Positions 1-64,000 of a stretch of 64,000 nt of DNA are shown one piece after another (the first letter of the stretch is position 1; every line of letters starts with the position of its first letter). The position numbers were made by a program, and so were the translations under genes. The notes under the pieces were generated by a model. The model was not told where the DNA came from, searched no databases, and worked only from the letters and a program-made list of their open reading frames with translations. The DNA comes from Fimbriosthenelais zetlandica (lineage: Eukaryota): the NCBI GenBank assembly GCA_977030845.1, contig OZ365114.1:14570001-14634000 (forward strand). Direction: 5' to 3'.

Positions 1-3000
1 TGCATGCTAATGAGCCAGCCGACCAAGTCCCCGGATTTTCCTCTTAACTCCTCCTGAATGCGGACTCCTCCACCACCTTCTGTTTTCCCCATTTAGGGCT
101 TCGTTCATAGTAACACCACTACTTTATTTCTCCCACTTTTTTCTTGGGTTCATTGAAAAAACATGGGTGAACGTAAAACTTGAGATCAAGCTCCAAATGC
201 TCAACTAAGATGCAGAGGACACTGTGGAGAAGCTTTATGTTTCAGTTTTAATCATGATTCATGGCATCTCATTGACCAAGTTGCAAGAAGCTGGGCTGAA
301 AACCTGGTTTTGGAGCCTTGGCGAGTGACAATCGACCCAGACAAACATCATATCGAACCTATACAAGATTCTAACAGTGTTTCTGTAGGTGAACAGACAT
401 TTGGTACAAGGTTTTGATGCCAGGGGATATGTTCCTGTCAAGGCTAACGATTTATAGCATGGCAATACAGGCAATGTCGATTCTCATTCCTTTGCACTGT
501 TGCAATGCCAACAAATTCGATGCTTTAATGGCTCTGATTCTGCAACAAGACCTCTGGTAACAATAACCTTGGAAATACCAAAAAGGGAGGGTTAAAAAAA
601 CCTCACTTTCAAAGCGCGTTTGCAAAGACGATGTTATTAATCATCATTTACTTCCATTAGAGATCCGTAACAGTTTGTTTACTCACCTAACAGGAAACTT
701 AAAAGTGTTTTTTTCTTGTAATCCAAATAGACGGGGCTCTCAGGATAGAGTTCAGTTAAATGACAACCAAAGATTTGCTGACATAAGACGGGGTAATATT
801 CACGCTTATCACTTATTACTCTAAATACCCACAGCAAATTTTCCAACAGACAACAGCGGCAATTAGTTCCGTCTTCAGGGCCGTATCAGCCGGCAACACA
901 AAACGATCCTTTCAATTACACTAGAAGAGGACAGGAATAGTACCCACTACTAATGTTGACATTCTGAGAAATGTATGGCCTGGAGACTTCGTCTCTGTAA
1001 TAGGGACATATTGATTTACACCCAGGCCCATCAACAGTTAGTGCAATTTCATTAGAACTCAGTTAGCATTCCTTGGAAAAAGCAATGCATCATCGAGGGA
1101 TATATATAAGAAGGACGCTTGTAGCAGTCAGGAGGTGGCTCAGTATTAATCAGTCAAACCAAGTTTTATGTCTTATTACGTAGGACATTATCATACCCGA
1201 CTCCGCCAATGCTAATCCACGGATGCCACATTCATGTTGAACACACTGACCCTCTGGAATGAGCATTGACAATGGACGGGGATGGCATAATTAAATCAAT
1301 ATCTTTGAGCGCCTCCCTCCTGAAATGGGTAGCTCATACCTTTTAATTAACTATGACCACAACACTTAGAGTATAAAGGAGGATCTCACCATCTTTAATT
1401 ATTGGATGTCGGCGGGAGAAGCAATATATGTAATCAAAGGAAACAGTCGTAAAGTACCTTTTATACTGGCGCACATGCTGTGTTATAATGGGGCAAAATA
1501 CATCATAAGGGAGAATCTATGTGTTTTATGCTGCTATTGATAGTTCATTAGATCTAGTGGGAACCCTTTAAAGATGACTTGAGACTCATCTCGATTCATC
1601 AAAAAGACATTTCCAAGATATTGCTTGATTTGGGGACAGTGATTAGCCATTAGAGCTGATGGGAGATGAATGGAACGCACAATGTGTTGGAATATCAGCG
1701 AAGGACAAATACTTTAAAGCTTCCCAAATGCAGTCCTGCAGACAGTACAAGAATCAAGCCTTCCCTGTCTCCTGGTACTTGTGTGTACATAATGAACATT
1801 TGGGAGGAAATATTTACTTGCTTGCAAGTCTGTCGCTGTGGCCTGAAGCATCGATCAAGGGAGCTTATGATCAATATCGAGTGAAATATTGGGAGAATCA
1901 TCTCATATTGTGCCGCAGGGTTTCTTCTCTGTGATATCATATCCTGTATAACTCACAGGCAATGCCAGGCCAGGGCAGCCGTTTTGCAAAGGGCTGCCTT
2001 TGATGGCAATGTTGGCAACACATTCTCCAGATTGGTCGGAAATTCGAGTCTTCAGCGGACCTCTGTATCAGGGAACAGTCACGCGAGGGCTACACATGTT
2101 AAAATGCTATGAGGAATAATGTCGCCAATTCTGCTACACAGATAGGCTATCTCCATGGTATAGGCATGTATGAATGGGGCCCCGACCACCCCTCGTTTGC
2201 CGCTACCAGTCTGCGACCAACATTAAAGCACCCCACAATGTGCATGCAAACATAATTTATATAAGTCCAAACCACTGGTCGTCCACAACAATGAGGGCTA
2301 GTACATAAAGCATTTATGAAGCGGAATTCACTCAAAGGCTACTGGTCCATAAATCCCCAATGCCTTCTGCCGAGCAGACGTTTGGAAGGAAAAGAATCAA
2401 TAAATTTGAATTCATTTGCTCTGAAATTGATAAGGCTATTGTGGGAAATGGCGTAGCAAAAACACGAAAGATCTTGATGCATTTGTTGGGGATAATTTCA
2501 ATCAAATCAATTCAACCTGTAAACCCAAACACTGTGCGTCTGAATTTGGAATGTTAAATCAAATATTACATCAGTATGCAGTCGTGGGTTTTCCTATTTG
2601 ATGTGGATATTTTGAATTGTTAACATGGGGTAATTTTATATGCCTCATGTCATTACTTAACCATGGTAATTTGAGAGTTATGTAGTTTTTACATTACTCC
2701 CATTGCACACCAGAGCTAATAACACCCTTCCTCTTTTTAGTGTTCCCATGAGTGCAACTTTGATGTTAGTGATGCATTGAAAAACCCATCAACATTCATT
2801 TCACGTCACTCCACTGCTCAGAGCTAAATATTTTAGACTTGAATTTCAATTTAATTCGTTTTCTTAAACGACACAATTGCAGGTGAGTGCAAAAATTGCC
2901 AGTTTAAACAGCAATTCCCCCAGCTCAATTTGGCCTCAGGATTGCATGAAAAAGGGAAGCGTTTGCCATGTTTAGCTTATTGTACATTTATGAACACTGC

Positions 3001-5400
3001 ATTAAGCCTTAAAGACATATAGGCGATTTTCCCAAGCGCTGTATAGCTTAAACACATTTTCAGCCAATTCTCATTGTGTCTAAATTGGGTGAAGAAATTA
3101 TCACATGTCCCATTTTATTGAATGTACTCACATTTTCGTAAATTAGCAAGATTCAAAGGAGGAAGAAAAACTGAATTTTGCTACAACGTTTTCAAGCCTC
3201 AGGATGTGAATTGGTTCAGCCACTATTTAGGCTATTTTAATGAGGATGGGAGAAATGTGTATAAAGTCACTTAGTTATGACTCAAAGCAGGCCCTGGCGA
3301 AACTATGTGGGAAGTAGTAGTTAAGAATCACATTTTGCTTAAAAACATGATCTTTTAATTCTAGTTTATCTAGACAGGCACTCTGCCGAGCTTGTGCTCC
3401 CTTGCCTCTCTGGCTGACCAGAATGTAGATGTAGAGTTAAGTCTTGTTTGGTATGTCAGCAATGGTGAGGGTGGCCTTGCTGGTGGTGGGTGCTACGTTG
3501 TGAGCTAGCCAGCCTCTTCTCTTCCCATTAACCTAATGGGACTTGATAACTGGGCGCCAGAGAGCCACCTGGTCTGTGCTGATGGTACCAGCAAATCTGA
3601 CCACCGTAGCAACGCAATCAGTTTTTGCCACGAATTATTGCAACTATCATAGCAGAATTGCAACAGCCGGCAGGAATAGATTTGTTTTATGGGACAGTGG
3701 GCTCATACTTTGATCGGAATGCAGACACATTATGTTCTTCCCCCCTTAAGGCTGCCTTCAGTGGACCTGCCTTCTTCACTCTCTCATTGGTGTCTTGTTC
3801 ACACTCTAGTTGCCAACCTTACAGCTGCGGCCAACTGAGTCAAGGTATATCCCAACGGATCCAATATGGCCACTGTAGTCCTTAGGCTGCTTAACACTTC
3901 CCTGCTCTCCAACATGACACATTTCATGGTTTTTGATGAAAAACAAGCAGGCTGAATGGTCGTATATTTCTCTCACAGTGAGAGTATTTTGTTTACGGTC
4001 ACATGAGATTATCCAAGAAATTAACAGTTAACCAAGTATTAAGCGGCTAGTGACAATATTAGTATTTCATAGAATGAATGGTATAGGCTACTTGCGCCGG
4101 GCAAGGAGTCTGTATTCAAGGGCTTCAAAGCCAGTAGCCAGGGCTTAATCTTTGTGTGGGTTTCTCTCCACAGCTCCCCACTGACATGCTCAAAAGTTAT
4201 TCCATCTTCTGAGATCATTGTTTTGCGGCCCTGACCTTTGAGCCAACGACCTCCCATCGATCTGCCTTCAGTTAGGCACAGTTACTGGGGCCAAATCACG
4301 TCAGGCGCGAGGAAACGCGTGGAAGCGCAAGAGTACGCTGCGCCTCTCGACAAACCCAGTTTAATCAATCCTGTTCTGTCAGACTCTGGCGGAAAGCCTT
4401 TTCTATTTGCACGAAGAACTGTCCTCAGACTGACATTCGGACACTGCACTCGAGAATTCCTATAGGTTCTTCAAAACCTCCAACTGTCGTGTAAAAGATG
4501 TACAAATACCACCCTGCATAGAAGCTGAATGACAGTGACCGGGGCTGTTGCTGCGTATGCTACGATTACTGGGAGAATTTCTGATAACATTCCCTTGCCA
4601 TATGACAGTCAAATCCACTCAAATCCAGCAGTATATGACAGACAAATCAAGACACATTTCTTGGTCAACACATAGAAGTAGGAATTTTCCAACTAATATT
4701 TCGTTATATTTTTTGACCAGTGTGTTATTATACTGTCCAGATCATTTAAATGAAGCATCTATAAGACCATAATGGATGTCACATCGAAGAAGTTTTGTTT
4801 AGCTATATATGGTCACTGATAAATAACCTTACAAGCCCATAAATGTCATGAGAGTCACTGCATTTGGCAGATGCTTTTCCCAATATTTTAATTGTTGAAC
4901 CTTTCAAAACATTTCCTCGGGACTTCATGTGAACAAAACCTTCGTTTGGCAGATGTGTCAGCCTGCATATTTTCATGAAGGAATCACCATTGAAGACTTT
5001 CTTTACAGATTTATCAGTCTGAAAGAAACACAATCATTTGACTCTATGGCAGGACTAGCTGAGGAAGAGAGAGTAACATATGGTAACGTTGTAATTAAGC
5101 CGTGACTGTAAGGTTCAGACCTTGTCTTAGGACTTGATGGAGCCAAATCGCTTGTACCAGGTGGCCATAGCAATGATCCAGGATATAGTTCTTTACCATA
5201 CTTAGATACTGCTTGTTGGACTCTTGGGAAATCTCCTCCTTCCCTAGATCTGGTAATCGCAAATAAGACCCAAGAGGTTCACTTTTATTATGAGCAAGTT
5301 CCTGACCACAAACTCCTATTCAATACTACTACTAGTACCTGTAACCATTGTAAAAGTTCGGTCGGTGAAAGGGTCATGAGGGTACTTCAATTACAGCCAT

Positions 5401-5546
5401 CAACAATGAGTCCATTGCATAAACGTGTGAGCCCTCATAAAACATCATTTTGGCGAGGAAGCAGTAATTCTACATTGCATAAATTCGCAAGCGTTCACCA
5501 GACATAATTTTGGTTAGCAAGCAGTAATTTTTCATTGCATAAACTG
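5401..5546. repeat. Degenerate 60-bp tandem repeat, ~2.5 copies
   Basis: CATTGCATAAA recurs at 5413, 5473 and 5533. ACAT.ATTTTGG and AAGCAGTAATT also recur at 60-bp spacing. Confidence 0.75.
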
Positions 5547-7089
5547 GCGATTGGAAAGGAGGCAAAGCGGGCGACAATGTGGATATTGGAGATCCAGTCA
5601 TATTATGGCGCTCATTCGAGAAACCTATCAGTTGTAGAATACTTGCATCTTCTGCCAATGCCCACTTGTTCATCTGATAAAAAAAACCCATAGATCAGTA
5701 CATGGAAAATCAAAAAGCAGTTGTGTTTGATTGAGTAGAAGAAGGGTTGATTGTAACATAGTATAACAACAGCAGAAGTCTATCAATTGTCATCAATTTC
5801 TTATCTGGGGTTAAAAGCCGTTGGTTTAATGGGAGTCAGTTCCATTTCATTGCTTTTGGATTGCATGGAACGAGAACATGCCAGTTGAAAGCACGAATCA
5901 AGATGGGCCATTTCATTGGGAGCTTAAAACAACTGCCTACACTATGGCTCCTCACTGAAGCTTATGAGAGAGTGCCCACATTGCATGTTTTTAGGACAAT
6001 GTTATGCAAATGCCAGAGGCGTGTACACATGCTCGAGGCCACATAACTGTACACAAAACAATTTAGAATTTACCATGGCCTTTATTATTACATGATGATG
6101 AAATGGGCTAATTTAATGATGCATCTGCAGATGGATTTGAGCATATATATCAAGATGATAAACACATTCCCTTCTCCAAATTACATTTCATATCCATCAA
6201 CCTGATTGTCATCTGAATGTTGTTTGCCCTAAAACAGCACAAATTTCCCGGGTCAGACATTCAATGGCATTATACGACCTTTGACAGAAATGGCATGGTT
6301 ACCTTTCCTCATACAAATAGGCTGAAAAGCAGTGGATGGATTTTGGGTCTGTGATTAGATGCCAGGGAATCCAGAAGCCGGGTCAGGGCTTCATACATTA
6401 GCTGTTTTACGAGCTTCCTGTTAGAGGGTGGCTCTCTGGCAGGGTAACTGAGCATGAGTCATAACACGGGGTCATAGCCATCCTGGACTATTTAAAGGGA
6501 CTTCTAATGCTTGTGAAAGAGGCATGGTCTTGCATGTTGTCTGCCTTCACCAACCCTGCCTCTCCAGTCCCTCCAATGTTAATGTGTACCATTAGCATGA
6601 TCTGTGCTCTGCTACTACAAGTTGGTGAGCTCAATCTACAAGCCTTTAGTCAGATCCAGAGCTGCTCTCATGCCAATCGCTCATCGCTGGTTTATCGGCT
6701 TAGCAACTGTAATGCAATACCAGGCAGTCGCCAGGCAGTCGTCCAATGGTCACTGGATGTGACAGAGCGAGCACAGTGCCTGGTGTCAATACACAATATT
6801 TTAGCATTGTAAAGATGAAGGTTAAAACCTATCGGCAATTCAGGACCCCTTTACAGGGCCTCTGGATCTCAAAGGGTTTGTAACAATTAAAGTAATTATT
6901 GATAAAAGGAAATATCCATTGAAGGCTGCAGTTCTGAGAGGAAAATCTCATTAGTCTAATGGCCTTGGTCAATGAAATGTTCATCAATGAACTGTTCATT
7001 TGAGCTGTCTAAAATAATACTTTGACGCTGCATTAAACTGTATGATTCATTTGAGATCTAACCAACGTCTTGTTTCAAGTTAGAAAATC

Positions 7090-7330
7090 AATGACCTCTT
7101 TTCCTGCGTAAAGTTACTTGTTTTTCTTTGCTCCCAACAGGAGGTCATATCTAGAAGGGTGGCAAGCTTGGAACAAATGCAGTTCTTCTGAAAATAGTTA
7201 TTGCCGCTTCTGTATTCATTCATGCACGATCTAATATTAGTGCTCCATCGTTTCAGGATGGATAGGATTTTAAAGAGTGTTGAAAAGGCCAGGCACAAAC
7301 TTGTGGGAATTGTGCAATCTACGGGAAAAT
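7090..7330 (+). mobile_element. Possible decayed DIRS tyrosine recombinase fragment
   Basis: KLLVFL...ISRRVASLEQM (7111-7179; cf. KTxFLxAxxSARRVSELxAL). Confidence 0.25.
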
Positions 7331-9067
7331 ATTAGATTTAGACCATCCCAAAGAGACTGTGGCATGTGATGGACCTTCCCGTGTCTGATTTAAGTTTCAA
7401 TGGCTCTGAGCCACCTGCTGCCTCCCAGACACATTATTTATGTCAAGCTGCTATTTGTTCTGATTACACGGATTTCCTCATCAGAGAAGTGTCCCTATTA
7501 CCCAACACGTTATGATCAAGGGAAAAATAAGGGCCCAACATGGGGGTTTACATGCTATCTCCTGTAATAAAGCAGGAAGGGCCCTCGGCTATAAATGCCT
7601 CTTGGTGGGAGTATCCCATATCCCCACTGCTTGATGGCAAAATACATCGGTAAATTTTCCCTTATGGAATAGGAATTTAGAGGCAATGACCCAGGTCCTT
7701 TGTATGATATTGAATGAAGGGATGCCTGTAAGTGCATAACATCATTTTGCCGGCGTATATGGGATGATATTACAGACACTGTGATGCAAGGTTTGTCGGA
7801 GATCATGACTCTGCAAGCCTCCCATAGAAATGCAGCCTTTGCCATCCCACCCAGGCCTTGTGTATTGATAACGGGCTAGGAGGTCCTCCGCTCCAATAAA
7901 TCCTGGCTTTTCACACCCCAGCAGACTCATCATACCACTCTATTGCACCCATCGTGTTCAGAGATTCTAGCAATTCACCCCTGGCCTATGGGGCCAGGTC
8001 CTACGTTTCATCCCATGGTGAGAAATCTCTATAAATCGTAGGACCCCTCCCACCTGACAAGTTTGTAATCAAGATGGTGCTAACTATGGCAATCACGCCT
8101 TGTCTACGAGTGCTAAATTATCATCCTAGGCTCCTCGCATGGAAAACATGTAGTACAAACCAGGTGACGTCACCGAGTTGTGTGTATAACGTCATCGCTA
8201 CCATCCATCAGAGTGGGTGGGTGACTGCAGTGGAGGCGAAGAATATCCGACTACCAGGGTTCGTGGGGAGACGAATGGGCTGTCCCCGATGGCATGGGGA
8301 CATGATCCCACATTTTGATGTCATAATCTAACGCAGGGCAAGGAGGTATATCAGGTGGCGAATCCTAGCACTTCCAGCCCCTACTTAGCCCAGCAACATG
8401 TCCCCGATTCCAATGCCTGGGAGTTATGTTGATTTAGGTGTTCCCTATCACAATATAGCAATCCGAATGTTACTTCAGTGCTGCACACCTGCATACCTTT
8501 TAAAGGTCCGAAATAGCAAAGGTCTAAAAAAGAAACTCATCCAAAACAGTTTAACCAAGAAATTTAGTCATCATGAGCCCTGGCGGATTTAGCAATGCCG
8601 ACGGGAATAATGTCTGGCACAATTTAATCCTTTGGGCTGAAACTTCATCCTGAATAACATGGCCATATTCTATCTTAGTAATATTCTACAGTCTCATCTC
8701 TACAGAGGTATTACTCTGTTCCCCGAGGGACTGCACTCAGCATCTCCTACATCATGGGGTGCTTTCCATAAGAAATCTGTAGTGTAAAATGAACAGTAAA
8801 AGGGATATTTTAGTGGGGGCCTATCGACATTATTCCCTACTTTAGGAAACACATTTCCACTCTTCTGTCTGGATTTCAACATCCCCTCGTTTCAGCCTCA
8901 CCCCATGGGAACCAACAAATGGCAGAACTCATTTCTCTAATCTTCGTACCTTCTGTATTTTGGATCATGGTGATTTATTTCTGTTTTATATAAAAAGTTG
9001 CCAAGCGGCATCTACTTCGTAGCTTCAGAGTAAAAAAACATCTCGCCTTTGGGATAGACAACATAAC

Positions 9068-9083
9068 ATATATATATATATAT
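9068..9083. repeat. (AT)n microsatellite
   Basis: ATATATATATATATAT. Confidence 0.85.
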
Positions 9084-10939
9084 GGCTTATAAATGGGAAT
9101 TCCATATTCGAGAGGCTTATTATGTACATGGTTACATAAAAGAATAGACCCTTCTATAATTTTGTATACATATATCAGATATAGGTAAACTTTAGTAATT
9201 ATACTTGAATGTATGAATCGTACATGAGGAGTTAAAAGAGCAATTGAACTGCAGTACCTTAACATTTGCACAGTAAAACGTTTTACATAGATCTCTGCTA
9301 AGGCAGTAATAGTAAAACAAAGAATCCGGCTTAGGGACAATAGTGCATAGATCCTCCGAAAGAGACAAGGTCAAGTGGTAACATAAATGAGTGAGTTAAG
9401 GCGGCCATCACATTGGATGTTAATTATATTAGGACGCCATCCCAGGAGGTAGACACTATAGTAGGGGAGAGCGACCCTCGTCTGGGGTGCATCTCAGCCA
9501 TTTGCTGCTCCCTGATCAACCCCTAATAGCCCGACTACCAGTTATAGCCATCGTCACCAATGGCAACGGCCAGGATCACAAGACCTTCTCCTAACTCCAT
9601 CCCTGCAAATCTGTCATGACACAGGGAAATCAGGAGATACTATGCATCCTGTACTCGGGAGAGGCTCGCGGAAGGAGAATGTAAATAGTCCGTTGGGTGC
9701 CATCTGATAATCCCACTGCCTTCGCAATAAACTACCTAAAGATTCAGATCCAGACTCATTTACGTTTTACTAGCAGCGATAACGAAGTAAATGATAGAGA
9801 AAATCCAGTAGGCTTGACCTTTCTATCATTCAGCACTGCCTTGTTTAGGCGTTTTCACATGTTGGGATACCCTCAAATGGTTATTTCGGGGGATTTCCGA
9901 AAGTCGAAACCTCAGCCGCTAGGCACAATGATTGGTACTGCAGAAATTGCGAGGAGGAAAAAAAACTGAGTTAATCAACCAAAAGCATTGCTTTTAAACG
10001 CTACTGACCCAGGCCTCTTCCTGCATTGGGCTTCCTGATAGGCACAAAAAAGGGAGAAAAGCTGATTTAGTATTTTGGCCCAGTTCCTTCCTACCCAATC
10101 CTGGCGGTGGGGAGAAGGAACTTCAGCGGATGGGGAAAATGTTGTGGTACTGGGTTACCTATGGTACATGGGGCATTCTTCTTACCAAGGAGATAGCAGA
10201 TGCTCCAGTAGGAACTGATAAGCATCGGCTTACCCACTGCCAGGATCCCAACACAGGTTATCAGTAATTCCTCACGCTAGAAACCTGCCTCATCCTCACA
10301 GAATACGAGCAATATGATATGCTTGTATTACACTGTATTAGTAAGGCCCCTTCTTGTTGGCTTCACTTGGTTTATCTAATACATGATAGGCAATATAAAT
10401 TGACAGTGTGAACTGGATACCTCACAGAGGAAAGAGGAACATGAGAAAGGCATGTTAGTAACTGGGTTATCTGAGGAAGCCTTATAAAACCAGGTTGCAT
10501 CAGACTACCACATCTTTTGTGTGAGAAATTAATTAAGGGAACGAGGGATCTCCAACCCACGCAAAAACGTTAAACGAGTCTCGTTTAGGTTGAAAAGGAA
10601 GGCTGTGCACTAAATAAAATATTTTGAACATGTCATTCCAATACTGTGTACAGAATTGAAATAAATGCCATGCATTTATCCAAGTTGAAGTTAAAAATGA
10701 TTAGATTTCATTTATACAATGGTAACACCTTGTGGCCAGCTCTTTTAGAGTTTCACCTCTAACAACAAGGCAATGTTGGTATAATCATTCTATGTATTGC
10801 TCACATAGGACCTGAAACGCATGTAATATACCCCGCTCATTTGCAAGGAGAGGAAGATTTTAAGCCTGATGGCCAGAGGGAAATTAAATGAGGAGTTCTC
10901 ATGTTTCTGGGTCAGTTTGGGGAAGGGCAGGATGCGGAA

Positions 10940-11650
10940 GAGCCAATCAAGTTGCCTGCTACAATTAGGGGGCTTCTGATTAGAAATACCCATAAAATGG
11001 GGGCAACTTTCTGCTTTCATTATCCTCAACATAACAGCATCATACCAGGGCCCATCATGGGCTCTCTTTTCATCCCCTCTAAACCACCAGCATTTCTAAC
11101 AACAAATCCAATTTTTCCTTTCAATCACTGTTGGAAACTGGCTGGCGATGCGATAGATAAGGCTGGAGGAAAAATCCAATAGGAATTCATGTCCAACATC
11201 GACAGTACATTATCATTTCACTGGTAGCATCGGAGAAGGAAGTGTTTTGATCAAATCTAAACCTAATTTTCCACTGCCATGAGGACAACTGTCCCCAAAA
11301 GAATTGATGGATGCCACCGGAATAGTTACCCTAAAAGAAGATGTGATGCTCCAAGGGCATCTACGCAATCTGCGAGAGTGAAGCAATCACAAGTGTTTCA
11401 TCTTCTGAGAGACCTAGCACCAGACATTTTGAGGTATATTGATGATGTTATAATTGCACCTGATGAACCTCAATAAAAGGGAAGACAACGTTCATATGTT
11501 CTCTTTACATTCTGTATCGACTGCTTCTACGTATATTGTATAAGTCAAGGATTTGTATATTAGTCAGTCGGTGAACTTCCTTTGCTTACAAAGACATCGT
11601 ACATTTTGCACAAAAACAGTGGACGGAAGTAGTCGATAAAACTTAGGCCT
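10940..11650 (+). mobile_element. Decayed LTR-type reverse transcriptase (retrovirus-like or Gypsy)
   Basis: NPIFP...WKL (~11100), VMLQG (~11345; cf. LPQG/MPQG), LRYIDDVII (YIDD at 11435-11446) and SVNFL (~11570; cf. VxFLG) occur at RT-like spacing across frameshifts. Confidence 0.5.
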
Positions 11651-12199
11651 GTACAATGCTCGGTGCAGCTTCTACTTAAATACGTACTGTCACTCACACA
11701 TTTGGATTGTGACTGCATTTAATGGTCGCAGGATGGCTGCCTCCCATTCTCAATGAGATAAAAGTAAGAGTAGAAATTTTTTATTGCATGTCCCTCTGCA
11801 ACGAAATATTCTTCTATGACTTAGCGACGATGGACTAAAAGCTGAAGCAACACTGAATGATTGAACTCATCCTAGTTCGTGATCATCAACTGACAGCCCA
11901 AAAGGGGGCACTGATGTCACTAAATTTAGGTCCCCTAAAAGCTGTGGTGTTGTGTTACTAATTTAACAAACCCATCAGGCATTAGCCGGAACAAACCCAT
12001 CCAGTGGCCAGACATAAGCGGACTCAGACCCAGAGAGACAATGTCTGCATGAATCAATTTGTTCTGACAGGCACAATTCGGTGAAATAGAAAATCCACAG
12101 CTATCCGCCTAACATTTTTTTTGTTATCTGGTTTCCCCTGAATCATTAATTACCAGAATTGAAACGAAAGGACCATTTTACCAACATCACTTTTCGGTG

Positions 12200-12650
12200 T
12201 GTTTTCCATGACAAAGCAGTTATAATACCGACTGCACCCTTACACTGTTTTCATTGATAAATACACAACGTATGGAAATAGACCTAATCTTATTATTTGA
12301 AATTTTGCTCAGGGAATATTAGGAAAAAATGTCTCTAGTTTAATTGCATGCCAAGTAAAAGTTTTCAGCATTTGTTGTGCAGCAATAACCGACATGCGAT
12401 CACCCTTTTATTCCGATTGTGCATGTTTTTCAAAAGCCTGATTGAAGTCGGCTTTTTGTTAGAATACAAATGTATGCTTTTATTCTGTAGGAACAAAGTG
12501 GCTTTGCACAAATGCTTTCACTTCTGAAAATGACCATCACTGATTGGTTTTTCATGTCCCAGTACATATCACAAATCATGCGACCGTGTTGGGTTTTTTT
12601 ATGATGAACATTTTATTGTAATTGCTCATGATGGTTTATTCAATCACATC
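12200..12650 (-). mobile_element. Decayed LINE reverse transcriptase fragment
   Basis: ADFNQAFEK (12426-12452; cf. DxxKAFD) and V*GC...FVMEN (12201-12245; cf. QGCPLSPLLFxxxME), about 70 codons apart. Confidence 0.3.
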
Positions 12651-13976
12651 AGCAATATGAAGGCACCATCTCACCGCTCTGGGATTCTCTCTAATCAAAT
12701 GGAATTAATCCCATTAATAGAGGGTTTCAAAAGGATACAATCGAATATCAATGAAACACGAACAACCACAAAAGAGGGGCTGCATCCATTAAGGAGTTCA
12801 TTGTAAAAGCAATATGGCACGCTGTAGTCAGTTGTCGGGTTCTCTTGACCCAGCAATAAAGGTCTACTAATTGATGGTCATAATATCGAATGAATAAAAA
12901 ACCAATACTCTACAAACATGACAAAAATACAAACTAGACAGAAAGCTGTTTCAGAAGTTATTGCCTACAACAAATTTGTTGACATAAAGTCTGCCAAATT
13001 GTAAAAACATGTGCAAGCATCCGAGATTAATGTCATTTTTCACCATAATGCGCTATATTATAAATTCAAGAATGTGTTCATCCGTCGTGAAATATGAAGT
13101 CAGCTTTCTTTCCATACTGTTGACATGACTAGTAGAACATCTTGACACATGATAAATCCTGCATACTAGCAGGACGCCATTCCCCGGTCCAACATCTAGG
13201 CAAGTTTCATGATGGATGTCCCCGCAATCATATTCGCAAGCAAAAAATCTATCACCGGGCGAAGAGATTGGGCTGCGAAACTAATATGGCAACAATCTTC
13301 TCTGGGTCCTTTTAGATCCCAAGCTTGCAGCCTGGACATATACCAGAAAGCCTCCTCCGCCTTCTTTGGGTTTTTACCCACTGCCATATCAGAGTCTAGT
13401 CCTCTTCTCTCCTATCCACCTCTCTTCTCAACCCTTCACAGCTATTGACTCGCTCTTCTCCCTTCTTACCACTGATGAGATCATTCTTATTCACGCCTTT
13501 TTTCATTTGTTCATTTTATGAGCAGCTTCAATTTATATTCACAAGTCCGCCTGGTTAAAACTCGCCAGTCTTAGGCGTAAAAGCCCCACGGATGCTAAAA
13601 GGATAGCAGTTATCAGGGCTATAATATCAAATGAAGACTTTCTATAGTGTGACGAGAGCGAGGGGATGTGGCTTCCTCTTTGCAGCAAATCGATCTGAAT
13701 CGCACACACAAAAAAGAGGGCAGGGTACTTTAAAGAGCTATGTTTATCCCCTCTGCCTCCATAGCGTGTCATCCATCATGGAGGCTTCCCGCAAGATACA
13801 GATGACTGATATGAAACTTTTATATGTGATAATCGATAAGTGGTCATTTTACACTTTTGACATGCAGAGGTTCCAATGTGCTATCCACATGAGAAAAAAA
13901 ATCCCAGCTTGCAACTATTTCTGTTGATAATGGGACTCATCACCATGGCATGCAGTGCAGGTGAGATGGAAGTTTA

Positions 13977-14012
13977 TTCGAAACGAAATTCGAAGCGAAA
14001 TTCGAAGCGAGA
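13977..14012. repeat. 12-bp CpG-rich minisatellite x3
   Basis: TTCGAAACGAAA TTCGAAGCGAAA TTCGAAGCGAGA. Confidence 0.85.
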
Positions 14013-17000
14013 TATCGAGACGTCGGTCGTGAATTATGAAGTTTATTTGAAGTTGCATTATACATTCAAATGTCAACTTAGAAATGATATTTGTAACTGA
14101 TATACATAGTTCATTCATATTCGTCATTAATGTCAATTACCAAGTTGGATGGAACTTGTGGTTTAGCCCCAAGCCATCTAAGAATTCCACCTCCTCTATT
14201 ATGCCCCCATTACATCTCACATTAGTAGGGGCGGCAAGTATACCGATGACACCGCTTCGACCCGGAAGCATGTGCCCCAACTCGCAGATTCCAACTTAGA
14301 GACTCTATCCATCAATGAATAGCAAAGCTCCATCGAAAAAAAGAAGACATTTAATTAATTTAAACCATAAAAAGATGACATAGCAATGCTGGGAAGGTGG
14401 TGGCGAGGAGGCAGGCAGTGATGGAAATGCTGCCTCACCGGATGTGACGGGAGCTTCGAGTGTCACACTGAAGGAGCGCCCCAGAGAAAATAGACGGCGG
14501 CGCTCTGACATGGAAGGGCATTAAACTATGTTTCTTAAAATGCTGAAATGAACCGGGCCTAATAACTGTCAGCTTTATTTAATTGTGGATTCTGATTTAA
14601 GAACTATAATCTGATTAAATCATGTGATTTTAAGTGGTCGCATCTAGGCTACACAATTGGCTTAGCTATATAAACATCACAACGAGAGTGTGGCATCATT
14701 TGTTCAGCGATTTTTGTCTCCTTCGACTCACATCAGCAATTGTTTCCAGGTATGGATTATCATTGATCACCATGAAATGGGCCACTGTGAAGACTTTCAC
14801 CCTGTCCAATGGGGATAACAAGCCACAAAATACGACTCCTCACTTAAATTGCCCCGACAGATGGAGGTTTCAGTTGAGAATCTTCGAGACTTGCTTTAAA
14901 AATAAACCGGCCAACTTTAAAGAACAGATATGCGCTCGGCCGAAGAAGACTGGCCCATAGGTTAGTTCCAAATTGGAAAGGCAGATGTGGTACATCCCTC
15001 ATTTACAGGCTGCTGAAAGTGTATGAAAGACAGATCTATCCTTCTGGGTCTACAGGATGAAGTGAGCCATTGTTTAAGAAAAGTTTTTAAGGTCAGGACC
15101 CAATGAATCATGATTTAAACACGGTTCTCTTACACGGGCGGGCTAACAGGCTTACAGCTTCTTTGCATTGGGCCCTTTTAATTCCTGCGATCCTTAGCCT
15201 CTGAGGTGACAAATGCACCACCGAAGGCACCTTGGGTCATTGGTCAGCCTTTCCATCTTCTCTCGGCCCAGCCCCATTTCAATGCCCAAGAGCTACACTA
15301 TGTCTGGTATACAGAAATCTAGCCAGTGCAGAAAGGCTAGACTCATTAGGGTTGAGCAGCATTGATAAAGAATGTGGAATAACCCTGGTTGCCAGATGTA
15401 CTACCGGGTATCAATGGCAGAAATTGAAGGCATCCTCTCTTCAGTTAAGTGCATAATATGTCAATCTTTATCATATTTCTCCCTGTCATGGAGGAGGATT
15501 TCCACTATCCCGTATCAAAACGTCCAATGGATAAACTCTGCTGAAAAACATCTGGTAACAGATAATTTTCATCCGAGTCATAGTCAAATACTTGCAAAGG
15601 CTTTTTGAGGCATCCTTCCAGAGTTCTAAGATTACAAAATTGAAAACAGGGTTTTAATAAGACACGCAGCTCTGAGTTAGTTTGAAATAAAAAGGAGAAG
15701 CTGAATCAGCGCAATTAAAGTGGACGCAAAATATCAAGCATGCAAGAATGCAAAATAGTCATTACTTTAATATTGATGCAAATCATTGCTTCCCTGTATT
15801 AAGGGTGCTTAGCTGGTAGTTTGCCCGAGACTGAATCCATAGGTCTCCATTGTTAGAGGTTTTTATTTGCAGCACATGGGGCGCTAGCTAAGTAGGATAA
15901 TGATGATTGCGCACGTACGAGTATGTGTTTATGACTAATAAACATATTGAGGTCGCGCTTCCTTTCAGAGGTTAAACTAGACATGAAATATTTGTGTCAG
16001 TGCTTTCCGGAATTCCCAAAATTCTAATCTATGACGATGTGTATTTTTACATGTCATGGTCTTTCTTCCATCCAATATCTATAGTTCCCTATCAGACAAT
16101 CTTAATAGGTGGTAGAATCATCGCATCTATAATGGACATACTTTCGCATGTTCGCTATTTGAAAGGATATTCCAATATATAAATAATACACACAAAAATG
16201 TCCACAGCGCTCAATTTCGAAACCATTAAAACTGTTCAATGAAGTTAGGTGTCGTCCTCGGGAATTTTAATACTTAAATATAGACATTTTTAATGCATTT
16301 TAAATTTCAACAGTCCCATGTAACAGTTGTCGCAGCCGATCACATTAACAAGTGTGATACACAAATTATATGTCTTGAATTAGTCCACGATAGACAGAAA
16401 GAACTTATTGTCTACAGATCCCATTCAATCAGCATAGTCTGGGCTGTTTTAACCACGGTCAAAAATGATGGCCACCGATCGGTCCTGGATAACAAAGCCT
16501 ATTCCCAGAGTATTGCCTCCCGTGAAGGATGTATGAGGGCATTCACTCTGGGAAACTACACGGCCACTTGTGATGGAACACAAAAAAAAGAGACTGAGTC
16601 AGATCTGCAATTCTACGCTGATGCAATTATGTCCCACAGCGAACATTTGAATATCCATTCTCTCGCTTACTCTCCACCGCTCTAACCCAAAAGACTATGG
16701 TAGGGTTTCCTCGCTTCCCCTCCCTCCCTACCTCATTCTTCTGGAGGCAATCTATGGAGAAAATCGACCAGAGACAATAGATTCTCCGGAGTATCACCAT
16801 CCGTGTGTTGGGAGCTTGAACAGGTTAGACCAATGGAGAAGAACTAATATCTTTAATAGGTTGCTTAACGACCAGTACATGGGATAGGAAGGACTTTCTT
16901 GCCCATTCAATAGTAATCCAACACACTTCTCAATTTTCCGGCCCAATTATTCTGGTACAGACTAGAGTCGGCATTGTTGGGAGGCACGCAAAGATGCTCC

Positions 17001-17037
17001 TGTGGATGGGCCTCAGTCGAAGGTCTAGGTGCCTGCA

Positions 17038-17110
17038 GGAGAGAGAATGAAAGAAAGAGAAAGAGAGAGAGTCAGATAGAGAGAGACAGAGAGAACGAAG
17101 GAAGGAAGAG
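17038..17110. repeat. GA-rich degenerate microsatellite
   Basis: Near-pure purine tract of GA/GAAA/GAAG units. Confidence 0.8.
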
Positions 17111-17760
17111 TGCAGCAGGAAGGAAAAGATTAACTGCTAACCCAGGCAGCCTCTGTATTGTTGATCTAAATTAAGGCGATATGTGGCTTGTCTTGCTGCT
17201 AAAAGTATTCATATATTCTACTTTTCTCACCGGGTACTTCATTGCCAACAGTTGAAGGTAGCAAACCACACCCCATCCCTCAGACTGATGAACCAATTGG
17301 CCCCTTCCATGTTTGCCCATAATCAGTCAAGGAGCTGGAGGCAAGGCATTACATGTTCCAAATTTAGATATATTTATACACCAGCCTGACCCTTAAACCT
17401 GCTGTGTTCATTTACATGTTAGACACCTTCGTTGTTGTGTGACATCCATCAATGAACATGGGGTGTTATGCACATATCAAATACCTAAGATGACATGCAC
17501 ATTTCTAATTTCTCCAAAGGCCATTATATCACTCGTATAGGTTTGACCTTAGAGTGTTGCGACCTCCTCCTTAAGGGAGGGGTTTCATGGAAACCGATTC
17601 ATGAAGAACCCGAGCTCTATTCATATATACAAGACATATTTTTGAATATACAGCCATACTGAAGTAAAGATCAGGAACTTTCTGTTGCAACAATATGTCT
17701 GAAGTCTCGATTTCACATTGCCCTTCGTATTCAGATGTCTGGCGAAAGCGAGCTAGCTAG

Positions 17761-17860
17761 TTTTGGATAGCAACATGTTTGGTTAGATTGGTTTATGCAA
17801 CATTATCCCTGATCATAGTTTAGGATAGCCAAATCTGTGGTTAGACTGCTTTCTGCAATG
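17761..17860. repeat. Degenerate ~58-bp tandem duplication
   Basis: TTTTGGATAGCAACATGTTTGGTTAGATTGGTTTATGCAAC versus TTTAGGATAGCCAAATCTGTGGTTAGACTGCTTTCTGCAAT. Confidence 0.6.
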
Positions 17861-20800
17861 CTGATGAACCAAGATTGAATTTCCTTTCATCCAGTAGGGA
17901 TATTCTAGCTTGTAAATTCATACCCCTGCAAATCGCTCAAGGTGATTTCCATGATTCGCCTCCTCTTGCCTGACCACGCCGAGGCTTCCTTAACCGTCAG
18001 GGCTAGTATAGGGGAACACCGCCACGGGGAGATTACTGCTTGTCCACGTTCCTTCCACATGGACTAGGTCTGACAGGCTAGATACAGATAGATACACTGT
18101 GGTGCAGCCTACCCTAGCGTTGTCATTCCCACAACCACTGACCTGTCATCCTTTACAGCCCGACCACGAAGAAGCTTGTCGCTAACTGGTCTACTCCACC
18201 AGCTATAAACCTTTTATATCGTCCTTGTAATGGCCCTGGCTAAGCCAACTCATTTTTGTTCCGATCGCTGAATGTGTGGGGAGAATAACCGTGTAGCAAG
18301 CCAGTGGCTGTAGGTCGCGGCTACGCTGGGGTCAGGCAAATGATGATTTGCGTTCCGCAATTGACTCACCTCAATTAGACTTATTGAATTGCCGGCCCTC
18401 ATGGAACAACAGATAGTTTCATGTCAGGACTGTGTTTTTCATCCCCACAACCATTTGTACAGTGAAGGAGGGAGGCAGGCTTTGGAGGCAAGAAGGGGAG
18501 ATGGGGGAGGATAATTCGCCTGATTATCATTGGTGGTGGTGGGGGAACTGCAGATGGAACAATGCTGAGTTCCAGCGAAGTGCACTAGGGTTGTTGACTG
18601 TTGGCGATGAACGCTTATGAGGCAGTAAATCCTTGTACAACTAGAAGCACTGCATGGGAAAACAGCCTGAAACACGGGAGATGGCATATCTATTATGCAT
18701 GGACCTTTAAATAAGGATCTTTACTGGGAACTTTTTAATATCTCCTTGGTGATTTCACCGCAGCAAGATATCTCTCGATCAACTGATGTATGATATAAGT
18801 CATTAAAAGGTTTCTATTATGGTTTATTACATGGCCCTCAGCTCTATAATGTAGGCAAGGTAAAACAAACAAGTCCCAGTCTGGCAACTGGAATGAAAAA
18901 CATCTGTAGTTTTTATACCTCATCACAGATTTCCCATCAAAGTGCTCTCTGAAGAGGTAAGACAAAGTTCGCTTCCTTGTATCTCACAGGATGTTTGCAT
19001 GTTGAAAGCAGAACTGGCAAAAATCCGCAGACTCGTCTTCCTAAGAACAAGTAAGATTGTCTTTGGGAATTCACCCAATCATAAAGTGGACTATAATTAC
19101 GCTAAACAAGTTCAGAATTTTGGCTCTTCCTTATTTAAAATGCATCTGTTAACATCTCTTACACCAAATGTAGAAGAAAATGTCAATGAACAATGGACAC
19201 AGTGTAGCTTAATAAGGGAATAGTGCAAATTCAATGTCATTAAACAAATATAATTATTTGCCTTTTTCAAGGGAAAGTGTATTGAGGCAGTTGCAGTCAA
19301 TTCAAGGGTGTAAATAGAAGCGAATCAGTGCCATATTTAATGATATTTAATAAAATATAAAGGGAGTCTGCTGAATCAATGAAAGTCTCATTTAGCAAAA
19401 CCTCCTATATAAATTGAAAATTGACTATTTGCCGGAAGCAGACATCTGTCAATATTTATCTAGGCTCTGCCACGCAAGGCAATTTCTGTTGCTTTTTCAC
19501 TCAATATCGCCCACTAGTGCGTTCCAACACTGAGACATCAATGCCAACATCGACTTATTTAATCAGCATATCAAAGGATATTTCCAAACCAGGAGGACAA
19601 ATCAGGGAAGCCTATAATTGTTCAGTCTTCAAAGACTGCCTTGAATTTCTTAAAATAACTACCGAAAAAGGGGCCATCACAGTTCCAGACTAGTCCCATC
19701 AAGTTTGGTTGCCAAGTTGTGTGTGCTGGAATGCATCTGAAGAGTTCAAATGATGTCACGACCTTGACACTGAATTCTCTATGTGTGTAATGGCAGGTCG
19801 CAACACTTGTGACCCCATCATGTGCTGTGAGTCGTAAGTGTTGTTGAAGGTACATTTGCTCTGTCGCAGTGTTGCAAAACTGGTGTTTACGGCCACATTG
19901 CCCATGTCATTGCCATGTAGCCTCTGCTTAAAGTAGCCACCTCCTTAATCAGACAGCACAATTTATGCCACTGACGCCTGATGTCGCTAGATGTAATTTA
20001 TCGCCATATCCATTCACAATGACTCCTGTCACGATACACCACTTACTCTCTATCACCATGAGGAATACCCAAACCATGGAGACAACAGTATACAGAAAAA
20101 ATGTATCACTTGTATAGTGGCAACCTTGACTAACATTTTAGCAGAAGTAGTATAGGGTAGAAGACTATGAACCCACACGCCATAGTAAAAAGTGTAACAA
20201 ACACCTTACACGCCACATGATATGGCTACTTTATAAGCTGGTATGTACAGCAAAGGCTGAGTCATTCTAACCACACACATCCAGACAGATTTATTGCCCA
20301 TTTGCCCTGAGCGGACTTTCTTAGCTATCATGGGTACAGGCTCAGGATGGAATGCTTCTGTTGCTCCCACATTACGGCGTAAATAAATAACCGACTGATC
20401 TGTACCATACACGTAAATGAAGTATGGGTTCAGACATTAAATTTTGCTGGCACCAACCTGCTGGATGCACAACTTTTTAATGATTATCAAAATCCCCCAG
20501 AGATATGCTGGTCCGAACAGGCTCCTCTTAAGCTATTAAGATGCTGCTTCGATTCGTGCCATATCGATTGAGATGAATTTTTCCCCTCGGAGCTTTCAGA
20601 GTCCTCACTAAAGCTTAAAGACAAGCTGCTAATTCGCTGCATCCCATAAAATATCTCTCTCTGAGTTTGAGTCCTCAGAGTCCTGCTTCAAACCTACTGA
20701 CAAAGAGCAATCTTTGGGAGCAAGTGCAGTAAAACAGGTTTTTGAGGGGACATGGGATCTGGCATCTTTGACGAGTGTCAATATGGCAGACTTGTTGACA

Positions 20801-22739
20801 ATTGTCTTTTCTTAATTGCAGGGAATGTAAGCTCAGGGTGATTCCAATCTGAGAGACTGTGATCTGGTCTTGATGGTCCCCGCTCTGTCTCTCAGATCGA
20901 TAACAGTGCCTGCCACCGCAAACAAACTTGACGACTAAAGCTCGGCGCGCACTTTACGCCCCAGAGCCGACGTCATCTGAACAAGTACTCAACGTCTTCT
21001 AATTTTTCAATTTTCCCTCGATTATCACTCATTTTTGTTCAACTGGCGAGGCGAGTGCTTGTTTTAAGGCAACAAAACACTGTTAATTATCGCTCTTGGT
21101 GCTGTCAGGCAGGTTGATAATAGTTTTCCAATAGACCATGTTGTTGTTAGCCGGGGTTCTGTGCTCTGCTTCCTTGTCATTATCTTCACTATACACGTGG
21201 CTAGCCCAAGAAGGCACTGGCATTGCTCTAGCTTTGTGCCCGCCCAGCCTGTAATTTCCGGCATGGCCTCATTGCGACTGTATTCAGTCAGTGTGGCGTG
21301 GTAGTGCTGTGTTTATGCAGCATTGGAAAATTGATGCTATTTGCTGTATGCTGGATTCTAAACCCGCACAGAAACTTTCAAAGATTCAAAATCATCGGCT
21401 AATGATGAAGCAGGTTAACTTAGAGCAGTCGTATGAAGACTTCCTCGTCATAGTCTCGGAGGGCAGTCGGTGTATGTACAAGTCTTCATACAGCCGGAAA
21501 TGGACGGCATATTTAGACAGCCGACCAATGTCTGAGACGATCGTCACACTCTCACCGGCAGAACACAAAGCGACTGTGGGCCGAGAGAAAGAAACACAGC
21601 CATAATGCTGGTTGTTTGCTCAACCTTATGGCCTGGCTCCTCTACCAGCGTCACAGACGGATTTCTCTTGTCAGCAAACATAGAGAAACCTGCTTGAAAT
21701 ACTCAAATGAGTCCTCAGTGAAGGCTACAGACCTCATCTGACAGTCTCCTCTGCAGGAAAATACATAGATCACTTGCGGCTGGAGTGAAAAAAAAGTTCC
21801 AGCCATGACATGAAAGCAAGGGTCATTCCCTAATATAGTTTTGTGAAATTGTGCCATTTTATAAGTTGCACACTGTATCTGGACTTCCTGCACTGCACAC
21901 GCTATATCATTTTTTGCTACCCCTATAAAAGGCTTTACTAAATGGCTGCAGCTAAAAAAACGTTTGCTTTAAATTATCCCCTGAGATTTATGATGCAGTG
22001 AAATCTACCAAAATAAAAACTCTCCAGATAGAGTCTATTGGCATGGGGTTTTTATACGCCGCAAACTGCATATAGTTTAATTATTTGGCTGATAATAGAC
22101 TAGCTCTCATATATAGTCTTGTTTTAAACCAAAACCTTGTTCAAAACCAAAAACATGCAAATGAAACAGGGAGCCGAGTTGAAATCCATCAGTAGAGAAT
22201 AAAGTAAGTTTTTTTTACTGTGAGAATTGAACTGACGGTGGTTGCCTGTGCTTATGGGCAGGCAGCAGTTGCAGCTGGTGAATGGCTCTCCACGTTCTCA
22301 CAAATCCAGATTGTTCATGACATGTGAAATCCATGATGCTAAAGTGATATCTCAGATTTGTTTAAATTATGTCAATGTAGACTGTAGCAGTAGTCTTTGT
22401 AGGAGACAAGTTTACTGTAAAGTATTGACAAACGTAAGCCAGGAGCCCATTTTACTCGCACACAAACTCAAGGAACGTCTGTTATTAAATCATGATGATT
22501 TCCATTTCATTTCATATATCATATGAATTAGGATGTTTTCCAATCAGCATACGGAGCGCATTACTCAATAGATATTCAGCAATGATTATCTAATTTCTAC
22601 CAAGAAAATGAACCCCTTTGTGGTTTTACTGTGAAACATATCATGATGCCGCTAAACCTCCATCAAATATGGATCACTTTCTAAATACTAGCATAATCTC
22701 TCTTGAATCTTGGATGGAAGAAATGATCCGCACTAATTG

Positions 22740-23200
22740 TTGATCACATTTGCAAAGGTTCCTCTAAACAAAGACCAGAGTTCCGCCCACATCTGTTTCT
22801 TTCCCAGTAAATAGAGGGGGAGGAGAAAGTGCCAGAGCCCACGGTTTGGTCCGTCAATACATTTTGCATGGCCTTCTCTCTGGTCTCTGAAGCTACCATC
22901 CCACTTCCGGCAAGCGCTGGGTTGAGAAGGCTGGGGAGACTTTGCCTCAAGGTATTGATCAATTCTTCTCCCTATTGGACAAGAATCCAATACACGGTGG
23001 AACTTTTTCTTACCGTCAATTTTGGAAACATTTTCCCACAGTGCTACCAAGCCTTTTCATGTTTTTGCTCCAGCTTGTGTTTTATCTCACACGATATTGA
23101 CGAAAGATTTAACCACATGTCTTTTTGTCATGGGAAGCAAAGAGCTACGTCCAGAAGAAAGAGGCCACTTCATGGCCTTTTTTTCAAATGAACATAAAGC
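22740..23200 (-). mobile_element. Possible decayed tyrosine recombinase (DIRS/Ngaro-like)
   Basis: SSGRSSLL ... DKTQAG ... LDSCPIGRRIDQYLE (22946-22981; cf. CPVxALxxYL) ... WSLFRGTF. Confidence 0.3.
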
Positions 23201-26200
23201 TGCTGAGCTTGGGGGTATTAAGTTTCCCGGTTTTCAATGCCTCAACATCCATCCCGTCTATGAGAATTCTCCATAGATGTAATATTCTTGAAACAGTGCC
23301 ATCAAAGCAAATATTGTTACTTGCCAGACAGCTTTACAGTACAGCAATTTTCTTCTACTGAAATCTGTTTCGCCGAAGCGGCGAGAATTTCATTTAATAT
23401 GGAGCCTTTCACTGTTTAAACGGACAATTCTTGAGTCCGAGCCACATCAGACAGTCTTCCTATTCATGGGGGGCATTCATTATGCAATATACTTGTGCGA
23501 GAAAAGCTGTCAATGAAGACGTATAGGGGGTGTTGAGGAGATGCTGATTCACCTATTGAATTCTCCCAGCTTAGACCATGATTGCATTCACGAGTAGTCC
23601 CAATGCTTCTCTATAACAGGGAATCAGTCATTGGCGTCTGGTAATATTGTGAAGTATACTCTCGCCTTGGAAAGCATTGGTTTTCCAATACATCAAAACA
23701 CAATGACTCTCCCGAATGCCAATAGGCAGAGCCTCATGTAATTGATAAGGACTTCACGACAACTTTTTAGACAGAGTTTACAAACACCAGCCATGGTTTG
23801 TATCAGTAAGGAGGGAGCTATTGACGTCTCACTCCATCTTGAGGAGGGGGATCCTTATTAACAAAAAAACAGCAAAGTGAATATGATCTTGATGAAGCCA
23901 CTCACAGTACTGACAGATAAATCAAAGATCTGAGAAAAGCTTCGGCGAACGTTTGGCTACGCGCCAAAATTAAGGATTTTCAGAATAAAACTGTACATCT
24001 GAGTTGGCCAGGCGTTAAGTTAGAAAGGTAAGTTCATGCGAGTCCCTTAAGGCCATCTTTCAGGGCCAATGTGCAGAAACTAGTGTCAACTAGGTCTCGA
24101 TCTTCGCCTCGACCTCAGCTCACCAACCCCGAGGCCAAGCCGGTCTCAGACATATGACACCCAAATCAATTTCCCGCGAACAGCGTCCCAATCTCAGTGA
24201 AGAAGCATCCACTCGAGGATGTGTCTGCAGCCCTAGCCTGCCACAATTGTCACCATGTCAATAGCCTGAGGCTGGGGAAGTGACGTCAGAAGTACAGCGC
24301 GACCAAAGCAATTAGTAGGTGGGTTGGTGGGGTGGTACACACACTTTGTGTGATAAGCCTACACATATAGGAGCAATGTTTTGTAGGTGTGCAGCTGATA
24401 TGGGCAGACAGGTGATAGCAAGCATACCCATGGCTTCTGGTTTCCATGCCAACGCCTCGGGTTTATTCGTAGGAAACTCCATTTTGCATTCAGGGGCTTC
24501 TCTATACTGTCACATAGTGTCTGTAGGAGGGTCAGGACAAATTTTGTCATTGACATTAACAAGGTTGACGCAGACAGCAGAGCACGGATTCACAGCTAAG
24601 GGTATAATGCGAAATAAGATCAGGAATTGCATGAAGTTTGATGCACATCTATACACAATGAATTCAAATTGTCTGGTACGGCATCATGGCTGTCCTGATA
24701 CAGCCTCTCTGACCATCTTATAAAGTTTAAGTAAAACAGTAAAACTCAGGACATCAGCTTGAATGTTCCTGCTGGTACTTTCAGCCTCATCTCAATAATC
24801 GGATGTCTCCTGCCACGATACATTCCATTGGCCTTCTTTCAATATTGGCAGTTATTTCTTTTCTTCTGCAAAATACATTTTCCCACCTCTATTGCTTTTG
24901 TTCAGCTTCATGAGGACTGCACTAATGGCCCAGGGCCAAGCTTCAAAGGCTTCCAATATACTACCCTGTCGTGATACTAGTCTATCCCATCCTCCATTTT
25001 CTTAAGTACTTTCTTGTGTCCCTGCAGTACCATATGAAATGGGAGCGGACATCAATGCACTATCTATCCCCTCTTCCCCCTCCTCTACCTGATTCATTTT
25101 CACAATCTTTCCAGCAGACAAATACATACGCTGCAATGTGGAGTACTCCCACTCACTGAATAGTATATACATGTACATGTATCCGGAGGGGGTACTAACC
25201 CTTTGCTATCGTAGAATGTCATTGATATTATTCAACTTAAAAGGGAAATCTTACATGCAGCCATTAAAGGAGCCAAGACCTTGCAGGGTGAATTGGGAAA
25301 TACTAGGAGGTCCGACGTTATAGTATGGATCTTGAAAAAAAAACTGTTGTGACAAAAGTGCAGAGGAGTCAGATTTCTTTATGAACGAAGCAATTTTGTA
25401 GTTGCATATGGCCCGAAAATTACTTGATGAAAGAGGATAACTTCAAAAGACATGAACCATTAATGAGGATTTCTTTACCACACACATTGGCTGATAGGAC
25501 TTAGCGTATACAACCCATGCAACTGAGAATCCATGGCCTTGTTATCAATTCAAATAAAAAGCGGCAGAGGAAGATTCAATCATTTCGTGATACCTTCCAT
25601 CTCGTGTCGCCATTTTGAAAGTATACTAGATAATTACCTTTGGACTGAAATAACACAGGCCTGATAGTGGCTGGAGAGGAATCAATGTGACTCCATTGAT
25701 CACTTTCTGAATCTCTCCCGCCAAAATCAATACCTATAACAGTATGTGCTGAGAGGGAGAATAGTGTTGAGGTTAAAAAAGAATGCAAGATATGCTGACA
25801 CTGAAGGAAGATCGATCGCTTGAAGCGCGCCTTAATATAGGAGATGGGATCGCTGTGTCTCAGGTAATGAATATAACTCTGATTTACTACAGACATGAAT
25901 TTGATGCTGATCTATTGCGAGCTCCTGCCACAGGACCGTGGCGGAGGCCTCTAGCCATAGTGGGACATGATAATTAATTAAAATCTGATTAATTTACATT
26001 GTGTCAATACTTATTACTTATTGCCTAGGATAAAGGCCATAGTGTCCCCTAGCCATTCTTTTTCGATATGATAGAATCAGTATCCATTATCTATAAGGAT
26101 ATAAGACATCCTTTTAGAAGCCTGCAAATGCCTTTCATAATCCCCTTGATCTAATATTATACCCTTCAGGGTGTTTTACCAGTAGAAAAACTGAACACAG

Positions 26201-27004
26201 TTTTACACCTGACAGTTCATGAGGTGTATTTGCAGAGGAGCCAATTCTCTTTCGATACTTATTAAACTATATATTGCACAAGTTTATAACAAATATTAAT
26301 GTTAGTATGATAGATCAATTTCATTCCTTGCATGTATATTGGATGACAGCTAGGTGGGACATAAAATACTGTTCGTTACTTAGAGGGGATGACAGTAATG
26401 GAAATAATATCATAATTAACTTAAAACTCAATTTTCTCCATGCATGTCAGCTAAGGTTTTGCTTTCAATTTGATAATGCTTTGGGACAGACCTGATATTT
26501 TTTTTATTTAGTATATTAAATTGTATACATAGATAGATAAATAAAATATATATTACATGCAGATATTATATTATTGTGGGTAAGGCGACCGATATTAAGG
26601 ACTATAGTGTGTGGCATGACTGCACCTAACTGGGGGTTATATGGATATTTCAAGTTCTAAGCTATAGTTGGATGCCTGTTAGGACCTCGTGGACGCTTTC
26701 ATCTAACCTCTTCAATAGAGATGCTAGCCTTGGCATTGAACGGACCCACCCTGGCTTTTTTCTCTGTCCCTTATATAAACAATCAACCATTTGTATTTTT
26801 CCACTTCATTATATCACCAGCCCGAGCAGGTGGCCTCAGGCGTAAAAATGATTTCCTCTTCATTTAGCTCGTACATATAAGCAGACTTCGCAGACTGTTC
26901 GTGGGTGCTTAATATGTCCTTCTAGAGTTCTTTTTTTCAAAAGACTCAGCTAATTGTCGGTAAGTACTCCCAATTCTTTGGATCTTACATTTTCAACGAA
27001 AGCA

Positions 27005-27400
27005 TCATAAGATAATACATGAACCTTCATTTATGTGATATCCATGTGTAACCAGCACATATTTGTATGTTATGTCATCTAAAATGCATGATATGGCTCC
27101 TTTGATTCTATTACTGAATGTACTGAACAAAACAACTAAGAGCCTCACTTTACTAATGCTTGCTGACCTAGATCTTAAATATGGATCATCTGCATATATA
27201 TGGCCTTGGGAAAGGGAATCCAAAGGTGAACACTTTAATTAGGTGTTTGCGTGTTCTATGGAAGTCCCATCATTGCAGTGTTTTTGCCTATCAGTGATGT
27301 TGCCATTTGGGAGGAAGTGGGTGGGTGGGTTTATAATCTATGTACCGGTACTATAGTATTGTATCGTCCATGAGATGCAATCACCTGTCTCAGATATAGA
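27005..27400 (-). mobile_element. Decayed LINE reverse transcriptase fragment
   Basis: HIYADDPYL (YADD at 27185-27196), a possible frameshifted RQGDCIS at ~27385, and downstream YKYV. Confidence 0.35.
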
Positions 27401-28659
27401 GGAAGAGGAATATAAGGGATTTGGCACTGGGTGAGGGAGGTCTTTGCTTCCATTCCCCTGAAAATTTGCCATTGTCTTCATATCCCAAGTGCAGCTAACT
27501 GCTTGGCTTAGCATGACATCCAAATATGTGGGTATATAAAAGGGAAACAAAGCTGCCTATTGAGAAGAGTAGGACATATAACCAACAGTTTGTTTTCTCC
27601 TCATCAAGCCTGGCTGTTTCTGCGACTAACACCAGCCAACCAAATCATCAGCCATAGCATGAGTCAACAGGAAATGCATCATTCATATTCCAATTGCAAA
27701 CTCTGGGCCAGATTTTAACTGCTCCTCAATTTGTTCCATCATAGAATCCTCAAATTAATGCTGCAGGTGATCAAAGATAATTCTATATCGCCGTTTAAAC
27801 TGTAAAGCTGCTTGCTGTAAATAAGCAAGAGCAGTATCAAGGGGCCCATCCAAAGCCCAGTTGGGCAGGATGACAAACGAGGCCTAGGATTGGTTCGATG
27901 TCTCCTGCGGAGGTAGAAAAGTAGTCCGCATAGGGAGAGAGTCATCAGTCTGGGAAAAGTATCGGGAGTCCTTTGCTCTGAGAAGCGATGAAGCATTTTT
28001 TTGTGTGACAGCACTTGACAAATACCCACGCCTCCAGGTTTAACTAGAGTGCGTTGAGAAGCAGTAAAATAATCTGGGTATAACTCAATTGAACTGGGCT
28101 TCTTCTTTGGATCTCTCAGTGGAAGCTACCAAAGGCTTCCCCCTCACCTTCTAGATGTGGTGAGTGGAATTGGAAAAGATTTCATACGGCTTCTTTTATA
28201 CTTCTGACCTTTAAGATGCCTCGGTCGGAAGGACAGAGCATCAAGGGATGATGTAAGGAAGACGGAGACTATTGAATGTCATTGTCTTTCATCTAACTCA
28301 ATGATATGCTTTATTTACTATTTTGGAGCGCATCTTATCCGCCTGATTTTAGTCGCATCAAACATATTGAATCCCAAGATGTCATTTGGAAAAGCAGGGG
28401 CTAATACCCAGTCACTTAGGTCACAATGAAGCAGCAGCATTTGATGGACTTTGGGAGGGGTCCATCCCACGCTCACGATCCCCTCTAGGTCTCTCTGCAC
28501 ATTGGTCAAGATCGTGTGTTGACCGAGCGCTTAGAGCGTCAACTGAGTTGGACACTCTGCCAAAGTGGGCGCCCTAAAGGATGGCCAGTTCTTAGTGACT
28601 TGCACATTTGCAAGCTCCAGTCGTCAAACTGTTGACTCGCGCGGTCAAATACCATTCAC

Positions 28660-28980
28660 TTCTGCCTTGATGGCTGTTGATGGAGGGTGGGAGGCAGAAA
28701 GCCAATGTACAGTTACACCATGTGTCCTCTCCCTGGGACACTGGCTTTTCAAGCCGCAGAATTCTGGTGTTATTTACCAAGAGTAGAAAGGGCTCCTGTG
28801 CTCCCCAGGGAAAAATCTTTCTACTGCAATTTGCTTCAATATGCCATCCACCAAGGCCTATTTGCTAAAACGTTCTCAGGGGCCAAAATGGGGGAGGGCC
28901 ATCCAGAGAAGGCTCAATACTGGATTAGTTTCCCGACAAACTCGTTTTATCATGCAGGAATGTTATATGCTACGTGACTA
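28660..28980 (+). mobile_element. Possible decayed DIRS-type RNase H fragment
   Basis: AVDGGWEA...LGHW (cf. TDASxxGWGA...GxW), then STKAYLLK (cf. TTxAYINK), then W...YHAG in another frame. Confidence 0.25.
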
Positions 28981-29279
28981 GAATTATATTTTTACTAGTC
29001 TAGTTAAATAAGTAACTTGTGAATAAAAACCCCTAGATTAAAATATTATTGCGATCTCATTAATCTTGAATGAAACTAAGCTCTGCACTTGTAACCATTT
29101 GTTCTTTATTTAAATGAACTTAAGAAAGATTCTGACTGTGATGAATATTCTTAACAAAAAATACCATCTGCAACTTCGCGGGTAAAAACCACGCACCTAT
29201 GCACTTAGTAGTTGATGTCTAGAGGAGAATACTGGGCGCTAGTCTTGGAGGGGTCTTGTTTGCCATTTTCAGTTTCAAT

Positions 29280-29480
29280 CAAATGCCTACTTAGAATCCA
29301 ATCAAGAAACACAAGTGGACTATCAATCTTCTAAATGGCGAGATAAAACCTGCCCATCCACTTTGCTGAGTACATTATGAACGCGCCAAAACGAGCACAA
29401 ACTCAGATTCGCATCGATCCCATTGCAATCGGCCAAGTCCTTTTTTCGAAATGGGAATTATAACGTAGGTGAAGGCTGCA
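29280..29480 (-). mobile_element. Decayed LINE RT N-terminal fragment
   Basis: VIIPISKKG (29438-29461), then in another frame LADCN..NLSLC...SKVDGQVLSRHLED and later GF*VG (cf. IIPIxKKGD..CxNYRxISLL..K..L..RL..QxGF). Confidence 0.4.
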
Positions 29481-30689
29481 TGGATAGAACACTGACGTTT
29501 TCTTGTCCTTCGTATAGTACAGTGTCGAGTACTAATGCAAGCAGATAAATTTGACACTGATTCAAGAACAGGACTCCTAGATGGATGACTATGTGCACAT
29601 CTTTGGTTTCTCTTCTCTTTTCCGGGGCCTATTCAGACAAGCTAAGTTTACACTGTCAGGGGACAGGAAACTCAAGCTGGCAGACTAAGTTTCTTTTCCT
29701 GTTTGCTCTTAATACACAGTGAGGATATTTGTCAGACAATTCCTTGATAAGGGGGTAACTTGATCACATCCCATTTCACCAATAAGAAACTTATGCAATT
29801 CAGTGTTGATGACAATATGGATAAAATATCATTTCCTGACTGCCATACACTCATAATGAAGCCGTTGTATTATAGCAACAGTAAGATATATACAACACCA
29901 GGTGTTTCGGGCGAGGTGGACCTACTATGTCCTATAACTGGCTTATCAAAGTCCATCCACTGTCTCTGTCGAGAGGCATACTAAACATTTTGCTGTCAAT
30001 CCTGTCACACTGTAAACCTTGCTGCTGTTGTCATGACACCAATCAACTAACCTAGATTAATATGGAAGTTTAAGACATGTTAAGGCAGCTCCCAGAAATC
30101 TTGGATCAGGAAATTCCTTTTCAGTGTTACTTATCTTTGTGAGGGGTCAGTCTCACCCCAATTAGCCCTGTCATGTGCACACTGACTGTTCTGCCGGAGG
30201 CTAGACGTGTTATAAACAGAAAATTATGGTACCTGGATAAAAGCTGCTGAAAGAAACCATTAGCTTTTAAGTCGGGAGCTACACTATAGCCCCTTCCACT
30301 GACCACTTAGTGGGCACCTATGTAATATAAAGCTAACAACGTTTAGATTAATAAACGTTGGACAAGAAATCAGACTTAGGAAAATCGATGATCAATTGAA
30401 GACTATTTTACCACAAAAGAGCTTTCCAACATATCATTCGCATCGTTTTGAATGACCAACTTCAATAAAAAGTACCTGACTGTTGAGTAGGAGACATATC
30501 AATTAACATTAAATATCTTACAAAAAGCTCATGTTATTGCATGGAAATCATCTGTATCATTCTTAAAGGAACAGCTCTGTCTCGATTCAGAAACAACATA
30601 TAAAGTGAAGTTACTTCAACACTTTATAAGTAAAGTTAAGTATAGAAAGAGTTCAGTGACTTTCAGTGATGCTAATCAGCGTGGTCGTA

Positions 30690-30830
30690 AGACACTCAGG
30701 AGTCACATCTCAGTTTGTCTCTAATTACCAGAGGAGTTGCTGTGATATTAAGGAAAGAACTGAAGCAGATACTATAAAATTACTAAAGATTAGTAAGGCA
30801 AGAGCTGTCACTATGTCAGGCTTGTAAGCC
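30690..30830 (+). mobile_element. Possible decayed LINE AP-endonuclease fragment
   Basis: In-frame QESHL (30697) and RGVAVILRKEL (30730; cf. QETH...RGVAILI.K). The spacer is shorter than usual. Confidence 0.25.
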
Positions 30831-33749
30831 AGAGTATGGTATTAAGCAATTTGATCCAACATACAGCTTAGTGTTCGCAAGGGATCACATCCGAGAGCAT
30901 GAAGGTTATATATCCCCAAAATAAGCTTCATCTCCAGAAGTCTTGCCCAAATAGTGTACTCATCGAATAACAAACACCTCCGAAAGAAACAACAAAAAAA
31001 ACTTATAGGCCTATCATCTGCCTCATCTTCCTTATTACCAAAAATATTCAGATGCTTTTGGCTAACGCCTCGGACTCCATATTCGCATGGTTGCTTTATT
31101 TCAATGACTTTTGAGGTCATTCAGAGAGTAACAGATGATTTGGCGGCATTGTAGCCATCCGTTTCTAAATTAATTCCAACTACGCATCCTTACTGTTTAC
31201 GAATACATGACTCTCCTGGTTGCTGGAGAAGACTTCGCCACAAGTGATGTGTTCAGTGGCAGAGGGTGAGGTTTGGGGTAGTCTCAGGGGGGAGCAGGCC
31301 TTGATCACCACTCTCCTTCAGAAACTGAGGATACCCCAGAGGACATGACCCCTCTCTCAGCTCACTAACACCTCTGTCGCATCACACAGCAACAGATGAT
31401 GTACATGTACAGTGAAGGGGGCCCAGTCCGCTGACAGAGATTCTCCACCCAGGTCATTTCACTGCATATACAATACATTCTCTTGAACCCGAACAACGTT
31501 CCCGAGAAATGTGTTTTTTTTCACAAGAGGAAATACCAGATGAGAAATTTCTACTCAGGGACATGCAATGTAATTATGGGTATATGCGTGTTGAAAGACG
31601 GGAGGAGTTTTTGTGACTTCAACTGTGGTGTTTTTAGAGCAACTACGAACAACATTCTGACTTTAAACTTTTGGATCACAGATTGAATTTATAATTGATG
31701 GATGGATCGACTGTAATAATTATCTGCTTCAAGGTAATCAACAATCCTGGTTCATGATGACACGAAAAACAAGCTTGACTTTCGTTATTAACGTTACATG
31801 CAGAAATTACCGGCCATAAGAAAAAAAAGACTTGCCTTGAGGCAGATGCCAAGAACTTCATATTGACCCCACTTAATGATGCATATTACGGTGCTTCCAA
31901 ATATAATACCCACCCCACATCGCCACATCTGACCGACATAGGATGGCAAGTCTATGTCAGTTTCATGAAAATAACTGATTCTGCAAAGCTTGGATGAAAT
32001 GTGCTATTCACTGGGGACGAGTCAGCACAGGTCAACTTGCTAACTCCATCCACGACTATTACACATACATATTTCACGTACTCGCCTACCTCTTGGCTGT
32101 GTCTGAATATCATTTCCATTCCATTGGCAATCCTCACCATCGACCAGAGTGCACCGTGGCAAATATGGCGTAACCACTACATCTTCTCACATGAATAAAC
32201 CGAAAAGGCAATCAGCATAAAATTTTATTAAACTCGATGGAGTGCCATAAGCAGCGGGAGGGAAAAAGTGTATTCGCTTGCTTTGGGTATTTTCTGCATG
32301 CAGAAATCTTCAGTTTTGATGTTGGCAGATGTCAACTTCTGATCACTGACTGACGGATATTACTCAGGGTGGTTAGGTGTAATGCGGTGAATAATAAGGG
32401 GATGAAAGAGTCTGAAAGTTATTGGTCCTGGTGCATCTCTTCTTTAACTTAAAGATCAATTGTATTTGCATAGCTTTTTCTCCCAGAGCTCAAGGATGCT
32501 GAAACTCAATAGAAAGTTGAACATAGCTGCACCTCAATTACCAGTAGCTTCCTTTGATTATCTAAGGTGGCTTAAAACACCAATGACATGCTCATAGGGT
32601 TCATGAACATCTGCTTTTGAAACGCTTTCTTGCGCGACAATATACTGTGAATGCTACTTCGGACAAAATAACAGTGCAAAGTCCAACAGCTGTAGGAAGG
32701 GGCTTGCCTGGGTATAATGTATGGTCATTATGCTCATTTCCCAACACTTTAATACAATAAATTCATTGGATATCCCCTATAATCACCAATTCATTGGCTA
32801 TAAACATCAGCTCTGTGATTCTGATGAATAATTCATTCGGGAAATAATGTTTATGGGGAGTATATCCTATCACCCCCGTTAAATATTCAAAAGGGTGTGA
32901 TTGCTACATAGATTTTGTCTTGTGGTATTATAACACAGGAGTTTTTTTTGTTACTCACGTTTGCATGTCCTCTCCTCTCCATAGTAGCCGTAAGCACACT
33001 GGCATACATAGGACCCTATGGTGTTCCTGCAGGTGGCGGTTGACGGGCATTTGTGGGTGTTGCGGGCACATTCGTCAATGTCTGAAATATAGCACAACAT
33101 GCAGAATCAGCAAATCTATATCATCAACTATGTTTACAAGCAATACATATAAAGCACAAACACTAGGACAGTTATACTAGAGTATAAAAATATATGATGG
33201 ATTATGGAATGTTATCCAATGAGAATTTCGCCATAGGAATGGAACCAACTGGTCCAAGAGGATTTCATTTAACTGTGCCTATAATATTTTTTAATATTGA
33301 TTTGATTCTAATACTGGCTTGAATTTTACCAGTTTCTTTTTTCAACTATCGCTAGTGATCCATCATAATTTTTAACTGCTCCATAACAATCGGTCATCAT
33401 AGCACAAGATAAAGATTCTTTCAAATTCTGCATCCAAAGGCAGTGAACGATGCTTTCACAATATGCCTTGCCCAATAATAGTTACACTAGTCCATATAGA
33501 TCTTTGTACAACATCGCACCTGTGTTTCCTTCGACTTATATATCTTTATGATATCATTATGATACAGATCTATTCTAAGCCAGATTATTGGATTTGGCTT
33601 GTGTCATACTGGTACAAACCTTCGAAAGTTTACTCAACTCAGACCTACATATATACCTCCATTTACTTAACAACCTTGTTTGTATGTGGATTATTCCACC
33701 ACTGCATAAGTTTCATCATTAAACTATTGGTGGAATTATTGTTATCAAT

Positions 33750-35590
33750 CTCAATACAGCAATTTTGCCGAATGATAGATGGCAGCTGGTAGACATGGAC
33801 ACTAAGTGGTGGTAATGCTTCCATAGTTTGTGCTAAACAAATAGCTGGGTCACTGCTAGCCTGATGGCATAGTCTCATTACGCTGACACAGAGGGAACTG
33901 TCGTTCATTAAGCAGATGACAGAATTATGAAGATGTATTGTTCCGACAAAAGTCAAGGCGGCAGAGGGAATGGTTGAGATTTTTAATACGAGAGCACTAT
34001 GCATTATCTTGATTCATAGGCAATAATGCAAATACCAGAACAACAGCTTGCTCACACGGTATATTTTATGTATAAAGAGTGGGGAATCTGGGATCTATTA
34101 ATCACTTAGCCTAATCTGGGGTTATTCCCATCATTTCAAGGTTACATATCAGAGAGATAATGATCATTATCTCTTTCAGACAGTCCATCATCATTCTCTC
34201 AAATATGAATCATTACCATCTCCAAACATGAAGTCAATTTTGAAGAACGTATTTTTGCCCCGGACTCCAAACTACCTTCCAGCGAAATATGAAAACTAAC
34301 CATTTACTTAAAGGGGGATTCAGGGTTTGGTCTAGACTGTCAAGGACATGACTATAGATCATGATGGCGATGCAGAATCTTCAGGCTTCAGGAAATTTCT
34401 CAATGTGACAAGGAAGCATAATGGGAAATGCTTATCCAAGCAAAGTGAACTCATTGATTATTCTGCATTCATACACCCATATTCCAAGCCCACAGCTCAG
34501 ATGAACTTTGACCCGATCTTAATCTATTTTATGTAAGATTAACTCGTTCCTTCTTGATCCAGCATAAAATGTTTGACCCTAGCAAGTCAATTTCCCTCAT
34601 GCCTGCCAGAGAACCCCTCTTAAGTTAAGGGAAAAACCCGAATATAAATGACCTTTGGGACGAATTGCATGACCCCAGGGTGGAGAGTGTCTATCTTGGG
34701 TTGGCTAGCAGGTCCTCAGGGAAGAAGGCTTTCCTTATTTCCCACCAGTAGTAGTAAGGATCATGTATATTTCATGTCCTGCTGATAGGAAAGGGATGGG
34801 GAGGCATTCCTTTAAATGCCATATAGCCCCATCAAGACCTGCTTCCAGCCAGGCCTCTTTATTTTCTATACACTGTGGCCACCGTTGCTATCTTATTAAC
34901 GGAAGCCCTGCCAGGCTTTCTGGGGCCAATCTCCTGGAAAATCCAATGATAAGAATTGATCTTAGCCGAAGACAAGTCGTCCACTTTGTTTCTCCCGTGA
35001 CGCACTTTGGGTAATGGATCTGAGGTGGGAAATCCAAGGAACCCGAAGGTCTGCTGCGGCTGAGGGGACATACGGGTTAAAATCACCCTTAATGTTTCCT
35101 CATCATGTGATAGGAAAACCAACTACTGAAGCATGGAGTGAAGTTGCCTTGATGGGGCTGACTCACATGCCCCCATCATAGGCCTTCACATTCAATATGG
35201 ACTTGCTTAGCCCGAAAATCAAATTATCTGAATTCCCATGGAAATGGCTTTGTACGCTGATTTTAAAAACTAAAACTAAAAAACTAAAACTAAAAATAGG
35301 AGTAGCTCAATCTGGATCAAACATTTGTCGGTTTGATCCATCCTTCCTTGTAGATATAATCAGGATGAAGCCGTGATACGGTCAGTGCTATCGATCAGAG
35401 ATAGAGATCGAAGATGCAGATCTGCACCGGCAAAACATATTCATTACCATGGCACCTGCAAGACGATCCATGCGATCTGCACTGTCACTGCGATGTGTGA
35501 AGCCTGAACAGGAAATATAGGCTTCCATGTGATCACAGCGATATGCACAAAATGTTATTATGGCATCTATCTTATCGGGATTCACCCAGT
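33750..35590 (-). mobile_element. Decayed Ty3/Gypsy LTR-retrotransposon pol (RT thumb - RNase H - integrase)
   Basis: Minus-strand motifs appear in canonical order and spacing. NPDKIDAII (~35585) matches RT thumb PDPxKxxAI. KVRHGRNKVDDLSS (~35000) matches RNase H end HxxGxxNxVADxLSR. HIEKFPEA*RFC (~34400) matches integrase CxxC. PNPESPFK*MVSF...GQKYVL (~34330-34240) matches integrase PxPxxPF..DF..G.KYIL. Many stops and frameshifts; by-eye match. Confidence 0.6.
35265..35296. repeat. (AAAACT)n A-rich repeat
   Basis: AAAAACTAAAACTAAAAAACTAAAACTAAAAA, lying inside the Gypsy remnant. Confidence 0.75.
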
Positions 35591-38500
35591 TCCCCTTTCC
35601 ATTCCACGGCTCAAACCTGACCAGTCAGCATAACACGATTATTTTTGGTGTCTAACAACGTAATGTTGTTCACATGATTCATCCCCTCCCCGCTAGGTCT
35701 GCTGAACAAGAATCTAAATAAAAATCTGACCGATAAGGTGTCATAAATATTTGGGATCTACTATCATGGTGTCAGAGCTTCTAATGGATATTCTGTCTGG
35801 AATGTAACAATTTTCTGATGGGTGGGGATTTAAACTTCAGCTTGCACCCGTAACAGGATAGGGTGAGTAAATACCTGCTATAGAATTTATGATTCTATAA
35901 ATATAACGTCACCTTTTTACGACTCACTTTTAACGGATAAGGTGTTATTACTAGCCTTGTTCTATACTGTGACATATCATTTTGATACACTAGAATGATA
36001 ATCATGATTGGTTCCGGCTATGTCTTGTGACGCTCTGGGCAGAAAATGGTGGTAAACAACCTTCACTTGTAGACTATTTTTCATACACAGAGCATGAAAG
36101 TTATTCTTAAAGCGATCCATTTCCAGGATATGAATATCAAAAGAACAGAAGATGCCATGATGTCCTCCAATGGTGCATCTACACACATTTTGAGGAGTAC
36201 ATTTTGAGGGAGTAAAGTCAGGTTTGAACCTATGATCTTTGTGCTCTGAATCTTGACCAGTATATCGATCACTGTATGAAATACTTTTACTAAGTTACAA
36301 GTACATTTCTGGTGATGAGGTTTTAGGTGTTACAACACTAGAAGTCCTTAAGGATTCCAGTAGCAGTAGAATTATTCCCCTGCCCACCTTTCTTTCAGTT
36401 CTCATCTACGCTACATATTCAAAGCCAGAAGCTGAAGGCAACTCCGCTACATGACCCGCCTCTGCCAATGCATCCCATTCCATTTGGATCTGCCCCCAGA
36501 TCTTTAGGAATATAGATAGCAAACCATGGCCCACTGGACCCAGCCCGACTCCGTGCCTTCACTGAGTGAATGTGCCTGGAGATTCCGATCGACAGTTGTT
36601 CAGACCGATCAGATGCAGAGTCTATTTCTGTGATTCCCTCTCCTGGGCTGGGGGAATAAGCGCGAGGGTCAGGACTTTCCAACAGGACCCAGGCATACAG
36701 CCCAGGGCAATAGGATGCCTTCGCCATGTGTGGGGCATTGAGCCTGGGTAGCACCTCTTTTTATCTATCACCAGAGAATAGTTGTGAATAAAAGTCATCT
36801 TCGGATCATTTTGGGTGTAGTTGTAGTGGGCTTTCCTTATCTCTAAGCTGAGATTGGTCGTCAAATAACCTGCCTCCATGCTGCTGCTTAATGGAAAATT
36901 CCCTTTCAGAGCGAGAGACACAAACCTATACCTTCTTATTCCACTGAATGTCATTCGGTGCATGAGACTATATTATTTTCCAAGTTACTATTCTGAAGTA
37001 ACACCTGCGTTAATTAAAAGGCATTCTATAAGTGTGGCTGTTTATTGTGTTGGGAGGTGTTATATGTCTATGCACAAATTAAAGCTCTCTTCCCGATAAA
37101 GAATAATGGCAAGTGTGAAATGAAACTATATCCTAATGAAGAAACCCCAGTTGGAATGAAGCAGCGGGGTTTGTTTTAATCAAGTAGTTTTGCATGCTTA
37201 ATGCTTTTAAACAAGTCACGAAAGCCATTCCGAGCTCTGCAGAGAGATTCTACGTTCATCCATTATTACGATTTCTGCTACCTTAAACCCATTGTATCAC
37301 TATGGCACACAAGCATGAAAGAGCCGTGCTGAATGCCTCGCAAGATATTTTGGACAAAAATGCCCCAAGCCAATTAAATATTGATTGCAGCTCGTGTAAT
37401 TGTAAAACACCAAGTGAGGTCTTTATTATGAAGCACGCTCACCATCCGCCTATGATCTGGATTGAATTATTTAATACTCATGGAAGGTGCCGATGACAAA
37501 TGTGTGGAAGAGGAGGCCAACTATGACAATTCATATAAGAATCCTATGCTCGAGCCGAAATCCACTAAAGAATGTCATTGAAATGTAATGCTGGCATTTT
37601 CTATGCACAGCCTCAGCCTCATGCCATTAGAAGGGCACTCGCGAAGTTAACACTCCAATTTATTTTTCTAATATAAGCAACATACAGCCTGTGGTAGATT
37701 GCCACACCAAAATCCTAAGGGTCTGATAACTAAAAGGGCCCTTTGCCATACCATTACATCCTTATTATATGCCTTGTTGAGCCCTGGCTCTTTCATACCA
37801 ATACTCCTCCGTTTTTGCCCTAATAGCTGTCTGGCCTCCGTTTTCGTTTTACACACGCTTGCAGACCTGCATAATTCGCCTTTTACATCCACCAGCCACA
37901 AGATGCGAGCCAATTTCCCTACACGAGACCTTCCAGTTCCGCTCTTGGAATTCCCTGTTTTGATTCCTCAACCACCAATGCTTTGCAGAGATTCGGTGTT
38001 CAATAGGACCTGATAGGAGCCCACCTGCACCTGATAATGCAACGGATGACCTCAGATGTCACGCGAGTTAAAGGATGCCTCCTCAAACAGAATGGGGGTC
38101 ATTTATACAGGAGGTGCCCCTGAATAAACCTACCATGATGTATGGATAGGAAACATTTTACTGCTATCCAGGCCAATCACCAGAGCCTAAAGGCAGCAGT
38201 TGGCAGTTTTTGACACTTATATTGATGCTTTCGATAGTGCTTCGATCTGCAATGCCGAATAGAAAGACATCACAAAGAGCCATATGATACTGCTGCCTTG
38301 CTATGCCACTTGATTACCATAGTGCCAACTGGCTGGATAATTTGCCGGCAAATTGTGGTTGGATTAATTACAGAGCCAGTTGAGATTCCTGGCGAGGATG
38401 GCATACAATGATACTCAGCCTATAGATAATCGACTGTAATACAGAGACAGGGGAAGCAGCCATCTACAGAGTAACCACCCCTCCCAGCTTCCAGGTCGAT

Positions 38501-39799
38501 TCCGGTCTTGGATGCATTGTTCTCATGAAAATGATTTTCAAATCTAATCGGCAACTTCACTTTTCCAGATATTTTGGCCCATAATGGATTCACTTGTTTG
38601 TCCTCTCACTTTTTTCTCTGATATTTATTCTCACTTCTGCCGGATGAACTAAATGTAGTTCCCTTCCATAAGTGGAGTTGCTCCCATGAGATGATGCAAA
38701 TAAAAACAACAGTTACTTTGCAAAAATGCTTTGAAAATTCTGAATGAACCTTTCACAAAATTTTAACAGATAAAATAACAAAAAGACATTACATCAATCA
38801 GTGGCTTTTGTATTGAGGCACACTGAACATACTGACAACTATCACTTATTCAGAAGAACGACATCAAAGGCCCCTTTTATTGTAGTCCATCCCCTTTAGC
38901 ACACATCTAGATAGCTTTCCAGTCTTTCTTTCCTTTCGATAATGTTTTCCACCCCAATGGGAACAGGACACTGTGAACTATATTTCAGGGATCTCTTGGA
39001 TCGTTGATAGTTTTCTCAAGGCATCCGACCCAACCCTCAGAGAGGTGAACACCCGAAGGAGCACCTTTTATAAACAGGGAAGTCTATTCCCCAGCCGTTT
39101 CCATAACAACCAATGGCTTTCTCCAGCCTTCCTGTGACAGATTTTTCTTGTGTTGATCGCTGCTTAGACCATGGAAGGTATTGCAGGGAAGACTTCACAA
39201 AGCCCTGCCGTTTACATAAACCTTCCACCTAGATTACTCTGATGACCTATCCTGATATAGTGGTATAAAAGCATCCAAAATAATCCCCACACTGAGGACA
39301 CTTCTACCTCCCACCCAAAATCTGGCCAGAGCTCCTTCGGAAAATGTCTAACACGAATGGAGTGCCCTCAGTGGAAAACAATGAAGACCCATAGAATTGA
39401 TTGCAAGATTGATTGGAAATGACATGGTGTATTCTTCTGTCGGTCCCGATGGCTAATCATAGTCAATGACATTGGGTACTAGGTAGAAGTTACAATGTAA
39501 AGCAATAAATATCCCCTCACGGTCCTCCTCGCCACGGGTGATCATAATCTCCAAGGTCCCTCCAGGGTCCTCCTCGCGAACGTGTTGCGTTCCTCAAAAG
39601 GATTTATCCTTGGGAATACTCAGTGTATTAAGGATTATGCCCAGGAGGAGTGTGGAAAACAGCCCATGTTATCCTGGAGAAGGACTGCTGGAGGATATTA
39701 GATACATTATTATGCATTAGCCATTTGCAGGAGGGGAGGGATTTCCACCACTCATTTTACAGCTCGATACTCGATAGATACTTTCATGAAATCACCGGA

Positions 39800-40300
39800 A
39801 AGGCTCATTCGCAACTGAATAATTCAGTGGAAATTTTTTAGATGGATGTTGGGTAAGGCCTTGTTATTGTGAACCCACGACGAGGGAAGGAAAGTATTCT
39901 ATGAGGGAATGATGAGAATGATGCCATATGTCACATGAAACAAACCCATCACAACTGTTTAAATCAATATCAATAAAGAATCTTATATTATATGCCTAAT
40001 AAAATGGCTTGTATTTTCATTGTAAATGCTCTATTTAAACGCCTATATTGCTTGGACAAAAAGGACAAGAGATTAATGGAAAGAGATTAAAATGAAACTC
40101 ATCACATGCCATTAGCTTCAGATGTGGGATTGGTTCAATCTACGAATACATTGCAACAAATCTGGTATGAGATTGAGGGAAAACGTTCACTATGGTTGTG
40201 AAATCTGTTGAATACCTTGGGACCACTCTAAGAATCCACCCTGAAGAAAAGGATTCAACTGTCAAGCTCCAGAACACTCATGGATATATTGGAGAGAGGG
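39800..40300 (+). mobile_element. Decayed LINE RT fragment
   Basis: DVG*G (39845; cf. GVxQG) ... DVGLVQ..EIEGK ... VVKSVEYLGTTL (40195-40230; cf. VxxFxYLG). Confidence 0.4.
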
Positions 40301-40399
40301 CTTGGAGAGAGAACACCATATTTCTGCAGCAACACCCGTTACAGCTAAGGCATAACAAAGTATTGCTATTTGTATGATTATAACTTCACCTTAATAATA

Positions 40400-40800
40400 T
40401 GGTGATTGGTCGCAAATTGCATTTCCAACGGAAGCCTCAATTATTTCTGTTAACTCTGTTCTCACCCATTTGAAATTTATAAGAATGGAAGGTGCCATTT
40501 GATATTTCCAATGTCCCAAGAAATCTTCACGCCTTCAAGTATGATGTATTCATGAATATTGTATATCAATATTGAAACCTTTATATGAAAGTCATTGTTA
40601 AATGAAAGAAAACCTATCTGCTGTATCCCCTTCGGGCGTCATCATCTAATATCCGATTCGGTCGACTTCTGCAATGCCATCCACATATGGACAGGGGCTA
40701 TTGCATTTCTTTAAGAAGGGCGTTAATAATAATGCTCATAAAAAAGGGATTTGACATGTCACCTTGTCCCTCGAAGGAGGTCATCCTCCACTTGATGACA
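40400..40800 (-). mobile_element. Decayed LINE RT fragment, opposite orientation
   Basis: GQGDMSNPFFMSIIINALLKEM (40704-40769), ILDDDA (~40645) and GFNID (~40570) at RT-like spacing. Confidence 0.3.
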
Positions 40801-43330
40801 CAGGGCAATGTCTACATGCAAGTCCTGTCCCAACTTCAAAGCCCCCACACAGCCAACCCCCCATCACAAAGGTCGGGGCATTTGAACCTCTTTGACCCTG
40901 CCTACCCTCATCGAAAGGGTCAGAATGCCCCCACATGGTTTGATATTACTTAATCAATAGATACAATCAGCCGGCGATTGGCAGTGGGAATTTGTGATGG
41001 CCTCATGGGAGGTCGTTCATTGCCGCTTTTTTTATTTGACAGGAAAGTCATTCAAACTGAGCACGCAAGCAGCCACTCAAGCACGTTGCATGAGGCTAAG
41101 CAAAGCTTTGCTGTCTCTGCCAGATGATGCCTTAAAGCAGGGCGGAACACAAGAACTCCACTTTAAGGCCTAAGGGAACAAACTTGCTGATGTATACACA
41201 AGCAGAACTGCTGAAGGCTAGCTAAAAATGTGCCTCTGTCAATGTATAAGGTTGGCAATTCTATTCACTGGCTCACGAAGAGCTTTCTCAGACTTCAAAT
41301 GTATTTCTGCTAAGCTTTTTGAAGGTCTTTTATCATTGCAAGTCTTACTCATATAGAAAACTCCACCGGATCATCAACTTAAGAGTTAATTTGGATTCCA
41401 GTCTACCTAAAAATTGTTACATTCTACGAGGTATAGGCCAGTACAGTTTATATACTAAATTCAGGTTTCAGAGAGGCAGATTTTGGACATTTTAAAATCC
41501 AAAAGGATCTCAATAATCCCAATAATGAAATTGAACGTACATAGAATATTGGCAGATATAAATATATATACATGAGGCCATATTATTTTTCCGTTTGCTC
41601 GACCTCTGCACACGCACAATGCTTATCACAGAGAACGTCCCAATGAATTTGGATTTCCCTTCTGGCAGACTATACATCCGTCTCTTTCGGCTGTGTGGCC
41701 ACTGCTCGCCTGGCTGGTGATCTATCGGAGTGGTCAAGCGGTGTGGGAAGGCCCTGGTCTGTTTTAATCTACTGTCCCCTTGATGCATTGTTAGGGACTG
41801 AAACATAGATAGGACCTAGATCCACAGTCCTGCCTTTAGACTGAGCTTGCTAGGGAGTCTGTTAGGTACCACAGCAATGAGCTGCATACTATAACATATA
41901 TTTAGGCACAGGATATATGGGTGTATATCTAGGTGTCTAAATTGCACTGAGTGAAACCTTAGCCTCTTTTAAAAACAAAGTGAAGACTTTTTGCTTGTGC
42001 AACACTATGACTGTCTAATCACCTACTGAACATTTAGAACTGTTCTTTCAGTTTTTCCCTAAAGCTAATGCATTTAAATAGCTTTTTGGAGCATGTAGCC
42101 ATGGACCAAAACTTTATAAAATACAATTCTTCAGTGCTTTATTCTCTAATGAGTATGTCTTAGAATGTGGATTTTCAAAGTCCATCTCCATTTTTTTCTA
42201 AATATTGGTGAATATAAGTATGTCCTTTACATGGCAATGTGATCTGATAATTGGATAGGGAAGGGCTTGGATTGGATCTGGTACAAGGAAAACTACATAA
42301 ACGATAGACATATATGATAGGTAAATGATGGGGGGAAATCTCGCCTTCTTAGTTTTCCAACCATAGAGTATTCACGGCGCATAATAAAATGGCATTAAAA
42401 GCAGTCCTCCTGAGTGTAACTTGATGCCCACAGTGACCTTCTCCAGGTTTTTGTGCACAAGGAGAGATTGAAGTAGCCCGAGATCCATATTGCAATATTT
42501 GTAGCTTTACATTGCTGAAATGCCAAGCTAAAGTTGGCCCTCAGGCGATTCATCAAACTAGATAGGTCGGTGGGGGAAACTGAAGGTTGTGTCATTCTGA
42601 TTCAGAGATGTAAAACAAGCTGTAATACTATTGTTCTTCTCAGGCAAATAATTTATTATTCCCCAAAGAATCCCATTTAACAATGAGGTCTCGGGGTAGA
42701 GACGTTAGATCTGACGTACATTTTGATTAACTACTTATTTTATTATATGTATAGGCCTAACAATGCCAGTTATACTTCAGCGCATGTAAAATATCTTAAG
42801 ACTTTCTTAATGCACAGTCTACTCCAGTACTTCAAACCTTACATTAGTACTACCCTGGTTCGAGTGCATTGTTTCGGTGCTGGTCTCAGTAGTACGGTCA
42901 TTTCTACCAGAGGACCGTTTTTCACATACACTTCTGGTCAACAAGAGACACAAACCTAATTATGTAGGTGAAGACAGGAGGTGGACTACGTGTGTGTGAC
43001 ATGACTCGTGTTGTTTTCATGGTGCTAATGCTAGTACAGTTCGTGCTGACCATTGTCAGGCGTACATTAACCACATTGTCAATGTGAGAGGAGAGTCAAT
43101 GCTCGCCGCCAGTTGAGCATGATCCTCCAGGGTCTTGTGTCCGAGCCTAGTGCTCGGGTTAGTGACGCCTGAGATCTGACCTTCAAGTTAATTTGATGTA
43201 GGAGAGAGAGACATGGGTGGATGTCCATTTTAATCCTTGTAGATCAGGCATGTGTTAAGAAATGAAATGGACGTTTGGACTTCGCAAAGTCGTCCATTCA
43301 ACCCTGAGGATTTTGTCCCAGAAACTGGCG

Positions 43331-43370
43331 TTAGATTGTGAAAACTATGAGACTGCCATCTGAGAAGACG
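43331..43370 (+). repeat. Left copy of perfect 40-bp direct repeat flanking the array cassette
   Basis: TTAGATTGTGAAAACTATGAGACTGCCATCTGAGAAGACG is identical (40/40) to 43816-43855; the bases on either side differ between the two copies. Confidence 0.96.
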
Positions 43371-43815
43371 AAAGTGAAGTGAAATATGAGGTTCAGTGCT
43401 GATTGGTTGAATCTCACAGAGCGGGACAAATTTGGCGCGGAGACAGTTCAGTTGTGATTGGTTAAATCTCACAGAGCGGGACAAATTTGGCGCGAAGACA
43501 GTTCAGTTGTGATTGGTTGAATCTCACAGAGCGGGAAAAATTTGGCGCGAAGACAGTTCAGTTGTGATTGGTTGAATCTCACAGAGCGGGAGAAATTTCG
43601 CGCGAAGACAGTTCAGTTGTGATTGGTTGAATCTCACAGAGTGGGAACAATTTTCGCGCGGAGACAGTTCACTACTGATTGGCTGGATCTCACAGAGCGG
43701 GACAAATTTCGCGCGGAGACAGTTCAGTGCTGATTCGCTGAATCTCACAGAGCGGGAAAAACTTTCGCCCGGGGACCGGAGGCGCATGCGTAGGCTACTG
43801 TCGCCTTAGGTCGAA
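43371..43815. promoter_or_regulatory. Putative E2F/NF-Y/NRF1 motif-dense promoter/enhancer-like cassette
   Basis: Six of 7 units contain GATTGG (reverse CCAAT box; unit 6 reads AGCCAATCAG on the minus strand). Most units contain GCGGGA(A/C/G)AAA and TTTGGCGC or TTTCGCGC (E2F consensus TTTSSCGC). GCGCATGCG (NRF1-like) lies at 43782-43790. Motif matches only; no function shown. Confidence 0.5.
43391..43777. repeat. Tandem array of seven 55-bp units (one is 56 bp)
   Basis: Units start at 43391, 43446, 43501, 43556, 43611, 43667 and 43722. Consensus is GTTCAGTTGTGATTGGTTGAATCTCACAGAGCGGGACAAATTTGGCGCGAAGACA. ATCTCACAGAG is invariant in all 7 units; the terminal units are the most diverged. Confidence 0.97.
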
Positions 43816-43855
43816 TTAGATTGTGAAAACTATGAGACTGCCATCTGAGAAGACG
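43816..43855 (+). repeat. Right copy of perfect 40-bp direct repeat flanking the array cassette
   Basis: Identical to 43331-43370. Confidence 0.96.
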
Positions 43856-46617
43856 GTACATGCATCTATGATAAGCAATAAGTGTTTGACTACTCAATGG
43901 CAATTGAAGTCAAGATATATCAACATTAGGTTAATTGTCGTTGGAAGCGTTTGTGTGTCTTTCCTGTCTTTCAAGGAAAAAAAGTGTCTTCAAACAAGGC
44001 TCAGGTCATTGTTCTGACAAAGAACATTTCCACGTCAAAATCCTTACATTCAAAAAGTGTCATCCATGAGAGGATCTGACTGAAATGATTGGCAAACCAA
44101 CCAAGAGTTTTTTTTCAAAATGAGTAGTTGAAAAAAGTGAACATAGATCAAATTTCAAATGTCACTAAACTGATCTCAATGATGTGAATATAAAGAGAGA
44201 AGTTTCAAAAAAACGTTCCTGCGTTCCTGGAATAGCACTCTATGAGGACTGGCCAGATGTTTTCTTAATTCTTTTCCTGGGAACCAACATAAGACGCGTC
44301 ATGTTTTTGTAAACCCAATTAAAAGTTGGAAATCCCCAAACTTGCATATTAAAGAGTGTTTGGTTGTTTTTGCATGGGAATTGTTCCTGGCCATAGCTCA
44401 ACGGTCACTTAATTGCTACGCTGGAGACAGTGTCAGCGTAAACTCTGTAATTTTCTCGGCCAGTAACGAATCAATTAACAGTTGCACAGCGGTCATTAGT
44501 TGACACCATCCAATCCAGAGGGCGTTGTCTATCAGCGGCACTGTGCCGTGAGTCCAATTCACAGAATGTGCTGTAGTTTGGATAATGAGGAATGAGGCAT
44601 GATGGGGCTTAAGAAAGGATATCAGGGAACAGGGTAAATAGGCGAAGTGCTAATGAACTAGTCCCCAGTGACGTATTGACCAAGGGGAATACTGTGTACA
44701 ACAATGGACGTACACAGCACAAATCGACACCCCAACTAATCCATATAACCAAAATAACCACAGGAAATCATCCTAAATCCATTTGTGTCAGAGATCTAAA
44801 TTTGACATATGGCATCAGATCTGATGTTATTTGAGTTTATATAATCTTGAGTTGCACGGGTTTGGTGTCATCTATGTAATGTACGTCAGATCTGATATAC
44901 CATTCAACGGTATGGTTTTTGTTTCCAAGGTTTGATAATGTGCCTTTTCTACATCCTTAGTGATGAAGGAGATATTTTCCTGTGATTAACTTGGTTATGA
45001 AATGGCTGTCTAATGCCTCATCTAAAACACATTACGTCCGGGCCTGAGTGGGCAAATCAAATATGCATGGATACTTTGGATGTATGGGCCCTGTCTCTAT
45101 CTCCCTCTAGGGAATTGACTAATGCTGCATTAACAAATATTTTATGTTCAAATTTGTGCACATTGGGCGGCGATTAGTCTTTTATGACCAAAAGAGAAAA
45201 ACAAAGCGCAATTAAAATTGTAATAGTATTTGTGTATACCATATAATTATACAACCTGCTGGAGATGAACATTGCATGAATCTAAATAATATTCTCTTAC
45301 ATCCATAAACACTGGAATTTCATGAGAGACGAAGTATTTCAATAGTATTAAATAGTATTAGTAGAAAAATCAGGGGAGAAAGTCTTATTCATGATATATA
45401 TGAACCTTTCTCGGAAAACACATTTTCCCTGACATAATGGGTTTTATGTAATGCTGACTTCCCTCTATTGTGTATCTCCTTAAGGCTGATCTCTCCTTAC
45501 ATGCATGGGACAGCAATAACGATACGAGGCACTGCATTGAAAGCCACTCCATAAGTAGAGACGTATCTCTTGTGACACTGAGAGGCTCAGGTCCCAAGAT
45601 CAGCGACTCCCCGGGGGGAGGTAAAATGCATTACATTGCGATACAGTTCTTCCGAGTATGAATAGCATTTCAATCCGTTATGGCATATAGATCCGTGATG
45701 CATCCCTGGTATCTTGCCAGCATAATAACCCATTTACACATGGGCCTGCCGGGATGCAATATTAATGTTCCAGAGCAATTCTGAATACAGACTATACTAC
45801 TACTGCCTCCCCACCGTTCGCTTCCACTTAAGTATTTTCCCCAATCGGAACATTGTCATGGAAATAGGATCTAGTGTTCCTTATTAGTTGCTTCCTATGT
45901 ATACAGGGACTTTATACAGGCTTAATATCCGAATGAAATTGTGTAGGCATATATATGTAATAGTGCTGAACTTAAAAACAGATTTTATTTAAGGCAGGGT
46001 TATTATGTTGTTGGATTGTGTTTACAGAATTTAGCATATTCCAATGATTCATCAAAATTGAAATACTTTTACAAGTGTAAAACCCCGGTGAATAAGTATC
46101 CTCCTCGGAGGTTGGCCAGAACAAATCTGATCCGTATGTTTAATGCACATACAGCAAGCTTTTTGAATTTTCACTCACTCTTCACTGCCATGCATTAAAG
46201 GAACAATGTTTTTTTTGTCAAGTCTACCTTGCTATAGAATTATTCCCACAAAAGAGATTTATGATGCCCGCTCACGACTGAAAGAGCAATGGAGCCTCAG
46301 GCACATGTTTATAAAACAAGAGATCCCATAATGCATATATAAGAGATGCCCAGTTGCTACATTATCCAGGCTAATAATACGTGGAACGGATACACATCCG
46401 TATTTGCTCCAGAAATTAATGGGCATGGACAAGAGACCTTGCAAACCATGAGAAAATAGAAAGTATAGCAGCATCTGCCTCATCTTGCTATGGTTTCTCA
46501 TTCAGTATATATGCTGTTCCGGGAAGCCTTATAGAGGGGCCATGCACGCCGGCAGAGGCAATGACAAAACAGAACATGGCGATGTAATTAAGGAAGGAGG
46601 GGGAATGAGGAAGGAAT

Positions 46618-46643
46618 GGGAGTGGGGGTGGGAGGGGTGGGGG
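46618..46643 (+). other. G-quadruplex-forming motif
   Basis: GGG-AGT-GGGGG-T-GGG-A-GGGG-T-GGGGG: five G-runs with short loops. Confidence 0.6.
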
Positions 46644-48808
46644 AGGCCTGGCCGTGGCAGTCTGACTCGGGCATCTGTGGAATGGCTTGATGCCATCTGA
46701 CAAGACAAGGCAAGTGTACAGACCAAAGCTTTCTGGTGGAAAATTGTGTTAATTCACCACCGCAGCGAGAATTGACATCTTCACTTCACCAGCGCAGCCT
46801 GATATATTGTACTACATGCTAATTAGGCTCTCGAGATGCCCCTACTTAAATACACACCCTTTATTCATTCATGACCAGGGAAATTGGGATGGTGAAAATA
46901 TCAATATTGCCAGCAGGATGTATACAGCCACGGAGACAGGGCTACTGTAGGAGGATCGCCGCCGTCTCCAGCTTTTTCCCTCACATTCACATTCACAGCA
47001 ATTTGCTGTTGGCAGCAATCACTGGTTATCCACACTGTCAGACCTCCCCTTATCTTATCACTGATGGCAGTGTTGTCAGTGAAGTTGCTGTCAATCCAGT
47101 TGAGAGCGAGAGAACAACCCACGTTTTTTAAAAGAACTGATCTGCTGTCACCAATGTTCTGTATCGGTTGAAAAGCAGGCTTATCCTTAGAAGCTTTAAC
47201 TGTATTGAGTAACATTTGATGGGCTTCCTTCCTTGTCTTTAGAACAGCCGATGGACAAAGCTTAGTGAACTTGGCTGTTAAAAGCGACAAGCAATGACAG
47301 ATTTAATCAGTTATATCCTTTTGCTGACAATAGACATCAGGCTAATCTCGCAAATGTTGAGTTGTAAGATTCAAAAGGCCATTTCATCTAATGCAGTGCA
47401 TATTCCCTCGTCTTTTGTGCTAATGTTCACAACAGTCATAAGGCTAATACTAAAGAAAAGATTACCAGAAATGAAATCCTAAAGAAGGAATTTATTGTAT
47501 CTTTCCATCGAATCGTTCTCAATGAGATTCCATATTACCCAAACTTCATAAAAAATTATGGTAATGGGTTGATAAAAGCCAAAGCAGGTCATGTGAAATG
47601 AACAGGGACAGATTTCACTTTTAAAACGCTCTCATTCATTTGATCGCTGAAACGGGTCTAACATCACACACAATGTCATCTATCACAATCACAATTTACG
47701 TAATTAATTAAGGCAATCGATTCTGACCCTGTTTCAAGAAAGCGTTTCAGAGGCGTTGGGAGTAGATGAGCATAATGCTATTACGGCTCATGCTAAAGCC
47801 AGGGCAGTGAAGCATACTCACAAGGCTAGAAGAAGTATAGAGGATGGGTGATTAGTTTTCACTTTGCTTGATTGGACAAGGATATGCACTTGTTGTCATA
47901 AAGCTGGAATATATATGGGGAGACCTCCCTATGTGAGATGGGGGATTACTGGTCGAGACCGAGGTAGATTGATGGATGGCAGAACGGGTGGTGTGATAAT
48001 CTATAGGTGGAGGATATATATAAATACATATATCGCTGGCAGCAGCTCCCCGGCATATTCTGCCCATCACAGACACCATCCCCTAACCTCTCAAACCAAA
48101 CAATCCCACCCCAAAAACGACTGACGCTACCGACCGGACTCGGAAGAGCCGGCCTCTACTCTAAATGGAGTTTGTATGTTCCCACCACCGGAGTTTGGCT
48201 ATAAAATGTGCATCACCAGAGCACCGGCTCACTATTCACCATTCTTTCACACTGGCCGGCTGAAAAGATGGCGGAAACAATATACCCTTCATGCATTCGA
48301 AGCAAGGCCTGGCCCAAAAAGCTGATGGAAGCCACTATATATAATGGTGTGTTTCGTGTTGGGTATATATGGCTTAGCTCTGTTTGAGATCTCCATCTGT
48401 TCTCATTGGCAGGGGTGGTAATATAGGACAATCTAAGATTTTTAACGATGGCTGACTCCGAGAGATGTGTGCGGCCCTTAAAAGTTACTTCACATATATA
48501 AAGGAGCAGTGGGCTAGTTGACGCATTGACTAACGCAACATTAGCTTCAGACTGTAAATGGAGGAGGGAACATAAGAAAGGCTAATCCTATTGTTTCTGT
48601 GACTACTCCACTGGCAGCTCAACGGAACGAGCTAGGATCCGGATTATCTATAATCTCACTATTGCCACAGAAAGATGAAAAAAAACAACCACTGGGTTGT
48701 TAAAATGGCGGATTATTCTTTATCATAATTGCTATGAACTTCCATACAGAACTGTGTTCACTCTGGCCGCTGCACATCTTAAATAACTACTATAGTTCCT
48801 AATCGGTA

Positions 48809-48840
48809 AGGCATCTAAAAGAACTAGGCATCTAAAAGAA
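48809..48840. repeat. Short tandem duplication (15 bp, 17-bp period)
   Basis: AGGCATCTAAAAGAA-CT-AGGCATCTAAAAGAA. Confidence 0.8.
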
Positions 48841-51800
48841 ATAGATCCTAAATGGGTAAGCGTAGACCCTTGAGCCGGTAGTGTTTCCTGTCTTGGCAAT
48901 ACGTCCATGGGACACAGTAGTATTGTATGTACTATATATACTTAATGGAGTTGTATTTGAGGCGAATCCAGTAACCTGGCCTTATAAAATATTACTTCAA
49001 AAGACCTTGCTTGCCTATAACACAACTGCCTTGGTCAATGTCATCAGAGAGACTACACCGCCTCTCTGATGTCATATACGGAAATGTTTCTGCGACACAG
49101 GACCCAAGTCTATAAACCTCGGCAGCGAACAAGAGTAATGGCCTCAACATTAAACATGCATAAAACCATGTTGCAATATAGGAACACATGTAATAACGCG
49201 ATCAGTTATGAGTGGGGCTAGGTTGTGTAGCCTTTGTGCAAGTGAAGAGTGGGCTGATACAATATGAGCTCAATACGTGGAAGTCAAACCATAGAAACTT
49301 GGGCCAGGTCTGGGAAAAGTCAGTTAGTTCTTATACACAAATACTTTTTGAGTGGGAGATTACAAATTGGCATCAAATGAGTCTCAGATAACACCAAGGA
49401 AAACCCGTATGTGCTGCTTAATTATTTCATTCTGGTCTGGCAACAGAAGATACATGACAAAATGAAATGTTTATTTGCACATTGTCTCGTTATTCCGGGC
49501 GTTCCCAGAGGACATAGGCTATCTGCCGAGCTGTCAGTTTCAGTTTAACACCTCGGTCCCTGCCTAAACCAGCCTAATTACTCCACCGATAGCAAAACCT
49601 ACCAGCGTAGGAAAAACTCGCATGGTACTTTGATGGACATTTCTGAAGAACAAATACAGAGAAGCAGCCATTGTGAGTCTAATCAGTGCTAAAACTATTG
49701 ACATGGCTGGACAGTTCGTCTCAGTAAAACCACCTAAGCCATGGCACATGGAAACTGTTAAAACAGCCAGAATCGGCAATCCGTTATCACAATAATTCAT
49801 CTCCCAGCCTCTTGGCAGAGTAGGGGTTAACACATAAATGGCAGGGAGTGAAATGTTAAACTTCCTGCACTGTACCTTCTATTTCTGACAGTTCTCTATT
49901 GATATACGAGAATGGCATGCATGTTATGCATGTCTGCCATGTTTTATGGGGGGCTTGGGGACGCGAGCTGTTAAGTTATAAAGATAACAAGGGGAGATTG
50001 TCTAAGGCAACATATAAGGTGTTACAAGGAGGGTGAGAGAGGGAGACCCTGCACTGAGAGGATGGTTAGCTCCTGATGCTGCAGCAGGCTCTGGATGGAG
50101 GAGGGGCCGGCAGAATGTGGGGTCTATGTCCCTCAAGGGTGCAATGATCAGGTAGGGTCTGTGGCTGAGAGCATTACCCGGACGACAGGAACTAGGCATG
50201 CGAATGGCCAAATCAGGGGGCCGCAAGTGACCGAGCCCCTTTCACTGGCAGGGTGCCAACTTGAAGGGTATGGATTCAAGGTTACAATGACCAGGAAAGA
50301 AGATCCCCCCATTTTATCGCTCAACTTGGAAAGTTCCGATAATAAGATGGTGAGCGTTTATTGGAAAATGCTTCCAGTGAATGCATGTCCATGACCTAGA
50401 TATGACATAGCATTTACTGAGAGAGTCATGGCGAAAAGTAGACAGAGCAAATAGAACTTGTTTACCGCCCTAGTTTGCAATAATAAGTACAACCTTCATG
50501 CAGCCAAAAGGGCCATTAAAACGACATGCTCAGCTCTTTCTTCTCCATAAAGGCAGAGGGAATTACTAGATTGATATTCGTGGGAGGATAGTAAGACCCA
50601 TGACCATAACAGTATCTTATTTCGATTATTAAAGAGTCATTACCAGGAATGAATACAGGTCATGCACTTGGACATTGACCTTGCTGCGGTCCTTCATCAC
50701 TTGGACACTGGACATCAAAGGGACCCAAAAGTATCTTTTATTACATATTTATTTGACTATGATGTGATTTTCTTGTATCAAAGTGGCCAGTGTCTGGTCC
50801 TCCAAAGTGCCCAGTTGCGATTAGCAGGTCCCGGCACATTCATATTGCACTGGTGCACACTTCGTCTTATGCCATCCGGTCATCTGATTCTCTTTGTAAG
50901 TCCCCCATAAGGGTCATTAACAAGGCTGCCCACTAGGTAGCAGCACAGCACCGACCATCTTGTATAAGTGGTCTCTTAAAATATTCAACTCTTCTGGTGG
51001 ATCTTCTCTACCCAGGCTACCTGACAGAAACACTGTCTGTTCTGAGTTTGAATTGCCAACTTGACAAAATCAAGAGCCTCCAGATGCTTTCGATCTGCCC
51101 TGGCTACCGTTTACTCACCCAACATACATTATTTAGCTTGGTCTGGTGACAGGTCAACCATTGTAACGAAAGCTTTTCCGAATTCATCTTAAAATTGATA
51201 AAAAGTAGTAGTGGACAGCGGCTGTTTTGTTGACCTATAGTATACCAAATCTATTCAGCCCTCCTGTCTATGGCGGGTTGCCTAGAGCACCATCCCATCC
51301 AGAAAGCCATGCATTTTTCATTCCAACTACTGTGGGGGTTGTCATTTTATTTCATGCATGGCAGGCTTGGGCCCCCTCAACACCGACCCAGAGGATGGCC
51401 CACGATGAATAAAGCAGTCCCAAGGTGCCATTATCAGCCTTTCTCTATCACCCTGGATCTGGCCTCTTTCACTTTATTCCATTTCAGCCAGCCCGGCTCC
51501 CCAACCTTAACCAATGGCCTCTACAATTAGCCTGACAATCAGGGCCATGTTACAGAGGTTGCTAGTGGCTCAGTTCAGATCAGACAGCCCCATTTGAGCT
51601 GCTCAGACCAGTCTCCAGGTGTCAGTCTCTCTGTGGGACACTTCCACTGGCCTAACGGGCCGACCGCTGCCCACACTCAATTAGCCCCACCCAAACTTAC
51701 TGGGAATTTTTCCGCAGAATTGAGCCAGTTTGTGTCACTCCGGGGACCCATACATTAGCTAGGTAATGGATAAAGTAGAGGCTAATTCATTGTACCGTCT

Positions 51801-53749
51801 ATTTAACTTCCCGAATTATACTGAAATAAAAGTCTCCCTTCATATAGGCAATGCTGCCGTCCAATGACTCCTATATATGAAACTGGAAGCAGTATACACT
51901 GTTTTGCTCCTCTAAAGCCGAAAATTCCCATAGGTCCATGTATCCCTGGCTTTACAAAGTCATACAGATGATAGAACCCAGGCAATCAAGTAAGCAAGAC
52001 TGGCATAGCTAAGCAGCAAGCCCCCTATCTTATATGGCATCCTTCTTGTGCTTATTTAGGCATGGAAATAGTGCTGTCCAGCGCATGCCACGCAGGATTA
52101 TACTATTTAAAAGGTCATTCTTTTTCATGAATCTGTTTAGTTGGCGGCTTTGGCTTAACGTTCCTTGCAGGGAGGACATAAAATAAACCTTCATATATAA
52201 ACCAAAGGTTCTGCATTCTATAGAAATGAGGATCTCCAACCCAACCTTCTGGACCAATGGAAACCAAATGGTAATTGACCTAGATTGTATACATAGAGGC
52301 TCGGAAATGTTCTATTGGTTATTCTAATATTTATGGGTGCTCATGAACATTTTCCACACCGATTGTCCTTTTATGTTTTTGAACAACTTGCGTCAATGAA
52401 TGCGAAACTGAATCTGAAACTTGTTGTCTTTCGTTATAATTATAGATCTGCACAACGTCCATACTTCCCAAGGCCAATAACCTCTCGGATTCATCACATA
52501 AGAAGATATGGGTGGGCGGCCTGCTCAGGAAGAAATACCCTAGGGTGAAGGTGGAGAAAACAAAACGGATTGGTTATATCTTTCCTGAAAAAAATATGAC
52601 CTTTTTGTATCTGCACTGGTTGGAGCAAATGGTTCTCCAAGGGAAACTTCCACCCACAGACAGTAGATGATAAATGTCGGCTTTTGCCTCTCTTCCTGTC
52701 ATCTGCATGGCATATACAATCCAAACAGTAGCACATTTTAGCCTATTACCCACAGCTGAGAGGTATAAAGTCTTTGCAGCCCAGGAGCAATTACAAACGA
52801 CTTTTCCCATGTCAAATCAGGGATTTGAAATGGGATTAGACAAGGCATGTACATAATAATATACTCTGAAAGACGGTAAAACATACATGTCAAATTCATT
52901 ATACATGGCTTAGGTTAAGTCTGTCGGCCTTTCTCACTGATTTTAATTAATATAGGACCAAAAGTACGAGGTACATTCTCATATAAAATGCTGAAGTGAC
53001 AGAAATCCTGTGAACCTAAGATGCTAATGTCAAAAGGAAAATAATGTACTTTCCCATAAGCAATTATCATTGCCGGGTATATATTTGGGAAAATAACCAA
53101 GATTGAAGCCCAGTGTCTATTGCTGCCGAGAAATTATGTGGAAACGGTGTCTTGTGAAAGAACAAGAACCTAAAGGGCATCGCTTCTGACAGTAGATGCA
53201 ATGGCCTGATGAGAAGGGATCACACCAGGAGTCAAAACGGAAAAAAATTAGCCCTCTGGGTGACGTTTTTCACTCACCTCCATATAAACCTGTGAGCCTT
53301 TGTGACCCTGGGTTTTCGATCTCCCATTCCAAGTCTTCCATACCGAAATAAGGCAACTACCCAGGCGAAAAATAAACCAATGTTCATTGTTTGGCCAAGT
53401 GCACACAACCAGTAGAGAAACTTGCTGCGTAAGGCAATCTGCGTATCATATATCAGGCTCCGCTTTTTTCAGATTATAAAAATGGAAAACTGAAGACCAG
53501 ACCATATTGGCTTGATGTTCGTATTTTGAAGTCTGGCTTCGCTTTCAACAGTTCAGACATTAAAAAGAAATCTACACATGAAGTTCAGTAAAAAAAATCA
53601 ATAAGGAACCACTCTAGGTGTAGAATATAGGCTACAGAGGACTCTCTCTTGATAAAAGTGCTTTAAGTCGCTTCTCTTAGATAGGTTGAAGTAAGATGAA
53701 GTGCCTACAAATATACAGTTACACAGTCACACTATAGAACACTACGAAT

Positions 53750-54250
53750 TACCTGTACAAATACCCCCGGAAAGGGTATATCCTCGTTGGCAGATACATT
53801 GCCCTGTCCCTGCATCGCATCCAGCAAGGTTCTGCTGATACGCGTTCTCACACTGCTTGAAGGCATTACAAGGTGTTTTTGAGGAAGGGCTGGCATCCTT
53901 GAGATCTGAAACGATAATGGCATGGCAATGAGATTATATTTCACCAGTGTTTCTTTGCTTTAGGGAGGAATGAATGATTTCTCAAAGGGAAATGAATGTT
54001 CGAGTTAAATACGTCCCAAATGTTTACGATTCCGGGGAAACAATCACTGCAGGGAAAATGCCTCTGATGATATTCTTCACTATTCTCAGTGAAAAGGTCA
54101 GAAGTAGACGCATTTTTGCTATTTCAATCATTTACAATCTTGCAATGGTTATTAACCATGGAATTCTAAAATGTGATCTAAGAACTAGGAAAACACATGC
54201 AATGATGAATCCTTTTCTTAACCACCATATAGAGCTCAGGAATTTCTTTG
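53750..54250 (-). mobile_element. Decayed DIRS-like tyrosine recombinase
   Basis: RIPWLITIARL (~54160; cf. PxWDLxxVL), then NHSFLPKAKKHW*NIISLP (53924-53979; cf. PxFLPKVxSxFHxNQxIxLP), then HL...RISRT. Spacing fits DIRS YR. Confidence 0.45.
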
Positions 54251-57200
54251 TTAATTTAAGCAACATCGGATGCTTCAACGACTTAGGATGTCTATTCAAG
54301 CTTTCCAAAGACCGATGCAACCTTTTACCCAGCCGGAAGAAAAACGCATAGTGTTCCTCATATTTCCAAGGACCACAATTCTCAAGCTGGAGGATCATAA
54401 TCAACACCTGCGGTAAGGGAAAAACCCACAGTGATAGTACTTAAAATAATCTTGTGTATCTCTAGTCAGCCCTTCAAAGCACCCTCAACCCACATGGGAA
54501 GGTCATAGAAGCACCAGTCTATTCTTTGTAGATAGAAAAATTCCATTCTGTATCAAGCGAAGGGCCCTCTTGGACACACCAGTCCCATCCATGAATGTCC
54601 ATTGCAAGCATTGGACGACCACAGTGGCGCCAGGCAATTTATATAAAAGAGTCGGAAAACAAAAATAAACCGAGGCAGGGAGCAGTAGGGGAAAAAAGCC
54701 TACTGAAGCTGGGGCGTAGCGAGCACATTATCTAGTCTGTGATAGTTGGAGTGGTGCTGGAAATGTTTTACACGGTGCCCTCACTTGTTATACTTCTACC
54801 TCCGTTATCTTCACCTGAACTAAGTCCAGGGCACCCACACTTTAGACGTGCTTTATTGATGACTCTAAGCTCCAGATGAAACAAACCGATCACTGCTTGT
54901 CTCTCTGATGCTTATTTTCTATGGGACGTGATTAAATTTTGAGGGCTTGGATCAGTGGAAGGGGACGACCAGCCCGAACACTTGAGAGCAATGCCATCCT
55001 CCTCCAGAGATACGGTGTGTCACCATTCTTTCCCAGCAAACCATGCACACAGGCAGATGCCAGGGGAGCCAGAGCCGTTTGATGGAGAACTTGGGAGGAT
55101 AGGATTTATAGTCTACCTCATTATGGCCAACGTATGGCCCTTAAGGGTCCCTTAGACTGTCAAGGCAGCGTTTGAGGCCCAGGTTTCCAACGGGCTAAAC
55201 CACAGTCACCAGAAAACAAATATATACATTACTTAGAGGGGTGCGCTTCGTGTATGCCAGCAATAAAATTTGTCTGGGCTAATCCCGAAAGCACTGCTGA
55301 AGGCTCTGGAAGCTCTGCTAACCCTGAGAAGGTATCTAGTCCGGTGGAAGTGAGACTAACCAATTCATCTGATATCAGAAATAGACAGAAAGACAATCAT
55401 GTTGATACATTGGACCTGTTTCAAAACAGCTATTCGCAATGGTAAGTCTATGGGGAAAATTTGCACTGAAACAACCCCTACCTCAGGCCCCCTATTAGGT
55501 CACACCATTTATATTAAATTAGGCTACCATACTCTTTCATGGACTAAACTTTCAGAAGAAGCACCAGAAATCAGGTTAACGAATCAGAATATATAACCTG
55601 TTCGCAGCCAGAGAACTGAGGCCCATTGCGAGTAATTCTAAATAAAACTATGGTCGGAAGCACTTGGATGATAGTTTGTCACGTCGACCTTGGTGGGTGA
55701 ACATGATACATTGGCAGTAGACGGACATAGCCGCCATGGCGTGATGTTTCCTCTGCCATCCGCTTGGCGCACCACATGTGTGGGACAAATGACAGTGTTA
55801 ATGATGCCACCAAAAGCAGCGCGGCTGTCAAGATGTCAGGCAAGAGCTGACCCATTTTACAATGCTCAGTTATAACCATAGAAGAAAGTCTTTCTGCCTA
55901 CTTTATTTTCTGTTACAGGATGGCAGACCATTACGCCTGTAATTCATGGGCTGTTTCAGTGGGAAATCAATGCTTTGGATTCACTGGGAACTTAAATGGA
56001 TGGTTGTGGGTGGTCTGCCTTTCCTACAACCTTCTGATATTTCATTGTGGCATATGGAATATGAGACTTGTAGCTGCCCGTCTAGAGGCAACTTATGATT
56101 ATTGAATACTGTTACTTCTGAGAGGCAGCCCTTGATAAGCTCTTAATAAGCTCTCAATACCAAAAAAAGATACAAAGGACTTTCTTTAAACAGAGAACTT
56201 TGGGAAGAACTATTTCAGTATTTCAGTCTAACAAAGCCTACAAGTACATTGAAATCATTATTCCTTTCTGGGAGAGACAAGATATGATGAGCTGCATCTT
56301 GAAAATTCCAATGCCACAGCTGAAAGAAAGATGATGGTCACCATGGCAACTGGGAAGCTAATCGGTGTCAGCCTGGATCAATGTTTCGTATGTAAACATC
56401 CACATGACTTTCTTGCTTGAATAAAGTGGATGCAAGCAAGCTGAATCAATACTCCTCAATTAGCCTATCAGGGGACTTATCTGCAGACTAAGTAGTACTC
56501 AGATTAAACTCTTTGGTCTGTTAAAGTAAGCCTTGATTTGCCTCCAGTGGTGAATCTAATAACGGACAATGAACTTGCAATTGAAACTGCAATCTAAATC
56601 TTAGATATGGACTCGTCTTTCCATGGATTGAGAATCCAGTTCACCTTAAATTTAGCTCCAATTATTGTCAATAACTAGTGTCACATTTAATCACCATTGT
56701 CATCTGAACTGCCGTATCAAGAGCAAGCAATATGAGAAGACACGACGAATTTTATAGCTGTAAAGTATCTGAAGAACAACTTCAACGCTTCTGAAAATGT
56801 GACATGAATTTTACAAAGCGTTTGCAAAGGCTGGCGAGAGACAACCTTAAGACATCATCTTAGAACGAGATTTTTCTCTGGCAGGAAGCTTTTTTGAAAG
56901 GAGAATTCAAGTGGACTATTAGTGCAGTCTTTCCAAGCATTAGCATGGTGAAAGAGTCTTTTACCAAGTCCCCAAGTCCCTCACATTAGCCCCCGGTGGA
57001 GCTGTCTAAAGGATATTGGCTGGGCTGGTTTGTCGCGCAGCTCAGAGCCAAGGCTTCCCGCCTGCACCTGTCAGCAACGATGCAGTATATAGCCAGATCA
57101 GGTGGGCTTCTCCCATACTTCTCCATAGAACACAATATCCACTGGGGGGAATTGCTGGAAAAATAGACCATCCTATCCAGCTGACAAGAACCAGACACCA

Positions 57201-57850
57201 TTCACTTTAATAAATGTAGCCAAGGGAGGAGTGTACAGCAAACAAAAAGGGAGACTCTTTGGCCTGCTTGAAATTGAATGTATTCACGATAATAATGACA
57301 TCACAGAAGATTTTATAAGCCTTCCCTTATATGACTAGAAGTTTCTGAGATTCTCCAGATTCGCCATACATGAATTCAATGGTGACAGGATTGTTAGAGA
57401 CGCTGAAGAGGTTTGACAGATAAAAAAATGTGGTTGATGTATTCATTCGTAAGCAGGTGTATGCATACATTTAGTGAAGAGATATTTGCATAGATATGCT
57501 CAGGAATAATTGTTATGACAGTGAGAGGAAACAATAGCTTCGTCAACTAGATATTGTGTCAATTACACAACAGGAGGAAAGAAAGAGACAGAGACAGAAG
57601 GAATGGAAAGAAATGTGAAAGATATCAATGGGGACAGCTGGATTGAACACGTTGCTGTCGTCACTATGATACAATAATTCAGACCACATTCAGGCACATC
57701 AAGTCTTTGCATAATACTCCGCTTCCAATGAGCTTGACATTTTCATGTACAGACCCGTATTACAGGAATATTCAGTGACCATTTTGAAAATTATGGACCA
57801 TATTCAAGATCAATGCCGTGACGTGTTATGACATCTGTCACCTAACTAAA

Positions 57851-58581
57851 GGCAACTTTCAGCATCTGACATCTCCCTCGCCAGAATGTGGCTCCCAACG
57901 CCACCCAATGTTCATGCACATGAATGGGCATAGATCTGTAATCCTAACCCTTCCTGTGTGTTGAGTCATTGGACAAGACGGCTATGAAAAGTCGCAACAA
58001 TTGCAAGTCATGTACATCTGGTGGATATCTCAAATACTTGGTACCTTAATTGGGTACCCACCCGGGGTCATTGCCTTGTGATTCTTGCAGTGATTCTTGC
58101 AAGAGGAGCTTGTCCACAAGACCATCAACTGCAAGTGCATCAATTGCTTCCAGGAAATGGTACATTACAGGAATCGGAAGGCAACAATTAGCAATTGATA
58201 TCTCCCTCGACAGAATGTAGACCCCCATGCACCCAGTCCTTGTAGGTGACCGATATCTGTAGCGCCAGTCCCTTCCTTTGGAGGATATCGGTATGAAAGT
58301 TTGCAAGAATTGCAAGTCAAGTATAAGTAGTGGATATCTCAAATGACCTGGTACCTTAATTGGGTACCTACCCGGGGTCATTGCAAGAGGAGCTTGTCTA
58401 CAAGACCATCAACTGCAAGTGCATCAATATTGCTTCTTTGCAAGAATTGCAAGTCAAGTAAATCTAGTGGATATCTCAAATGACCTGGCAGACTAATTGG
58501 GTGCCTACCAGGGATCATTGCCTAGTGATTCTTGCAGTGATGCTTGGTAGTGTAGTTTATCTACAAGACCATCAACTGCAA
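57851..58581. repeat. Degenerate tandem repeat, ~329-bp period (copy A ~57851-58179, copy B ~58180-58437, partial copy C ~58438-58581)
   Basis: Shared blocks TTGCAAGTCA..GTGGATATCTCAAAT, GGTACCTTAATTGGGTACC, CCCGGGGTCATTGC and ACAAGACCATCAACTGCAA (the middle two are degenerate in copy C). The 5' parts of A and B also align (ATCTCCCTCG.CAGAATGT at ~57871 and ~58200). Confidence 0.9.
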
Positions 58582-61500
58582 ATACTAGTACCAATACTGA
58601 CATACATTTGTATAATGATGCTAGATTAGTAACGAAATAAAATTGTCAGATTGTGGGGGGTGACTCATACCCTACGTCACCCACCCCGGCTACGGGCCTG
58701 GCCTATATCAGGAAGACTTTTACAGAAAGGACTTGTGCTGAACTAGCAATATGGGGGTATTTTCTGTATCCTTTTTCCCTGCACATCTTCCTGGCCTTTC
58801 AACCTAAATCAATAAATGCCGAAAAGTGAAAAATGGCACAATACAAAACGTCAGTGATAGTGAATCCCCTACAGGTTTACCACAGTGTAAGTAAAGCTAA
58901 GGAAGTGTGAGAACTGCTGCCAGCCCCAGGGAAAGGAAAGATTGACACAGAGTAATTGTTTAATCAAAGAGAACACCTCAGTGCTAGCTCATAGATACGT
59001 TGGATCGAAATATTCTTTTAAAATGTTGGCATATTTTGACAGGAAAACATGCCATTCTACAAGTTTATGAAATCTGATTATATCAAGCCGAATATTATGC
59101 CAAAAGTAACCTACAATGCACATATATACTAGCGATAATTTTTAGAAAGTTTTTAGAATTTTTGTTTGCAAGTGTCTCAAAATTGTCATTGTTAAAATGT
59201 TAAACATACGATATTATACATTAAATAATATTATACAAGTTTTCATCTTCACCATGCTGTCCAACAATACAGTACGTGAAGCATTGATATTCAGAGGATG
59301 ATGTAAGAAGGGCTCGACCGTGGTTTATGCAAATGAAGCCCAGGAAAGAACTACCGAGGCCCTAGAAAGCTGGACAGGAACACGGCTATCGTAGGACTCG
59401 TGGAGAAAGTATTTGGATTAGTGCCAACTTGGAATAGAAGGCAATTTGTAAGGATATCACCCCCTTCTGTCTAAGTCATTGTTCATCTTAAAGTTCTCGC
59501 TATTTAACTGTACATATAATGATGAGGCGCTTTAAGTACGAGCGCCTGCTTCTTTATACTCGCTTGAATGTTCACATTCACACAGTCACCAAAGAAAAAA
59601 ACAATGCTTTATTTCTTGATTTACTCGTAAATGTCACTGACCATCTGTCTCTCTTCCCACATGGATGAAAACGAACTGAAATATGCAGAGGATGAAAAAA
59701 GACAGATATTGATGAAAGAAAGATGGATGCAAACAACAACCAAAAACGAAAGAAAATATATTTGTTTCCATACATTTTCTCTGCAATAATACTTTTGACA
59801 GAAAATCATAACCAGGGTTTTCTGAATCTCCTATTTTCGAGGCAGTAATGAGAATATGTATATATATGGGCGATAATTTTCGATGCAGGGGATGTGGTCT
59901 CACATCTGTGTATCATTACAAAGGCTTCTTAGGTGATGGTTAAAGAGGCTTTAGTGGAGGATGTATTGCCTGGCTGCCTGAAGGTGGATATATGCAAGGC
60001 TGAAGTGACATCCCTGTGGGAATCCATGGTCCTTCATCATTTCTCCTTGACAGCAGGGGAGGGGAATCCCTCTGCTTCTGTCTTGGAGGGCTCTCAGGAA
60101 AGACTCTGAGACATATTAACAGGATTAAACCGGCTATTAACGATGCCCGGAAGGATGGGTTTTTTTTCACCCTCAGCGAGGTCTCAAGTAGCTTGTGCAT
60201 ACCTCGGAAATATTGTCATGTACTAGTCATGAGTATGGTGCTACATTGAATACTTCTACTTTTGGTCATGGATAGTTGTTTTCCGATTCTGACACATATA
60301 TTAATATTATGCCTGAGTGTTGGCATATAATATTATAGATACATAATCCTCATCCAAGCAAAATTGTGGCTAATATTATTATACAAATGTAAGGTTAGAA
60401 TGCTTATACTCCAACGAGCTAGTGGAAGCCCATCATTTCACCTCCAAATGAGTGCCATTTTCAAATACATCAGGGTGAATCATGCATACATCAAGCTTGA
60501 GTACAAATAACAACTCTGCTTCCATATCGTGGCTTATTTCATAAGCAAACACAATGGTCTAAAGGTCAGGAGAGTTTCGCCAATAGAAGAGTGATTTTTC
60601 ACCCAATGTACGAAGATGGGACAGATTTGAAGTATGCCTTGAAAGTATGGAAAGTTAAGAGAGAATTATGAGAGTCTTATGTCAGCTTAGAAGATGATGG
60701 ATGTCCTCGGCTCAGTCAGGCAAAAGAAGAGCCTGCTAATCAGATTGCTTTAGGCAAAGTTAGATGAAAACAGGCCGCGTGGAATGATACTGTTTGAAAG
60801 TTATGGGGTTCGTAAATACTCGCATGTCACTGTTTGTGATGTGGCGTGGGAGGAGTTGCCTATGCACAATTCATGGAAACAACTATTTTATTAGTTGCCA
60901 AATAAAAACCAAATAGTTTGGATATGCATGCACGTGTGGAGTTGGTATCGGATGAATATTTCAACTTCTAGAGGCACAAATCCAAGATACCGGTGCTGCA
61001 GTCAGTTATTTATTCAGTCTAGATACCCCTCCTAGACCGAAGAGGGTAAAAAAAACTGCAGATCAACAGATAACCACATGCGACCTCTGTCTGAGAAGGG
61101 CACAGTATTCACTATAGGCTGGCTAAAACTTATTATCACTGGTGACAATGCTGATTCTCGTCCAGGACAATGGTACGGACAGCTGTTGTATGTTGCCGGA
61201 CCTAAAGTAATAAGCCCATCTACGCTTCCGAAATAAATGCAAAAGATCGAATTACGAGACGTCTTACATGATCAACCTCCTCATTAAAGACATTGCATCA
61301 GAAAAGATTTCCTTGTATTTTTACACCAAGTTTGTTGCAGGAAAAAACACCCACTTAAGATTTCTACTGAATTCACAAATATTGAGTGGACAATGTTATA
61401 TCCTGGTAGAATCTAACTAGATGGTGGTACTGAGGTGCGGATAGTATTGAAGGCCCACTCGCTGTGCTCATGAGATCCAGCAGAAAAAAAACCATCTCGA

Positions 61501-64000
61501 GTTGGTTATCAAAGGTCAGCCATGTTTGTGGTGAGAGGCATGCATATACAATGCTATAAATCCTAACACTGCACCAGTAGTGGAGCTATTGGTGTTGCCT
61601 ATTTGCCACTGTTCTTGCACCCCTACTACCACTGTTCATTGCTACATGTATCAATTGGTATGGCCATAGAAATGGCAGCATCTTGGGTCTGTGTCAGTGT
61701 AACAATTTCCCATAGACTTAGCATTGCTATTGGTTATTCTGAAACAGGCCCCTCTTCTATTCATTTTGATGTGAATCTTAGTATTGCTGGGATATGTAAC
61801 AGCAATCAACAGACCAATAACACGTACAATGGTAGTGTTCACGGTGGGGGCTTTCTGCGCTGATACAAAAGCATTTTATCTCAAATAAATGCAAGATAAA
61901 GACTGCAAAATCGTGCAATATTGCCACCTTGCTTCCGAACACATTAACCGTATTAAGAGTCCACTACGTCAAAGCATGTACAATCACCTCACTTTGCAAG
62001 GTGTAACGTTTTTTTGTGCAGAGGACAAACCAATATCTCAAATTAGGTAACACATTTCTTTAACTCCAACTCACTTCGTCTAAGACATCTCTTAACTGTG
62101 GCCGGGCTTTTACCTTTCTTCAAACTAAACATCCATTTTAAAGGAAGAGAAGGACAACATCTAAGCACACCATCACCATCAGGATATAGGAGATGTAGAA
62201 ACGTTTCTTTTCAAACTTGCTGAGTCACCTTCTTGTACATTCAGCTTTGACTATTTAGATATCATGAATACAGATTAACTTTCAACTATAGGAAATTTCG
62301 ATAGGAAACTTAAAAAGCAGAAACACTTTTAGATCCAGTATGAAGAATAATGCAGTATCCATTCAGGAAGCTGTCCCCTTTTCTGCAAAGAACATTTTAC
62401 CAATCTCCAACATTTTCCACCTTCAAAACTGGAGAGGAAATCATCCTAAAACTTCTTTTTCCCAAGCCGTACAAAACTCCAGATGGAGGGATGGATTACA
62501 AAGATTATGGGAGCTGACTTTTTTGTACTATTTCTCAAGCTTAAATTCTCTTATTTCACTGCCTCTAGCATCTTTTCCCATTGTGGGGGCATGATAATCA
62601 CTGCATTCTATCGGTGTAAATCAGTGTGTTTTTCACCCATGATGAAGTGCTAGGTGGAGAGAAGCAAGCCAACCTAATATTGCCATCAGTGTTATTTGTG
62701 ACGACGTTGGCGCATCACACGACCTTAGGGGCCAGCGTTACCGCCACCTATCGGGACGCCTTTTCACCCCTGTCTTCATTGGATCATCAGGTCCAAGCAA
62801 ACGCCATCAGAGGTCACTACGGGAAACAAGCAAGGTTATGACCCATGGTGGGAGGCCTAGCAAGGCGGGCTTTGTGACGTTGGAGCATGGGTAGGTGGGT
62901 GGGACTGCCCTAGCAGCTGGGAAGGCCAATATAGTTTACCCTCCCTTCTGCGGGAAACACTGTTACTCGGATCAGCATAATGGTATAAATGATAGAGGTG
63001 ACAACTTTGATTATGCTCTAGATGCACATTCAAGTAATGGTTCCACATGTATTCATGAACCCAATATGTCGGTGGATATCAGGCAGATGATGCGACATGT
63101 CGAAATGGGAAAAAAATAGGTCGGCTCATGGATTGTTATAGGAGATGCTGGGATGTTGGGTTAGAAATGCAGGTGCCTCTGCTTAAATTTCTTCCTTCCC
63201 AGAGAGCATCCAGCACTGTGGGCCTTGCCCTGGCTGAATCTGCCTGTCCATGGGCTGCTCCATAGTGGATCTGAATGGTTGCTGCATGGGTGCCGGGCAC
63301 AGCCATAACTCAATAACCCATTGCGCCTTCTGCTTCTGATTATGGCAGGCCGAACGAATAAGAAATCAATATATGGAGCAGTGTGGAGGGTGACCCTCGG
63401 ACGGACACATCCGAGTTAGATGTTCCCCTCTTTCTTTCTCCTCGCCAGGGTTATAGAGATACCGACACTTTTCGGGATCTCATTTCTGCCCCTTATACTA
63501 GCCAACCTTGCACATGCCAAGCCTGGTGTAATTATCAAATGGATCTAAAGCGGGTTTCTGTAGGCTAGGCGACTCAGTACTAATCATATAGCAGTCATGA
63601 TATTCCGTCTGTAAGGGATCCATCTGGTATAAATGGGCTATGGTATGAATAACAAGGCTATTTTTTATTAAAAATGCAAGCATCAACGCTGCCAGGATAT
63701 GGAACATACCCAAGGACAACGCCTTCCCTTGCTCACTATATTTGTTATACGCCTTGCACCTCCTTGATTATATTTATAAATGAATTGTGGATTATTATAA
63801 AAATTCACTTAGAGAACACTTAGATAATACAGAACCTAATTGATTTTTACATCCATCAGAATTAAAAGACAAAGTTTCAATGTCTCCTTTAAGTGAGTCC
63901 TAGTAAATTACATACTATGGCATTTTGAATTGCACTTGATTCAATGGTTGAATATCAAAAGCCAGTACACACTTGTCATGATCTAAGACCGGGAGTACCA

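What the first reader, a model, noticed from the sequence alone, without database searches (positions are those of the whole stretch)
43331..43855. 445-bp cassette bracketed by a perfect 40-bp direct repeat: a recent insertion, or a potentially excisable unit
Seen: a 40/40 identical direct repeat (43331-43370 and 43816-43855) encloses a CpG-rich 445-bp segment whose composition differs from the flanks. The older elements in this window are heavily decayed, and even the internal 55-bp units differ from each other, so the flanking duplication appears younger than its cargo. I found no terminal inverted repeats, no TG..CA LTR ends, no poly(A) tail and no coding capacity. Established: typical TSDs are much shorter (DNA transposons ~2-10 bp, LTR elements 4-6 bp, LINEs mostly under ~20 bp). 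Inference, three options: (a) Campbell-type integration of a small circle through a 40-bp shared core; (b) capture of a templated fragment at a widely staggered break; (c) an unusual non-autonomous element with long direct termini. Recombination between the repeats would loop out a 485-bp circle and restore an empty site reading ...CTGGCG-[40 bp]-GTACAT....
Basis: partly seen in the sequence, partly recalled or inferred. Interest (0 to 1): 0.72.

Follow-up and report, generated by a model that had tools for sequence, protein, structure and literature searches.

The report
Copied DNA patch with 40-bp flanks
A 445-letter piece of a promoter-like repeat array was copied from a related site 4.3 million letters away on the same chromosome and pasted into unique DNA, duplicating 40 letters of the target; this looks like a scar of DNA break repair or replication template switching, a known kind of event, not a jumping gene.

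Summary
The 40-mer at 43331-43370 equals 43816-43855 (40/40). These are its only two occurrences in the 447-Mb assembly. It encloses a 445-bp CpG-rich segment: a 20-bp head, seven 55/56-bp units and a 39-bp tail.

The segment is not a mobile element with its own ends. It has five relatives, all on the same chromosome (17.05-19.06 Mb).
- All five continue upstream with shared sequence that the window copy lacks.
- The window copy's 3' end matches only the 18.90-Mb relative. It crosses that locus's private junction between the array tail and a truncated high-copy repeat, taking 7-11 bp of the repeat.
- None of the five relatives has flanking direct repeats.
- Junction microhomology is 1 bp (G) and 4 bp (TTAG).

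So the cassette is a templated copy of an arbitrary fragment of the 18.90-Mb lineage, placed in single-copy DNA with a 40-bp target duplication. This fits a widely staggered break filled in and patched, or a replication template switch that returned 40 nt behind its departure point.

No sequencing runs were listed, so an empty allele, excision and assembly error could not be tested. This is a known kind of event and of modest interest.

The parts
43331..43370 (+). Left copy of the 40-bp target-site duplication. This is native single-copy target sequence. Its last base, G, is shared with the donor (1-bp junction microhomology).
   Evidence: The donor reads ...GAGTTG|AAAGTG.
43371..43390 (+). 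Head of the copied fragment: 20 bp that precede the first array unit in every family member. In the five other copies this head is preceded by conserved sequence (CATCCCCAGGGAGTTG) that is absent here.
43391..43776 (+). Seven tandem units (55,55,55,55,56,55,55 nt). Six of the seven carry an inverted CCAAT box (GATTGG) and an E2F-like TTTSSCGC site; unit 7 has neither. The unit layout is the same as in the 18.46-Mb relative.
43777..43804 (+). Array-family tail, containing GCGCATGCG. It carries two changes shared only with the 18.90-Mb copy: GACCGG, and loss of a G in GGC(G)TAC.
43805..43815 (+). CTTA plus GGTCGAA. This is the private junction of the 18.90-Mb locus plus the first 7 nt of the truncated high-copy repeat that follows the array there. 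It is the donor fingerprint.
43816..43855 (+). Right copy of the 40-bp target-site duplication. Its first 4 nt, TTAG, are also the next 4 nt of the donor (4-bp junction microhomology).

Best explanation
The cassette is a templated, copy-and-paste insertion and not a transposition.

Source and target. A roughly 445-nt stretch was copied from a paralogous locus on the same chromosome. That locus was the ancestor of the copy now at C21:18,903,531-18,903,758, 4.29 Mb away and in the same orientation. The copy was placed in single-copy DNA. The donor stayed in place.

Extent of the copy. It starts at an arbitrary point 20 nt before the donor's array. It ends 7-11 nt inside a truncated interspersed repeat that abuts the array only at that donor.

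Origin of the 40-bp duplication. The two strands of the target were broken or left 40 nt apart. There are two ways this could happen. (i) Two nicks 40 nt apart on opposite strands gave a break with long overhangs; both were filled in, and the copied patch was joined between them. (ii) A nascent strand that had already copied the 40-mer switched to the donor, copied 445 nt, and switched back through the TTAG microhomology 40 nt behind where it had left.

Later change at the donor. The donor array afterwards shrank from 7 to 3 units by unequal exchange. The window therefore preserves the donor's older state.

What is shown: the repeat, its uniqueness, the donor lineage, the direction of copying, the non-element boundaries and the microhomologies.

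What is inferred: the break geometry, a DNA rather than RNA template, and the order of events.

The stated confidence is for the whole statement, including a DNA template. That it is a templated copy from the 18.90-Mb lineage, by whatever template, I put at about 0.9.
For: 1. The 40-mer is unique to this site, and both flanks are single copy.

2. The insert has exactly five relatives, all on C21. The chance that five further loci all fall on a chromosome holding 7.2% of the genome is about 2e-6.

3. Homology to the relatives starts exactly at 43370/43371 and ends at 43804-43819. All five relatives carry conserved sequence upstream of that start that the window lacks.

4. Three derived characters are shared only with the 18.90-Mb copy. 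One of them is the tail CTTA+GGTCGAATTAG.

5. At 18.90 Mb, GGTCGAATTAGGCC... begins a 1.2-kb stretch of a repeat with at least 230 genomic candidates. That repeat's other copies continue further upstream, so this junction is a one-off. The window carries only the first 7-11 nt of it, which fixes the direction as donor to window.

6. Junction microhomology is G at the 5' junction and TTAG at the 3' junction. Four or more bp at one junction is expected by chance at 0.4%.

7. No other copy has flanking direct repeats of 9 bp or more.

8. The window and the 18.46-Mb copy share the layout of 7 units with a 56-nt fifth unit. Unit 3 of the 18.90-Mb copy is the first 40 nt of window unit 3 joined to the last 15 nt of window unit 7. 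The length difference is exactly four units, 221 nt.

9. There are 3 differences in 138 orthologous bp, or 2.2%. This makes a perfect 40-mer pair unsurprising, with P = 0.42.

10. Precedents. Captured mitochondrial patches carry target duplications of 1-11 nt in 24% of cases, read as cohesive overhangs (PMC2567098). Breaks with long complementary 3' overhangs are filled in and give duplications that span almost the whole overhang (PMC8355091). Template-switch insertions show 0-6 bp of microhomology (PMC5120786).
Against: No empty allele, orthologous empty site or read support could be obtained, because no sequencing run was listed. The present donor has 3 units, not 7, so the 7-unit donor state is reconstructed, not observed. 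The true donor could also be a lost or unassembled paralog of the same lineage. A 40-bp target duplication is longer than the 1-11 nt seen around captured mitochondrial fragments. The 5' junction has only 1 bp of microhomology, which is no better than chance. The sequence alone cannot separate a DNA template from an RNA template, nor break repair from replicative switching.
Confidence: 0.72

Rival explanations
1. RNA-templated insertion. A transcript running through the donor array into the adjacent repeat was reverse-transcribed at a nick by a LINE enzyme acting in trans (target-primed reverse transcription). Priming was internal on UUAG, the copy was 5'-truncated, and a second nick 40 nt away produced the 40-bp target-site duplication.
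For: The geometry fits equally well. The 4-bp microhomology lies exactly where a bottom-strand primer would anneal: at the 3' end of the insert, against the start of the right-hand duplication. The 5' junction, with 0-1 bp of microhomology, and the missing upstream part resemble 5' truncation. Human class 1 templated sequence insertions carry target duplications and are attributed to LINE-1 ORF2 acting on foreign RNA (PMC5110952).
Against: There is no poly(A), no polyadenylation signal and no microsatellite tail. The nick site would read CTAA/CG on the bottom strand, not TTTT/A. The copied stretch is a promoter-like array, which is normally upstream of transcription starts. No RNA run could be listed to show a transcript. 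The class 1 features defined in PMC5110952 are therefore met only for the duplication.
Confidence: 0.15
2. A non-autonomous mobile element whose insertion makes unusually long (40-bp) target-site duplications, or whose termini are long direct repeats.
For: The unit is repeated six times in the genome. This copy is bracketed by a perfect direct repeat.
Against: The 40-mer is not part of any other copy. No other copy has a flanking duplication. The cassette's 5' end falls inside sequence that is continuous in all other copies, and its 3' end falls inside a different repeat. There are no terminal inverted repeats. All copies lie within 4.5 Mb of one chromosome. Four of the relatives are old segmental duplicates sharing flanks, not independent insertions.
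Confidence: 0.03
3. Campbell-type integration of a small circle through a shared 40-bp core (att-like site). The cassette would then be excisable by recombination between the two cores.
For: The layout core-insert-core is what such an integration leaves. Recombination between 40-bp repeats would restore the empty site.
Against: The core is absent from every donor-family locus and from the rest of the genome. The insert is colinear with the chromosomal donor from head to tail, where a circle opened at a core would be permuted. No recombinase-like ORF lies nearby.
Confidence: 0.02
4. Assembly artefact: a chimeric read or a mis-join placed array sequence between two copies of a collapsed or duplicated 40-mer.
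For: No reads could be laid on the locus, so this is not excluded directly.
Against: The insert is not identical to any assembled locus. It is at best 96% identical over part of its length and has 7 units against 3, so it cannot be misplaced sequence from another assembled site. The junctions show the microhomology and exact target duplication typical of biological events.
Confidence: 0.04

Closest known systems
Templated sequence insertions / 'patch' repair of double-strand breaks (human TSIP class 2; filler DNA; captured mitochondrial fragments)
   Same: A few hundred bp are copied from a distant site that stays intact. The boundaries of the copied stretch are arbitrary. Junctions have 0-4 bp of microhomology. 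There is no poly(A) and there are no element termini. Captured mitochondrial patches also carry target duplications, which are read as filled-in cohesive ends (PMC5110952; PMC2567098).
   Different: Class 2 TSIPs are defined as lacking target duplications. Duplications around mitochondrial patches are 1-11 nt, against 40 nt here. The donor here is a paralogous array in cis, 4.3 Mb away.
Small tandem duplications from breaks with long complementary overhangs (paired nicks on opposite strands, fill-in, end joining)
   Same: The duplicated length equals the stagger between the two nicks. Fill-in starting near the 3' tip gives duplications that span almost the entire overhang (PMC8355091). The natural-insertion model of Vaughn and Bennetzen 2014 is known to me only as reference 14 of that paper.
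   Different: In that model the two filled ends are joined directly. Here a 445-bp templated patch sits between them.
Replicative template switching (FoSTeS/MMBIR) insertions
   Same: There are two switches, with 1 and 4 bp of microhomology. The donor is in cis and is retained. Returning behind the departure point duplicates the flank. 0-6 bp of homology at junctions is accepted for this mechanism (PMC5120786).
   Different: The described constitutional cases are kb to Mb in size and are often complex, with several switches. Here only a single simple insertion is seen.
LINE-mediated trans insertions (TSIP class 1 / processed retrocopies)
   Same: A target-site duplication flanks a copy of non-element sequence, with apparent 5' truncation.
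   Different: There is no poly(A), no polyadenylation signal and no TTTT/A target site.

Membership tests
Cut-and-paste DNA transposon / MITE | Terminal inverted repeats at the element ends | tested here: not met
   No inverted repeat joins 43371... to ...43815.
Cut-and-paste DNA transposon / MITE | Several copies with the same two termini, each flanked by its own short target duplication | tested here: not met
   The five other copies extend beyond the cassette's 5' end. Apart from the 18.90-Mb donor-lineage copy, which runs on into the adjoining repeat, they end differently at the 3' side. None has a flanking repeat of 9 bp or more.
LINE-mediated insertion (TSIP class 1) | Target-site duplication of at least 5 bp | tested here: met
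   A 40-bp perfect duplication is present.
LINE-mediated insertion (TSIP class 1) | Poly(A) tract 10-30 nt after a polyadenylation signal | tested here: not met
   The insert ends ...GGTCGAA|TTAG. There is no A-run and no AATAAA. The criteria are from PMC5110952.
LINE-mediated insertion (TSIP class 1) | Insertion at a TTTT/A-type endonuclease site | tested here: not met
   The target reads CTGGCG|TTAG, which is CTAA/CG on the bottom strand. This criterion is human LINE-1 specific; the preference of this genome's LINEs is unknown.
Site-specific (att x att, Campbell) integration | The core sequence is shared by the target and the incoming molecule or donor | tested here: not met
   The 40-mer has only the two hits at this locus in 447 Mb, allowing up to 3 mismatches.
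Site-specific (att x att, Campbell) integration | A recombinase is encoded on or beside the element | tested here: not met
   The 445-bp insert has only two repeat-derived ORFs without a Pfam hit. No long ORF lies nearby.
Templated patch insertion (break repair or template switching) | A donor locus is identifiable elsewhere and still present | tested here: met
   The 18.90-Mb copy shares three private characters, including the array|repeat junction.
Templated patch insertion (break repair or template switching) | The insert boundaries are arbitrary with respect to repeat or element boundaries | tested here: met
   The 5' end lies inside sequence conserved across the family. The 3' end lies 7-11 nt into a different, truncated repeat.
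Templated patch insertion (break repair or template switching) | Microhomology or blunt joins at both junctions | tested here: met
   There is 1 bp (G) at the 5' junction and 4 bp (TTAG) at the 3' junction.
Templated patch insertion (break repair or template switching) | An empty pre-insertion site exists in other individuals or species | not testable with these tools
   No sequencing run was listed. The assembly holds no alternative haplotig with the 40-mer. No related eukaryotic genomes are reachable.

The most novel reading that the evidence does not exclude
The patch may have seeded a working regulatory module at a new site: promoter or enhancer birth by break repair. The copied array still has a CpG-island-like composition, with CpG o/e of 1.15 against about 0.5 around it. 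Six of its seven units keep a CCAAT box plus an E2F-like site. The private C-to-G changes in units 1-3 turn TTTCGCGC into TTTGGCGC, which is still within the E2F-type consensus. In addition, the perfect 40-bp repeats could make the module reversible through deletion by single-strand annealing or slippage, giving a presence/absence regulatory polymorphism.
Probability: 0.12. Interest if true: 0.6.

Novelty: new member of a known kind. Interest (0 to 1): 0.3.

Why it matters
This is a cleanly resolved natural example of a templated insertion. The donor lineage, the direction of copying, both junctions and the break stagger can all be read from one assembly.

Two points are of some use.
- The 40-nt target duplication is several times longer than the 1-11 nt overhangs inferred from captured mitochondrial fragments. 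If the staggered-break reading is right, germline breaks with long overhangs can be patched without loss of sequence.
- The cargo is a CpG-rich, promoter-like CCAAT/E2F array, so the event shows a route, other than transposition, by which regulatory modules can be moved.

It also warns annotators that 'direct repeat - cargo - direct repeat' need not be a mobile or excisable element.

Tried and rejected
1. Read-level checks (assembly error, empty allele, circle junction). The look-up of sequencing runs listed no run for 42600-44600 (kind dna) or for 43150-44050 (kind any).

2. Looking for more family members. Relaxed searches with the unit core, the consensus tail and the head junction found only the same six loci.

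3. Looking for paralogous empty sites. The flanks of the window site are single copy, so no empty paralog exists.

4. Testing whether the array is a recurrent donor with several independent patch copies. The 18.46-Mb copy turned out to share patchy upstream homology with the 17.05-Mb copy, so it belongs to the old segmental duplicates. Only the 19.06-Mb copy is isolated, with unique flanks beyond -32/+62, and it has no target duplication. The idea is not supported beyond the window copy.

5. Whether the upstream flank of the 18.90-Mb copy is the missing upstream part of the high-copy repeat, which would mean the array had inserted into that repeat. Only a 34-bp internal match was found, so this was rejected.

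6. Coding or RNA function. There were no Pfam, Rfam or tRNA hits.

7. Gene context of the window. No convincing coding ORF lies within about 13 kb. The large protein databases were not spent on this.

8. Vaughn and Bennetzen 2014 could not be read. It is cited only as reference 14 of PMC8355091.

Full report
**1. Observation**

The repeat is as described. 43331-43370 and 43816-43855 are identical over 40 nt, 485 nt apart, and the identity stops sharply at both ends.
- Shuffled sequence never gives such a pair.
- No other flanking repeat of this kind exists in the 64-kb window.
- Allowing up to 3 mismatches, the 40-mer has only these two occurrences in the whole 447-Mb assembly. The window is C21:14,570,001-14,634,000.

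The enclosed 445 nt consist of three parts:
- a 20-nt head;
- seven tandem units with lengths 55,55,55,55,56,55,55;
- a 39-nt tail.

CpG observed/expected is 1.15 inside, against 0.49-0.56 in the flanks. There are no terminal inverted repeats, no poly(A), no Rfam, tRNA or Pfam signal. Both flanks are single copy.

**2. What the insert is related to**

The 445 nt have exactly five relatives, all on the same 32-Mb chromosome: at 17.05, 17.88 (minus strand), 18.46, 18.90 and 19.06 Mb. They carry 4, about 2, 7, 3 and 4 units respectively. Relaxed searches with the unit core, the tail and the head junction found no others. Five further loci all falling on a chromosome that is 7.2% of the genome has a chance probability of about 2e-6. 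The family therefore spreads locally, not by free transposition. Four of the relatives are old duplicates, 80-90% identical, that share extra flanking sequence.

**3. The cassette ends are not element ends**

Homology between the window and the relatives begins exactly at 43370/43371 and ends between 43804 and 43819.

*5' side.* All five relatives continue upstream with a conserved stretch ending in CATCCCCAGGGAGTTG. Three of them continue for about 200 nt. The window has the 40-mer there instead.

*3' side.* The window tail matches only the 18.90-Mb copy. The two share GACCGG (the others have GACAGG), loss of a G in GGC(G)TAC, and the sequence CTTA-GGTCGAATTAG after TACTGTCGC. The other copies read GGCACGTGACGTCAG-like sequence at that point.

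At 18.90 Mb, GGTCGAATTAGGCC... is the start of a 1.2-kb fragment of an interspersed repeat with at least 230 candidate copies. The consensus of that repeat reads GGTAGAAATAGGCCCAGATAT, and its other copies continue further upstream with their own conserved sequence. The array|repeat junction at 18.90 Mb is therefore a one-off rearrangement.

The window cassette carries this junction and the first 7-11 nt of the repeat, and then stops. This fixes both the donor lineage and the direction of copying: from 18.90 Mb into the window, and not the reverse.

**4. Junctions**

- 5' junction: the target reads ...GAAGACG and the donor reads ...GAGTTG|AAAGTG. They share 1 nt, G, which is no better than chance.
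- 3' junction: the donor reads ...GGTCGAA-TTAG-GCC and the target reads CTGGCG-TTAG-ATTG. They share 4 nt, TTAG, exactly at the start of the duplicated 40-mer. Four or more nt is expected by chance in 0.4% of junctions.

None of the five relatives has flanking direct repeats of 9 nt or more.

**5. History of the array**

The window and the 18.46-Mb copy have the same seven-unit layout, with a 56-nt fifth unit and a GTTCACT-type sixth unit. Seven units is therefore the older state.

The 18.90-Mb copy now has three units. Its third unit is the first 40 nt of window unit 3 fused to the last 15 nt of window unit 7, with one mismatch. The length difference is exactly 221 nt, which is four units including the 56-nt one. 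An unequal exchange at the donor after the copy was made is the simplest reading. The window preserves the donor's earlier form.

Over 138 nt that are unambiguously orthologous (head, unit 1 and tail), the window and the donor differ at 3 positions, or 2.2%. At that divergence the two 40-mers would be expected to differ at 0.87 positions, and they remain identical with probability 0.42.

The inferred order of events is:
1. old segmental duplications;
2. the private junction forming at 18.90 Mb;
3. the copy into the window;
4. contraction of the donor array.

**6. Mechanism**

The product, target40 - copied fragment - target40 with an intact donor and microhomology, is what two known routes give.

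*Route (i): staggered break and patch.* Two single-strand breaks 40 nt apart on opposite strands open a break with complementary overhangs. Both overhangs are filled in, and a copied patch ends up between them.
- Filled-in overhangs are the accepted reading of the 1-11-nt target duplications around 24% of captured mitochondrial fragments in primates (PMC2567098).
- Experimentally, breaks with long 3' overhangs give duplications spanning almost the whole overhang (PMC8355091).
- In a synthesis-dependent version, the 3' end ...GACG primes on the donor and the new end ...TTAG anneals to the tip of the other overhang.

*Route (ii): replicative template switching (FoSTeS/MMBIR).* There would be two switches, the second landing on TTAG 40 nt behind the point of departure. 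Junction homologies of 0-6 nt are accepted for this route (PMC5120786).

The sequence cannot tell the two routes apart. I treat them together as the best explanation.

*Main rival: an RNA-templated version.* This would be target-primed reverse transcription by a LINE enzyme in trans, priming internally on UUAG, with a second nick 40 nt away. It predicts the same geometry. However, it lacks the poly(A), the polyadenylation signal and the TTTT/A site that define the human class 1 events (PMC5110952). It also needs a transcript through a promoter-like array. I give it about 0.15.

**7. Rejected readings**

- *Transposon with long target duplications or direct termini.* The ends are not element ends, no other copy has a duplication, there are no inverted termini, and the family is confined to 4.5 Mb.
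- *Campbell integration through a 40-nt core.* The core is absent from every possible donor. The insert is colinear with the donor, not permuted.
- *Assembly artefact.* The insert is not identical to any assembled locus, and the junctions look biological. This could not be checked with reads, because none were listed.

**8. Excisability and function**

Any 40-nt perfect direct repeat can in principle support deletion by single-strand annealing or slippage. That would restore CTGGCG-[40]-GTACAT. Nothing here shows that it happens.

The cargo is promoter-like. Six of the seven units have an inverted CCAAT box and a TTTSSCGC site, and the tail has GCGCATGCG. The donor-family element CACGTGACGTCA downstream of the tail had already been lost in the donor lineage and was not copied. 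Whether the array is active at its new site is unknown.

**9. Verdict**

The event belongs to a known kind, a templated patch insertion. It is unusual only in the length of the target duplication and in how fully its history can be read. Interest is modest.

Noticed in passing
window 42707-42722 (+) and 44878-44893 (-): A perfect 16-nt inverted pair, AGATCTGACGTACATT. These are the only two occurrences in the 447-Mb genome. They bracket 2.2 kb of otherwise single-copy DNA that contains the cassette. No target duplication is seen, and there is no further similarity inward. Possible readings are a relic terminal-repeat pair, a second small inverted templated patch from the same repair episode, or chance (roughly 1e-3 for this span).
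   Followed up: partly
L007:1718-2890 (C21:18,903,748-18,904,920) and loci L044-L053: A high-copy interspersed repeat of about 1.2 kb, with at least 230 candidate copies on many chromosomes, rich in TAGGCCTA. Other readers flagged the same 8-mer elsewhere in this genome. Fragments of it follow the array in the 17.05-, 17.88- and 18.90-Mb copies, each joined at a different internal position. This suggests independent deletions after a segmental duplication.
   Followed up: partly
L005:1452-1790 (C21:19,063,203-19,063,541): An isolated 4-unit copy of the array family with unique flanks and no flanking direct repeat. It keeps the fullest tail (GCGCATGCG, CACGTGACGTCA). It may be another patch-type copy or the oldest locus. 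No gene was recognised just downstream.
   Followed up: partly
window 43391-43555: Units 1-3 of the window array share a private C-to-G change (TTTCGCGCG to TTTGGCGCG) seen in no other locus. This points to homogenisation within the array (conversion or slippage) after or just before the copy. The change stays within the E2F-type consensus.
   Followed up: no
window 57991-58591: A local cluster of 85-nt and 48-nt direct repeats, three copies each, 62-98% identical to the reference copy, spaced 137-309 nt apart. It looks like a short tandem or segmental repeat and was not examined.
   Followed up: no
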